NCBI GenBank assembly: GCA_963713605.1 | Contig: CAVQMO010000001.1 | Span: 704,001 to 768,000 of the forward strand | From: an uncultured Nitrososphaerales archaeon | Lineage (GTDB): Archaea; Thermoproteota; Nitrososphaeria; Nitrososphaerales; Nitrososphaeraceae | DNA length: 64,000 nucleotides | Reading direction: 5' to 3' | In this document: positions 1-64,000 of the stretch, one piece after another | Numbering within the stretch: the first letter of the stretch is position 1 | How the letters are laid out: every line of letters begins with the position of its first letter | Notes under the pieces: generated by a model | Database searches by the model: none | The model's input: only the letters and a program-made list of their open reading frames with translations | What the model was told of the DNA's origin: nothing | Position numbers and translations under genes: made by a program

Positions 1-102
1 AGTGCAAAATAAGCGATCAGGTAGAGTCGCTTCGTAAAAACAGAAAGTTTCTGTTCCTGCCCAATGTACAGACCAAAAAATTACAAACGCCAATCCCATC
101 AT
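1..102 (-). pseudogene. 5'-truncated paralog fragment of the membrane protein at 34994-35497 (runs off window edge)
   Basis: Minus strand reads MMGLAFVIF/GLYIGQEQKLSVFTKRLYLIAYFA with one frameshift, versus MMGLAFVLFGFYIGQEHKLSLFTKRLYLISFFA at 35 kb. Confidence 0.7.
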
Positions 103-432
103 GAACTTTTCTTAGCTCCACCTAATTGTACATTAGTCAGTTGAAAGGATATGGACAAAAATCATCAAATGGAATAGTATTTTCAGTCCCTTTCACCTCT
201 CTCCACTAACCTCTCACAGCTGTGTCAGGAGAAGGCGCATTGAATTTAGCGTACTTACATCAAATAATCTTAGATTAATTTTATCGGATCTACATTTACT
301 GAATTCATATTAATAGTAAAGATGTTGAAATTAAATAATTTCTTTTTATCACCTAACAAATCTCAGTCAGATGAAATAGATCATTACCATACACATAGGT
401 TTTAATATTCAAGCATAATTAAATTCATACAA

Positions 433-738
433 ATGTTTCTATTGGATATTATTAAGCATGATACACACAATGAAAATATTTGTGATCTATGTGGTGAAGA
501 ATTTGTGAATTATAAGGATTTGATCGCACACGCAAGACACGTACATCACGATCCAATTATGAAGTGCCATGAGTGTGGTAAGGAATTCATTCACGAAAAA
601 GATAGACTTCATCATATCAGAGAAGAACATCTAAAAAAAATAGATCATCGAACCCATAAATGGGAACATACGAAAAGAGTTAAGGATCCGCAATCTGACG
701 TAGATGAACATATGCATAACTTTGGTGATAATTTCTAA
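433..738 (+). CDS. C2H2-type zinc finger protein (two fingers)
   Basis: CDLC..F....L..H...VH and CHEC.KEF......HH...EH motifs. Confidence 0.85.
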   Translation: MFLLDIIKHDTHNENICDLCGEEFVNYKDLIAHARHVHHDPIMKCHECGKEFIHEKDRLHHIREEHLKKIDHRTHKWEHTKRVKDPQSDVDEHMHNFGDNF

Positions 739-799
739 ATCTCACTTTATTTTGACATCAGATCCGTCTAAGTTCTTTTAGTAGGCCATAACATTATAC

Positions 800-1144
800 C
801 TATCTGACTAAAAGTACAGGGCAATAAGCATACTACATTACACCATTTGCGACACTTCCCATCAATGACCTTTTAGTCCTGTTCCTCTCTTCGTTCCAAA
901 GACTACTAGGCCTCATCAACAGAATAATTTAAAATCAATTCGGTTCAACTAAAGCGTCTGTCTTTATATCTTTCAGACCTGCATTCTTTGCTAATTGTCT
1001 TACTATGTCAAACCAATATTCTACTTTATCTTTAATGTCAGCATATTTGACTGAGTATAATGAATATTCTGAACCGTCTACGGGAACAAGTATCTTGCTT
1101 ATCCTAACTTCAGATCTATCTTCAGTGGCTTTAGTTTCTGCCGT
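800..1144 (-). pseudogene. universal stress protein (UspA family) pseudogene
   Basis: ISKILVPVDGSEYS N-terminal motif and G.TG/LKRSLMGSVANGVM*YAYCPVLLVR* C-terminal motif; internal stop, frameshifts, no intact ATG. Confidence 0.8.
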
Positions 1145-1340
1145 CGTACTATTTTGATAGCACTTCCTTAATAGCAGTTTAACAAGGATTGTAGTTCATT
1201 TATTTATTTCGGTAGTAGTGATTGTAGGGAATAAACCTTTAGCAGAACATACTAAATATAAGAGCAGGCATGTAAAACCCTATCCACTAAAGGAGGACAA
1301 ATTAAAAACGGAGCTCCTAAAGCTAAAAACATCATACTGA

Positions 1341-1592
1341 CTACCCTGCTACCGCACTATCGTACTCTGCGATGCAATGATCTAAATCACTGCCAGTAAA
1401 AGATGCACATACCGCTCCTACATTATATTGATCGACTATTGCAGCTGCCAATCCATACTTGACGCCTATCATGTAAGCATACGTATGTTTTGGAATTGGT
1501 ATAGCTGTTTGAGCCTGAGCCATTGATACTGTTATCGCCGAGAAAGTTACTATGAATACAAAGAACGAGTATAAGGTTGGAGCGGTGGTCAT
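1341..1592 (-). CDS. small secreted hypothetical protein
   Basis: Hydrophobic signal peptide ending AQAQ and one Cys pair; ORF track starts at 1634, ATG at 1592 preferred. Confidence 0.55.
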   Translation of the reverse strand: MTTAPTLYSFFVFIVTFSAITVSMAQAQTAIPIPKHTYAYMIGVKYGLAAAIVDQYNVGAVCASFTGSDLDHCIAEYDSAVAG

Positions 1593-2239
1593 AAGCCAAT
1601 TGTTTTTTGTCTTTTTATGCAGATCATAAATCATTTCTCTCTAGATTCCTGGTATTGTACCTGTCCTTCGGTATTATTAAAAAATGATAATATTATTCGG
1701 TTGGTCCTAATGAGCAGTCTATAATTCACGGCTTTTTTCAGATGTAATAGTATACAATACTAACCGTGAAGCGGCTGATTTGTTATCATACATATATTCA
1801 TCAAATCAATCAAATGCCCACTAATGAGATTGGCAGTACGTTGGCTATCGACCGCTACTTTTGCTTATAAGTTATCCATGCTTGTCTGTTGTTCTCCTAA
1901 GGTACATAGAAGTTATATGATTTCAACTATAGAAGATAACCCTGTGATATATCACAACACGAAATGACAGTCGATTGGAAAAAATAATCTATCATGAGGC
2001 CCGCGATTTCAGTGGATCTCTTAGATGTGGGAAATCACAAAGTTACTATTTCTGTTTTGTTGAACGATTAAGATTGCCGGTGGCAGTTATCTGACCACCA
2101 GACCATTAAGCTTGACAATGGCATTCTGCGCCTCAATAAATCATTAGATGGAAGTATTTCTTATTAACATGTTCAATTGAATGCTGTAAACAATCTTTTG
2201 CATGAGCCAAAAATCCTAATGGATTACGCAACATTGTTC

Positions 2240-2389
2240 TCATACTATGAGAATATTCAAATGGAACTCCAACCTTTGTTCATATTCTTTATCTCCCTCT
2301 TGAATGATCTCAGAAAACTAATATCCATAAGAATTCGTCCACGTTCGATTAATGGACGGACTGGGTGGCTCAAATATACCGTTCTTCAT
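2240..2389 (-). mobile_element. IS5-like transposase N-terminal relic
   Basis: MKNGI.../LIERGRILMDISFLRSFKREIKNMNK/VGVPFEYSHS across frameshifts; resembles the N-terminus of IS5-family transposases (L..RG.. and G.PF.YS motifs). Confidence 0.65.
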
Positions 2390-2467
2390 TTAACTTTTTA
2401 GTTGTCGTTTCGAATTAGTCTGAATGAAAAGGGATTCTTAGCACTAGTGATTTAACATTCCCTCTAC

Positions 2468-2890
2468 CTATTTTTGGACTGTCCTAACAATACCAATCTG
2501 TAATGCCGCTGACAATCCATCGACTACTACCCATGCCTCCTTTATCTTGTTGCCATCAAAATGAAAAACAGTCATACCGACGGTTTCAAATTTCTTATGG
2601 GTAGCTGGAATGCCACGAAATTCCTTTTCGTGCGTTCCTTCAACAACAAAAGTGGAAGCAACTTTACCAGACTCAACTATGCTATCTACCATAGTAAACC
2701 GCATATCAGGAAACGCAGCACGATCTGAGGAAATCCATTTCTTAAAGTTTTCAATTCCTTCCACATCTTCACCGCGAGCATGGTATACAAAGCCAGGTGT
2801 CAATAGACTGTCTATACTGTCCAGATTTCTTTGGTTGTATACGTCATCAAAAAATTGGCGAACTGTTAGTTTAATTTCTACAAGAGACAT
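2468..2890 (-). CDS. SnoaL-like ester cyclase (NTF2 fold)
   Basis: AFPDMRFT, GTHEKEFRGIPAT.KK, DGNKIKEAW motifs. Confidence 0.9.
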   Translation of the reverse strand: MSLVEIKLTVRQFFDDVYNQRNLDSIDSLLTPGFVYHARGEDVEGIENFKKWISSDRAAFPDMRFTMVDSIVESGKVASTFVVEGTHEKEFRGIPATHKKFETVGMTVFHFDGNKIKEAWVVVDGLSAALQIGIVRTVQK

Positions 2891-2949
2891 CCTTAAGCCC
2901 CTTACTATTAGTCAGAATTTAACTGTTTTCTAGCAATATTGGGCAAGGG

Positions 2950-3125
2950 TGGCCAGAAATACCTGTAGGAAATCCCAAATAATTTTCGATACGTGAGCTT
3001 GAACATGCTTGACCACCAGGGGAACTTGTCTCGAGCACTAGGACATCTAGTCCTTCTGAAGCGGCATATACTTCGGCCGCCAATCATGAGGGACCAGCTC
3101 CGATGATTACAAGATCCCGAACATG
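2950..3125 (-). pseudogene. fragment of thioredoxin-reductase-like FAD oxidoreductase
   Basis: [55 protein letters not shown]; in-frame stop, truncated after the GGQ..IENY.GF motif. Confidence 0.8.
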
Positions 3126-3295
3126 GGTTTGATCGATAGACACTATTTTATTTAACACTATCGCTAAAGATATCTCAAAAGCGAACATAAATAGAATTTT
3201 ATAAATACTATAGCTGGGAAACAGGGAGGATAGCTCTGAATATCTATAGAAGTGTTTAATAGCAACCATTCCAAATCAAATACTGATCGGATGAA

Positions 3296-3583
3296 TTGAC
3301 TTTTTCTGATAGGCTAAATAAGGTTAAAGGTGAGATTCCATTTGCACTCACCGTAGTTCAAGATTGGCAATTAACTGAAGAAGATGCCGAGGTTCTACAA
3401 AAACGTGTTAATACGTGGGCGAAATTAAATCAGATAGTCCCTGATCAGGTTTGCTCGAAATACCTTAGTAGACCATTAGGAAGGATTCGACGTCCCTAGC
3501 CTATAAATCAATCATCTTCACCCACATTACCACAATGGCTGGGGTCTGATGATAAAGATATTCTAAAAATTGGGATTTTGTAG
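3296..3583 (+). CDS. putative ATP-grasp RiPP (graspetide) precursor peptide; ORF stops at 3499 as assembled, likely extends to 3583
   Basis: Short ORF directly upstream of the ligase with a PFAL leader-like motif. The same frame is open after the TAG until 3583 (..SSSPTLPQWLGSDDKDILKIGIL*). An overlapping frame encodes FTHITTMAG up to a GGGG run just before SDDKD. Confidence 0.6.
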
Positions 3584-3601
3584 GGTTCGTGTGTTTTTAT
3601 A

Positions 3602-4555
3602 ATGGTTAGAGATAAGGTATTGATTGTTTCTTCTGGTGACGACGAACACAGTAACGTAATATCACAATGGCTTAGGAAAGAGAATCTAGCCGATCCTGTC
3701 CTATTTAATTTTCACGATTTTCCTTTAAGTGCACAAATGACATATCACAATGAACATGGGTCGAGTCTTGTCATCCCAGGATTTGGAACACTAAAAGAGG
3801 ACCAAATTGCAGGAGTTTGGTGGCGTAGGCCGCAAAAATTCTCCTTTGAAAAAAGTATAGTTGATCCTAAAGTGAAAAGATTCTGTGAAGTAAATTGCCA
3901 ACATGCCATACAAGGATTTTTTGAAATTCTCGGAGACCGAGTAGTAGACCCTCCTTTTCGTATTCTAGCTGCTGATAGGAAACTGTTTCAGTTACACATA
4001 GCACAGCGCTGCGATCTCAAAGTTCCCTCTACATGTGCGACTAATGATCCGGCTGTTGCTCGCGACTTCATTGACTCACAATCCGACGGTGTCATATATA
4101 AGATCTTTCGAGAAACTACCAATTTTGTAACTGGGACAACGCTGCTAAAACCCACAGAGTTAGATAACTTACATATGCTTCGCCACAGCCCAGTAATTTT
4201 TCAACAATTCATAGAACCAGATTTCGATATTCGAATTACGATAGTAGGAAAGGATATCTTTTCAGCCAAGCTCACTTCCAGCAAACCAGATGGTAGAGTA
4301 GATATTCGGAAGGACGCTGTTTGCGAAGCTGAACCCTATGAACTACCTCAAGATATAGAACAAAAAATACGAAGGCTCATCTCTATAGTAGGACTGAGAT
4401 ACGCTGCTATTGATATGCGCACGAATAAAAAGGGTGAACATTATTTCCTTGAAATTAATCCTGTCGCTCAATACCTTTTCGTAGAAGTAGCTACCAATCA
4501 ACCAATCACCCGAACACTCGCACGGCTGTTGGCAGACCCCGTAAGTTCTAAATGA
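3602..4555 (+). CDS. MvdC/MvdD-family ATP-grasp peptide ligase (graspetide synthetase)
   Basis: VLIVS..D.H N-terminus, VWWRRP, A..KL.QL..A....L.VP.T..TNDP, IYK, P.IFQQFI...DIR.T.VG, DIR (DWR position), GL.Y.AID, FLEINP..Q.LF.E. Confidence 0.9.
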   Translation: MVRDKVLIVSSGDDEHSNVISQWLRKENLADPVLFNFHDFPLSAQMTYHNEHGSSLVIPGFGTLKEDQIAGVWWRRPQKFSFEKSIVDPKVKRFCEVNCQHAIQGFFEILGDRVVDPPFRILAADRKLFQLHIAQRCDLKVPSTCATNDPAVARDFIDSQSDGVIYKIFRETTNFVTGTTLLKPTELDNLHMLRHSPVIFQQFIEPDFDIRITIVGKDIFSAKLTSSKPDGRVDIRKDAVCEAEPYELPQDIEQKIRRLISIVGLRYAAIDMRTNKKGEHYFLEINPVAQYLFVEVATNQPITRTLARLLADPVSSK

Positions 4556-4625
4556 ACTAGAGGTACTCGAATAATACGATATAAGTATCAAGTGATAATG
4601 ATCGACATTGTTAATAGCTGTTCAA

Positions 4626-4865
4626 TTATAGTTGTTGAACGATTAGTTTGGAATGTTGCAAAATCCATTTGTATTCGCTCAAAGTATCATATATGAAGCC
4701 ATCATCTGGTCTGCAAAATTGATGATAAAATGTATTCGTTTGACCGTTTTCACCTTGGGCAACGTATAAGTGATCTGGACATCCCCATTCTTTACATTTA
4801 TTGCACTTGTGAAATTCATTGGATTTGTCAAACTCATGACACCTCGGCTCTCGACACTTAGCCAT
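4626..4865 (-). CDS. small Cys/His-rich zinc-finger protein (AN1-like spacing)
   Basis: C-x4-C-x11-C-x2-C-x4-C-x2-H-x15-H-x2-C. Confidence 0.65.
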   Translation of the reverse strand: MAKCREPRCHEFDKSNEFHKCNKCKEWGCPDHLYVAQGENGQTNTFYHQFCRPDDGFIYDTLSEYKWILQHSKLIVQQL

Positions 4866-4958
4866 ACAATCAGACTAGCCTGACTCTACTTTTGAATGGA
4901 TTGATTTGAGAAGGTACACACATTAGACCGGAATTTCACTATAAAATACATTATAAAA

Positions 4959-5014
4959 TAACAGCCGGTAACAGTGTGTAACAATAATCATTATGGCTGT
5001 AACAAGTGATAACA
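4959..5014. promoter_or_regulatory. five helically phased TAACA direct repeats
   Basis: TAACA at 4959, 4969, 4979, 5000, 5010 (spacing 10,10,21,10), between two divergent genes. Confidence 0.55.
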
Positions 5015-5051
5015 GATCGAAAAAGCTAAGAGTAGCTGTTTCCCAATTAAA

Positions 5052-5723
5052 TTGTACAGATTTATGCAAGCGTTACTGAATAAGAAAGAGAAAGATGAGT
5101 TAGCGATCCAGCTCTATCAAGAAGGTAAGTCCATGCGAGAGATTGCTCAACAATCTCATCTGTCATTCGGAACTATAGGTAAGATCATTAGACGATTTAA
5201 TGGGCTTGATAATAGTCAAACTCTACCAAGTGATATGAGCAATAAGTCTAAACAAACTCAAGCTTTATTTCTATTCGCACAAGGCAAGCGTCCAATTGAT
5301 GTTGCTGTAGAATTAGATCTTTCATCCAGCGAAGTAGAGAATAAATTACAAGAGTTTTGGATATTGAACAATCTAGACGAACTTGCATGTATATACCTTT
5401 GTCCAGATAATCTTGATCTGTTTCTTCAACTATTTCACATAATGAAGCAAAATAAACTGTTTAATCAGAAAGATATTAAAACTGTGATGAAATATGCTCG
5501 TGATTTACCATCTTTGGAGAACAAATTCCGTGATATTGCAAACACAGTATTAGATCTAGAAATTAAGAAAAAAGAATTGACTGCTCAACTATTAGATCTT
5601 AAATATGTCATAAACCAATACCAAAATGCTATTGATATGAAGAGAGAAAGGCTGTCTAAGATGGAGTCTTCTATGTCACAACTAGCCATCCGCTGTGGTA
5701 AACGAAGGTCAGAGAAGACTTAA
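5052..5723 (+). CDS. double helix-turn-helix + coiled-coil hypothetical protein
   Basis: LYQEGKSMREIAQQSHLSFGTIGKII and LFAQGKRPIDVAVELDLSSSEV HTHs, C-terminal heptad pattern; true start may be ATG 5064. Confidence 0.8.
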   Translation: MYRFMQALLNKKEKDELAIQLYQEGKSMREIAQQSHLSFGTIGKIIRRFNGLDNSQTLPSDMSNKSKQTQALFLFAQGKRPIDVAVELDLSSSEVENKLQEFWILNNLDELACIYLCPDNLDLFLQLFHIMKQNKLFNQKDIKTVMKYARDLPSLENKFRDIANTVLDLEIKKKELTAQLLDLKYVINQYQNAIDMKRERLSKMESSMSQLAIRCGKRRSEKT

Positions 5724-6114
5724 AAGTGAAATCATTGCCATGTCTCAATCACAGGCTACAAATTGCAGCTGCATTTTCTCTCCAGTTAATTATCGAAAAG
5801 ATATAACATAAATCTGAATTAATCCAGACAAGATTTGTAGTCAAATAGGAGCTTGAAGAAGAAAATTGATTAGCTCTCAAGGTGTCGGATTTAGCATGCT
5901 AACTGCGGTTCTAATGCTATCCATGATTATGCTAGTTACGACTGATGAGTTCACAGCGAGTTAGCAACTAATGGACCTCCACTATCAGATAGACAACCAA
6001 TAGCAATATAATGAAGATATTCAAATTGGATGTTAGATTGTGTAATCGCTAGGGGAACGGTTTATAACAGAGGCATTATCGCCGACTTACCTTAAGACAA
6101 CACTATTAATTATA

Positions 6115-6481
6115 TTAATGGCCGTGGCTGAATTGTATTGTTGCTGACGGTTGAGCAGAATAGGTAATAACATTCCATTTATTATCTTTAAAAGTCCAAG
6201 CTTGTGTCTGTTTAATATCAGTTTGATTGTCAGTTACTAAATATGTAATCTGATATCCAGGCAGACCTGATATCACTGTGGGAATAGATTGGCAGCAAAG
6301 TAACGTTACCAAAGGTTTGCCTTAGACTAGCAATAGTAGAATTTAATGTTTCATCTATTAGAAATTTGGCAGTTTTTGAAGCGTCAGCTGCACTAGCAAT
6401 TATCAGATATGGAGATAAATCTATAAAGATCATAAACAGAATCAAGCCACTCATTGCAACCAGTGGGATAAAATGTCTCAT
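6115..6481 (-). pseudogene. PsbP-like secreted protein, frameshifted and deleted
   Basis: Signal peptide in 6230-6481 ORF; ISGLPGYQITY...QAWTFKDNKWNVITYSA in the overlapping 6115-6312 frame. Confidence 0.55.
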
Positions 6482-6778
6482 TTTTTGCTAATACTATACC
6501 TTCTTCTCAGCATCTGCACATAATACTTTACGACAGATAATGAATATATAACCAAATGGCCAGAGCGTTGCCAAAAAATGGTTGTAATTCTCATATGCAA
6601 AGCATAGTCTATTCATCAGGCCGAATTTTACCATATAATAGGTTATGAAATAACAGGTAGTATTGAGAGTAGCGGCCTACCTAGGCGCTACAATCACAAA
6701 AATTGTGCAGTCAGACTTAATATCATATAATTATTAATTTCTAATTCTATAGTCGGGTCTGACTCAGATACTAGCACG

Positions 6779-7080
6779 TTATTCGTTAACAGATTCCTGT
6801 CTAGGAACAACTTTGTTACTCCTATGGAATTCTATCTCCATTCCCCTAGTTTGACTATATTCTATTCTGAATGATTCGTCAGTCGCGATAGAAATCAGTT
6901 CAGTATTTTGAGAATTACAAATGTGACAATCTAGAATCCAGATAGAGACTTTAACTCGTCACTGCCGAAATAAGATGCACACCAATAACACGAATTACAA
7001 ATCACAAAATAGATTTTATCGATAGGCCGCAAAATCTTATTATCTTCAACAGTATTCGAAGAGATCTTTGTTTGCAGCAA
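6779..7080 (-). CDS. zinc-ribbon hypothetical protein (one frameshift; missed by ORF track)
   Basis: YFVICNSCYWCASY.../DCHICNSQNTELISIATDESFRIEYSQTRGMEIEF; paralog of 9043-9234. Confidence 0.7.
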
Positions 7081-7463
7081 GTCATATACTATATTAAGTC
7101 TGACCATTTCTTATCCCATTCCCTAGAAGCCTTTAGTCGGCAGCTATAGTTTTTATGTATTATTATCTCGGCCTTGTTTTTTAAAGAGGCTATGAATTGC
7201 TGAAAGAATGATCATTTATTATAAATTCTGAGCTCTAAAATAGCAAATCTCTGTGTATTTTTTAAAGTCTTTTATATCCGAGTGAATAATTCTACAATAG
7301 TGTTAAATAATCTTGCGAGTCTTTTTGATCCTGGCAAAAAAACTGTAATGATATGCGATGACGAGCGAGATTTGATTATGTATCCAATGTCGTAATCGTA
7401 TCTATAAGACTATGATGTAACCAAAGTCAACTAGTAGAACAAAAAATAACAAGGCACAAAACC

Positions 7464-7916
7464 ATGGTGAGGAAAAATGCTATCAATAAATATAAACTGC
7501 CAGTACCGAAAGATCAGTTACAGCGTATTGACAGAACTTCATCGCCAGCTCATTTGGGCAAACTTCGAAACGCCATTGATCTTTTAGTTGATAAAGATAC
7601 GCCCGTTCTTGCCGCAGCCGACGGAATAGTGACTTTTGTTAAAGATATCTCTGACATCGGAGGACCTAATCCAGCATATTGGGAGTATACAAACTTTATT
7701 GTAATTATGCACTCAAATGGAGAATACTCACGTTACGATCATTTAAGCTACAATAGTTCAATGGTGAAAGTTGGTCAACGTGTCAGAGCAGGCGAAGAGA
7801 TAGCTAAGGTTGGAATGACTGGTTACACATATCTACCACACCTTCATTTCCAGGTTTTTGTGATTAGTGGAATTAATATGTGGACAGACTTCGATACTGT
7901 AAAAGTTCGATTTTAA
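7464..7916 (+). CDS. M23-family metallopeptidase (catalytic domain only)
   Basis: H...NAID, TPVLAAADGIV, YSRYDHL, VKVGQRVRAGE.IAKVG.TG....PHLHF. Confidence 0.9.
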   Translation: MVRKNAINKYKLPVPKDQLQRIDRTSSPAHLGKLRNAIDLLVDKDTPVLAAADGIVTFVKDISDIGGPNPAYWEYTNFIVIMHSNGEYSRYDHLSYNSSMVKVGQRVRAGEEIAKVGMTGYTYLPHLHFQVFVISGINMWTDFDTVKVRF

Positions 7917-8810
7917 TATTCTCCCAGGCATTACTGTCGTAAATATTGCGCGATTAAACATAATATTATTTAGCGGTCAATCTATCGATAGCCTATCTAT
8001 CAATCAATTATTGTTACTATCCAACAGAACACGACTCCCATTGTCAAGGATTTAACACAAGAAGTCTAGAGAATACGTGAATAGTCTGCTAAATCTACTC
8101 AATTAATCAAAACTAGAGATATCGATAGAATTGAAATGCTTGGAGAAGCGCATCTAAGTGTTCGAATTTAAAATTGTTTCTCCGGTAGTGGTTATTGCGA
8201 TGATCGTTCCCGACCAACTAACTTCAGCCGAGTCCAATCAAAATGGTACTGGATACTAACTCAGACATCATAATCTCTCCAGGAGATTCAGAATATATGT
8301 TCTGGCCGTTATCTAATTAATATTTTGTCACTAAATTGTGCATATATCACTCAATGTTTAAGCTTTGGGCTTTCGATTGAAGAACGCAACAACGAGTCAA
8401 AGACTGGAAATTTCGACGTGTACTAGATTGAATAACAGTGGATTACGCAAAAGCGACAACCATTTCATGAGATGTATTTGAGTTTCCATTTTAAATGGAC
8501 TGAATTAAGCAGGTTTCAAAATTATGGTTGAACACACATAGGCAAAATCTTTATGAACGTGTTACAATAGGATGAAACCCGATCTAGAACGTAAAAGATA
8601 GCATTTTGACAATCCGTCTAGGGAAATCATTTTGACACTTTTTGTCAGTAAATGGAAAAAGTATTCTAGAAGAACAGGGATTGAACCCTATCAAGCATCA
8701 GATTGCCGGATCTGAGAAAATGTTCCGGCGGCAATTAGGAGTATGTTAGTCACTTTACAAATAGTTCAAAACGTATCGATAGCAAGATAAACTGAAGATC
8801 TAAACATTTC

Positions 8811-8906
8811 GATGAGCAAGAACTTTTGAAGAATGCTGCGGAGCATGTTGTCAAAGATCATGGATATACAGAAGATATCATGAGACCGCTTTTGCTACAG
8901 ATTTAG
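8811..8906 (+). pseudogene. DUF1059-like small metal-binding protein fragment
   Basis: DEQELLKNAAEHVVKDHGY; N-terminal Cys part missing. Confidence 0.5.
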
Positions 8907-9042
8907 ATATGATTATTCCAATTTTAGTGACGAGAATATCCGAATCGCACCTATTTGTAGTAGGTGCATCGGGACTGATTCATCTCCAAACTTTTTTAGT
9001 TTCTGATACTACAATACTCTTATTTGGATAATATTAATCAGC

Positions 9043-9234
9043 CTAAGCTGGTACTATTTGTTGCTCAGGAGATTCTTGTCTGTCAACAATTTTTTTATTT
9101 CTATAGAACTCTATCTGCATACCCCGGGTGACATTATAATCTATTCTAAATGACTCATTCGATGAGATGAGTATAAGCTCTGTATTATGGGAATTACAAA
9201 GATGACACCGAAGAACTTGTGGCGAAGACTCCAA
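9043..9234 (-). pseudogene. 5'-truncated paralog of the 6779-7080 zinc-ribbon protein
   Basis: CHLCNSHNTELILISSNESFRIDYNVTRGMQIEF; lacks the first CxxC. Confidence 0.65.
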
Positions 9235-9310
9235 GTCGTCAATTCCGAAATTTATCGTTTATGTGTTATAGCATGTTCTGTTAATGGCTTAGACTTTTAG
9301 AGAGAAAATT

Positions 9311-9346
9311 ATTTCCGGTGGCCACCGATACCGCCATGGCGGAAAT
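9311..9346. repeat. GC-rich nested palindromes
   Basis: CGGTGGCCACCG (9316-9327) and CCGCCATGGCGG (9331-9342) are perfect palindromes, enclosed by ATTTCC/GGAAAT. Confidence 0.6.
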
Positions 9347-9417
9347 CCGTTTTACAGTGTAGAGACAAAATAAAATCTCAGCTATAGAATAACTAGATGA
9401 ATAGCCAATTGACTGTT

Positions 9418-9964
9418 CTATTTGTAGACTTCTGCTGCAGCCTCTTTTGCTGTGTTTGCGATTGTTTTTGCGTTGTTTACATTAATTCTTGAAAGTTCTT
9501 CTGTATGCTGTTTTAGCTCGTTCGAATGCGCGTCCCATAGCATCAATATTTCCAAATAAGATATCATTATTTATTCTTGTTGCTGCTGAAATATTTTCTG
9601 CGATATTACTAACTGATCTGGCCCATAGCTCGGTTGGTACTCTTGGAGATAACCAGTTGTTGTACATTCTTTGTACATTTTCATAGTATGGAATTGAAGA
9701 GTCGAAGACAGAATTTATTATTGATTTTTGAGCTTCGATATAGTCTTCTGTCATTTTTCCAGTTGATTCTAGTGCTTGTTCCTGATAATTCTTGACGACA
9801 TCTGCATATCGTGGAATTTGATCTTTTGCTTCGTCTATTGATTTTTTTACATTCTTTTTAGTTTCATTCAATGACGCGTTTATAGATTCTTGTGCCGCAG
9901 TTCTAGCTTGTTCAGCAACTTTCTTTGTAGCTTCAACGGCTTTCTCTTCCTCTCGTTTTGACAT
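9418..9964 (-). CDS. alpha-helical hypothetical protein, possibly phasin-like (frameshift near 9512)
   Basis: Ala/Glu/Lys/Gln-rich amphipathic helices; alternate frame continues KQHTEELSRINVNNAKTIANTAKEAAAEVYK* to 9418. Confidence 0.65.
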
Positions 9965-10129
9965 ACCACTACACTATTAACATAGCTATATAAATGTTGG
10001 TAATAAATGGTGTTCAACACCATCTAAAGACTATATATGGAGAGAATCAGACGGATCGGTAATAAATTAATGGCTTATTGACACAGCAGAAAGCAGAAAA
10101 ACAAAGCAGCCAGATCACTTCTGAGTACA

Positions 10130-10365
10130 TTATTGTTTTTTTGAACTGTCAGTCTTATTAGTCGCCCAAGCAATATAGATATTTTCATCAGATACAGCAA
10201 CTGAGACTTTGCGCTGGGGTCCCTATACTGCAACCGTTCCAAAGCTCAGGTGAGGCATTAATCGAGATATTAAAAGTGCTGATCGTAGTTGTTCCAAGAG
10301 CGATAATTATCATTATTATTGTTGTAGTTGTAGTTGTAGTTGTTTCTGTAGCTAGATGTTTATTC
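10130..10365 (-). pseudogene. fragment paralogous to the BNR/sialidase-like gene at 25902-26360
   Basis: FGTVAV*GPQRKVSVAVSDENIYIAWATNKT versus YGTVAVQGPESRVTLAVSGDNIYIAWITNRT. Confidence 0.7.
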
Positions 10366-10731
10366 GTCTATCACTATGCTATCTACCGATCGATATAAAG
10401 GCCTATCAACATCAACAGATATCTATTAGGATTAGTCATCTGTAAATTTAGCAGCTTTCTCTGTAAAGGGTTAGATATCTATAATCAAGCAATCATCATT
10501 CAAAACTATTAACAATATCTGTTATAGATAGCATCTGCTCCCACTTAATTAGTCTGTTGCCGACCCGCATCATAACAGTCAAGGCCTTAAGCGATATTAA
10601 ATTATATCTTTATTGTTATATTCGATAAAGTGATTACTTAATTAAGTCTCATATGGAAAGGAGTAGAAAAAGGAAATTGCAACATTCACGTGCTGTGCCT
10701 TTATCACCAAGGTTTAATGATTACCCCGTAA

Positions 10732-10977
10732 TTAGTAAAACAAGTCATCGAAAAGTCCTCTCCTTCTCTGTGTATTATTATTATAATAGTCATCATACTC
10801 TCCATTTCTATAATGATACTGGTTAATGTGTTGGTCATCGTAGTCGCTTTGGATTTTGGCTATCTTATCTATCTCACCTCTATCTAACCATACTCCCTTG
10901 CAGGATGGACAGTAATCAATATTGACCCCGTACTTTTGCATTAGTAACAATTGAGTCGAACAATTTGGACATTGCAT
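10732..10977 (-). CDS. zf-TFIIB-type zinc-ribbon protein
   Basis: MQCPNC...GVNIDYCPSCKGVWLDRGEIDKI, C-terminal RRRGLFDDLF. Confidence 0.85.
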   Translation of the reverse strand: MQCPNCSTQLLLMQKYGVNIDYCPSCKGVWLDRGEIDKIAKIQSDYDDQHINQYHYRNGEYDDYYNNNTQRRRGLFDDLFY

Positions 10978-11102
10978 CTCTGAATCTAATCGCCTCTTAT
11001 GTGCTCATATAAACATGTGTCATTTAAAATCTTATTTGAAATTCATTTATTCCACTAAATATCCCAGAAGCTTATATATTTAGGCCTTTTTATAGTCAGG
11101 TC

Positions 11103-11270
11103 ATGAAAACTGTCCAGATTTTGATCTTGATTATTATTGCGGTATTCATAATCGTAATGTTCGCGACGTTCTCGTTCCTATTTCACTTTTTCTTTATGAT
11201 CCCTGTTATTACAACGCTGACACTAGATGGGCAAGGGCTATCTTTGTCTCCAATTATTCCTCAGATGTGA
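11103..11270 (+). CDS. 55-aa membrane microprotein
   Basis: MKTVQILILIIIAVFIIVMFATFSFLFHFFF...; TATA-like cttatata about 30 bp upstream. Confidence 0.5.
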   Translation: MKTVQILILIIIAVFIIVMFATFSFLFHFFFMIPVITTLTLDGQGLSLSPIIPQM

Positions 11271-11399
11271 AAAAATTCTATAACGATCACGTAGGCACTG
11301 TTAGTTAGATTAATGCCAGAACTACATAGATAACCTGAAAGCATCAAACAAGTCGTCATGTGAGGTTTCTTCTTTGTCCAACGCAGCTTCTCCATTTTC

Positions 11400-11615
11400 T
11401 AATCGCTTCCACACTGAAGGCTGCGAGATAGGTAAAGGCTTATTTATAAAAAAAGGTTAAACTGCCCTTCTAAACAAAGGTGATTCATCCCTTATCTCTT
11501 CGCATCTTTTTCGATAGTCCAGATATTCCTGGATAGCCTTAGCACATTCAGGAGTGAAAAATGTGTAATATTTGTCACGAGTACGAGCATAAACCTGGAC
11601 TTTGTATAAGAGGAC
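11400..11615 (-). pseudogene. tyrosine recombinase/integrase catalytic-domain relic
   Basis: YKVQVYARTRDKYYTFFTPECAKAIQEYLDYRKRC.E...ESPLFR; resembles the central part of thaumarchaeal integrases. Confidence 0.7.
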
Positions 11616-11894
11616 GGATATGCCCAGGTGAATATTGTCCAACACAAATCTGTTGACTTGCTCATCAAGTGCACTAGTTCTTTTGTCTCTCATCTACAAA
11701 GCATCTCAATCCACAAGATAATTCGTGATCGTCAGACGTTGCCAGTTCTAGAACTACTTCTATCTAGTAAGGAAACTCAATATTATGAAATTACTCAAAA
11801 ATGTTTCTGATTCATTACAGTTATTCGCAGAAAAGTCAAGGTTGTGAGGCATCCTGAATAGGATTATTGTAAAGTTATTTACTAATAATACAAA

Positions 11895-12266
11895 CTATAA
11901 TCCAACCCTCTTCATTTTTGAACCACATTTAGGACATGCTATCTCTCTGTGCTCATAACCACATTTCATACAATAGTATTTGACTTTACTTTGGCTATCG
12001 TCAATTGAATTAGAGGTATTGGGTTTGTATAATTCTTTAATCTTTTTGAAGTCAAACCCAGTAACTGTGCTTGTAGGATTTTTCATGCCTAATTTTCTTA
12101 GGAGCAGATATCTCCTGTACCAACCAAGTACCAGGAATGCAACCAATGCTAGAGCAAGGTCGGTTGGGAATGGCAAGAGAAGCGTAATGATAAAAGCAAC
12201 AGCTAAATAAATGGCAGTCCATTTGAGCTGATTCAAAACAAGCTGTTTCCTATCAAAGTCCTTCAT
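11895..12266 (-). CDS. 2-TM membrane protein with C-terminal zinc ribbon
   Basis: Two TM helices, then KYYCMKCG.EH..IACPKCGSKMKRVG; paralogs at 16970 and 24810. Confidence 0.8.
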   Translation of the reverse strand: MKDFDRKQLVLNQLKWTAIYLAVAFIITLLLPFPTDLALALVAFLVLGWYRRYLLLRKLGMKNPTSTVTGFDFKKIKELYKPNTSNSIDDSQSKVKYYCMKCGYEHREIACPKCGSKMKRVGL

Positions 12267-12539
12267 TTACGTCCATTCCTATAGTATAATAGTGCAAACT
12301 AGAATATAACATTCCTGTCTTCATCTCATAACAAAAATGCATTATCTGCTATAATAACTGCATTTAGAGAAGATGAAAATTAGTTATAGACAGAACAATA
12401 AACGCAAAAGGAATTTACTGGATAGACAACAAATTGGTTTCAGTCATGAGGAATATATTTCGGCTTATAATAAGACTTATGTCACTTCCAATTGAGCAAG
12501 TAATTAGCTGAACTATATGCATTCGCCAATCACTTTACT

Positions 12540-13090
12540 TTAATCGAATATTTGTCCTCTAATTTCTCCTTCAGGATTTTGTTTAGTAAGGATATTAACA
12601 TATGTATTATTTCCACCTACAAGTGTAGTCAGATCAGATATCTGTTTTCCATTCAATAGACCTTGAAGTATATCAGCTGTCATGTAACCTTCTGCTAACA
12701 GTCTATCTACTGGACCGGTGGGTGCTAGATCATTGAAGCGTATGAGTGTTACTACAACGGGACCATTTTCACCTTTTTTCCCTTGTTGTATTTGAGCAGT
12801 AATAGCGTTATCTATGTCATTCCAATACTGCTATGAATAAGAGTAGAATTACCAGTAACCTTAGAGTTTGTGGGCGGCACTTCATCTTGACCAATAAGAT
12901 TTGCGGTAAAGTTTTGCTTACCTTGAGTTAACACAGATGTTGGAAGTTTAATAGATGATGAAGACATCATAATACTTGTTACGCATATTACTGCTACAAG
13001 ACTAAAACATGATATAATTACTGCTACATTTTTGGCACTCTTTATTTCTTCTGATCTTGCTCCAATGAAACGAATCTAAAGCCTTGCCAT
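12540..13090 (-). pseudogene. CHRD-domain protein pseudogene
   Basis: FTANLIGQDEVPPTNS.., GKKGENGPVVVTL, YVNILTKQNPEGEIRGQI*; early stop, internal deletion and frameshift. Confidence 0.8.
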
Positions 13091-13159
13091 TTATAAGTTA
13101 TTTACGCAAGCCAATCTAGCAATATAATGCCAAGATCAACTTTTTGAAATTCTTAAGAA

Positions 13160-14260
13160 TTACTTTATTACTGACACAAGTCCATCTGTACCTGTACGTG
13201 TGCCAGCTACGTAAACAGCCTTATTGGGTGGATTAAATTCTAAGGCGAGGGGAAGACTGTTGATATCTGTGGTAGAAGCCAATGTATTATTCTCACTGTT
13301 TAAAATAGATATAGAATTGGATACAACATTACCTACGTACACATCAGTATTGGACGGATTGAATAGCATAGCAACGGGCTCGGTACCAACTACGACGGTT
13401 TCGAGTAATGTGTTATTCGAGCCATCAATTACCGATACAGATCGTGAACCGCGATTGGCTACGTAGATATCATTGTTAGCAGGATTGAATTCTATAGTGG
13501 TAGGTTCGTTTTCAACTTGAACATTATTCGCTACCGTGTTATTCTTGGGATCTATGACAGAAACTGTTCCTGAATCCCTATTAGCAACATATAGGAAGTT
13601 GTTTGAGGGGTTATATTTTAAGGATATAGGCGAACCTCCGACTTCTATCTCTTTGATCAGCGTATTGTTATTGCCAGTATCAATGACTGAGACAGTGTTT
13701 GAGCCTTCATTTGCTACGTAGATATATTTATTGGAAGGATTAAACTCCAAGTCTACAGGATCTATACCAACTTCTATATCATTGATAACCTCATTAACAT
13801 TGCTATCAATTACAGAAATAGAGTTTGAAATCACATTGGCTACGTAAATATTTTTGTTGTCTGGGTTGAAGAGTAATTGTTCTGGGAAGCTACCGACGGT
13901 AACATTCTTAATCACTGTATCATTGTTAGTTTCAATTACAGACACAGTTTCTGAATCGCGGTTAGTCACATAGATGTCGTTATTGGATGGGTTGAAAACT
14001 AGTGCATGAGGAGATCCACCAACGGCAATGCTTTTAATCACTGTATCATTGTTAGTTTCAATTACAGACACAGTCCCTGAATCACGGTTAGCGACATAGA
14101 TGTTGTTATTGGATGGGTTGAAAACTAGTGCCTGTGGAAAACTACCTACCGGTATCACTGAGATTACCGAATTTCCGAAGGCATGGTTTATTCCAGGCGA
14201 TGAAATAACGATCATTAGCACTATAAAGAAGCAAAAGCATACGAAGAGAGATGATAACAT
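13160..14260 (-). CDS. secreted YVTN/YncE-type beta-propeller repeat protein
   Basis: Signal peptide and repeated VG..P....FNP.N..IYVAN..S.TVSVID units. Confidence 0.9.
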   Translation of the reverse strand: MLSSLFVCFCFFIVLMIVISSPGINHAFGNSVISVIPVGSFPQALVFNPSNNNIYVANRDSGTVSVIETNNDTVIKSIAVGGSPHALVFNPSNNDIYVTNRDSETVSVIETNNDTVIKNVTVGSFPEQLLFNPDNKNIYVANVISNSISVIDSNVNEVINDIEVGIDPVDLEFNPSNKYIYVANEGSNTVSVIDTGNNNTLIKEIEVGGSPISLKYNPSNNFLYVANRDSGTVSVIDPKNNTVANNVQVENEPTTIEFNPANNDIYVANRGSRSVSVIDGSNNTLLETVVVGTEPVAMLFNPSNTDVYVGNVVSNSISILNSENNTLASTTDINSLPLALEFNPPNKAVYVAGTRTGTDGLVSVIK

Positions 14261-14594
14261 GCTTTAAGTATCATAGTTAATTGTATTATATATAAGACTT
14301 CTATCATGGCATAAATGTTTAACAAGAAAACACACAAACTAGAAATGAGTTATATTTGTATTATTCTACAGATGAATTAGCCTATTTTCACCGTAGTAAG
14401 GCACAATGACTTGATGGAGGTGATAATAACATCATTAGTGTGGGTACAGAGACTAGAATCTTTAAATCTTTATTCTTGCACAAATAGAAATTTATTGGAA
14501 ATTGGTTTTGCTTTCGATTCTTGAGATATCCCCAAGAAGGGTACTGCTATCACTCATTCTTTGACTGTCATATTTACTATCACAAACATTAGCC

Positions 14595-14861
14595 TTGGCA
14601 GATGCATATTCCCAGTCAGAACGAACACAATGCCGGACAAGAGCGCTTATAGGGGATGGCGGCACTGTATTTGGACTTGCAAATAGTTGCACTAATGGGC
14701 ATACATGTGATATTGCCACGAACTACCTGCCGGGGAAGGAGTTTGAGGCTTGGCTAGTAGACGATTATTGCGAAGGTTCAGGTTATGCACTGCGTATGAA
14801 TAAGATCTTAGAATCTGGGACTCTGGGATTTCATGAGATAATGACTAGGGCCATGACTTAA
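14595..14861 (+). CDS. hypothetical protein, probably a fragment
   Basis: 88-aa ORF with a protein-like FEAWLVDD...GSGYAL segment; TTG start. Confidence 0.35.
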   Translation: MADAYSQSERTQCRTRALIGDGGTVFGLANSCTNGHTCDIATNYLPGKEFEAWLVDDYCEGSGYALRMNKILESGTLGFHEIMTRAMT

Positions 14862-15134
14862 ACAGATATAGTAATAACTCAAAAACCGACTAATAATCTC
14901 AGTCGATTATTAGCATCTTGGTCAAATGCAGTTTATCAAACCTGGTTAATACCCCCTGATCCCATAAACCGAAGTTATCCACTTCTGATTCTCTTGATTT
15001 TCTATCTTTTAAAGTTCAAAGAATGAGTATCTACAGTTTAAGCTTTGGTTACGACTTACAGATGATCTATCTATACTTTTATCTACATTCTGCATGTAAT
15101 GAAGCTTAAATAAAAGCAAATGTGATTGTAAAAT

Positions 15135-15245
15135 ATGCGGAGAAGCAATAAAGGCTCGAACTTGCTCATAATTTTAGGAATCGTTGGTGTGATAGTAGCC
15201 TTTAGCGTGGGAATCCTCATATGGCGTGGGATCTTGAGATGGTAA
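15135..15245 (+). CDS. 36-aa single-TM microprotein
   Basis: MRRSNKGSNLLIILGIVGVIVAFSVGILIWRGILRW*; TATA-like cttaaata upstream; paralog at 33457. Confidence 0.55.
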   Translation: MRRSNKGSNLLIILGIVGVIVAFSVGILIWRGILRW

Positions 15246-15268
15246 CTTAACGGACTAACCTCGTAACA

Positions 15269-15483
15269 GGTCCGATCAGCAGAAACTTTACATCTGCTGA
15301 TTTCACCGGAAGGTTGAACATAGATCAGATGTCTGACCTACTAAATTGATTCTAGGTGGAAATGCATATATTCGAGTCCAGACATTCGACGCACTATTAG
15401 GAAAAATCGTGGGGAAGATAACGCCAAATCTTCCTTCGTAACCTTTTTTATGGATCTCAAATCAATTTCCGTGAAGGCTTGAG
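15269..15483 (+). pseudogene. degenerate duplicate of the 3' end of the CHRD gene (about 16530-16843)
   Basis: Nucleotide similarity such as aactttacatctgctgatttcac...atagatcagatgtctgac...ggaaatgcatatattcga...ccaaatcttcct, with deletions. Confidence 0.85.
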
Positions 15484-15703
15484 CAATAATCCTGTATCTT
15501 AGGGGAGTATTGATTATGAGAAATTGCTAATTTTTTATTAGCAGTATTATTCAGTACTTAGAATAACTAAAAGCATTAGTGAACAAGCGATCTTCTATAT
15601 GTTATTATTTTTTAGGGAAGTCAAGAGTAAAACTGTGAATAAAGGTCACAGAGAAATTCCCACCAGTACCACCAGCACTATTATTATCATTAATCGTTGC
15701 ATG

Positions 15704-15880
15704 TCAGTTCCTTAGTGTAGTCCAACCAACTAGAGACTTACCCCCCCTTACAAACCCATCGAAATTAGAATCAAGAACATATGTTATTGCCCAATCATGT
15801 TTAGACCTTATCGATCTGCCACATGCCTGTACCAATCTCAGTGCTATTTGCCAGATGTACCACTTTTCACCTTCCATCCT
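15704..15880 (-). pseudogene. DinG/XPD-family helicase C-terminal relic
   Basis: WYIWQIALRLVQACGRSIRSKHDWAITYVLDS = helicase motif VI (QxxGRxxR..D). Confidence 0.75.
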
Positions 15881-16009
15881 GAAGCATGAACAATTCCTCA
15901 TCGAGGACTAACGCTGCCTCAAGTTGTAGAAATAAAATTACATTATATTTCCTAGACTTCTCATCCAATGGCAGAAAACCTTAATAGCAAATCTAAGTTT
16001 CTTATATCG

Positions 16010-16718
16010 ATGGATAAACTAAACCGTGTAGCAGTAGTCTATGTTGTCGCAGCTCTTTTCATTGCAAGTATTGCGGCATTGACTCCTGTAGCAAGTGTTG
16101 TAGCCCAGAACAATACCACAGGTACTAATGCCACAACAGCAGGAGTCCAGAGCAATACCACAGGTACTAATGCCACAACAGCAGGAGCCCAGAGCAATAC
16201 CACAGGTACTAATGCCACAACAGCAGGAGCCCAGAGCAATACCACAGGGTACTAATGCCACAACAGCAGGAGTTGGGAATACTACACAAGCGCAAGGATC
16301 TACTCCACAGTTTTCTGCAAACCTCACCGGAGAATTAAACATCCCGCCAACTGTCACGAATGCGACTGGAACTGGTGAGTTTACAGTTGTAGGAGATGGA
16401 AATACCATGCAATATACTATCGATGCAAACAATATCGATAAGGTTACAGATGTATTTGTATCGGCATCCAGTGGTGGACGATACGCTGACTTGGTTCAAC
16501 TCAGAAGCGGAGTCAATGAAGGCCCATCTGGTCCGATCAGTGGGACACTGGTTGAAGGTAACTTTACATCTGCTGATTTCACTGGAAGATTGAATATAGA
16601 TCAGATGTCTGACTTACTGAAACTAATTCTAGATGGAAATGCATATATTCGAATCCTGACATTTGACGCACCATTAGGAGAAATCGTGGGGAAGATATCA
16701 CCAAATCTTCCTCAATAG
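16010..16718 (+). CDS. secreted CHRD-domain protein with Thr/Asn-rich repeats (frameshift near 16248)
   Basis: Signal peptide in the 15968 ORF, CHRD domain (FSANLTG...PP...NATGTG; AYIRILT..AP.GEI.GKI) in the 16128 ORF; extra G in the 4th repeat unit. Confidence 0.85.
16106..16274 (+). repeat. 42-bp coding tandem repeat x4 (QSNTTGTNATTAGA)
   Basis: Unit cagagcaataccacaggtactaatgccacaacagcaggagcc. Confidence 0.95.
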
Positions 16719-16969
16719 CCCATTTTTTATGGGTTTGCGTTAAGAATTTTATGACAAAATCATAGACTCCTTGTTCGTTATTTTGTAGGATCAGGTATGA
16801 TATTTCGAAAGATATTTGCTCAAATCGATTTCCGAAGACTTGAGGTTCTTGCACGCCGTGGTGTGGCTCACGGTCATAAACTGACCTGAATGCCTCCTAA
16901 GAGCTTAGATAGAGCCAGATGAGGATACGATAATAACTAAATTAATATATGATTAATATATGATTCAGT

Positions 16970-17296
16970 TCAAACAAAGCAATTCATGCAATAGTATTTG
17001 ACTGGTCCATAACCACCTTCTTCAATAGGTGATATTTTGGAAGATGAAATTGATCTGAAGAAGTCCTTGATATCTCTAAAATCAGTAATGCTACCTATAC
17101 TATTCCTCTTAGGATCAACATCTGATTTTCTAAAGAGCTGGTTACTTCTGTACCAGTAAGTACCAAGAATGCGAACAATGCAACAATAAAATCAAGGGGA
17201 AAAAGGCAAGAACAACATGATAACAACGGTCACAGCCATGTAAATCGCCGCCCATTTAAGTTAATATATGGCAAGCTGTTTTTTATTATCTTCCAT
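16970..17296 (-). pseudogene. pseudogene of the 2-TM zinc-ribbon family
   Basis: MEDNKKQLAIY*LKWAAIYMAV...GYGPVKYYCMNCFV*; stop, frameshifts, truncation. Confidence 0.8.
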
Positions 17297-17822
17297 CTGT
17301 TCCTATTATTATCATTATCCTGATCATGAATTTAGCATTATGCTTGTAAAATATTTCCACCATTAATTCAACTAAATTCTACGTCTCTAAGATCCACAGT
17401 ATTGCTATATCCGCTCTCTTTCAAATGATTAACTGAACCGGAGAGAGACAGAACATGTCATTTGTGACTTGTCTGATTGTGGATGTATCTATCAACAGCG
17501 TAAAAAAACTAAATAGCCACTACAATTTGTAATTCATGCCTTAATAAATGTATATGAATTCTTTAGGCTATTTTCGTCCGACATACTAAATGGCCCAGGA
17601 AAGTGCATTTTTTACCTTAGTTAACTGATATTTTTTAACTGAATATTTTCAAAATCAGCAGTGTGCGATCCTTAATGTAAATAATTAAGACTTAATAGCC
17701 TCTTCAGATTCCCCCCATCGCTGTGAGATATGCCCAGTACATTTTACACCAGTCCTGAATAAGCGAATATATTGAGATTCGCTATTTTAAACTCAGCGAA
17801 GAATAATTCGATACGACTAACA

Positions 17823-18479
17823 TTAGTCATTTAGTAGATATTTAGCTGCTATGCTAAAGGGGACATGAAATGTAAACTTGTCTGTCTTTGGATCATAAAT
17901 TGTATAGATAGACGACAAATCTACGTTGTTGAAATTCTTATTGATTATTCCATTACTAACATTTACATCTCTAGCTAGCATAACTGGGAAGTCGATTCTT
18001 GTATTATTGATTTGATCAGTATCATCAGTTATCTGCTTTGCGCTCGCATTCACCTCAATATCTGTAGCTGAGATGTTAAAACCCAATAGACTATACTTAA
18101 GAGTAGGCATTGTGAATTTTAATGGCCCCCCCGAGTCACTCACAATTTCACGCTTAAGGGTTTCATTTGGAAAGATCTGGTCTGCATCGATTTCTACTGT
18201 ATGTTCAAATAGGTTTGCAATGCTAAATGAATTACCTTCAAAAATATCAAATACATTGTCAAACATGACTGGAGTAAATATACCAATACCATTATCAAAT
18301 TCAAATATAATTAATTCATGCCGTGTGTCCGCAAGTAGCCATTGAATATTACAACTACCAAGTACCAGAAGTGACAAAGACAATGACAAAACAGAAAAGA
18401 CCTTCATCAATTCATAGACTTTTTGCATAGGTACTTCCCCAAGTAGTACGAATATCTTTAGCGAGCCTTTCATCTCCAT
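17823..18479 (-). CDS. secreted hypothetical protein
   Basis: 218-aa ORF with a hydrophobic signal-like segment; start uncertain. Confidence 0.65.
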   Translation of the reverse strand: MEMKGSLKIFVLLGEVPMQKVYELMKVFSVLSLSLSLLVLGSCNIQWLLADTRHELIIFEFDNGIGIFTPVMFDNVFDIFEGNSFSIANLFEHTVEIDADQIFPNETLKREIVSDSGGPLKFTMPTLKYSLLGFNISATDIEVNASAKQITDDTDQINNTRIDFPVMLARDVNVSNGIINKNFNNVDLSSIYTIYDPKTDKFTFHVPFSIAAKYLLND

Positions 18480-18910
18480 CAGTTGTTCAAGCTCCCGCTA
18501 CTATCAAAGCAGTAGACATAGATCCGATCTACTCCTGGGTCTTTCACAAGTCATTCCAAGAACTAAAATAGCAAGGACTTAGATAAGGATTTAGAGGAAA
18601 TATGACTGACCCAAAGGAGATCGCAAACTCTTTCAGAACTTTTTGATGGAAGAGTTCACAATTTTAATCAAGACCAGCTACCAGTCTGAGGTTCGATATA
18701 TACATCGTGACTAGGTGAATTGAGATATCAAGTGCGCAGCATAAATAGCCATCGTATAAATTGCATTAAAAAAGGCAAGGAATAAACATATTTTACAGCA
18801 TTACCCGTCTTTAGTATACCCCTCTATTGGTTTCTCTTCATGTAATTGCCGCCCACTAACATTATTCACGGTTCTATAAGCAAAATATTTATTGAATACC
18901 GTGAAGGTGC

Positions 18911-19493
18911 TTGTTAATGAATAGTACTAGACTTAATGGTGTAGACACCAATCAATTTGGAAGTTTAATAAATACTCTAACTGAGAAACCTGATGTTTCA
19001 AAGGTAACGTTCTCTGTAAAGACAGAATGGAATAGCAAAGAAGAAGATGGAGGTGGATTTTGTATTAGATCATCAATCAATGACTTTCAAATTGGTGACC
19101 AATCTATTCCAAGAGATAGAACATATACAATGGTTTTTGACTTTCCACCACAGTTCTCAGGAGAAGGCAAAGGTCCTACAGTATGTGAAGCTTGTATGTC
19201 TAGCTTGGGTGCATGTATAACACAGACAATTGTTGTACATGCGACGGCAAGGGGGATAAATTTGGATAGTATAACCATAAACCTTGAAGGTAATGTTGAT
19301 CTTCGAGGTTTTACAGGCATTTCAGGTGAAGTAAGGCCAGGAGCGCAGGGATTTAAGGCGGACATTAAAATTAAGAGGTACTACCGCCTCTAAGGACCAG
19401 ATAAACGAATTGTATGAAATCGGAAAGAAGTTGTCCCCAGCATTTGACACTTTGACAAATGGCACCTCAGTAATTGCTGTCAACTCTTCCTAA
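18911..19493 (+). CDS. OsmC-family protein (frameshift near 19375)
   Basis: LNGVD, D.PPQFSGEGKGPT..E.....LGAC, EGNVDLRGFTG...VRPG; alternate frame ends KKLSPAFDTLTNGTSVIAVNSS*. Confidence 0.85.
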
Positions 19494-19723
19494 TGCATTA
19501 GGATAAGGTGGCTCGCGTTAACTGTTTCCGCATTTTTACTTAGACATGCTAAAAAGGCAGATGCAAGAAAATAAGATGTTAGATTTACCTAATCTTGAAT
19601 TCTTGATGTCTGTACCAAAACATCTAATATGAAAATCTGGACCGGAAATCACAGTTGATATCCACCTTTTGTTAAAGTAATATACGCAAGACCTGGACTT
19701 AACACAAACCTAAAAAAGAAGAT

Positions 19724-21069
19724 TTGGCATTATATGTTATGCCGAGGCTGGAAGTTATATCCGTTTTTGTCCTGTCGATTATCATATTATTTGTAATCTG
19801 TGTTAAGAATGTGAGTGGAACACAAGATGACAGCGAGATTACACTTACGATACTATTCAATGAAATAGTTACAAGCCCTAACGCAGGAAAACATCTGATA
19901 GATAATGCCATTAAGGTTTTAGAGAATGAAACTGATGCTGCAATAAAAGTGAATTATGTTGAATTTCAGTCCGATAACTCAACCAGAGATGAAATAATTC
20001 GTTTGCTTTCTAATCAGACTCCGATTGACATAATCACAGTAGATCAAATATGGTTGGGTGAGCTTGCGCAAAAGGGACTCCTCACAGATCTCACAAATTA
20101 CACTACACAACGGTGGAATAGAGACGGAAATGAGGAGTGGTACTTCGGAAATTGGGAAGGTGGAAAGTCACAAGGAAGAATTTACGGTGTATGGGCTTGG
20201 ACCGACGTGAGAGGGATATGGTATTGGAAAGATATGCTAGACGAAGCCGGTGTGGTTCCAGAATCATTGAAGACATGGAATGGGTATATTACTGCTGCAA
20301 AGAAGTTAAATTCAGGTACTAAATGCTAGAGGAATACAGGGGGTACACCTTACCGGTGCAAATCATTCCCCAGACTTGTTTTATCCTTATCTCTGGATGC
20401 TGGGGGGAGACATTCTCCAACAAAGAGAAGGACATCCCACAAGAGGGAATTATTGGTTTCCTGCTTTCAATAGCTCTGCAGGGTTGAAGGCACTTTCCTT
20501 TATACAAGAATCAAGTGGATGCAGGAATAAATCCCCAGAAGGAGCATCATTGGGGTGAAGAATTTATCAATAGAGATTTTGCAGTTATGATAGAAGGATC
20601 TTGGATGCCAACAAGATATGTACCGTTACAAGATTTTGAGAAGAAAATTGGATTTCTTCCTATGTTTCCAGTTCCGAGTAAAGATATTCAAACATCTACT
20701 TTAATGGGAGGGTGGGAATTTAGCATTCCCATTACTTCTACCCACAAGGACCTGGCATGGAAACTATTAACTCTAATGGTTGAACCAAATATACTTGCTC
20801 CATGGCTGGTGGAACATAGGCTTCTGCCGACCCAAGTAGCGATAGGAGAGGGGGAATCCCGCATTGCAGCATCAACCTCATTTCCTTATTATGATGAAAT
20901 GATCTCCGTTATTCCATTTGCAGGGTTTAGACCAAACATTCCGGAATATCCACAAATTGCCCATTATATTAAAGAAGCATTAGACGCAGTTTATTACGAC
21001 ACGAAGGATCCAAGGGCTGCATTGGATGACGCAGCTACAAAATCTGCGATTGTACTTGGATGGCAATGA
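19724..21069 (+). CDS. ABC transporter extracellular (sugar-type) solute-binding protein, two frameshifts
   Basis: DIITVDQIWLGELA..GLL.DLT, WTDVRGIWYWKD, FYPYLWMLGG, AVMIEGSW, STLMGGW, RP.IPEYPQI across three ORFs. Confidence 0.85.
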
Positions 21070-21214
21070 TAGTATAAGAATAGTAAATTCCTTTGTTTAT
21101 GAGATTCAAGGAAGCGAATTGAAGTTAACATGCTAACTTAAACAGCGACGTTCAAAAACTATACCAATTGCGAAGTATGTTCACTAAGGCCTTATGAATA
21201 TCTTGTAACGCTGC

Positions 21215-21515
21215 CATCTATAAATATCTTGTAACGGCCTTCGAATCTGATCTCATGCTCCTCTAGCAACTTAAATCATGGTATCTAACTATCTGATTAA
21301 AATCTGGCCTCAGATACTCCTCCGAATAAGGCACATTAATGATTCCATCGAGCAACTCTGGTGCGGACACCTACAAGTCAAGGTATAGACCCACAGACTT
21401 CTGCCTGTCGGAGTCTGCAACAAAGAAGCTGTGCAGCTTCTTCCCTTTATCTATCGCAGCCTCCATGTCATTTGTATGGAAGGTATTTCCTTCCAGATTA
21501 TTCAATGTTACTCGT
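21215..21515 (-). pseudogene. terminase large subunit (nuclease domain) relic 1
   Basis: LEGNTFHTNDMEAAIDKGK, QKSVGL, LLDGIINVPYSEEYLRPDFNQ, KLLEEHEIRFEGRYKIFIDG across frames; overlaps in homology with relic 2. Confidence 0.55.
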
Positions 21516-21680
21516 AATTTGGAACGGTTTTTATCATCTTTGTCTTTATTCATCAAATATAAGCAGGTAATATGATTTTGAAGCCATCTTTCTTACAATG
21601 AGGAACAATTTTCTGAAGGATTTATGATTCCTGCTTCAGATTAAAGCCTATTATACTATAGGCGCATATATATATGTATA

Positions 21681-22595
21681 ATGTTAGCAAATGAGTTAGT
21701 ATGTAAAACATGTTATAAATCCGCTGATGCAATCATAGATACAGAGTCTGGCGAAACAATTTGCACTAATTGTGGTATCGTTATGAGTATTGATAAGTCA
21801 TTACAACATACTTCAGATGGACATGCATTTGATGCAAATCTAATGAGAGACAGAAGTAGAGTAGGAATGCCTATGACATTAACACGGCACGATAAGGGGC
21901 TTTCAACAGTAATTGGAATTCCAGATAAAGATGCTGGCGGAAACGGACTCGATAGTTCAACCCGTTCTATGATGCAAAGATTAAGAATGTGGGACTATAG
22001 AATTCAAGTCAGCACACCCACAGATAGAAATCTTAAAAATGCATTCCAGAAACTTGATATTCTAAAAGGGAAACTGGGATTGCCCGAAAATGTAATAGAA
22101 AAGGCAGCATATATCTATAGAAAGGTACAGCAACAAGGAATGGTTAAAGGAAGAAGAATAGTTGCTACATTAGCCGCGACAGTCTACATTGCATGTAGAG
22201 AGGCTGAAGTCCCTAGAACATTGGCAGAGATAGCATCCCTATGCAATATATCACATAAGGAACTCTCAAGGATATATAGACGGATAGTCTTGAACCTAGA
22301 CTTGAAGGTCCCAATGATAGATCCGGTAAAGTGCATTTCAAAGATTGCAAATAAATTGGAGTTAAGTGAGAAAACAAAAAGACATGCTATAAGGTACATG
22401 CACAATGTGAAAGCAAGCGGAATTGCAGTAGGAAAAGACCCCATGGGATTAGCAGGAGCAGTTCTCTACTTATCATGCCTACATTGTGATGAGCATAGGA
22501 TTCAGGAAGACGTTGCAGCTTCTTCTGGAGTAACAGTAGTAACTCTAAGAAATAGATGCAAAGAACTTAACACAAAGATCCCTCGACTTAATTAG
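21681..22595 (+). CDS. tfb: transcription initiation factor IIB
   Basis: N-terminal Zn ribbon, SRVG.P.....HDKGLST.IG, two cyclin repeats (VYIACR...VPRTL.EI; GKDPMGLAGA; GVT.VT.RNR). Confidence 0.95.
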   Translation: MLANELVCKTCYKSADAIIDTESGETICTNCGIVMSIDKSLQHTSDGHAFDANLMRDRSRVGMPMTLTRHDKGLSTVIGIPDKDAGGNGLDSSTRSMMQRLRMWDYRIQVSTPTDRNLKNAFQKLDILKGKLGLPENVIEKAAYIYRKVQQQGMVKGRRIVATLAATVYIACREAEVPRTLAEIASLCNISHKELSRIYRRIVLNLDLKVPMIDPVKCISKIANKLELSEKTKRHAIRYMHNVKASGIAVGKDPMGLAGAVLYLSCLHCDEHRIQEDVAASSGVTVVTLRNRCKELNTKIPRLN

Positions 22596-22748
22596 TACAA
22601 ACAACGCGGGGGGAATATGTATACCTTGCTGCTACAATTAGTATGTTTAACCTAATGAAAACTTATAAGAATCCTATTTTAGGATCAATATTACTACGAG
22701 AAAAAAAATGATTGTAGTCAGTAACCATTAGGGTGTTTGTTCGTTTGC

Positions 22749-23114
22749 CTAGTCAGTTGCTAGCCTAGCAGCATGGATTTTTAAAAGCCTTTTAAGGGCA
22801 TCAACGACGATCAGAGCGGCGAAAGTTTCTTTCAAATCCATTCGATGTCCTCTCTCAATAATAGCAGCTAATACTGGATGTTTAGGCTTTAACTCATTAA
22901 CCACCTGCTCTGCCATTTCATCAGTAAGAGCTTTTCCTCGTGCTTCTCGCATGGCATGAACCTTTAGTAAGACTTCCAAAGCATCAACCACGAGAATAGT
23001 ATTGACTGTCTTCTTTAGATCCATTTCATGTATTGTCTCTGCTACTTGGGCAAGTTCTGGGTGGATAGGCTTTAACTCTTTGATTTTTTCTTGTACCATT
23101 TCATTGTATACCAT
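22749..23114 (-). CDS. hypothetical protein of two tandem 61-aa His/Met-containing helical repeats
   Basis: EM.....ELKP.HP.LA...E..H.MDLK.T....VVDAL..LLK.HA occurs twice; ATG 23114 preferred over TTG 23225. Confidence 0.75.
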   Translation of the reverse strand: MVYNEMVQEKIKELKPIHPELAQVAETIHEMDLKKTVNTILVVDALEVLLKVHAMREARGKALTDEMAEQVVNELKPKHPVLAAIIERGHRMDLKETFAALIVVDALKRLLKIHAARLATD

Positions 23115-23179
23115 ACCTAAAATGGTTTGCTCAGAAATCTGGTAGAAAATAGTGTTGATTGTTGATATTGATTGTTGAA

Positions 23180-23535
23180 TGTTGTTGTGTGCCATTACGA
23201 TCTTTCTTAGTTCCTTGAACGTCAAAATCTTTCATTGAAAGTAAGTCTGTCGTTAGAATTAGCTTTTTCCATTGTATTAACTGCTAAAGTGCATGAAATA
23301 TCCTTAATACTGCCATTGAGGAGTTCAACTGGCAATCGGTATGACATGTGTGACAGTATGACAGGTGCTTCTTGTGAATAGAGAAGTTAGAATAGTTTCA
23401 ATCGAATGGTGTCTCGATATCTCGTTTTGAGATAGATACTCCTGAAAACAAACCAGCGCATTAAGGTACGATTTTTCTGATGAAGAGCTATTCATACAGA
23501 TACTATCCAAGAAGATCCTGATCTTGGATGATTGC
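23180..23535 (-). pseudogene. integrase N-terminal (SAM-like) domain relic
   Basis: SKIRIFLDSICMNSSSSEKSYLNALVCFQEYL...HSIETIL and LTFKELRKIVMAHNN; resembles thaumarchaeal integrase N-termini. Confidence 0.5.
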
Positions 23536-24018
23536 CAACAAAGCTGTTTACGCAGCTGGCACGCTTACAGGGGCGTTGATGGACTCATTAATAATAGAGC
23601 AATTTTTGAAAAAATTCGAACAAGTCGATGGTGGAAGAATTATTCTGAGTGTAATTCAACGCGACTTCTCGCTGCCAGCCCTTCGGTGTCCATGGGGAGT
23701 GTAGCACAAAGCAATAATTTGCTGTTATCTTTAAGTATAATGTAACATTTAGGATTTAATTAACAATCCACCGACCTAATAAATAATAGAATATACCTGA
23801 TGGTAGATCGGGACGTACGAGGCTTTCACTCCCTAAACTGCTACCTATATCTACTTTGAACCTCTTTTATACAATATTGTATTATTCATAACAGAACCTA
23901 AATCTTAAGTTCTGGCGGCCTATTCTAGTCCTCGCTTTCTAGATCGCCAACCTTGTATTACCATATTTCAATAATATGTTAATAAGGTAGGTTGTCGTTA
24001 AGGTATTAGAAAAGAAAT

Positions 24019-24195
24019 ATGGGTAAGTGGAAATGCCTGTGGTGTTCTAAGGTGTTAGAGGGGGAGTCATTTATGGATCTAATTGCGGCGAGTATAAAGG
24101 AGGGGGGTGGACAGCATGTGCAGCATGTGCATGCATGGGAAAATGTAACCTTAGCAAGGGAAGAGATTGCATTGGCAAATAAAATGCTGGCCTAA
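24019..24195 (+). CDS. 58-aa putative Zn-binding microprotein
   Basis: MGKWKCLWCSK...QHVQHVHAWE; intact ATG-TAA ORF below the ORF-track cutoff. Confidence 0.6.
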   Translation: MGKWKCLWCSKVLEGESFMDLIAASIKEGGGQHVQHVHAWENVTLAREEIALANKMLA

Positions 24196-24289
24196 TTCCT
24201 TTTTGTTTTAAGTATCGTATCGATAATAGGCTAATTTTCTATGATTCTTTGGAGAAAGTATATTAACTCGCTATATTGCCTAAAAGATT

Positions 24290-24583
24290 ATGAGAGGGAG
24301 ATGGGCTTAAGCAGCATTAGGAGCAGGAATGGCCAGAAGGCAGGCTGGATACGAGATGGACCGACAAGCACAAGCGTACGAAGCTCAACAACGACAAGCG
24401 CAAAGACAAATAGAAGAACAGCAGAGGCAAATAGAAGCACTGAAACAACAAAAGCAAAATCCCCAACCTTCGCAGGAAGACCTCGCTCACAAGTTGAAAA
24501 AATATGCTGATCTTAAACAACAAGGAGTGTTGACGGAAGAAGAATTTCTGAAACTCAAGGCGAACTTGTTATCAAAGATATAA
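24290..24583 (+). CDS. SHOCT-domain protein, copy 1 (codon 7 is TAA; could restart at ATG 24329)
   Basis: MRGRWA*AALGAGMARR..Q-rich..LKKYADLKQQGVLTEEEFLKLKANLL; paralog at 30434 has TCA at that codon. Confidence 0.8.
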
Positions 24584-24809
24584 ACTATAAGTTGCAACTA
24601 GACGAACGGATAATCTTATAGAAATAATTTAAGATCCGTAGCGAAATTAGTCGAGTCGATTCTGAAATGTCAATTCCAATATAAATGGAACTCCAACTTG
24701 GAACGCCTAATCATTGGGCCAATACAGACATGTCACATATAGTCCATACTTCAGTACATTGTACTCTATCATAAATAAATAGAAATCCTAAATATTATTG
24801 AGTTATTAA

Positions 24810-25154
24810 TTATCCTACTCTCTTCATTTTTGAGCCGCATTTAGGGCATGCGATTTCTCTGTGCTCATTACCACAACTCATACAATAGTATTTTATGAGA
24901 TTATATCCTTGCATGGAAGGGCCTAAATCTGACGACCGCAGAGAACCGAACAGTCCTCTCATACTAATCCCCTTCCTTTTCAACATTAAGCGTGTCCTCA
25001 AGAAGTTAAGTAGCATAAATCCTCCGATTGCTCCGATCAGAGATGCAGGGAATGGCAATAATAAAGCTGCAATGAATCCTATAGCTATGTATATGCTCAT
25101 CCACTTTAGAGTATATAATAAAAAATGCCTATTATTGTTAGAAATTTCACTCAT
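24810..25154 (-). CDS. 2-TM membrane protein with C-terminal zinc ribbon
   Basis: LKW..IY, LLPFP, KYYCMSCGNEHREIACPKCGSKMKRVG. Confidence 0.8.
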   Translation of the reverse strand: MSEISNNNRHFLLYTLKWMSIYIAIGFIAALLLPFPASLIGAIGGFMLLNFLRTRLMLKRKGISMRGLFGSLRSSDLGPSMQGYNLIKYYCMSCGNEHREIACPKCGSKMKRVG

Positions 25155-25464
25155 TATGCGTCACCTTTTATTCTTCACTTATACTATACAATAAACACTA
25201 TTAAATCAAATGTAACATATCCGAGGTCCGGTCAATGTATGATCAGGATGTCTTACTTTTGTCAGTTGTGCTGTAAAAGAAGCGCTTGCTTTATGGGTGT
25301 GTTTGAATCATTCTTTCCTTGTTGTATTAAAATGGGTGTGTCAGAAGGAACTATACTTATGATATCTAAAGTAGGTATCAAAGAGGACTGTGACTCAGGG
25401 GCATAAGGATTCAATACCCCGCCGGTGGGTCACTAATTGAGTACCCATTATAGCCCAACTACAT

Positions 25465-25839
25465 AGCTCACCTTCATTTGAAAGGGAATATAATCTCAAA
25501 TACCTGGGTAAGGTAGGTAATGTCTTCCACACTCTTGAAGCCGCTATAGCAACCCAACAGCAAGGCCAAGAATGCTAGGCTGGTCCGAGAGCACAATGAT
25601 CGGACGAAGTATGGGTTTTGATGTGGCCTGGGGAGATACATCCAAGTTTGCGATTGTCATCACTCAATACAGATACAACAAGGTTGATACATCCATCGTT
25701 GCAGAAGTTGATAGTATCACTAAGAACGGCAGTCGTGATAGATGACTGGAAGCTTGACAAACAACAGACTTCTCATGATGATATACTTGATTCGTTTAGG
25801 CTTGCTTGTCTGAACTATGATATTCCTAGAACTATTTGA
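25465..25839 (+). pseudogene. terminase large subunit relic 2 (internally deleted)
   Basis: SPSFEREYNLKYLGKVGNVFH; RSMGFDVAWGDTSKFAIVITQ (RNase H-like first Asp); IHPSLQKLIVSLRTAV...LDKQQTSHDDILDSFRLA (terminal DD..D motif). Confidence 0.7.
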
Positions 25840-25901
25840 TTAGACTATCAAAGTACTGTAACGTTATATTGGCACGATACCGATCATGCTATATGCTTAC
25901 T

Positions 25902-26360
25902 TTAGATATCGATCACGTTTATGGTTCCGTTGGAAGCAAGATTAGCGACAGACTCAAATGTTTGACCGTTATCAGTGCTAATTCTAGCGACAGGTTCATC
26001 GCTTGTTGCGTTTATCTGCCGCCAAATTACAACTACGTTCTCAGCACCTGCAGCAATTTGGATATCTTGTAATTTTGCATCCGTTGCGTTATTTAGGTTC
26101 ATTATGTCATTAAAAGTCGCACCTGCATCATTGGATGATCTAAACATTACTTGATCGTTACCTGTCCTGTTAGTAATCCATGCAATATAGATATTATCTC
26201 CAGATACAGCTAATGTGACTCTGCTCTCTGGTCCTTGCACCGCAACAGTACCATAGGTTGGTTGAGGGATTAGTTGAGCCAATAAGAGTGCTATTGTAGA
26301 TGTTGTTGTTCCAACAGCAACTATTATGATTACACATGTAATTTGCTGTTTGTTCATCAT
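25902..26360 (-). CDS. secreted BNR/Asp-box (sialidase-like) protein
   Basis: Signal peptide; RSSNDAGATF and ISTDNGQTF Asp-boxes. Confidence 0.8.
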   Translation of the reverse strand: MMNKQQITCVIIIVAVGTTTSTIALLLAQLIPQPTYGTVAVQGPESRVTLAVSGDNIYIAWITNRTGNDQVMFRSSNDAGATFNDIMNLNNATDAKLQDIQIAAGAENVVVIWRQINATSDEPVARISTDNGQTFESVANLASNGTINVIDI

Positions 26361-27071
26361 GAAATTATAAGGTTAGATGATGGTATAAGAGTTATGGCCG
26401 TAGCAGGTCGGTATCGTAAACAATAATTCGGAGCACAGATATGCGAACCGCATTTCACTACTTTTCTTGGGATCTTAAACTGTGGCTGTCTCGGATTATA
26501 ACTGTATTCGGGAGAAGTTACTCGGATTAATAGAAGTTGTGCAGCAAGTTTTGACCTTATTAGCAGACTCATCTATTTCCCGAGAGATGCTATTCTCGCA
26601 TTGAGGATGTCTTTGCAGTTCTGGCATTGACCATCCTCGCTGGTTCTCATGAGAACAAGCGAAGCCATCTACGGTGAGACGAGTGATGACCTGAGACTGA
26701 CGGAAACTATGATTGTTGATTTTGACTTTTGTAGCCCACTCCATCCTATGCTACTGTATCATGACAAAAATTCAAATAAACTAAAAGAGAGAATAACGCG
26801 ACCAGCAGCCCTTTCTATCTAACGCTCAGACCTTCTTATCTCATCTGCCAGGCAAATTTCTTCCTCCAATGCTCCGAATACTAGTGTATCGACGTTCTGG
26901 GTTCATGACCGCCATGGGAAAAGGGGTTAGGAGAGATACAAAGTTCTACTATATTCCAATATAACAATCTTTAATAAGAAGGTTGTTGTATACAAGATGA
27001 ATGATAAGAGATTTGAACCGCTCGATGAGTTACTCGAGTCACTCGAGGAGTAACTTTCAAGGTGAGAGATT

Positions 27072-28013
27072 TTGTTGAGGAAGAAACACCTTTGTCAATT
27101 CTGTGAAAAGATTTTTTCCAGACTCTGGAATCGAGATAGACACATGATGGATGTACATCCAATGTATCCTTTATCTCACCTTTTTTTTCACCGGGAAACG
27201 AATCATGTAAATGTGGAGAAGAGATCTCGTCAGTTCAATCGTAATACTCTTGATTTTCAGCCAGCTGGTCCTCCAGTTCAACATAAGGATTTCCTTGATT
27301 CGTCATTAGAGATTCTCCGTAAGTTAGCAGAGTTAAGGAGGTTGAAAGAGGATCTTTCTGTGATTCCGCTACGCCAACCATATTTTCAAGTCAATCAATA
27401 CCCTTCGCAATCTAATAACTCTCATGCACCTCCACCAGCGCTCCAGATGCAAGATTTGGAGATAATCGGATATAACGGAATAGTATGCCAAAGCTGCCTA
27501 GTTGCACATCCCCTAGCGATATATCAGGTCAAAGATAGGCCCGGAGTTAAACCCATTACGACCAGACACACCTGTAATGCGGAAAGATTGTCAGAAATAC
27601 AACAACAGCAAAACCTAAACAGGCAAGACATTCTTTCCGATCTGTATCTACACCAATTGCCAAGAGTGATACTAGAGTCTGCTAAAAAATGGACCAAGGA
27701 CGATTGCACCTTAACGGCAATCGAAGTTGCAGCTCCCCTTGAGGGTTGCCCATTAATCGACCTTTTAGACCAAAAAGAATGGGCTGTCCTTGCTGTCAGA
27801 AATGGATTCGTAATTTTAACCAACGAACAGCTGGAGGATTTTATCCATACTGTGAAGTTGGCCACTTGTGCATGTTTTAAGATTGCAGAAAAAAAAGGAA
27901 ACGAGAATAGTTGCAGAATATTTTTTATGAGTTTGAGGAGGAGTCATTCAACTCTTGTTACCAATACTGGTAGTGTTTCTTCACATTTCAAGTCCTGGGC
28001 AAAAGAGAAATGA
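27072..28013 (+). CDS. hypothetical protein with N-terminal C2H2 zinc finger
   Basis: HLCQFCEKIFSRLWNRDRHMMDVH; second CxxC...HxC site. Confidence 0.75.
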   Translation: MLRKKHLCQFCEKIFSRLWNRDRHMMDVHPMYPLSHLFFHRETNHVNVEKRSRQFNRNTLDFQPAGPPVQHKDFLDSSLEILRKLAELRRLKEDLSVIPLRQPYFQVNQYPSQSNNSHAPPPALQMQDLEIIGYNGIVCQSCLVAHPLAIYQVKDRPGVKPITTRHTCNAERLSEIQQQQNLNRQDILSDLYLHQLPRVILESAKKWTKDDCTLTAIEVAAPLEGCPLIDLLDQKEWAVLAVRNGFVILTNEQLEDFIHTVKLATCACFKIAEKKGNENSCRIFFMSLRRSHSTLVTNTGSVSSHFKSWAKEK

Positions 28014-28796
28014 TGTACCGCTATGCTCCTGTGTACCAATTATATATCAGTACATTAGAGGATTGAAACAATAGATCATTATGATGTCAAATCAAGAAGC
28101 GTCAGACAAATAGACGTTAAAAGTTATTTCTGACAAAAAGCTGTTATCTGAAATTGGTAGAGTTAAAAGAAATGAATCTTGAGATAAGGCCGTTTTCTTA
28201 GTATCGTACATCATCCTGAGTCGAAATTCTCTTTCGCAGATTGTTTAGTCCAACTAGGCCAGAAATTTGCTTTTCGTGCGTTCGGTTCACTTCTCGAACT
28301 ACATTCAAACGTATTCTAGATATTAATCATAGTCCCTATTTTTTGAAATTGACAATTAAAACGTTACATTCGGTCTATTGCATCTAGAATATGAATACCC
28401 GAAGTGCCAGTATGCTACTGCTTCTTTTCCGTGCAGTCTGTCAAAGAGCTGACTCAACAGATCCGCTCATTCAGTTGCCATTTCTTCTTGCTCAGCCATT
28501 CTATTGTCATTCACAATTAGATTTAGATAGTTATGATTTATAATAGGTTCCTTAGTTCCATATCAGTGCCTAATTCTTAGTTTATTTATGCTGTTACCTT
28601 GTTCGCCAAATACACCCTTGTTATTGATTTGAGTTAATCTTTTAAGATCGGTTGGCACTAGGAAGTCATATTGGACGCCTTTATATTGTATGATATCTAT
28701 AATAATTTTGACTAATACGAAGAAAGGGTCCTGTAGCAAATGAAGCAAGCTGAACCATATTCAATCTTTCAAAACTATGCCGTTGAATCAAGTAAA

Positions 28797-30171
28797 ATGC
28801 ATCTAACAATCCTGATAACAGGATGTAGTGGATTCATTGGAAGTCATCTGGTTAAAAGATTTATGTCAATTAAGGGGGATCGTGAATATGAAATTAGATG
28901 TATAACACGTGATGTGAAGTCTGTTGAAGGCATATTTAAGAAAGGAGAAGCCATTAAGGATCTTAAATTTATTCAGGCAGATGCCTCCAAATATTCGGAT
29001 CTGGTTAGCGCAATGACTGGCGTCGACATCGCATTCTATTTAATTCATTCCATGGAAGGATCATCTAAAGACTGGAAAAAATTTGCGGACCGAGATCGAA
29101 TAGCTGCTTCAAATTTTGCCAAGGCAGCAACAGAATGTGGAGTAAAAAGAATAATATATTTGGGCGGTTTGGTTCACGAAAACGAACAGTCAAATAAGTT
29201 GTCCGAACATATGCGGAGTAGGCGGGAAGTCGGTCAAATCCTAAAAAAATCTACTGCAAAGGTTACAATATTTCGAGCTGCCAATCATACTCGGTCAAGG
29301 AGGAGCCTCTTTTCAAATGCTGCAATATCTCGTTGAGAGACTTCCAGCAATGGTATGTCCCAAGTGGGTTTTGACAAGATCGCAGCCCATTGCAATAGAT
29401 GATGTTATCACTTACCTAATTAAAGCAATTGATTCAAAAGAAACTGAAGATAAGTCTTTTGATTTGGGTGGACCAGACATTATGTCCTACGTTGACATGA
29501 TGAGACGTTACGGGAAAATGCTTGACAAGTCTATAAAGATCATAATTATTCCTTTCCTTACGCCACGACTATCATCTTACTGGATTGATCTGATCACCCC
29601 GGTCAAAGCATCTTTAGCCAGGCCATTAGTAGAAAGTCTCAAACACGAAGCAATCGTAAGAGACGATTCGGTTAAACATATTATTCCATTAAATTTAAGA
29701 AAATTCGAAGAAGCAATTGATGTAGCAAGGAATGAAGAGAAGAAAAAAAAGAATAGCGTTACTAAGAAAGAAGAGTATGTCACTCATACTACAAGCAACA
29801 AAATTCTGATTATTTCGTTAGTATTGTTGGGATTGGTCGGATCTACTTATTATGTGCTAGATGCACGACCCGAAATACTGAGCGTGAACTGGCTTATTTT
29901 AAGTGGTTTGTGGTATATTAGTATTGTATTCTCAGTATTTTTTGTCAGCAATGGAGCGAGATTGGGAGCCATAACTGCAGGAATTATTGGATGGATTACG
30001 CTAGCATTTTGGTTAGTTGACAATTTATACACGATATCAGGGGACTCTCTGCTTGCTAGTTCACCAGATATGACGATGACGATCAGGAATTTCATTGGTG
30101 CGATTATTGCAGGGTTGGTTGTTGTATCTTCGCACAACGTCTTCCACAAAATACGAGTATATGGATTATGA
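28797..30171 (+). CDS. NAD(P)-binding SDR/epimerase (YbjT-like) with C-terminal TM region, frameshift near 29285
   Basis: ILITGCSGFIGSHL, FYLIHSM, IIYLGGL, LSEHMRSR.EVG, LVERLP.MVCPKWV.T..QPIA, PFLTPRLSSYW. Confidence 0.88.
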
Positions 30172-30433
30172 TGAAAGAGTAATTAATTAAACTTGTAGGA
30201 TCGGTTATGAGAGCTTACATCTGGGCTCGGACTGGAGAAGAATTGAGACTGCTTACAATAAAGGTCGGAATGGTTTATGTAAAGTACAAAAGAGACGAAA
30301 CTACTTACTGTACCACTGTACACCAACTGGCGACTCTAAGGTCATTCAACGACAGGGTATCGTTTCGACAATAGGCTAATTTTCCATGATTGTTGGAGAA
30401 AGTATATTAACTTCCGATATTCTCTTTAGGATC

Positions 30434-30736
30434 ATGAGAGGAAGATGGGCTTCAGCAGCCATAGGAGCAGGAGTAGCCAGAAGGCGTGCTGGAGCGGAAA
30501 TGGACCAACAGGCACAGCAATACGAAGCTCAACAACAACAAGCTCAAAGACAAATAGAAGAACAGCAGAGGCAAATAGAAGCACTGAAACAACAAAAGCA
30601 AAATCCCCCACAACCGCAATCACAACAGGAAGACATTACCCAGAAGCTGCTCAAATTTGCCGAACTTAAAAAGCAAGGAATAATATCTGACGAGGAATTC
30701 CAGAAACTCAAGACGGACCTATTGTCGAGGATGTAA
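30434..30736 (+). CDS. SHOCT-domain protein, copy 2
   Basis: MRGRWASAAIGAG..Q-rich..LLKFAELKKQGIISDEEFQKLKTDLL. Confidence 0.85.
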   Translation: MRGRWASAAIGAGVARRRAGAEMDQQAQQYEAQQQQAQRQIEEQQRQIEALKQQKQNPPQPQSQQEDITQKLLKFAELKKQGIISDEEFQKLKTDLLSRM

Positions 30737-31170
30737 GTCAAATATTGTGATCCATTAAGTTTAAGGATGAATCAATTATCGCCAAATTTTTTGGAGCTAG
30801 TTTGAAAATCGTTTGCCTAATTTCTATTGATGCCGATGCCTTTAGCTGTTTATAAGAGCAAATCTAATACCAATGTTATCATTGAAATAGATTTGCGTGG
30901 CAGTCTGTCAATTTTTCGATACACATCCTTAATCTTTCCTTGATAGATAATTTTCCTCCAATAATTTACAGGAAAAAGGTAGCATCCTCGACAAGAGTAA
31001 AGCTAAGAAGAGCATTTACCAATACAGATACATAGTGAGGCCGCCTAAAGAAATATGGACAATTCGTCTGATGACATTATAATCCGAGACGAATGTGTAA
31101 CTAATAATTGGTGCGCCGGTTCTAATATGTTAACCTCCTAATAAATAGAAATTTAGTAATCTTGAACAAG

Positions 31171-31563
31171 TCACTGGATCAATGGCGACATATCAGCTAC
31201 AGTCCATGCCTCCTTAATCTTGTCTCCTTCAAAATGCAGGATCTCGACTCCTCGAGTCTCAAACTTCTTATGAGTAGCTGCAAAATCGGCAAAGTCTTTA
31301 TCATGTGTAGCTTCTAAGCTCCACCTAATTGCAATCTTGTTTTGGTCTCCAAAAACATCTAATATTGTGATCTTCAGATCTGGAAATGCGGAGAGATCTT
31401 CAGACACCCACTTTTTGAATTCCTCTATTCCCCTAACTTCCTCGCCCATCCCATGGTAAACTATGTCTGGAGTAACGAAGTTCTTTGCTCCCTCAGTTTT
31501 CCGGGCATTAAATATTTCTTCAACGAAACTCCTAGCTATCGTACTGTATTGTGTGTTAGACAT
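31171..31563 (-). CDS. SnoaL-like ester cyclase
   Basis: AFPDLKITI, ATHKKFET.G, EGDKIKEAW; paralog of 2468-2890. Confidence 0.9.
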   Translation of the reverse strand: MSNTQYSTIARSFVEEIFNARKTEGAKNFVTPDIVYHGMGEEVRGIEEFKKWVSEDLSAFPDLKITILDVFGDQNKIAIRWSLEATHDKDFADFAATHKKFETRGVEILHFEGDKIKEAWTVADMSPLIQ

Positions 31564-31679
31564 ATAATATAAAGATCAGATGTGGCCATTAAGCTTTTCT
31601 ATATATGCATTGGGTTCGTTCAATATACGATTCAAAGGATGCAAAAAGAAAGTAATTTTCCATCTCCGGCAACATAGGT

Positions 31680-32131
31680 AGATTTGATATATGTGAACCT
31701 ATTGCCTGATATTTTAGCTTATATAGTTAACTTTGTAACCCTTAGTGTATACCGGGTTGCGCATCATAAAATTTTCCGCTGGATACTGTGTGCAGCGCCC
31801 TTTAATTTGGATAAATATTTCATTTTTAATGACTATTGGATTAGTACCTTTTTCAACTGCTTTACTTGCAGAATATAGAGCCCAACAAATTCCAATCTTT
31901 GTATATTCATTCAATTCGATCCTTGCAGGCGTGATAATACATGCACTGTACCATCATGCAAAAGGGGATCTAGAATTAGTTGATAAGACAGCACACGCTT
32001 TGATTAAGAATAGATCTGGTAGACGAATACTAGTAACAATGTTCACATATTCAGTAGCTATACTAATTTCATTCATATACTTGCCTGTTTCTCTTTTTAC
32101 TAGTTCTGGTTCCAGAGTTTCTTCCAGATAG
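31680..32131 (+). pseudogene. TMEM175-family K+ channel, 5'-truncated and frameshifted
   Basis: LAYIVNF......AHHKIF / LIWINISFLMTIGLVPFSTALLAEY; the N-terminal FSD motif is absent. Confidence 0.75.
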
Positions 32132-32306
32132 ATTCTTTGGAAGCGAAGCATGAGAGTGTGGTGTGAAACATTCTCGAGTCTAAGTAGAAGGCATCAATTC
32201 TAAAATAAGTCCGAAGTTAATTACTTTTTGTGCTATTATTTGTATCAACAAGGTCAGGGTTACAGGAATTCTATGCGTTCCGACGTCATAACAATTAGTA
32301 ATATAT

Positions 32307-33272
32307 TTATCCTGAACTCGAAGACATCATTCCTCTTAATGTATCAGCGTAACGATCTGATAGGGTTTTTAGGAAGGTGAAGTTATCAGGAATAGAAACG
32401 CTCTTGCTTGAGGTCTGAAACTCATTTACTAACCTGCCAATCGGTCCTCTCGATGAGTCGGTTCCACTCAGTACAATCTCCCTAATTACATCTTGTTTAG
32501 ATTTTTTTATTCTATTGTATGGAATATTGGCAACAGCTGCCATAATGAAGATATTGGGCATATCTTCCTGAACGTCATCCTCTATATCCTCCCAGTCATC
32601 TAATATATCAAGCAGCGCCTGATTGTAATGAAGAACTAGGGCGACATTTTCATTAAAGCTTGGGAGCTTCGCATCCAAAACCTTTGCGTAAACTAGTGGA
32701 GCATCTGATGATTTTGCGAGAATAAAATGTCTTATTTCGGTATAGGAGAAAGTATAGTTTTTAAGGATACGATGTTTTATAATCTGCTCAAATGGCCAAA
32801 ATACCGAAAACTGTCCTAAAAAGTAATCTATTGAATAAATGAGATGTTGCACATCACATCCAGATTGTAGAAATTCGGTTACCGATGTATGCTCGTGTTT
32901 TGCGAGCAAAGCGTATCTATCATTTCGAGTCTCATAGAATTTATCCGAGAGAAGAACATATCTAGTTAACGACTTTACCATCCTATAAACCCATAATGCA
33001 TTGGCTATGTTTTTTGTATCGAAGTAGGTAGTTATAAAGTAGGTGGGATCTTGTGCGTTTTCATCAACGCCTAGAAATGAATCATTATTTGAATTCCGGT
33101 CGAACCTGCTCAATAATGTACCCAAGGATACCATCTGCTGTACGAAAAGCAGAGTATCAGTGATAGAGTCTAAATTCTTTATTGACTCAGAAATCATATC
33201 TAAATAGACTCCATTCTCAAAATCAGTATCCTTTGATGTGTTTGCCATTATTTGATAATATGATTTTCGCAT
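32307..33272 (-). CDS. class I isoprenoid/terpene-synthase-fold protein (putative)
   Basis: All-helical pattern with LSDKFYE, KSSD and DILDDWEDIEDDVQEDMPN Asp-rich motif. Confidence 0.6.
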   Translation of the reverse strand: MRKSYYQIMANTSKDTDFENGVYLDMISESIKNLDSITDTLLFVQQMVSLGTLLSRFDRNSNNDSFLGVDENAQDPTYFITTYFDTKNIANALWVYRMVKSLTRYVLLSDKFYETRNDRYALLAKHEHTSVTEFLQSGCDVQHLIYSIDYFLGQFSVFWPFEQIIKHRILKNYTFSYTEIRHFILAKSSDAPLVYAKVLDAKLPSFNENVALVLHYNQALLDILDDWEDIEDDVQEDMPNIFIMAAVANIPYNRIKKSKQDVIREIVLSGTDSSRGPIGRLVNEFQTSSKSVSIPDNFTFLKTLSDRYADTLRGMMSSSSG

Positions 33273-33456
33273 TCATCTCGAAATAATAAATATTACTGTA
33301 TCTTAGCAATTTGTATTAAATTGGCTGTACAGCTGACACTCCAAACCTTCTGTGTATTACGCCTAACTTGACAACAGGGCCTCAACTTCGATTCGTTGAT
33401 ACTCGTACCAGGTGAAAGTGAACTTTAAGAGTAGAAAACAGATCTTGCAAAAGAAT

Positions 33457-33537
33457 ATGCGGACGAACACTCAAGGTCCGAACTTACTTATTGTAGGAAT
33501 CATGGGATTGGTAGTGGCCCTAATCGTGGAATCCTAG
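33457..33537 (+). pseudogene. truncated paralog of the 15135 microprotein
   Basis: MRTNTQGPNLLIVGIMGLVVALIVES* aligns to MRRSNKGSNLLIILGIVGVIVAFSVGIL. Confidence 0.45.
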
Positions 33538-33647
33538 TAGAGCAATTATTTTCAATGTGCTTAGACTATAGTTAGCCACAATTTTGCACTATTCTTAATA
33601 TTTGCTCCTTATTTTAAATAGTAATATAACTTCATAGTTTATGACGA

Positions 33648-34538
33648 TTGATATACATACGGAGAAAAAAAGTAAAAGGCATTGACTATGCATACATCGT
33701 AAGGAGTAAATGGGACCATGCGAAGAGGACATCAAAACAGGAGACAGTAAAATACCTGGGGAAAGTCTCTCGGGTTACACAGGAAATGATACCTATAGAA
33801 TATCGAAATGGTCCTACCATAATCTCATTCATAACGCGCTATAACACTGTCAATGTGAAGAAGAATGGTTCTTTAACTAAAAAATTAGGCCAAGATTTAT
33901 TTAGTATGCTTTCTGCAGGTGATCTGCAGAATTTAATCAAAATTTATGATAAATATACCAATCTCTTCGGGATGATTCAATTTTACGACAATCTACTAAA
34001 ACCAGTAATGTATGATATTGGTCAGCGATGGGCAGAAGGAAAACTCGACGTCGCAACCGAACATGTAAGCGTTAACACAGCCAATGCTTTAATAAAAATA
34101 ATAGATAAGAGCCGATTAATTCGCTTTACTAATCGCCATTATAAGGGAACAATCTTTATCTGTACTCCAAACGGAGAACAGCATAATTTAGCCTGTAATA
34201 TCATAGAATCTGTATTGTTATCTAAGGGGTATAAAGTTTATAATGCCTCACCTTCATTACCAGCGGATTCCATAATTAATTCATTAAATAATATCCTCCC
34301 TGATGCCATTTTAGTATCTATAACGTTAACAGACCACATTCAGACAACAAGGAATTTAATCAGAAAAATTAGAACTAAATTTCCTTCTTTGAACATATTC
34401 GTTGGTGGATTAGCTTTAAATGATCCCAATAAAATATATGATCTTAGTGTTACCTCAATTCATGTTATTAGGAATATGGTGCTTGCAGACGCAATAAAAT
34501 TAATAAGATCGACAATAGTGCATACGAGAACAATATGA
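33648..34538 (+). CDS. cobalamin (B12)-binding domain protein with basic N-terminal domain
   Basis: LKPVMYDIGQRWAEGKLDVATEH cap domain; CTPNGEQHNLA, VSIT, IFVGG Rossmann B12 domain. Confidence 0.9.
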   Translation: MIYIRRKKVKGIDYAYIVRSKWDHAKRTSKQETVKYLGKVSRVTQEMIPIEYRNGPTIISFITRYNTVNVKKNGSLTKKLGQDLFSMLSAGDLQNLIKIYDKYTNLFGMIQFYDNLLKPVMYDIGQRWAEGKLDVATEHVSVNTANALIKIIDKSRLIRFTNRHYKGTIFICTPNGEQHNLACNIIESVLLSKGYKVYNASPSLPADSIINSLNNILPDAILVSITLTDHIQTTRNLIRKIRTKFPSLNIFVGGLALNDPNKIYDLSVTSIHVIRNMVLADAIKLIRSTIVHTRTI

Positions 34539-34993
34539 TTAATGATTTATACCGGAAATGCATTTTTCAATGATTTTGATACTAATAGAGGTTACTACTC
34601 CTAGGTACTTGATCTCACATTGCAGCAACGCAAGCAATCCACAATATCAGCACAAAGTACTGACCGAGCTATGTTCCTAAATACTCGGACGAATTGCTGT
34701 CCATCCTAGTTCAAGAGATTGACTTCTTTCATAAAGGCTAACCATTTGTCATATATGTAAACTCGCCTGAAATCGTCCGATCAGTGAAAAAATATTGAGA
34801 ACTTTATAAGTCTTGAAATAAGATCTGACTACCCGTTTTTCGCTTCCTTTATCAATTCGCCATTTCATTATTCATCAGCTCGTCCACATCTTTGACTCTT
34901 ACGAAGATATTGATGGATGGACATGGTTTTGAAATTAGTCGTTTCTAGATAGTTACAATAGACTTAATAGTCTTCCCTCCCGCGACTTTATGA

Positions 34994-35497
34994 TTGTTGT
35001 TGATAGCTACTTCAATTCTTGTGATACTCTTTGTGCTGTTCGGGATTGGAGAAATTCCGACAATTTGGGCTCAGGAATTCAGCAATGTATCACGTATGGA
35101 ACACTCACTAGAAAACATGAGTGCTCAGATGGGGGAAGTAGTGGAGAGCTTGACGATGATGAACGATCGGTTTGGAATGTTGAGGCAAGTACAAGAGATT
35201 ACGGTCTACCTTTTCGTAATTGTGTTCATGATGGGATTGGCATTTGTACTTTTTGGGTTCTACATTGGTCAGGAACACAAGCTCTCTCTCTTTACAAAGA
35301 GACTCTATCTGATTTCGTTCTTTGCCCTCGTCATCCCTGTTACAGTAATACTTTTACGATACCTGGCTAACACTTTATTATCTGGCGACGTAACTAATCC
35401 TTTCCTGACTGTTGCATTTATCCTTCTAATTCCTGTCGCTACGTCTTACATTCTGATGATAGTTAAGTACAGACACGAAGCCCCACGATCCAAGTGA
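34994..35497 (+). CDS. multi-pass membrane hypothetical protein
   Basis: Signal anchor plus 3 TM helices; paralog fragment at 1-102. Confidence 0.7.
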   Translation: MLLIATSILVILFVLFGIGEIPTIWAQEFSNVSRMEHSLENMSAQMGEVVESLTMMNDRFGMLRQVQEITVYLFVIVFMMGLAFVLFGFYIGQEHKLSLFTKRLYLISFFALVIPVTVILLRYLANTLLSGDVTNPFLTVAFILLIPVATSYILMIVKYRHEAPRSK

Positions 35498-35870
35498 TAT
35501 GCAATTGCGATCAGCGTCTCGAATTGAAGAAAACCGGAATTTATCGCGCGGAACATAATCCTCATTATGTCATTTGAAAAAAATTCTGGAACTATACGGG
35601 TAGATAATTCTACCCGGTCTCTCTTCAACCTGAAAACAGACATGCCATTTTTCAAAAGGGTGAATCGGGCCAAAAGCATCTTTGTCAGTTACAAGAGAAT
35701 TTGTCGATGTCGACAAACCTAGGATATTGAGAGCTCTATTGAATCTTCCGACTCTTTCGATTACTCAGAGGGTTCGTACAAATATTGTCATTTATAATAA
35801 TTTAAGACGAAAAAAAGATTAAAACTCGAACGATGCATATATCAGTCTGGTCGGGAAGGGACGACACTAG

Positions 35871-36155
35871 ATGGAATTGTTTACCAAGGAAGAATTGCGA
35901 AGGTATACAGAAAAATTTCTGTGCGGGTTATATGGACAGACTTATGGAAGTTTAGAGCGTTCGGCCAATAGCTTGGATATATTTAATAAAAATATCAGTT
36001 ATGGGGCATATGAGAGACCACAATTCGGATACCAAGCTACACAGGCAATCCTTAGAGAATTGAAGGACCAAGGACTAGTTCAAACCTGGAACTTAGATCA
36101 AGAGGTCAGACTTACTTCAAGCGGCCTTGACAAATGTAGGGACATCTGCAAATAA
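35871..36155 (+). CDS. small winged-helix-like hypothetical protein
   Basis: ILRELKDQGLV......VRLTSSG wing motif. Confidence 0.65.
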   Translation: MELFTKEELRRYTEKFLCGLYGQTYGSLERSANSLDIFNKNISYGAYERPQFGYQATQAILRELKDQGLVQTWNLDQEVRLTSSGLDKCRDICK

Positions 36156-36541
36156 ACTCATTCTCCACTTTGAATCAATTTAGAGTAGCTGAACTAGCGC
36201 AATAGCAAGTCCAATTAGCCCTATAAAAATCGTTTTGAATCTCAAGTAATTAGTCAAATAAAGACTCTGACTTTACTGGATACGTTAACAATCCGACGAT
36301 TAGAAGGGAAAGATCAGAACTCTTGGTAGAGAATCCATTTTTGAGTCAAAATGCGATGGATACGAATTCAATAGACTATTTGTATAAAATACTTACCCAG
36401 AAAAGCTGATTAAGAAATGATTGAGAAATTTTCTATTCTATAGTACAAGGTTCGAAGTGTCGAAGGGCTAACCTGGTAAAATAATAAGCAGAGGAGAAAC
36501 TAATGGAATGAAAACACCCTATCAATTATCAATAAAATGTT

Positions 36542-36907
36542 TTACTCCTTGATTAGCAATGACTCCCCACTGCGAGATGTACCAAGCAAATGAGCGTTTG
36601 ATACATCTTTAACAAACACTAACCCTCCTGGCTCAGTCTCCGAACCTATACTCTTTACTAATTCTCGCACAATACTGTCCGCTAAGGTATCGGGTACCAA
36701 CGTCTCCACCTTTGTTCGTTTTTCGTGCTCTGGGGTAAGCATTCTGCCAGTCTGATAACTGCGTACCATCTCAGGAATTTCTTTCCTTTTTGTATGTCCT
36801 GTTGCGTGTATTTCGGAGAAAGACATTCCGGCAATGTTATGCTTTCTAAGAATTTCAGTGACAGTGGAAAGATCATGTGTAAAAATAAAGATATTTATTT
36901 CTTTCAT
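36542..36907 (-). CDS. divergent P-II family signalling protein
   Basis: MKEINIFI, L......GMSFSEI..G, KVETLV.D, G.VFV.DV..A....T...GE. Confidence 0.85.
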   Translation of the reverse strand: MKEINIFIFTHDLSTVTEILRKHNIAGMSFSEIHATGHTKRKEIPEMVRSYQTGRMLTPEHEKRTKVETLVPDTLADSIVRELVKSIGSETEPGGLVFVKDVSNAHLLGTSRSGESLLIKE

Positions 36908-37480
36908 GTGTCAATTTCCTAATTCGAGCTAGATAAAGTTTTTTCTACATTTACCGTAGATATTCCAAATAGATTCTAGTATGTAACATCTACTTCAATG
37001 CCGCAGAGGCAATTAACTTGTTCCAGAAATATGTGAATCCCATGCTGGCTATGCCGCACCCAATTCATCCAGCTCAAAACATCAAATACAATACAATTGT
37101 TTTTTTTCAATTGTACCCGATAACTTGTGTCCTTAATGGAAGAAAATAACATGATGGTTGTTTATGCTGATCGGATTAGTATCAATTGTCTCATCAATCC
37201 TACAGCTAGACGCGATATCAAGATACTAGTAGCCCAAATACTAGTAAGTGTAATAGTATTTACTAGAATCCGCCCAGGAGCAGTATCAGGTTTGGGGTCC
37301 AAATGTGGCAGTAAAAGGAGTGTGGATGGTTCACCTCTTCCAGTACCCGTATATAGTAGCGATGCAAGAAGGTAAATCGGTACTCTACTATCATTAGGTA
37401 TCTCAAAATAATTCCTACATCATTAGGTTAGTGCTGTAGTGCCTTATATAATCTTCATTGATACTACCATATCTGAGAAA

Positions 37481-38130
37481 CTACTGAGATAATATTCTTT
37501 CTCTTAATGTATCCGCATAATGTTTAGAGAGGGATTTTAAGAAGGCAAGCTTGGCGGGTATACAAATGTTCCTGACTGGCTCTTGATTTTACCTTTATCA
37601 ATCTGATTGTTGATGCTCTTGACGAAACTGATCTTTCCAGTACAATATTCCTGATCTTATCGTCTGTAGAAGATTTTATACTATTGTAATAAGCATCCTG
37701 AACAGCGGCCATAACAAATACGTTGGGCATGTCTGCCTGAATATCCTCTTCAATATCTTCCAATCATCTTGCAAATTATGTAAAGCTTGGATTATAACGG
37801 AAAACTATCGATTCCAGTAAGGAGGAATTCACCTATTAAGGAACGTACCCGCTTTGCCATCAAAGCAAATTCAACATTGTCTGTGTCAATATATTTGTCA
37901 GAAAAGTAGGATGTATCTTGTCAAAAGCCTTACTAATCTATATTCTCATATTGCCTGGTCAATATCTTTCGTATCAAAATATGTAACAATGGGGTACGTA
38001 GGATCCTGTGCTTTTTCATCTAAAGTTCGAAAAGAGGTTAATCCATGTGTGAACTTAATAATTTATTCAATGCAATCATTTGTTCAATGAACGTAATTCT
38101 ATTGTCACTAACTCTAGCCCTTTAGCATAG
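37481..38130 (-). pseudogene. decayed paralog of 32307-33272
   Basis: DEKAQDPTY..VTYFDTK, EYRLV.LLTRYILL, EDIEEDIQADMPNVFVMAAV, HYADTLR with stops and deletions. Confidence 0.85.
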
Positions 38131-38407
38131 TAGGAGTTTTAATCAATTGCAATAATCGGAAATTTAATTATGACCCTCTCTTCGTTAGTATGAATGATCA
38201 TCAATGTGATCTGAAAAAAAGTGAGACCACAAAAGTACAGGAATAGAAACCGACCTTATGACTCTCATCTACTGTTGAAATTGCTTGTATACATGAGATA
38301 TCTGTTACTAATACACTACACTCAGATTTGAGGTTGAGGTGGGTTCGGACCAGAAGAAGCCGAATTGTCTATATATAACCCCCGCTAGATATCGATTAGT
38401 ATAGAAA

Positions 38408-38734
38408 ATGCGGCGAGGTTTTAGTGTACTAATTGTAGGAGGAATTCTGTTAGTTGCGAGCGTAAGCATTGCAGTGCCGGCGATTTATTTACTTGCTTCC
38501 TTGACAGAATCGATGCCGACTGACATTTCTACTAAAGACGTCATGAGCTTTGCTCTTAACATGAACCAAACTGCTATCAAAGAATCACTAAGGAGCATTG
38601 GTATTGACGCGGGATTGGCTTTTTTTGGGATACTTGTTAGTGTCACTCTGATGGTCAATGGAATTATTGCGCTCATCGGGGGAATCATTCTAGTTTTCGT
38701 GGACAGGAGACATAGCAGACATAGCCCTATCTAG
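38408..38734 (+). CDS. membrane hypothetical protein
   Basis: Hydrophobic N- and C-terminal helices; TATA-like tatataa upstream. Confidence 0.65.
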   Translation: MRRGFSVLIVGGILLVASVSIAVPAIYLLASLTESMPTDISTKDVMSFALNMNQTAIKESLRSIGIDAGLAFFGILVSVTLMVNGIIALIGGIILVFVDRRHSRHSPI

Positions 38735-38984
38735 AATAGACCCTAATCAGATGCACAAGCGGAAACTCACGACTCTATCGAAAAAATAAGTAGTGAGTTG
38801 GAGTTGGTGAATAGGTCTGTTCATTCGAATGAAACAGCGTGTATGCCATAATGTAGAAGGTACTGGACGAAAGCGAACGATCTCGCAGGCAGTATCTAGG
38901 GAAACTTTATAATCCAAGACAAGACCGAATATCTACTACTCACAGAATATTTTAATAAGGATTGCGACGATATATGTTCTAGCA

Positions 38985-39137
38985 TTGAATGCATTCGATA
39001 TAAGTAAGAAAAGTATAACCGCTTGGTGTGAGGATTGTAACTTAGTCTTTGATGATAGATGGGCGGCAAATTCTCATAAGGAAAACGAACGACACACCGT
39101 AAAAATTTCGGAGTTTTGGATTACTGGTAAGAGATAA
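38985..39137 (+). CDS. 50-aa C2H2-like zinc microprotein
   Basis: AWCEDCNLVF....AANSHKENERHTV; TTG start. Confidence 0.6.
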   Translation: MNAFDISKKSITAWCEDCNLVFDDRWAANSHKENERHTVKISEFWITGKR

Positions 39138-39418
39138 ATCCCTGATTTAGTGTCATTGTATGCAATCTATTCTTCGGAGATTGCTACAGGTATTCTGGAC
39201 CTACTAGCCCTTATCTTTTTAAGACGCGTCCTTGTATTAAATTGCAATAGTCCATATTCTGTCCGGAGCACAATCCAAAGCCTTCTAAATATACCTACAT
39301 AAGAAGCTTGAAAAAATGCAACTTCAACGAACTAACTTTCACGAACTCAAATTGCATAGAATACCATACTTAAATTAGCTCAATTCTTTTATGTATGGGT
39401 TCCGTTAGTAGGTTGTAA

Positions 39419-40037
39419 ATGCAGCCATCAGACATACTTTCCAGAATGTACCAAACAGACACGATACATGACAAGGTCTATCCAAAATTGGAAGAAGAAT
39501 CGAAGCAGGACTTTGATGATATTCTTCAGACTAACATATTTAACGTCATGCTGAATAGAAGATCACAGAGGAAATTCGAGGATAAACCGGTCGACGACTG
39601 GAAAATGGACATGATTTTTGCTGCCGCTGACACTGCTCCGACAGCTGGTGGATTTCAAGGCTTCGAGATATTCCATGTAAAAGACGTATCAATTAAGACA
39701 AAGTTGGTTGAAGCTGCAAATAACCAGCCCTACGTCAACTCCCCTTCGGTACTAGTGTTCTGTATGAATCCTTCCAGAGTCAAATTAAACTTTCCTCAGG
39801 CAATTATTCAGAAATTCTCACTCCAAGATGCTACATTAGCTCCAGCATATGCTCAAGCTAGCCGCACATGCGCTGGGATTGAGATCCATTTGGATCGGAA
39901 TGATTGACGAAGAAAAAGTGAAGAAGGCTTTGTCTACCGAATATACTCCCTCGTCTATCCTTTGTTTAGGATACCCGCTGAAGTTGCTCCATCCAAAACC
40001 GAAGAGAAATCTTAAGGAGCTCATACATGAGGTATGA
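39419..40037 (+). CDS. nitroreductase family protein (frameshift near 39860)
   Basis: RRSQRKFE, AA..APTAG, QDATLA / AHALGLRSIWIG, LCLGYP. Confidence 0.88.
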
Positions 40038-40299
40038 ACAAGAATTAGCTTTATCATTTAGCATGGCCATGACGAAAGGGCATATACGACTTACTGAATT
40101 CTAGAAGCCAGTAGTTGGAAGGCAAATTTACTGGACAGGGTTAAAATTCAGAATTGCATTTTCTCTGCGCAGCAATTTCAGCATGTGCGTGAATATCATC
40201 AGATATTGATCTGAAAACAAACCTTCACAGAAAACGCAGTCGAGTTCATATTAATTTTCATATTTTTATCTAATTATATCTTATTTCAGAACCGTCCAC

Positions 40300-41073
40300 T
40301 TAAGCTGACGCGTAAACTTTGTAAGGCTTTCCAGTTTCAATATTTACATACTTCCATTCGTGTTCTGGTGTGAAAAGCTCGCGAAACTCCGATTGAAGAT
40401 TTGGATGCAATAATTTAAAAACGTTCTCTCCCAGAGACACCCTGTTTGGTTCCGTCAGAGAAGTTATCTTCGCAGCTACGTTCATCCCATATCCCAGGAT
40501 ATCAATTGGGGAGCTCTGATCATATCCGTATTGAACAACTACATTATCTCCTTCGTCTATACCAATCTTAACAGAAAGCTCAGGGAAATCTAGTTTAGTA
40601 AGGATAGGATTAATTCCCTCTCTTAGCACATTAATTATTGATTTTCCACATTCTACTGATTTATCATATGTAAGGTATCTATTGAAACCAAAAGGAAAAA
40701 ACGCTATTACTGCATCACCGGCATATTTCAATACATATCCTTCATAACTTTCTATCACGGTAGAAACTTCGTGAGAAAATGCTCTGATAATCGTCACCAA
40801 TTTTTCTGCAGGTAACGTCATACTCATTTTAGTCGAGCCAACCAGATCCGCATACATGATGACGAGTGGCACCTTAGAGCTGACATGTTTGCGAAGAAAA
40901 TCCTGACTCCGTTTAATTGAGGTATTATATTGATAGCGTTCTTTTAGGGCGTTTACTAGTCGATCCTGTCTCTGCGTAGACAAGGTTTGCAGATCAACGA
41001 TTTCGTTTGTACTACCTTCTCCAGCGTCAGGCCCATGATACTTTATATATTCATCAGATTTCTTGTCGCTCAT
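40300..41073 (-). CDS. class III adenylate/guanylate cyclase
   Basis: IMYADLVGST, VLKYAGDAV, VKIGID.G, DILG..MNVAAKI. Confidence 0.9.
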   Translation of the reverse strand: MSDKKSDEYIKYHGPDAGEGSTNEIVDLQTLSTQRQDRLVNALKERYQYNTSIKRSQDFLRKHVSSKVPLVIMYADLVGSTKMSMTLPAEKLVTIIRAFSHEVSTVIESYEGYVLKYAGDAVIAFFPFGFNRYLTYDKSVECGKSIINVLREGINPILTKLDFPELSVKIGIDEGDNVVVQYGYDQSSPIDILGYGMNVAAKITSLTEPNRVSLGENVFKLLHPNLQSEFRELFTPEHEWKYVNIETGKPYKVYASA

Positions 41074-41556
41074 TTACCTGTGACCGCGACCTTGATTGCA
41101 GGGGTTTCATGTCGAAAGTGTGTATGCTTCAAATAAATGAATGTATGTTGGTATACCTCATATTCTCCTTCAATAATATGAGATCTCACTTCATCCGACG
41201 CCACGGCTATTCCTATTCAAATTGTACGCATGACTCATATATCAACCTGGTACTAATAGTTTTCAGCAATATTGGCGGCTTGACAGCAATTCATATTTCA
41301 CCATAGTTAGTTTAAGGCGCGGTGAATCTTGATAGATACGTAGAGCAATACCTTCCAAGATCGTTGAAAATACGGAAGTGGAGCAAAATGGAATAGCACT
41401 GTATGTTCTTATGATGAGAACGTATAACCAAAAAATAAGAACTTCATAAATGGTCCGCGGGTGTAGGCTATGTAACTGATGAATCAAGAAATAGTAGTAA
41501 TAATGCTTGTTCATAAACATCAACCTACTGACCTACATGTAACTATATGGGATATT

Positions 41557-41739
41557 TTATTCAATGTCAATTTCAACTTGCAATTTATTTTTCATTTCGA
41601 CCTGCCTAAGGAAATCCAGTAGTTCAAGATAGCAATTTTCCCCTGTGAATATCCTCTCCGTAAGCACTCCGCTGAACATCTCAATCCTAATGGTAATAGA
41701 ATTTGACCTAAGTTCCAAATGAATATTGTTTGGTATCAA
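41557..41739 (-). CDS. small hypothetical protein
   Basis: 60-aa protein-like ORF; start uncertain. Confidence 0.4.
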   Translation of the reverse strand: MIPNNIHLELRSNSITIRIEMFSGVLTERIFTGENCYLELLDFLRQVEMKNKLQVEIDIE

Positions 41740-41978
41740 TTGGATACACCTGTATCGAGAATAGGCATCACATACATTTCCAGATTCTGACCCTATAACA
41801 CTTGATGAGAATATAGTATTGTATGGCGCTCACCTTGGTGCGGGTTTCAAATTTGGTAAAGTTTCTGGAATTTCTCTGGAGCCTTCTGGTACCTGTTGGA
41901 GCAATGGTCAAACCTTGATTCATCCCAACAGAGCTACAAACAAAAATTGTTGTTTCGCCATTCCATTCCACTTAGAGA

Positions 41979-42584
41979 TCATTTGATACTCGTCAGTATC
42001 CTATCTCTTATTTCAGAACGTATGTCTTCAAGTGCAAAATGAATATTCGAGCAATCTGAGAGCCTCTCCTCTATTTCTTCTTTACTAACATCCTTCTGAC
42101 GCTTACCCCCATTTTTGTCATAATATGTCAATCTGATTGTATCGTCAAGTTCAGCACCATTAAGATATGATTGAGAGGTATCCAAGGCAGCAGAATAAAG
42201 CCAAGTTGAATATTCATTTATTCTGCGGAGCTCTTCAAATAGTCTGGGATATTCCTTCAACAGGTCTGGATAATCATTAGAAATAATCTTCTCCATTAGG
42301 TCGGTGCTGGATTCCCTGGGAAGATAGACATCCAAGAGTAGTGAAATAAACTGTTGTCGTTTTTCGTCCGTTCCAGGTGTACAAAAATGGTGAGAGATTA
42401 TGTCTCGGACAAGCGATTCTAGTGATGACACGTTCGTAAGGTACATCCCTCTAATCATGGAGTCGTGTTGACGCAACTTTTCAATCAAAGCTTTATGTTT
42501 TTGTTCATGATTTGTAGACATTGTATCTTCTGATCGGATGCAAACTATTAACAGTTCTTTCCAGAGATCTATTTTTCCAGCCAC
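41979..42584 (-). CDS. hypothetical helical protein
   Basis: 201-aa ORF; likely start at MSTNHEQ. Confidence 0.7.
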   Translation of the reverse strand: MAGKIDLWKELLIVCIRSEDTMSTNHEQKHKALIEKLRQHDSMIRGMYLTNVSSLESLVRDIISHHFCTPGTDEKRQQFISLLLDVYLPRESSTDLMEKIISNDYPDLLKEYPRLFEELRRINEYSTWLYSAALDTSQSYLNGAELDDTIRLTYYDKNGGKRQKDVSKEEIEERLSDCSNIHFALEDIRSEIRDRILTSIK

Positions 42585-43219
42585 TCGCTATAATTGAATC
42601 ATTCAACCTGCAATGTATGGAGATTCGTTGCCCATCCATTAATGAAGCTTCAAGCCAAGATCATAATAATGTCATGTCTTGATCCCAGTTGTGCAACCAA
42701 ATTACTCTAATGTTATCGACCGAATGAAAATCAAACATGTCCAAAATGCTACTGAGCAAAATGCGAAATGGGCTCTTTGTCATGGAAGTGGTGATGGTCA
42801 GTCAAAAGCATTCTTAATCTCTAGATGGAAGGTTGTAATACACGATTATCGGCAGACATCTCTTCTGGCTCTCTTTCCTCGCTTCAAATATTTGCCGGAG
42901 TTGGTCAGGTTCAACATATCCTTGTAAGGATATGATGACACTTTCAGATCCAGAAATGATTCGGGTGTAGATGTGAAATAGGAATAATTTTCAGGATTGA
43001 AAGAGTAAAAACTTCAGCTTTTATAAATACACATAAAAAACCTAATATTGGACCATAGTATCACTTCAAAGAACGTTTTTTTCTTTTTTTCCGCAGGCCT
43101 GACTACGGTGCTTTCTAAATCATATAAACGGCGAGGTGCGTGAAGCCTGTTGCAAATATTAGTGCAACGATCCACCTCTATATTAGCCAACTACAACATA
43201 ACTACCTAATGTACTGTGT

Positions 43220-43428
43220 TCAATCTCCACGTTTTACTTCAAAGCCAATTTTCACTTCCGCCTGATATTCCTCTATCTCTTGATTTTCTATTTTTAAGGT
43301 AACTCTTCCTAATTCTGCCCAGCGGATATTTTTCACTGTTTTAGCAGCACTTCATTAACGGCGTCCTTCATTGCTTCAGCAATACTTTCAGGAGATGTTC
43401 CTACAATGTCAATATACTTGTAAACCAT
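43220..43428 (-). CDS. dodecin (flavin-binding), one frameshift; missed by ORF track
   Basis: MVYKYIDIVGTSPESIAEAMKDAVNE/AAKTVKNIRWAE...EYQAEVKIGFEV. Confidence 0.85.
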
Positions 43429-43520
43429 AAAAAGTAACCCGTATTGTTAATATAAAAACGACTCGATAGGAAACTTTGCGCTCAATTATGATCCTTGAAT
43501 TTCTGCATCAATGAGTGTAA

Positions 43521-44255
43521 TTATTCCCTGGCGCGGGAAGAACTACTATTAGTTATACTCACTCCAGTTATTCTTGCGTCGTCTGGGTTAGTAGGCTGGT
43601 CTGCCTGTCCAAAGGATGAAGTTGTAGGAAGGCTAGCAATCTCGTCCACAGTATCCATACCCTCGACAACTCTTCCGAACGCAGTGTATTGTCCATCCAA
43701 GAACTGAGAATCGTTGGTAACGATGAAAAATTGTGAACCCGCGCTATTGGGGTCAGATGACCTGGCCATCGAAACAATACCTCGAATATGTGGCAAGTCG
43801 TTGAACTCTTCGTCTATAGAATAACCTGGTCCCCCTGTGCCCCAATTACTTCGCTGTGATGCATTTCCCTTTGTATTAGGGTCCCCGCCTTGGATCATGA
43901 AGTTGCTAATGATTCTGTGAAAAATTGTATCATTGTAGAACCCATCCTGTGCGAGCCGCTTGAAATTCTCAACATGGTTTGGTGCCGCCTGAGGCAAAAA
44001 TTCGATCGTTATCGGGCCCTGAGCCGTCTGAATGACTGCAGTTTCCTGGGTAGAATTTGAGTTAGCTTGACTGGATGAATTCGAAGCTTGAGGTAGAGAG
44101 CCTGTTATCGTGTTATTGAAATTAGTCGCACTCCTATTATCTTGTTTTTCACTTGACATAGCTTCAGACTGATAATCTTGATTAACTTTATAAACTAATA
44201 CACCGAAAACGAGACCCGGAGTATTGGATACAAAGACTGGGTGACGCGTAAGCAA
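43521..44255 (-). CDS. cyclophilin-type peptidyl-prolyl isomerase domain (probably the C-terminus of AglB)
   Basis: AP.HVENF..LA..GFY....FHRII.NFMIQGGDP, H.RGIVSMAR, SAGSQFFI, LDGQYTAFGRV. Confidence 0.92.
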   Translation of the reverse strand: MLTRHPVFVSNTPGLVFGVLVYKVNQDYQSEAMSSEKQDNRSATNFNNTITGSLPQASNSSSQANSNSTQETAVIQTAQGPITIEFLPQAAPNHVENFKRLAQDGFYNDTIFHRIISNFMIQGGDPNTKGNASQRSNWGTGGPGYSIDEEFNDLPHIRGIVSMARSSDPNSAGSQFFIVTNDSQFLDGQYTAFGRVVEGMDTVDEIASLPTTSSFGQADQPTNPDDARITGVSITNSSSSRARE

Positions 44256-46348
44256 GGCTAAATGGTTGATCCGGTTGCTCGCTTAAGGGGTACTTCAAAT
44301 CCTGCGTGTATAGGGCTATTGTTCCGGGTTGATACACTGGCTGAATCCCTGCAAGCTGGCCGCCCTCAATCGAAGCGTAGGCCTGAGGCTCGAATGGAAT
44401 TAGCTTCGCAAGTAAGGTATCGTTCCAAAACTTAGGGGTAGGTGTAAAACCATCCTGTTCCAAGTAATCCATTTCATTGAATCCTCCAATCCGAATAAAC
44501 CATTGTTTCTTACTTTCGTCTCCTCCACTCCCAAGGGTATAAAAGGAGGTTCCGTTCGCCCCTGGAAATCTCTGTCCTACAAGATACAGTACCACATAGT
44601 CTGAATCCAATTCCTTGGCAATATCATAGCCTTCCTTCTCAGGCTCGATAAACATTTTTGCAAGCTCGGCTATACGTGTCTGGTTTATGGTGGCGTTATC
44701 AGCTAGGCTAGTTCTATTGCCCAAGGTGGTTATCCAATACCCATAATCCCACCAAGAGGCGACGACTGAATCCTTAGGGGTATTGTTAGAGATCCAATTT
44801 AATGCATCGATCCAATCAGCTACCTGCATCCTGTATCCTGTCCCCCCATTTGCAATGGATGGCGGAACATCCGCTGAAGTCACCCAATTAATGTTGGGTG
44901 GATAAAATAGAGGAACGGTCAAGAGGAAAGTAAGGACAACAGCAAATGATATTACTATTGGTTTATTATGTGAAGGCTTTGATTGAAGACGCTCGATCCT
45001 TTTCTTTTCTCTGCCTTTAGCTGCCTTTATGTTGAGCATCTGAATAGGTACCAGAAGTAGAGTACCTTTCCATAAATACTCTAGTCAGATCGTAGAGTCC
45101 CATTGATGCCAGAACTATAATGCTGATCGACGAAAAGACAAGCAGCCTTGCAAACGTCGCACTTACATATAATCCGGTCACCCCCAGTATCAAAGCAAAT
45201 ATTGTCATATCGGTTCTTTTCCTGAACGCCATCAATATGCCAAATCCAGCAAACATCATCAGTATCGAGTAGTCAATGAAGTAATCCACTATTGTAGGTG
45301 TAAAGTGTTCGGCTACCGATGCCGTTAATGGATTTTGCGCTGACAGAAATGGGTTTATGGCATTCAAATATCTGAACGAAGGGGAATAATACGCTTCAGT
45401 CAGCATTACGCCAAAGCTAATTGCGACGAATACCCCCAGAACAATTCCGGAATTCCTTATCGCATGATCGGCTGATGTAAATTTCCTCACGAAGAAGGTC
45501 GCCGCCAAGAATATGGTCCCGCCCATTAATGCAATTCCAGGCGGCCCGAATACAAAGGAAATACCAGGTCTCGGGAATATTCCCGCAGTGGCCAAAGTCA
45601 CTACGCTTATGCATATAGCAACTGTCAAAGGAATAGCCAAATCTTTTCGGAAAAATGGGATAGCTATAAAGAAAATGGAAAGGGGTATCGCAAAATATTG
45701 AATACCACCCCATGAAGCATTGGCCAAACCTAACAAAAATCCAGCCAACAATGCTTTGAGTATCGCATATCTAACTTGTCTGCCTTTTATCGCGGAAACA
45801 AAAAGGTACGTTGCTACAATACCAAGGAACAATCCCAAAGGCTCTGACTTGAACCACCCTAAATTCCCTCGCTGAATTATAGCAGGAGTAAATGCAAAGA
45901 ACAATGCGGCAAAGAGGCCTGCTGAAGTTCCCTTCAATGTTCTAACGAGGGCAAAAATTGCTATAGTGGTGAGCGACCCCATAATAACTGGAAAAATTAT
46001 GACAAAATCGAGAAGTGATGAACCAGCACCAAATATCTCATAAAGAAATGCGGCCACGATGTGTAGACCTGTTTGGGATGTTGCAGGAACGTTCCTTCCC
46101 TCTGGAAACCAAGACATTGTATCGTGCCAGTTTAGGTATGCTTGCAGACCATTATCGACAATGTATTTGGTCGCTCGATAATCAAAGTAGGGATCAAATT
46201 CATTTAAAAAGTAACCATACTTTATCGGATAAGACCTGATTATAAAGGCGGTTGAAAATGAAATAGCAAGTACTCCTATTACTAGCAAGTGTTTAAGTTG
46301 AAAGTGGAAATGACTTGTTCTTACCAGCGTTTTACTTCCATCAAGCAT
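44188..46348 (-). CDS. aglB: oligosaccharyltransferase AglB/STT3 (frameshifts near 45030 and 44236)
   Basis: EFDPYF.YR, SVAEH, many TM helices, SWWDYGYWI, DNAT motifs. Confidence 0.92.
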
Positions 46349-46767
46349 GCTAAGACAGGTTGAACTAACCTCTTTTTTACGTTACTGATACTGCCTAATT
46401 ATTTGTTGGCCAGTGAAAGGTACCCAGATGTATCTGAGTTCCGTATAGGGTAAATATAGGGTAGCGTCCAGTCAAAAATGCAACAAGCGACGATTCTAAA
46501 AAAGCCTATAATCCTAACGACATCTGAAAGGGTGAGGAAAAACTGGGATCGCTCCGAGGCTTTTGGATATGATATGTAACTAAACCAGACGAAGGTTTCT
46601 ATACGCAATCATTTCATAAGATGCGAGTGGCAGCAATGAAGATTCAGAGTTAGACTGAAGATTTTCATATTGTTAGTGTGGAGAAGGTATTTGTCTGAGC
46701 TGCCGCTCGTCAAGTAAAAGTTGGTCAAATCCTCGTGAGGTGGTCCACCAAAGAATTCAAATCCATT

Positions 46768-47881
46768 CTAGTTCTTTTTGGTAATGCTAACTATGTCTCC
46801 GTCAGCTAATCTATGGTCTAGTCCTACTTTTTGCGCGCCAAATTTTACGCTGTTGCCCCAAACTTGAGCGTATTTGAAATCGGCGGTCATAGTCCTGCGT
46901 ATCTTTGTACAGACGTCACTAATGGTACACTCACTTCTTATGATGAGAGGTTCTTCAAGGTCTGCATCTTGCCCTTTAGGCTTTAAAAAGACACGAATAA
47001 AATCTAGTTTCTCAAATATGGCATCCCTTACAGATTCTATATTCTTGTCCCCGTCTGCTGAAATATGGATAAGGTTAGTCCCTATTGTGCGACGTATATT
47101 CGCTAGTACGGTATCGTCAACCAAATCGATCTTATTCAAAACGATAATCGAAGGGACGTAGACTCTATTTCCGGCCAACAGATCAATGAGTTGATCATCA
47201 GTTAGGTTAGGTTCTCGTATTGTAAGCCTACAGTTGTGAACTCCGTAAACTCTCAAGATATCTTTAGCAAGACTTTCAGATATACGAGATTTTACCTGAA
47301 AATTTACAGATACTCCGCCTGTCTCTGATTTCTCTATCAAAACATCAGGCGGCCTCTGGTCCACCTTTATCCCTATTTCAGATAATTCTCTCTTCAGAAG
47401 ATCTATGTGCTGAGGCTGAAAGACATCAAGGATAAGTAAGACTAGATCGGCGGATCTTGCGACTGATAATACTCGCTTACCTAACCCACGACCTGAAGCC
47501 GCGCCTTCTATAATTCCTGGCATGTCAAGGATTTGAATTCTCGCGCCTTTGTATTCCATCATTCCTGGCACTACCGTAAGGGTTGTGAATTTGTATGAAC
47601 CAACTTTTGAGTTAGCATTTGTTAGCCTATTAAGCAGTGTCGATTTTCCAACGCTGGGCAGACCAATCAATACAACTGTTCCGTCCCCAGCTTTCCTCAC
47701 GCTATACCCGCCGGATCTACTTTTGGAGGAAACAGTCTTCCCGTGAATGTCGCCCTCCATTTCTTTCTTTAGCCGTGCTATCTTTGCCTTTAGTAGGCCA
47801 ATATGATGCTCAGTAGACTTTGTTTATCTGAGTCTTGTGTATTTCCTCCTGAATTGCTTTAATTTTTTCTGGGATACCCAT
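46768..47881 (-). CDS. DRG/OBG-family GTPase with TGS domain (frameshift near 47818)
   Basis: MGIPEKIKAIQEEIHKTQINK/STEHHIGLLKAKIARL; GLPSVGKS, DMPG, NKID, WG.SVKF..QKVG..H.L.DGD. Confidence 0.92.
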
Positions 47882-48210
47882 CTTGTTAATGATTAATCCT
47901 CATTAATTCTCTGTAAACGGTGAAATATGATCCTGGTAGTGACGATTCAGAAGCCCTACTGACTAATTGGCATCTGGTAAATGTCAACCAAAACGATGGA
48001 ATATTTAAACTCATAAATTCAATTATTTATAACGGAAAACTGGTAATATAAGTTTGGTATTGAGCAACCTTTGGTCTTAAAAAAACGATCAACCAATTAT
48101 TGGGTTAAGCGTCCTTAGATTACAAATTGAATTTCTAAACCAGCAACAGTAGCCACTAGTACCTGCTGTAATGCTTATATACAATCCCTTGGCGTGGAAT
48201 ATCGTCAGTT

Positions 48211-48597
48211 ATGGCCGAGGCCCCAGTATCGTCCCCTGTCAAAGAGAAAAAGAAAGGCTTTACCCAAGAGTTCGTATTCTTTCTTAAGACTTTTGGTATA
48301 ATTGGCCTCGCGATAGCGTTCATAATTGGCCAAGCGGCTTCTAAGTTAGTAACTGCTTTCGTAAACGATATTATCGACCCGATCATTGGAATTTTCCTCC
48401 CAGGTGGCAACCTATCAGGCTTATCTGTTCAGGTACCAAACCTTTATGGAGATGCTACTTCTGACTTCAGGTATGGTGATCTAATTGCAAATATAATTGA
48501 CTTTCTGGTAATAGCGTTGATAGTCTTTATCCTCTATAAGCAGCTTTCTAAACGCGGCTTCGTGGAAGATAAGACTGTGCCAGAAGAGAAGAAATAG
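48211..48597 (+). CDS. mscL: large-conductance mechanosensitive channel
   Basis: EF..FL...GIIGLAIAFIIG.A...LVTAFVNDII.PII; YGD.I..IIDFLVIA. Confidence 0.9.
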   Translation: MAEAPVSSPVKEKKKGFTQEFVFFLKTFGIIGLAIAFIIGQAASKLVTAFVNDIIDPIIGIFLPGGNLSGLSVQVPNLYGDATSDFRYGDLIANIIDFLVIALIVFILYKQLSKRGFVEDKTVPEEKK

Positions 48598-48803
48598 AGG
48601 GCAAGCTAGCCTAGGCAATCATGGAAAGACATTGGTCTTTCCCAGGGCTTATTGGTATCCAAATAAGTGTACCTGTGTCTGATTCTATTATTGTTGACCT
48701 ATGACGTTCAATTGTAACTCTTAACTGTAATCCCTCATTATGGTCATGATCCGATTTTCTATGCGATAATCTTTTACTAGCCCCAATGAAACCGATGGTA
48801 GCT

Positions 48804-49361
48804 TCATCTCCATATTTCTAGATACTTCAGAGCAGTGCACAATGCTAATGTCATAACATAGCACGCCATTACTTTCCATGGGATTGCGGGTAAACGCGGA
48901 GCAAGAAGCCTTATTTGATGGTCTTCAAGAATTTGAGAAATATAATCCCGAACTTTTGAGTTCCAAATTCTATACTCAATGCTATGTTTCTTCAATATGG
49001 ACTCCAATTCATAAATTACAGGGCATCTGACCGAAGTAAGATGCTGAATATATCTCCTTGATACTTCCACTTCACCTTTAATAGCGATTAATCCTTGTTG
49101 TTGTATATCGACTAATCTTACATGCATCTCCCAAGGCTTGGATAGTGATTTTGCAAAGCCACTACCAATTTGAGAAGTCATCTTATTTTCTAATTTAACC
49201 CTCTTGAAGCCCTCGGAAGTGAGCGTCCGTACTATGTCATCCTTTTTCATTCTAACTGCAATGTATAGTTGATCGAGCTCTATTTCCTCGTGCCTGATCA
49301 GGGCTTGAAGGCCTTTTACTACATTCATTCGGCGGGGATAGCTTGTAAGAAATTCAGACAT
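48804..49361 (-). CDS. hypothetical protein with C-terminal membrane anchor
   Basis: 185-aa ORF with PWEMHVRL motif. Confidence 0.75.
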   Translation of the reverse strand: MSEFLTSYPRRMNVVKGLQALIRHEEIELDQLYIAVRMKKDDIVRTLTSEGFKRVKLENKMTSQIGSGFAKSLSKPWEMHVRLVDIQQQGLIAIKGEVEVSRRYIQHLTSVRCPVIYELESILKKHSIEYRIWNSKVRDYISQILEDHQIRLLAPRLPAIPWKVMACYVMTLALCTALKYLEIWR

Positions 49362-49433
49362 TTGCCTTTATACCTTCGTAGTTCACGATGGAATATTAAA
49401 ACTGTGTTATTGTAATCAACCATAATCGCATAT

Positions 49434-50196
49434 TTATTTCGAAGTAAAGGATCTCCGATAGATATCTTCTAGAGGATCTATAGCTAAATCTTTCCAATTC
49501 ATTAGTCTATTATCTTCCTTCACTTCAAATCCTCTCACGACTACAACGGGTGTTGACTCGCGACTTTCACCCATAAGAGCGACTCCTATCGAAGCCAAGC
49601 CATCTCCCGCTGCCTCTCATTGTCACCCTCAAAATATTTCCAAATAAATCTTTTTTGCCTCGCTCATCGACTACTGGCTTAAAGCCTGATACTGCAATAG
49701 CAGTCCCTGAAGTGCCTAATCTTCCAGGCATTAAACGACTGTCGGAAATAACTACGTATATGGTAAGTTTACTCTTGTTCAAAAAATTCAATCTAAGTTG
49801 GTCAGCCGAATCAAAAGGCCGAGGTGGATATAACACCGCATAACCCTTGGGAATATTTGATCTATCAATCCCAGCGTTAGGACATAACATCCCATTCTTC
49901 TTGCATAATAAAAATCCAGGAATGCCTCCGTAAATATGATCGGCCTCCCTTAAAACTAACTCCGTAAGTTTCTCATCCATTTGGAATTTCTTTGCAATTA
50001 CTTTGGCCTTTTGCGATGCTCGTAATCCGTCAAGGTGAACGACCGCCCCTTCACTAATGGATACGAATTTGCTTGATATTATTACGATATCTTTTTGCTT
50101 GAACTGAAAATTTGTCTTTGATATTGTTTCATAAAGATTAAATGGAGAAACCATCGGCGGAAGTCTCAATGCGAAGACCTCAAATCTAGAGGCCAA
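49434..50196 (-). CDS. cofE: coenzyme F420-0:gamma-glutamyl ligase (frameshift near 49610)
   Basis: DIVIISSKFVSISEG, PNAGIDRSN, VISDSR..P.R.G..G.A, D.RG.KDLFG..L; alternate frame LMGE..E.TPVVVVRG. Confidence 0.88.
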
Positions 50197-50291
50197 GTTA
50201 TTAACTTTCGTGCGTCGAGTACCGATACTGGTCAATCCGCAGAAGGTTTTAATGACGATTCTAATAAGAATCCATCTCAGGTGACTTCGAA

Positions 50292-51572
50292 GTGGGAATG
50301 ACCCTAACTGAAAAGATCTTGGCAAAGGCAGCCGGAAAAGGTTCCGTCGCTCCTGGAGATGTTGTATTTGCAAAAGTGGATAAATTAATGATGCACGATG
50401 TTTCAGGTCCAGGTGTAATCAAAGTATTAGAAGAATGGGAGAAGAAAGGGACAATCTTGGAACGGATTTGGGACCCAAGTAAGGTATGGGTTACAGAGGA
50501 TCATTTTGTACCAGCGTCTGACAAAATTTCAGCAAGTAATATTATCAACCTCACTAATTGGACGAAGAAGTTCGGTGTAAAGAAACATTTCAAATATGGG
50601 CTGGGTCAATACGGAATCTGTCATACGCTCTCTCATGAGGAGGCGCTAGTACTTCCTGGTGAAGTCTACGTAGGCGGTGATTCGCATACTAATACAACTG
50701 GGGCATTAGGGGCCTTCGGAGCAGGGCTTGGTCACAGTGATATCGCATATGTACTCCGCTATGGACAGATCTGGTTCAAGGTGCCAGAAACAATTCTTTT
50801 CAAATTACACGGTCAATTGCCAGATCATGTAATGGCAAAGGATATCATTTTGCGTATAATTGGTGATATTGGAACAGAAGGTGGAAATTACAAATGCATG
50901 CAGTTTTCTGGTGAAGTTGTAGACCAGATGAATATGGAAGAACGAATTACCCTTACGAATATGACCACGGAGGCAGGTGCTAAAAATGGGATAATAGAAC
51001 CTGATTCAGTTACAGAGAGCTATATTAGGAAGAGAACGGACTCGGCACTTCAGCCTTTACTAGGGGATACAAATGCTTACTATTCGGACATACACGAATA
51101 TGAAGTTAGTCAAATGGACCCTGTCATCGCCAAACCATTCTCACCTGCCAATACCTGTGCTGTGAGAGATGTTCAGGGAATAGAGATCGACAAGGCATAT
51201 ATTGGCTCTTGTACGGGGGCAAAACTCGAGGATCTTCGAGCTGCCTCACGACTTTTCAGAGGTAATAAAGTGAAAGTTCGAACTGAAGTATTGCCGGCTG
51301 CACAATCAATCTACATTTCTGCGCTTCGGGAGGGACTTATTGACATATTTGTTGATGCTGGCTGTGTTGTTGGTCCGCCTACTTGTGGTGCTTGCTGCGG
51401 TGCGCATATGGGGGTGTTGGGTCCAAAGGAGATTTGTATCAGTACCACGAATCGGAATTTTCCTGGAAGAATGGGAGATATAGAATCACAAACATATCTG
51501 GCATCCCCATTGGTGGTAGCCGCATCGGCAATTAACGGAAAGATAACTGACCCAAGGGACATTACGATTTGA
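50292..51572 (+). CDS. leuC: 3-isopropylmalate dehydratase / homoaconitase-type large subunit
   Basis: DHFVP, GICH, GDSHT, IGSCTG, CGACCG, STTNRNFPGRMG. Confidence 0.93.
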   Translation: MGMTLTEKILAKAAGKGSVAPGDVVFAKVDKLMMHDVSGPGVIKVLEEWEKKGTILERIWDPSKVWVTEDHFVPASDKISASNIINLTNWTKKFGVKKHFKYGLGQYGICHTLSHEEALVLPGEVYVGGDSHTNTTGALGAFGAGLGHSDIAYVLRYGQIWFKVPETILFKLHGQLPDHVMAKDIILRIIGDIGTEGGNYKCMQFSGEVVDQMNMEERITLTNMTTEAGAKNGIIEPDSVTESYIRKRTDSALQPLLGDTNAYYSDIHEYEVSQMDPVIAKPFSPANTCAVRDVQGIEIDKAYIGSCTGAKLEDLRAASRLFRGNKVKVRTEVLPAAQSIYISALREGLIDIFVDAGCVVGPPTCGACCGAHMGVLGPKEICISTTNRNFPGRMGDIESQTYLASPLVVAASAINGKITDPRDITI

Positions 51573-52081
51573 ATCAACTAGAGGGTGTCGTGCATAAATA
51601 CTATCGAGATAACATCGATACGGATGTGATCATTCCTGGCCAATATCTTAAGATCCATGATCATAAAGAACTTGCAAAACACGCAATGGAAGGCATTGAT
51701 GCTGGATTTTCCAAAAAAGTTAGCGAAGGCGATTTTTTGCTTTGCGGGAGGAACTTTGGATGTGGTTCAAGCAGAGAACATGCTCCAATAGCTCTGGCCA
51801 ATTCTGGTATAAAGGCTATCATTGCACCATCGTTTGCTAGGATCTTTTACAGAAATGCAGTCGATGGGGGATATCTACTTCCGATAGAGGTAGAGGAGGA
51901 AACATGTCAACAGGTCGAAAATGGAGACAGAATTATCCTAGACACTTTGAACAGCAAACTGGTGAACGTTACAAAGAGTAGGAGAACGTATGATATTAAG
52001 CCATTTCCCAAAATAATTGCTAGAATTATCGAAGCAGGGGGCCTGATTAATCTAGACCCTCAAAAGTTGATTGATATTTAG
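51569..52081 (+). CDS. leuD: 3-isopropylmalate dehydratase small subunit
   Basis: NIDTDVIIPG, NFGCGSSREHA, SFARIFYRN; overlaps the leuC stop. Confidence 0.93.
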   Translation: MNQLEGVVHKYYRDNIDTDVIIPGQYLKIHDHKELAKHAMEGIDAGFSKKVSEGDFLLCGRNFGCGSSREHAPIALANSGIKAIIAPSFARIFYRNAVDGGYLLPIEVEEETCQQVENGDRIILDTLNSKLVNVTKSRRTYDIKPFPKIIARIIEAGGLINLDPQKLIDI

Positions 52082-52194
52082 GAGAGTCAATACTTAGAGG
52101 CGGATTGATGAAATATTATAACGGAAGTTGACACAAGATTATTCATCATCATTTCATCTAAGTACCTCTATATTTTTGCCAATTCAAGCATCCT

Positions 52195-52791
52195 TCAAGA
52201 TTCTTGTACTTTTATCCATCCTTCCTGCAGCATCTTCCCATCACTAGGGTCACCAACATTTGTAGCATATCTCCAAAGCTGAGTTCCTTCGATTGCACAT
52301 GTCGAGTCCATTATCTCGTTTAGTGCCTTAATTTCGTTGCTTAAACCCAAATTGCAGACCCTGTTCCCATTGGTTGAAACGCAATAACTGCATTTGGAGT
52401 CCAATGTAGAGACGGTGGGATCGATACTAACAAGGGGATAGGCCTTACAGGCAGCAGGTCTTTCATCATAAATAGTGCAACGAGATCCGCCATGAGGAGA
52501 TCGCTCCGATCCATCGGTGTCTAGAAACGGACAAACATTTCCAGTTCTTTCCCTTCCCATTAGCTGATACACAAGGACACTTTCAGGGCTTGCTCCGTCG
52601 TCACCCATACCCACTCCTATCCTTGGTAGAATCTTGATGCTTATCCCCAATCTCTCTGCCTGCTGTTCAATCATTTTTTTCTCCTCTGGGAGAAGAAGAA
52701 CCCCTATTTTACCAAACTCCTTCGAAGGAAAGTACTCTCTATTTATGCAACAATCCGAGCAACCTTCTACGCACTTGAATTTTTTGAGCAA
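52195..52791 (-). CDS. YkgJ-family Cys-cluster (Fe-S/Zn) protein
   Basis: FKC..GCSDCC, CPFL, C.IYDERPAACKAYP. Confidence 0.88.
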   Translation of the reverse strand: MLKKFKCVEGCSDCCINREYFPSKEFGKIGVLLLPEEKKMIEQQAERLGISIKILPRIGVGMGDDGASPESVLVYQLMGRERTGNVCPFLDTDGSERSPHGGSRCTIYDERPAACKAYPLVSIDPTVSTLDSKCSYCVSTNGNRVCNLGLSNEIKALNEIMDSTCAIEGTQLWRYATNVGDPSDGKMLQEGWIKVQES

Positions 52792-52970
52792 TCCTAATCT
52801 AATAATACAGTTCCACTGAACTCTCCTTTAAGTTATAGTTTCTTTCAACAATGGACCTATGTATTTACGACGTTCATACTTTGCGTTTGAATTTGCTTAT
52901 GGGATAGATTAAGAATTTCTAAAGGCAATAATCATATCAAGCAATGCATAATTTGAATCCTTTATGTATG

Positions 52971-53141
52971 TCAATCCCTTTCCACAGCCTCAATATGACA
53001 TTGATGACCTCTATGCTGTTTGTCTATGGTCGAAGCTTCCTCAGTTGAGATAGGAAACCTTCCTGTTTCAAGAGAATCTTTTCCAGGCTTTTCCAATATC
53101 ACTTCCTTACAATCGTCGCAAATCAGCTGTTGAAATATCAT
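52971..53141 (-). CDS. 56-aa Zn-binding microprotein
   Basis: MIFQQLICDDCKEVILE...HRGHQCHIEAVERD*; intact ORF. Confidence 0.7.
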   Translation of the reverse strand: MIFQQLICDDCKEVILEKPGKDSLETGRFPISTEEASTIDKQHRGHQCHIEAVERD

Positions 53142-53275
53142 TCCAAATGAATATGAGGGAACTAAATATAAGAATAGCTTTCTAAAGGAACAATTGTCGG
53201 AAGGAAAAGAAAAAGATTTGATATGGAATAAATAAAAAATTCATATGAACCCATCTAGTGTTATTGTGACTATCA

Positions 53276-53422
53276 ATGCATAATGTTTGTGCCTACTGTG
53301 GAAAAAATTTTGATGGAGAAGGCTGGCCACATGTTGAAGGGGACTCTAATCGAGGTGTCTCTAGAATCGAGCAGTTTTGCTCCGAAGAACATAGGTCAGC
53401 ATTCTTGAGGTCCAACCTATGA
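53276..53422 (+). CDS. 48-aa TRASH/YHS-like metal-binding microprotein
   Basis: MHNVCAYCGK...FCSEEH...FL; intact ORF. Confidence 0.65.
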   Translation: MHNVCAYCGKNFDGEGWPHVEGDSNRGVSRIEQFCSEEHRSAFLRSNL

Positions 53423-53707
53423 TTTCAGTTTACCAAAAAGGCTGTCGAAGAGGCCTTTCTTGTTCTCCTTTTTCTCAACTTTCTTGAAACACTTTGAGCA
53501 CAAGGCGCGCAAATTCCCCGGCCTGTTGTCTTTCCTTGAGCCGTTGATGTGTTCAAAGAAAGTCTGCGTACTCCCGTGGAATCTAATATTGCAACTCTGG
53601 CAGCGATGGTGAGCCTTTTCCAGAACCGTCTGTTTAATACTCATTGTCAAATGTTCGTACTTAGTTCTGTCTACGCTGTCACCCGATGCGTTTCCGAAAA
53701 AAGACAA
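53417..53707 (-). CDS. small HNH-endonuclease-like protein
   Basis: RCQSC...FEHING...DN...NLRALCSKCF. Confidence 0.8.
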   Translation of the reverse strand: MSFFGNASGDSVDRTKYEHLTMSIKQTVLEKAHHRCQSCNIRFHGSTQTFFEHINGSRKDNRPGNLRALCSKCFKKVEKKENKKGLFDSLFGKLKS

Positions 53708-53755
53708 TCCTTTACTTATAATAGAAAATGCCCAAATTAACCTTTCTAGGATGAA

Positions 53756-54401
53756 TTATTTTTGTGCCCTGATAAAGTACGAAGATTTAGATTTTTTCGA
53801 CATGAGGTCAGCAGTCATAAGCGGTTGCGGAAAACTGCCTCTTTCTCTAAAGAGGCTCATGACCAGATTTATGGAAGTTTCCAAACTTATTTTATGTCCA
53901 GCACTGACGTAAATGTAATTGTGTCCTTCTCTGGTTATTTTTTTCCCAAAAATATCATCGTCAATGTACACAAAGTCTATCCCCTTTTTCTATTCCACAC
54001 ACTAGTCGTTTGGCTATTCCGATTGTAGGCTTGTCCACCAAAAGCCCAATAAATGACGCAAGACCCATTCGCCGAGGATGAAGAACGCCGTGGCCGTTTA
54101 CAATTAACAAATCAAAGGAGGATTCTAGTTTCTTGAGAGTCATAAAAATTGGACTTGCTTCTCTTAACATGAAAAATCCTGAAATATAAGGAAATGTAAT
54201 GGAAGACCTAGACTCCTTTGTTTCAACAATTTTATAAGAATATCGGTCCATGTTAACAGCGGAACAGAATGCTTTATTCATATAGTAAGACACGTCCACG
54301 CCACATACATGCCTGATTAAATGATTAGGAGTGACATCAAAGGTTATGACCATTCTTGACAAAACTCTTTGTAATTCAGCTAGCATTGAAAGAATGGACA
54401 A
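53756..54401 (-). CDS. nfi: endonuclease V (frameshift near 53975)
   Basis: CGVDVSY, FPYISGFFMLRE, LIVNGHGVLHPRRMGLAS, PTIGIAK / IYVSAGHKISL, PQPL..AD. Confidence 0.9.
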
Positions 54402-54416
54402 GATATCTTACCGGTT

Positions 54417-54436
54417 TACGGTTTACATAAACCGTA
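54417..54436. repeat. perfect 9-bp inverted repeat just upstream of nfi
   Basis: TACGGTTTA-CA-TAAACCGTA. Confidence 0.55.
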
Positions 54437-54464
54437 CCGTATTTTGCAGTTCAGACGGGGAAGT

Positions 54465-54818
54465 CTAGAGAGGATTAGACATGACAAATGGTGTTACATC
54501 TCCGACGATGCAATACTTCACATTAGAACAGATGATATTTGTAAGTACGTTGTGGCATGAACTCAAATCTCCTTCACAATAGATAAGCTGATCCCCCTGT
54601 ATGCCTATTGCATTACCTGCTTTCCTTTCGTTTGAGCTTGCGGGGTATTCATTATCCTCTTCAGGCGTCGATTTTTCACTGTAATCCTGTTTGCCCTGGA
54701 TTTCTATAGCGCCTATAGCCGTTGCAAAGAAGAGAACGTACACCATAAAAGATACTGTCGATAAACTTCGATAGATCGTACATGCGCAAATAATTTGCAT
54801 TTTCATACTATTGATCAC
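54465..54818 (-). CDS. secreted hypothetical protein with Cys-rich C-terminus
   Basis: Signal-like segment; four C-terminal Cys. Confidence 0.6.
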   Translation of the reverse strand: MINSMKMQIICACTIYRSLSTVSFMVYVLFFATAIGAIEIQGKQDYSEKSTPEEDNEYPASSNERKAGNAIGIQGDQLIYCEGDLSSCHNVLTNIICSNVKYCIVGDVTPFVMSNPL

Positions 54819-55332
54819 GAACCATGAATATTAGCAATTTCTAATAAAAACAACTAAAATTGAATATGATGAATCTGGGGTATTTTTGTACTCACGACAT
54901 GTTTAGAGGTGTCGAGAATATACAAACAGTTACCTAAAATTCTAATTACTCAAGGGTCATATAACCAGTACTACATGACAAATATGATAGGGAAGCTTCT
55001 ATGTCAAAAATCAAAGCACAACATTGACAAGTGGTGAAATTAGTAAAAACAAAGAATAACCACCTCAACCTTTAGCTATAAGACAGGTCCCACATCTAAT
55101 TCATCAGGGGCATTAGCTTTAACAAGCCCTATTCCTGCCTTTACTCCAATTCAGATTGTAAGTTGTTCATCCATCGTTTCTTATCCCATCTTGGAAGACT
55201 AGGTTGACTTGTTTGGCGGCTTCTTCAATATATTAAATCGCAAGTTCGAATTGTTTCGTTAACTTATCTTGTTTATCAAATTTAGTAAACTTTTATTCTC
55301 TATTATACAACTCAAATATCATTCCTAAGAGA

Positions 55333-56145
55333 ATGCTTAGCGGAAGGCTAGAGTTAGTTGAGTTGGTTATCGTGTTATTAACCGTGATCTCGTTGATTGT
55401 AATCCTAATAGACATATTCTTTCCTTTAAATGCTGAACAAAAGCGATTCATTTATGTTTTCGACCTCGTAGTAGTTCTTATTCTAGCAACTGATTTCGCC
55501 TTTCGAGTGGGCAGGTCATCCAAGAAGAGTCGATATATAATAAAGCATTGGTACGAAATTCCTGCAATGGTACCGCTAATACTTTATGCTTCGGCAGATA
55601 CCTCGACAATAGTTGGTCAAGTCTTGGAACAATTTAGGGTAATTGCATTTTTCAGACTTGTTAGGCTTTATTACATTCTTACGTTGATTCAGGGAAGCCG
55701 ATTTGTATTACTGTCGGCTTTCTCAATCATAACGATAGTTTTCGGAGCACTAGGAGTATATCTTACAGAAGCCGGATATGCCGGAGCAAATATAAGAAAT
55801 CTACCGGATGCATTTTGGTGGGCAGTACAAACTGTCAGTACAGTGGGTTACGGTGACGTTTATCCTGTTACTGCTGAGGGAAGGATCATAGGGATATTCG
55901 TCATGTTTGCAGGAATTGGAATTCTCACTAGTTTTATAACTGCACTCGGGACCAAACTAATCGAGCTCAAGTTGAATGTGCCTAAAAAGGGAAAAAAAGT
56001 CGACATACTAAATAACGATCTTCCATTAAAGACCAAAGAATTAATCAAGAATCAAATTGAAAAAGTAGAGACACTCGACCAGAAGGATTTTGATGCGTTA
56101 ATTTCAATGCTGACAAGCATACGCCAACACTATGGCGTCCAATAG
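55333..56145 (+). CDS. voltage-gated-type (6TM) potassium channel
   Basis: S4-like FR...FRLVRL; AFWW...TVSTVGYGDVYP.T..GR selectivity filter. Confidence 0.92.
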   Translation: MLSGRLELVELVIVLLTVISLIVILIDIFFPLNAEQKRFIYVFDLVVVLILATDFAFRVGRSSKKSRYIIKHWYEIPAMVPLILYASADTSTIVGQVLEQFRVIAFFRLVRLYYILTLIQGSRFVLLSAFSIITIVFGALGVYLTEAGYAGANIRNLPDAFWWAVQTVSTVGYGDVYPVTAEGRIIGIFVMFAGIGILTSFITALGTKLIELKLNVPKKGKKVDILNNDLPLKTKELIKNQIEKVETLDQKDFDALISMLTSIRQHYGVQ

Positions 56146-56154
56146 GGCAAGTGC

Positions 56155-56262
56155 AGATATGTGTATCTGTCGGCAACTTTCAAAAGTAGTAGCGTTAGTC
56201 ATTCAACCCCGTAGCTGAGTAAAGATATGTGTATCTATCGGCTACTTTCGAAAGTAGTAGCG
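56155..56262. repeat. two imperfect 40-bp direct repeats with internal palindromes, 28-bp spacer
   Basis: agatatgtgtatctgtcggcaactttcaaaagtagtagcg (56155-56194) and agatatgtgtatctatcggctactttcgaaagtagtagcg (56223-56262). Confidence 0.8.
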
Positions 56263-56772
56263 CCGTAGTAATCTTGAAACTAATCGAGCATACCGTTGAC
56301 CTATCGATTTCTTCCTAGTTCAATATTCTTATGATTTATTAAGAAATTCTTTCTCTAACAACTATCTATTTCAGCGATATTGTTTGTCATCACCAATTAG
56401 ATAATTCATTATGTACCTATAGGTACTGGACAATACTTCTTTGATGTCATCGTCAATTGGCAGCAAGCAACTGTACATGAAAATATAAGATCCACAGATG
56501 GCCAAGATGCCGGAAATGAAGCCGCAATAATGGAATACACGGAGTAATCACCACACATGGTGACATTCGAGAGATACAATTTACCTAAAGCTCAGTTAAA
56601 AGGCTTAACGGCGGCGCTGAAGTGTTCCTGTGAAATAACATCAATGAACTTGAAATGTATCTAATTCATCCTCAAAGAGCGAGTGAGCGAGTAAAGTATC
56701 TTGACGGAAAAACTCTTGGCATTAGACAAGACCAAGAATGGAAATGGCAACGAATTTCATTCATAAATGATG

Positions 56773-56869
56773 TGGACCGGGTGGGATTCGAACCCACGAC
56801 CACCTACGTCTCCTCTACCTATTTGAAGGTATGCAAGGCAGGTATTCTACCAGACTAAACTACCGGCCC
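56773..56869 (-). tRNA. tRNA-Ala(TGC) with a 23-nt intron in the anticodon loop
   Basis: GGGCCGG acceptor stem, CCTGC-CT-TGC-AC-GTAGG anticodon arm after intron removal, GGTTCGAATCC T-arm. Confidence 0.92.
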
Positions 56870-57047
56870 CCCTAATCCACTACGCTCATAGAGGTATGAT
56901 AATTTAATCCTTTAGAAGGGGACTGTGACGGACTCCTTTAACCAATCTATATCCTATTGAAGAGATCTTAAAAAGAATGGCTTGCGTTAAGAGCCGATAT
57001 TAGCCGACTATTAGCTACTAGCAGGTCAAGTTATAACGAATTCTAGA

Positions 57048-57078
57048 CTGCTACTTCAAGGCGTATCGGAAGTAGCAG
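57048..57078. repeat. 10-bp perfect inverted repeat between tRNA-Ala and the ferredoxin gene
   Basis: CTGCTACTTC-N11-GAAGTAGCAG. Confidence 0.6.
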
Positions 57079-57288
57079 CTGACATTCCACAATATTATCT
57101 ATAAACATGGGTATTGCTAGTATATCGATCATAAACTACAAATTTTGGTTTATTGGGTTAGTCTGACCACCTTCTACAAGAATTTGTGCCTCTAAAATTT
57201 CTCACAAGCGCTTGGCGCTATCGTCATACTAGAACAAAATCGAAAGCCTTTTAGGCACTCGCTTCATAACCTGTTTGTAACAATAGCT

Positions 57289-58323
57289 ATGTCTACACTT
57301 CTAACTGACCGTGTTTGGGTAATGCTTTCCGAGGTAGCCAAGAGAGGAGTATATCCATTGCATGGGTCTAGACTTGGGTTATACAGAATTCCAATCGATC
57401 TTACCAATAATGCAGAGATCACACAGGTCGCCAACGAAATTAAAAAATTAGGGTTTTCTGTAGATACTTATGCTGACAGGATATACATCACTTACAAATG
57501 GAGTGAGGAACAGTTCGATCAAACAGAAAAAAAGCACTTAAAAGCAAATCTTTCCATTACAGTAGAAATTGTTACTGGAGAAGTTGTAGATATTATTTAT
57601 CAGATTAGACCTTTAGAGTATTTCGGTGATGTTTACTGGATCAAGAACTACCGAACGATGGCCGACCAGAATGCCAAGGTGATTATAGATACTATATTGC
57701 TCAACACCAAAATAGGAGACAAACTAATCGCTCACTATCAAAAAGCTAACAAGTTATCCTATGAGGAAGCAGTAATAAAATTACAAGATCTTTCTCCCCT
57801 CGCAAAAAGCCCTAAAAATAGGCTAGCCGGGCCACCTAACGCTGAGACTTCTCCGCAATTGCCTGAAGCCAAAGTACAATCTGTTCCAGGCTCTGAACAA
57901 AAGCAACTGGAAGCACCCCCTTCGCCACAAATGAATGCAGTAGGAAGTGGAAATACAACCATTTCGCTGACAGGGGCTGGAACAAATTACTCTAAAGTCG
58001 AAGGTCCAATTGACCCTGATTTTAAATCAAAGCGTAGTGTTGTTGGCACATTCCAAGACATAAAGGTCTGGGGTGAAGTGGATCCTCCTGGACGATTGGG
58101 TATCTGGGGTTCAGAAGTTACAGTAGATTTTGATATCTGTGTAGCAGATGGAGCTTGTATCGAAGCATGTCCTGTAAATGTTTATGAATGGCTTGATACT
58201 CCAGGACATCCTGCCTCTGAGAAGAAGCCATTTATGATAAGAGAAAAGGATTGTATATTCTGTATGGCATGCGAAAATGTCTGTCCTCCTCAGTGTGTAA
58301 AGATATTCAATAAAGGACAATAA
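57289..58323 (+). CDS. N-terminal unknown domain fused to a dicluster (Zfx-like) ferredoxin
   Basis: Pro-rich linker, then [18 protein letters not shown]...[10 protein letters not shown]...[12 protein letters not shown]. Confidence 0.88.
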
Positions 58324-58708
58324 GAAATATCGCATATCGAATACATCGAAGCAAATCCCTTATAGAAGCGGAAGGTATCCTTCATGACAATCGACCAGTG
58401 TCAATCTCCCACATAAATTTGAGGTAATACACAATGGTATTATTTCCATGCTTACAAGAATACGTTGACTCATATCAATGAACAATATGTCCTATTGAGT
58501 TATGTAATTTTAAGATGGTTAACCCTGATAAGGCTGGGTCAGTTACCCTAGTTCTTTCTTCATAGATCAGAGTAATCAATCATCATCCCCCCCGCTTTTT
58601 CTTTCTACCTTTAAACAATATCTCTTAACTGTATAATTATATTAATTAAACTAGTCAGATTTAATCACTCTCTCCTTTAAATATCGTTCTTAAATCAGCT
58701 TCAATGTC

Positions 58709-59374
58709 ATGTCGCTCGAGAAGATAGTCGCCGGTATAAAAGCCACGGGAATTGAGGGGATCAAAAAGGCAGAACTTCGGCGGGAATTTCAAGATGTTGA
58801 AGAGCTCGATTCAATACTGCAGGAATTAATAAGTGCGCAGGAAATATTCATCGAGAGGAAGGGCAATTCAATCTATTGTTGGCACAAGAATTATTATCTA
58901 CAGAAATTATTGAGCACAGATCAAAAATTTTCGCTTATATATTCCTTAATGAATACCGTGCAGGATTCGCTGAACATCAGATTCGATTCTATCAGCGTAG
59001 GGTTGGAAGCCGTAATCGGTCAGTTGAGAGAGATATCAGAGGAAATAAAGGTCCTCTCGAGTTTAGGACAGAGAGATACTGGCGCAAGTGCTTCACCCCC
59101 TCAAGAGCAATTTAAGCCAACCGAGATCAATTATAACAATTTCAAAGAACAACTTGATCATGCATTGGCCAGTGCCTCAAGTTCAATTGGTTGGGTTGAG
59201 CTGGGTAACATACGAAAAAATCTTTGCTCAAAGATGAATATTTCTCAAGAACAATTTTACCATTCATTTGAAGAAGTAGTTTCCAACAACTATGACAAAT
59301 ATGAGCTTTCCACAGGTGGAGAAGAAGGAATACAATTAAGAGGAATGGTACACGGATTCGTGAGGTGCATTTAA
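58709..59374 (+). CDS. hypothetical protein with predicted N- and C-terminal winged-helix-like domains and central coiled coil
   Basis: GIKKAELRR.F...ELDSILQEL....EIFIE; WVELGNIRKNL...ISQEQF; stop 1 nt before the ATPase ATG. Confidence 0.75.
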   Translation: MSLEKIVAGIKATGIEGIKKAELRREFQDVEELDSILQELISAQEIFIERKGNSIYCWHKNYYLQKLLSTDQKFSLIYSLMNTVQDSLNIRFDSISVGLEAVIGQLREISEEIKVLSSLGQRDTGASASPPQEQFKPTEINYNNFKEQLDHALASASSSIGWVELGNIRKNLCSKMNISQEQFYHSFEEVVSNNYDKYELSTGGEEGIQLRGMVHGFVRCI

Positions 59375-59375
59375 A

Positions 59376-61067
59376 ATGTATCCATACGGTTTGAAGAGCA
59401 ATCCATATCACAGTAGCCCGACTCCAAGATTTTCAGATTCAAAGATTTTAGGTGGAGAAAGACATAAGGAAGCAAAGAGTGCAATCCTTTCATGTATGCA
59501 CGACGTAGGCTCTAAAATGGCTCTTTCAGAGAAAGACCTTCGTATTGTCACAATAATTCAAGATGTTGGATCTGGCAAGACTCACCTTGCGCTTCATATG
59601 CAGACGGTAGAAGAGATGTCTGCAAAGTCTGTGATATCATATGTTGACTTTTCACAGATATCACCTAGAAGCAAGACAGGTATACTCTCTTCAATTCTGG
59701 ATGGATTCAGAGAAGAGGATCTAGAAGCGCTACGTTCAACGCTGATCGGACTGATGATGGCTTCCCGACATGACAGAGAAAAGGCAAAACTCGTCAAGAA
59801 ATTATTCAAGCATGGTCTGCTATCAGAGATCAAGGGAGAATCACTTGAAGACAAGATCGGATTGTTACTCAAAAGGAGAATCAAGGTCAGAGACGAAGCT
59901 ACATTAAGTGAACTCTTAGGGAAGAATTTCACCGATCTAGAGAAGGCACTCATCTATTATGTACTTAATGACGAGATGAAAGACTGGGCTAAATCGATCG
60001 TATCACTTGGTGAAATGTTGGAATTACTCACATCTATAATTAGTCTAAATCAAAAGCTCCTAAACAAGTTGACCATATTTGAGTTCGATGAATTTGATTC
60101 AGAAGGCGAATCGATGGAGTTCATCAAGGCTATTATTAACTTTATACTTCCCCCAAGCATGATTTTGCTTATCATGACGCCTGCATCCTACGACGAAATA
60201 GGGAAAAAGAATCTTTCTTTGTATGACCGATTGGAGAAAGCAAATTACAAGATCGATCTTGCAGGCTCCAATACATTTAGCGAGATAAATGGTATAGTTC
60301 TTGAGTATATGCGATCTGGCAATTCTAATGGCAAGTTTACCTTAGAAGAAGAGCATGATTTGTCTAACAAGATCAAAATTATTTATGATGAATTTCCTGA
60401 TTTCAGAAACGTTCGATCCATGATTAATATCCTTTACCATGCAACAGAATTAGCTGGCAATAGTGATGCGGGAAGTATCGATGAACATGCACTAGATGAA
60501 ACAATTAGGACTACGTTCCCTGGATTGAGGATCAAAGGTAGCATAATGTCAGTCCCTGTCTCAGACTTCATGAAAATCAGAAGAATGTCCAAAGACATTC
60601 ATGAATTGGAAGTCAGGGTTAAGATCGCAGTGCAGGATCTTGTTCAATGCACTGAAGGAGAGAGTTCTCTAAGTCCTCCTGATCTGTCTGAAGGTGGAGC
60701 GGAGTTAGTAGATGTCTTGTATCGCGATTCTCAAGGGGATAAAGTTGCTGTTTCAGTTGCTCTGGACAAGGAGAAAACATCTAAGATCAACCAAGGCATT
60801 ACCAAGGCCCAATTTTCAGCAGATGTTAATAAGGTCCTAATTCTGTCCGATAGGCCAGGCCAATTTGGTGCACGTCCAGCAGTTGGACCTCAAGTGAAGA
60901 ATGTCAACATGGATGATTCAAAACTGATTGATTTGATTTATTTTAGTTCAAAATACAGAAATAGTCAGATCTCCGATGAGGATCTTAAACGAGCATCTAT
61001 GCTCGCAAGATTCTATAGAGCTTCCTTAACCGCTGCGCTCTGCCAATCAGTCAGTACCAATATCTGA
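59376..61067 (+). CDS. AAA+/P-loop ATPase (true stop possibly at 61029)
   Basis: IIQDVGSGKTHL Walker A variant, IFEFDEFD Walker B, SLYDRL Arg finger, NVRSMINIL sensor-2-like. Confidence 0.85.
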   Translation: MYPYGLKSNPYHSSPTPRFSDSKILGGERHKEAKSAILSCMHDVGSKMALSEKDLRIVTIIQDVGSGKTHLALHMQTVEEMSAKSVISYVDFSQISPRSKTGILSSILDGFREEDLEALRSTLIGLMMASRHDREKAKLVKKLFKHGLLSEIKGESLEDKIGLLLKRRIKVRDEATLSELLGKNFTDLEKALIYYVLNDEMKDWAKSIVSLGEMLELLTSIISLNQKLLNKLTIFEFDEFDSEGESMEFIKAIINFILPPSMILLIMTPASYDEIGKKNLSLYDRLEKANYKIDLAGSNTFSEINGIVLEYMRSGNSNGKFTLEEEHDLSNKIKIIYDEFPDFRNVRSMINILYHATELAGNSDAGSIDEHALDETIRTTFPGLRIKGSIMSVPVSDFMKIRRMSKDIHELEVRVKIAVQDLVQCTEGESSLSPPDLSEGGAELVDVLYRDSQGDKVAVSVALDKEKTSKINQGITKAQFSADVNKVLILSDRPGQFGARPAVGPQVKNVNMDDSKLIDLIYFSSKYRNSQISDEDLKRASMLARFYRASLTAALCQSVSTNI

Positions 61068-61137
61068 AATTTGCAATGAATGAGGTTCCCCGCTGGAAGG
61101 CATTAGAACTCTTTTATGTGGGTACTGCTTACATGCA

Positions 61138-61413
61138 GTGTTGAAAGAAGGAAATTTTGGCGAGTGGCCTGGTCAAGACAACGTCGAAGACTACGAACTT
61201 GAAGGTTCAATCGCCTGTAACGTCTGTGGAAAGGATGCGGATTTCGTAGTTCAACTTGAACTAGTATGGGATAGGAGCAATTATAGCCTAATGAATTCGC
61301 TTAACCAGATGCCCTTCTATCTTTGCAAAGCGCATGAGTACATCTACGAACGAATGCAAAATAATATTGAACTAACAGAATATTTCCGAGAAACAGTGAA
61401 TGCAAACCGTTAA
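61138..61413 (+). CDS. small Zn-binding hypothetical protein
   Basis: CNVCGKDA...YLCKAH. Confidence 0.7.
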   Translation: MLKEGNFGEWPGQDNVEDYELEGSIACNVCGKDADFVVQLELVWDRSNYSLMNSLNQMPFYLCKAHEYIYERMQNNIELTEYFRETVNANR

Positions 61414-61450
61414 TGATTATTGAAACTAAAGTGCCCTCTATCACTTTCTA

Positions 61451-61897
61451 ATGAGCAACAAGAAAATATATTCCAGTTACAATGATTTCTATGGGAATCT
61501 ACATACTAGTGGGGCTTCAATTATCGAGTTCAATAACGGGAGAGTCCCTTGCATTTGCGTGGAGAGTGAGGTGTTCAGGAAATTTGTGAGTTATGCTCCC
61601 GGCCGGAAAATGGCCGTAGATACTAATCTGGATATCTATCATAACGAAAAGGATGTTTTTGTTCAAATTAATATGAAAATATTAGACACGGAGTTTGAGT
61701 ACTCTTTTTTGTTTCATGCTAACGAAATGGTTGCTTTTTTCAAGGTCATGTTAGATAGCGCGTTGATAGTATTGTCGCCAAATGATCCATCTTTGGTGTC
61801 TGAAAATATCTTTGCAATACAGTTACCGAAAAGGGAAAGATTGGAAGAGGCTTTTCGAATAATTTCCAAATATACAGACAAGACAGGCCTTGAATAA
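61451..61897 (+). CDS. hypothetical protein
   Basis: 148-aa ORF co-oriented with the preceding genes. Confidence 0.7.
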   Translation: MSNKKIYSSYNDFYGNLHTSGASIIEFNNGRVPCICVESEVFRKFVSYAPGRKMAVDTNLDIYHNEKDVFVQINMKILDTEFEYSFLFHANEMVAFFKVMLDSALIVLSPNDPSLVSENIFAIQLPKRERLEEAFRIISKYTDKTGLE

Positions 61898-61975
61898 GAA
61901 TGAATGAATGAATGAATTGTTGAATGAATTAATGTATTAATGTCACTCAGCTCAGCTACCTCACATGATCAGACA

Positions 61976-62050
61976 TGCGACGGCCGGGATTTGAACCCGG
62001 GTTACCAGATTGGCAATCTGATGTCCTAGACCAAACTGGACGACCGTCGC
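61976..62050 (-). tRNA. tRNA-Gly(GCC)
   Basis: GCGACGG...TCAGA-TT-GCC-AA-TCTGG...GGTTCAAATCC.CCGTCGC-A. Confidence 0.95.
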
Positions 62051-62281
62051 ATCTTACGAGATTTATGGGGGACTATTTAACAACCTTTCGGTGCCTTGAA
62101 ATCGAAAAATATACTGAGGAATACTCGTACAATTTTTACGTTTAAAAATGCGTGAATCATAGGTGAAGTGATAGAACGAACGATCAGAACGGTTAGAAGC
62201 GTTCTAGTGCCTTGTGTCACTCGGAGCATTTCATCCAAAAGCGAAATTTTTTGAATTCACTTATTCATCAAGAATTTGTGA

Positions 62282-62902
62282 CTATCCTAATAGAATAAGC
62301 GTCGTATATCCTCTTTTCTCAGTTACATACGAATCTTGAATCTCTTCGACCACAACGGTGATGGAAACGAGATCGCCAGTGTTGCAGTTTGTTGTTTCCA
62401 ACACTACCATATCCTTGAGTATGTCTCCACCCAAGAAACTCTCATTACTAGCAGTGTACCTCACTTCTTTTTCTGAACTAATCAGAAAAACCTGGCCCTT
62501 TTGATAATTACCTATTCTAACCATTCTTCCTAGTCTGGGCGCTGCTGTAACAGTCAAGGCAATATTTTGTAACTGTTGTTTTATAAAGCGCCTTGCAGAT
62601 CCCACAGTAACCTCATAATCAAACGGGTATCCAGCAGTATACTCAGCCATCTTATTTATGCCATCATTCATGATGATATCGACTTTCTTTATGTTAAGAC
62701 CGTATTTGAAGATCCAATTGGAAGTTGTCATTGCAACCGAGTCGATCCCTTCTTTCCTTCCAGCAGATTCTGGGGCACTGAGTTGATATCTATCCACCCA
62801 GTCCTTGTAGTCCTTATTAATGTCACTTATGAAATCCGTGCAGGTTAACTGATAGTCCTGGACGCTGGAGGCTCGTTCAGATGATGTGTCTCTAAATACC
62901 AA
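62282..62902 (-). CDS. hypothetical protein
   Basis: 206-aa ORF. Confidence 0.7.
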   Translation of the reverse strand: MVFRDTSSERASSVQDYQLTCTDFISDINKDYKDWVDRYQLSAPESAGRKEGIDSVAMTTSNWIFKYGLNIKKVDIIMNDGINKMAEYTAGYPFDYEVTVGSARRFIKQQLQNIALTVTAAPRLGRMVRIGNYQKGQVFLISSEKEVRYTASNESFLGGDILKDMVVLETTNCNTGDLVSITVVVEEIQDSYVTEKRGYTTLILLG

Positions 62903-62946
62903 AGCTCCTAATCGAAAATATATTAACTTAGTATCTCAATATTAAG

Positions 62947-63513
62947 ATGAAACTTACTAATTATGCTAATGACTTTGGAGGCATTATTGTTGCAGCCATG
63001 ACCTTTACCTTTTCGGCTCTGCTAAGGGATCTTAAATCAAATATCGACTACAATAGAAAGGCCTTGGAAGAATCTCTAAAGATCAACCCTGCTCTAGCTT
63101 ACCAGAAGGTTAATGAGATAACACAATTTGTCGGGTCTAGGTACCGTTTAAGCTTGCAGATACACTTCCCTGACCAAAGAAGATTGTTTGTAATCGATTC
63201 TTATGGTACCGAGAACTTGGGGATCGTATTTGACAAGCAAAGAAAACGGTTTCTGATTCAACGTGAGACTATAAAGAGAAAAGCACTCGAAATCTTTGTA
63301 GCTTCCAAAGCTGAAGATGCATATATGTACGAAGGCAAGGAAGGTGTACGGGTAACCATCACGGCTGGCAGATTGGAAATCTTGCCAGGATCCATTCACC
63401 TCTGGTGTAATGTTGAGAATAATGCTGTAATCGACTATGTGGACTGGTTATTCGAAAATGTATATAATTTTGACATGCCTCGAAAATCGCCATTAGTTGA
63501 TATTGACTCATAA
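62947..63513 (+). CDS. hypothetical protein
   Basis: 188-aa ORF; start may be ATG 62998. Confidence 0.72.
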   Translation: MKLTNYANDFGGIIVAAMTFTFSALLRDLKSNIDYNRKALEESLKINPALAYQKVNEITQFVGSRYRLSLQIHFPDQRRLFVIDSYGTENLGIVFDKQRKRFLIQRETIKRKALEIFVASKAEDAYMYEGKEGVRVTITAGRLEILPGSIHLWCNVENNAVIDYVDWLFENVYNFDMPRKSPLVDIDS

Positions 63514-63542
63514 GAGCATAATGGATTTCTGAAAGCCTACTA

Positions 63543-64000
63543 TCATCTACTATAACCTTCCATCTCAAAGGTGTATCTTGTGCCGCTGCCAGAATCACCT
63601 ATATCAGCCTTGATAGGAAGTGGAAATCCATGTGCGATCCAGATTTTACTTACCTTCGATGGAAGGTCATACTGTAACACGTAAGAATCAATTGTTGTTC
63701 TATTGACTGTAAGGGAGTCTTTTCCAGTTATCCTAATCGGTGCAGTCATGGCGCCTGAAACAACGGTGTCCCAAAGTGCTCCAGGAACTAAATATTTAGG
63801 TTCTGTCGCGAAATTACGAATATCAAGCAATGAAGATTCTATAATCCTGTAAACGTCGGCTAGACTTCCCTCTGGCATCCGCCTATTAGTTAAATACTCC
63901 TTTGTTAGAGCAATACTCCCAGTATAATCACGAGAATCGTTCAGTATGTTAAAGTTTGTCTTCCAGGAATCATTCCCCTCCTGGATAAAGCGCATAGTGA
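63543..64000 (-). CDS. hypothetical protein, likely 5'-partial at the window edge
   Basis: Long open frame with SKIWIAHGFPLPIKA beta-rich C-terminus. Confidence 0.65.
   Translation of the reverse strand, partial: TMRFIQEGNDSWKTNFNILNDSRDYTGSIALTKEYLTNRRMPEGSLADVYRIIESSLLDIRNFATEPKYLVPGALWDTVVSGAMTAPIRITGKDSLTVNRTTIDSYVLQYDLPSKVSKIWIAHGFPLPIKADIGDSGSGTRYTFEMEGYSR

Follow-up and report, generated by a model that had tools for sequence, protein, structure and literature searches.

Graspetide synthetases act by phosphorylating the side chain of an Asp or Glu residue, which is then attacked by a Ser, Thr or Lys, and the cores of characterised graspetides put the donor residue first. Among described systems, those of the microviridins and chryseoviridins (MdnB/MdnC, that is MvdC/MvdD, as well as AMdnB and CdnC; 5IG8, 5IG9, 7M4S and 7MGV) provide the best structural matches to the ligase reported here, with E values from 1e-28 to 1e-34. 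The plesiocin synthetase PsnB (7DRM) is distant (E 2e-15); it has a hydrophobic leader pocket beside the ATP-binding Lys, and its Arg213 and DFR loop are critical (bioRxiv 10.1101/2021.03.09.434688). A further group, Branch 7 of Makarova et al. (2022), includes members from Burkholderia stagnalis and Anaeromyxobacteraceae, and that paper (PMC8939145) predicted no precursors for it.

Archaeal ligases, including those of Thaumarchaeota archaeon MY3 and Nitrosopumilus salaria, are tabulated in the supplements of the same paper (PMC8939145), and Nitrososphaerota ligase-precursor pairs in a second table (PMC13097080). The predicted clusters in these two sources include ones from Methanoculleus, Methanolacinia, Nitrososphaera sp., Nitrosopumilus sp. 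and a Nitrososphaeraceae archaeon; their precursors belong to families (group 7, NHLP-like and others) different from the one described below, and we saw no experimental data for the archaeal entries in the parts consulted. Literature searches for graspetides with archaea returned no paper titled on an archaeal graspetide, and none at all came up for microviridins, graspetides or RiPPs in general in Nitrososphaera, in Thaumarchaeota or in ammonia-oxidizing archaea. A preliminary description of this DNA had called characterised graspetides bacterial; our searches found no report of a characterised archaeal one, but predicted archaeal clusters, Nitrososphaerota included, were already tabulated. 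Modified peptides are hardly known from soil ammonia oxidisers, and the cassette that we describe is small, self-contained and apparently transcribed in soil.

Layout of the cassette and its neighbours

The window, a stretch of 64,000 nucleotides, corresponds to C1:704001-768000 of a 4.09 Mb genome that is 87% complete and encodes an archaeal amoA on another contig (C10). The cassette, which we compare with the related loci L002 and L007, contains the following features.

3215 to 3295, + strand: conserved left end of the cassette with a TATA-like box at about 3255-3261; near-perfect identity to L007 begins at about 3215
3296 to 3499, + strand: gene of a 67-aa peptide with a TTG start (7.8 kDa, pI 9.4), recognised by its open reading frame, selection, homologues and RNA contigs
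3332 to 3349, + strand: leader motif E-I-P-F-A-L, peptide residues 13-18, inside the invariant run G12-L26
3377 to 3427, + strand: alpha-helix predicted by AlphaFold2, residues 28-44
3413 to 3496, + strand: putative core, residues 40-67, with donors T40, K43, S54, K55 and S58, the acid D50 and a basic tail
3500 to 3601, + strand: indel-tolerant spacer of 102 nt, with 4-nt and 2-nt indels relative to L002 and L007
3602 to 4555, + strand: 317-aa ATP-grasp ligase of the graspetide-synthetase class, ATG start, open frame without stops

The cassette is shared with L007 from about 3215 to the ligase stop codon, which marks the end of similarity to both L002 and L007; the left flanks differ among all three loci, and the right flank of the window is unlike those of the other two. 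The TATA-like box may serve as the promoter, a role that we assume from the usual features of archaeal promoters. Just before the peptide gene lies a micro-ORF of three codons (ATG-Asn-stop, 3291-3299), kept in L007, whose stop overlaps the TTG start and which could have a role in re-initiation or damping of translation. A non-coding RNA or terminator in the spacer was considered and rejected, as 3500-3601 has no Rfam match and no significant fold (z -0.39, with all folding z-scores between -0.6 and +0.2).

Mobile relics had been proposed around the cassette, of which the TrxB-like fragment stands: at 2950-3140 (-), it has an internal stop and shares 80% and 78% nucleotide identity with two paralogues in the genome. 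The proposed IS5 fragment was not confirmed: five IS5/DDE models gave zero matches in the genome and no transposase was found among 28 open frames near the cassette. The mobile-like neighbours, rather than IS5, are the region of a 223-aa ORF with HTH and coiled-coil segments (4931-5723, +), the 5' region of which has about nine dispersed relatives in the genome at 65-75% identity, and a second multi-copy element starting near 6061. A search for terminal repeats or target duplications flanking the cassette gave nothing beyond short repeats expected by chance.

In line with the earlier remark that no dedicated protease, transporter or methyltransferase is adjacent, the scanned neighbours of the cassette include no transporter or methyltransferase, and a search of the 87%-complete genome for C39 peptidases came out empty. 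Past the TrxB relic and outside the part shared with L002 and L007, there is a SnoaL-like ester cyclase at 2468-2890 (-; PF07366, E 1e-29), while a 79-aa Cys/His-rich ORF at 4626-4865 (-), without an NCBIfam match, is convergent on the ligase. A stand-alone M23-family peptidase domain at 7464-7916 (+), 2.9 kb downstream of the ligase, also lies outside the shared cassette; its best matches are peptidoglycan endopeptidases, all far below the cut-off.

The ligase among ATP-grasp enzymes

The ligase is intact and carries the motifs previously named for it, VWWRRP at residues 72-77, TNDP at 147-150, DIR at 209-211 and 234-236, and FLEINP..Q.LF.E at 282-295, with the correction that its N-terminal motif reads VLIVS...D.H, one residue longer than described. 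It is the sole match in the genome to PF21068, the MvdD pre-ATP-grasp domain (34.8 bits against a gathering threshold of 27), and its matches to solved structures at E<=1e-3 are ATP-grasp ligases in six of six cases (titles CdnC, AMdnB, MvdD-like or ATP-grasp), headed by CdnC (E 3e-34) and 5IG9 (E 1e-33). K127, K167, R211, D234-I-R236, D271, E284 and N286 are all retained. R211 and D234-I-R236, the counterparts of PsnB Arg213 and DFR as read from motif offsets, are invariant in 13 of 13 close ligases; by these offsets, the two enzymes share an acid-binding Arg and D-x-R loop and, as predicted, a hydrophobic leader pocket beside the ATP-binding Lys. The remaining kept residues (two Lys, Asp and E-x-N) presumably take part in nucleotide/metal and core binding. 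Selection has acted on the gene, with a dN/dS of 0.24 against L007 and 0.22 against L002.

Against NCBIfam models, the ligase scores 180 bits with TIGR04187, 167.6 with MvdD, 160.2 with MvdC, 49 with RimK, 34 with MptN and 32 with LysX, all below the cut-offs (475 for MvdD, 425 for MvdC, 143 for RimK, 350 for MptN and 276 for LysX). Two trees were built, a quick one of 94 rows and a careful one of a 38-row subset without long and redundant rows. In the latter, support of 100/100 places the ligase among the graspetide synthetases and separates it from E. coli RimK, three LysX-like proteins and an MptN-like protein, although the outgroup join lies between long branches and the MptN-like row is itself below the MptN cut-off; the quick tree shows the same separation from RimK, MptN-like and LysX proteins. 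Thus, comparison with RimK, LysX and MptN models and phylogeny, a check of the kind that the preliminary description had called for, supports membership of the graspetide-synthetase class and, through low family scores together with the 100/100 separation, refutes a placement with RimK, LysX or MptN. The host encodes its own LysX elsewhere in the genome.

Of the earlier MvdC/MvdD-type label, the class is therefore kept while orthology is not, the ligase reaching about one third of the two equivalog cut-offs and lying on a branch separate from Nostoc MvdC/MvdD in the 38-row tree. Like microviridin systems, the locus has the MvdD pre-ATP-grasp domain, a PF-type leader and a putative precursor gene directly upstream of the ligase. 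Unlike them, it has a single ligase with D-I-R instead of D-W-R, PFAL in place of PFFARFL, neither a TxKxPSD core nor a GG site, and no ABC transporter or C39 peptidase; with the microviridin core missing, nothing points towards a microviridin-like protease inhibitor.

The ligase forms a clade of ten rows (100/99) with L002, a Nitrososphaeraceae genome whose ligase is 96% identical, and with metagenomic proteins of 51-63% identity; only two other loci of this clade came with genomic context. The clade joins a group that contains the Burkholderia stagnalis and Anaeromyxobacteraceae ligases (97 SH-aLRT with 94 rows, 96/66 unstarred with 38 rows), the Burkholderia protein being about 36% identical. 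The enzyme is neither MvdC nor MvdD itself and appears to lie near Branch 7, a link made through organism names and through the YscW-like neighbour, of a kind named in the paper, of one member of the adjoining group, rather than through the sequences of that paper. It belongs to a sister clade of the likely Branch 7 members, has no adjacent peptidase or YscW gene and does have a candidate precursor.

The peptide, its predicted complex and a possible ring

The short co-oriented PFAL-containing ORF reported upstream of the ligase is present and is a real gene under purifying selection. Of the codon changes that separate it from L007, 7 are synonymous and 5 non-synonymous (dN/dS ~0.21; binomial p 0.008), while the same test gives 1 and 12 in the two other plus frames and 3/9, 5/8 and 0/13 in the three minus frames. 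The indels relative to L007 fall solely behind its stop, and an in-frame stop lies three codons upstream of it in both the window and L007. Databases hold nine homologues in three clusters, 77-97% identical, the genomic context being known for L007 alone. In the ten sequences, including that of the window, the run G12-L26, K43 and D50 are invariant; T40 is replaced by S in three of ten, V52 by D in three of ten and in two RNA contigs, and T40 and S58 swap only with the other hydroxyl residue (T40/S, S58/T). Eight of the nine homologues keep the C-terminal end and a length of 66-69 aa, and one is frame-shifted.

PFAL occupies residues 15-18, and the peptide has both a Phhx(1,2)h leader and the adjacent location by which encoded precursors are recognised. 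Among 17,210 random ORFs of 40-100 aa from this genome, PF followed by two hydrophobic residues occurs within the first 30 residues in 118 (0.7%), whereas 13% contain Phhx(1,2)h, a less strict motif. Each of the three RNA runs examined, out of six and all from different studies, has a contig of about 200 nt on the peptide ORF (3314-3501, 3306-3501 and 3333-3528), a placement with a chance of about 0.004 if contigs fell uniformly. One of these runs also has a ligase contig; the lack of contigs over most of the ligase was given no weight. These contigs give a hint only of transcription in soil, because they indicate neither strand nor level and may include DNA carry-over.

Several other candidates were tried and rejected. 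An extension of the peptide by read-through or frameshift into a T...SDDxD segment behind the TAG is incompatible with L002 and L007, in which the 4-nt and 2-nt indels break the frame while the stop is kept. A search for a longer fused precursor gave none at E<=10 among 2778 candidates, which is weak evidence, and a match of the peptide to NCBIfam at E 0.055 was taken as chance. Searches of the Protein Atlas returned no usable match for the peptide and, for the upstream ORF of locus L008 (see below), only signal-peptide-like leads under 0.9, and 43 pattern matches in viral contigs yielded none confirmed. The motifs of the peptide are absent from the 20,891 rows examined of the PMC13097080 table. 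As far as searched, the precursor family of the 67-aa peptide is undescribed, and it is atypical.

Possible donors past the leader are T19, T27, K36, T40, K43, S54, K55 and S58, and possible acids D23, E28-D30, E32 and D50, the last 35 residues holding one acid and a basic tail. None of six graspetide core patterns tried on the peptide gave a match, a GG-type site is absent and, unlike the PsnB system, there are no repeated cores. Donors and acceptors are conserved but none stands out, since the homologues are too close (87% column identity) for particular core residues to be singled out; residues 40-67 would form the core. AlphaFold2 gives the peptide alone a mean pLDDT of 53, with 19 of 67 residues at 70-90 and a helix at 28-44.

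When both proteins were supplied as alignments, the model of the complex reached a median score of 0.74 over three runs, the best of three controls standing at 0.00, and passed a mark that 116 of 157 solved complexes but only 2 of 215 mismatched pairs pass; since solved ligase-leader complexes exist, this may mirror likeness to them. The runs share at least 67% of their contacts, with partner pLDDT of at least 64. The modelled interface, of 83-132 contacts across peptide residues 13-60, includes peptide 13-20 and ligase 166-198, a segment that matches the PsnB leader pocket by motif offset. In keeping with the proposal of a PF-type leader for this ligase, the peptide is predicted to bind with PFAL in the leader pocket. 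In the surest contacts, ligase 239-240 and 295-303 pair with the helix (30-45) and ligase 15-26 with residues 45-50 of the peptide, with its residues 54-60 lying on the enzyme; K127, R211, D271, E284, N286 and peptide K43 are all missing from the confident contacts.

Taken together, ligase and peptide are a real and probably functional graspetide-class pair, and we lean towards the peptide being the substrate that the ligase cyclises. Starting from two genes that are both real and under selection, the leader would dock where the strand and helix that follow K167 make a pocket, as suggested by the model and by comparison with MdnC and PsnB. By analogy with the class chemistry, ATP would then phosphorylate a side-chain carboxylate held by R211, and a Ser, Thr or Lys would attack it, producing one side-chain ring, or at most a few, in the C-terminal half of the peptide. 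In the preferred ring, K43 (or T/S40) would be linked to D50, so that the helix end is stapled to the loop behind it, and relatives bearing D52 might form a second, nested ring from T/S40 to D52. These pairings are drawn from conservation, being favoured because known cores are donor-first, K43 and D50 are invariant and V52D would complete a hairpin of the form T/S-x-x-K ... D-x-D. Nearly as open is an acid-first ring, in which D50 or E28-E32 would be joined to S54, K55 or S58, since the model has residues 54-60 resting on the enzyme but leaves K43 out. As no dedicated protease or exporter is present, the product would remain full-length in the cell or be trimmed by housekeeping proteases.

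It is conceivable, though rather doubtful, that the clade departs further from described graspetides, either stapling a folded helical protein acid-first with the leader kept, or using the 67-aa protein as a trans-acting activator for other proteins. The acid-first form would link Asp50 or Glu28-32 to Ser54, Lys55 or Ser58, possibly with a natural Cys53 thioester. Either a stapled helical protein or a trans activator would be unlike any described graspetide; the chemistry itself is most likely of a known kind. If the peptide is cyclised, it would be the first archaeal example, the substrate for an uncharacterised ligase clade and a helical core unlike the patterns tested; if acid-first stapling or activation holds, it would be the first assigned partner near Branch 7 and the first working archaeal graspetide-class enzyme.

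Distribution, competing explanations and related loci

Graspetide-class ligases of any kind were found in 30 of 238 genomes of the family; in samples of 401 genomes each, the order gave 21 and the phylum 4. The peptide was found in only two of the 238. L007 shares peptide and ligase; in L002, the second of these genomes, the ligase is intact and the peptide gene has lost the 5' half that bears the leader. Among the 15 listed members of the 90% identity cluster of the ligase, eight are full length (one being that of the window) and the others are truncated or frame-shifted, possibly through assembly error in some; two of those that are not full length stop at one and the same Trp, and a deletion of 27 residues is common to two further relatives. 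Rarity, broken copies and dN/dS together indicate an accessory cassette that is often lost, yet selected where intact. A single clade of the 11 ammonia-oxidiser rows, a group picked after the first tree, was rejected (p-AU 1e-9). By their sequences, the graspetide-class ligases of ammonia-oxidising archaea fit several separate gains, which is the wider result of this analysis, and the patchy distribution and polyphyly fit the earlier suggestion that the pathway was acquired. That this cassette was gained separately from the other such ligases of these archaea, and is now being lost in some strains, seems to us reasonably probable. A signal of recent transfer was sought and rejected, as the ligase is host-like in composition: its GC content is 41%, and among 1000 long ORFs its codon index ranks at the 26th percentile, neither of them anomalous.

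The sister locus L008, the only distant one with genomic context, has 51% GC and a ligase of 54% identity; the ORF upstream of it (64-876) encodes 270 aa with E-V-P-F-A-L, a twin-arginine-like signal, an uncharacterised middle domain and three Cys in its tail, without a Pfam match; these features suggest Tat export of a modified protein. Homology between the peptide and this ORF past the leader looks good by eye but fails shuffling and was rejected: 619 of 5000 shuffles reach its score, as do 1501 of 5000 for the whole peptide, and a TgmA control did better by chance (4/1000).

A second ligase family of ammonia-oxidising archaea (L018-L034, L036-L038 and L041; 365-400 aa), found in 19 of 34 genomes of genus g11 and a few others, has its N-terminus extended by about 40 residues together with a motif resembling a PF-type leader, and may represent a natural leader-fused ligase. 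In most of its loci, the 700 nt upstream contain no precursor, but a small NHLP-like ORF is present in L018 and L037. For Thaumarchaeota archaeon MY3, PMC8939145 lists a 369-aa ligase that has a dodecin and a response regulator as neighbours.

Rather than the substrate, the 67-aa protein might be an activating subunit that wraps the ligase with its leader and helix and switches it on, some other protein, whole or as an excised peptide, being the real substrate; we regard this as unlikely. Its large predicted interface, running over residues 13-60, would suit such a role, as would a poor core that leaves six patterns unmatched and has no GG site, and the leader-fused family offers a parallel in cis, mostly with no precursor beside it. 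The literature also lends it some precedent, since no precursors were found for Branch 7, whose substrates are proposed to be cut from other proteins (PMC8939145), and partner-dependent synthetases exist (PMC13097080). Against this, the position, size, leader and RNA cover of the peptide are those of a precursor, its hydroxyl residues are exchanged conservatively, the long upstream ORF of L008 combines the same leader with a Tat-like signal as an exported substrate would, and no second candidate substrate was seen.

Less likely still, the cassette would be a relic in decay: active in the past, perhaps with a longer precursor, it would have stayed intact here by chance and make no product now. 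Its presence in 2 of 238 family genomes, one of them broken, would fit decay, together with the many shortened ligase copies, the non-ATG start of the peptide, the adjoining broken TrxB fragment, the want of a protease or exporter and the 270-aa precursor of the sister locus; yet dN/dS is about 0.2 in both genes, all catalytic residues are kept, RNA contigs come from three studies, eight of nine homologues retain the C-terminal end at 66-69 aa and, as weaker evidence, no longer form was found. As for a housekeeping amino-acid ligase of the RimK/LysX/CofF type beside an unrelated ORF, some databases do name close relatives 'glutathione synthase/RimK-type ligase-like' and weak RimK-family scores exist, but these are three- to fivefold below those of the graspetide models, and the 100/100 tree split, the separate LysX gene, the patchy distribution and the passing complex model with the peptide make this reading highly improbable.

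Additional loci broaden the picture beyond the cassette. Near Branch 7 ligases, upstream ORFs with a PF-[VI]-[ML]-[AS]-TPH leader occur in L016 (2502-3479, -), L043 (2-298, +) and L015 (1023-1322, +), and may be candidate precursors for the surroundings of Branch 7; the L016 ORF encodes 325 aa and bears repeats, the start of the L016 ligase may need checking, and L043 has a YscW-like neighbour. In other Thermoproteota, conventional precursors were seen, with group-7-type cores in L035 (1251-1478) and L069 (1216-1461) and a tandem of two short PF-L-W-type precursors in L017 (1185-1498); peptides of these kinds are already listed in the PMC13097080 table.
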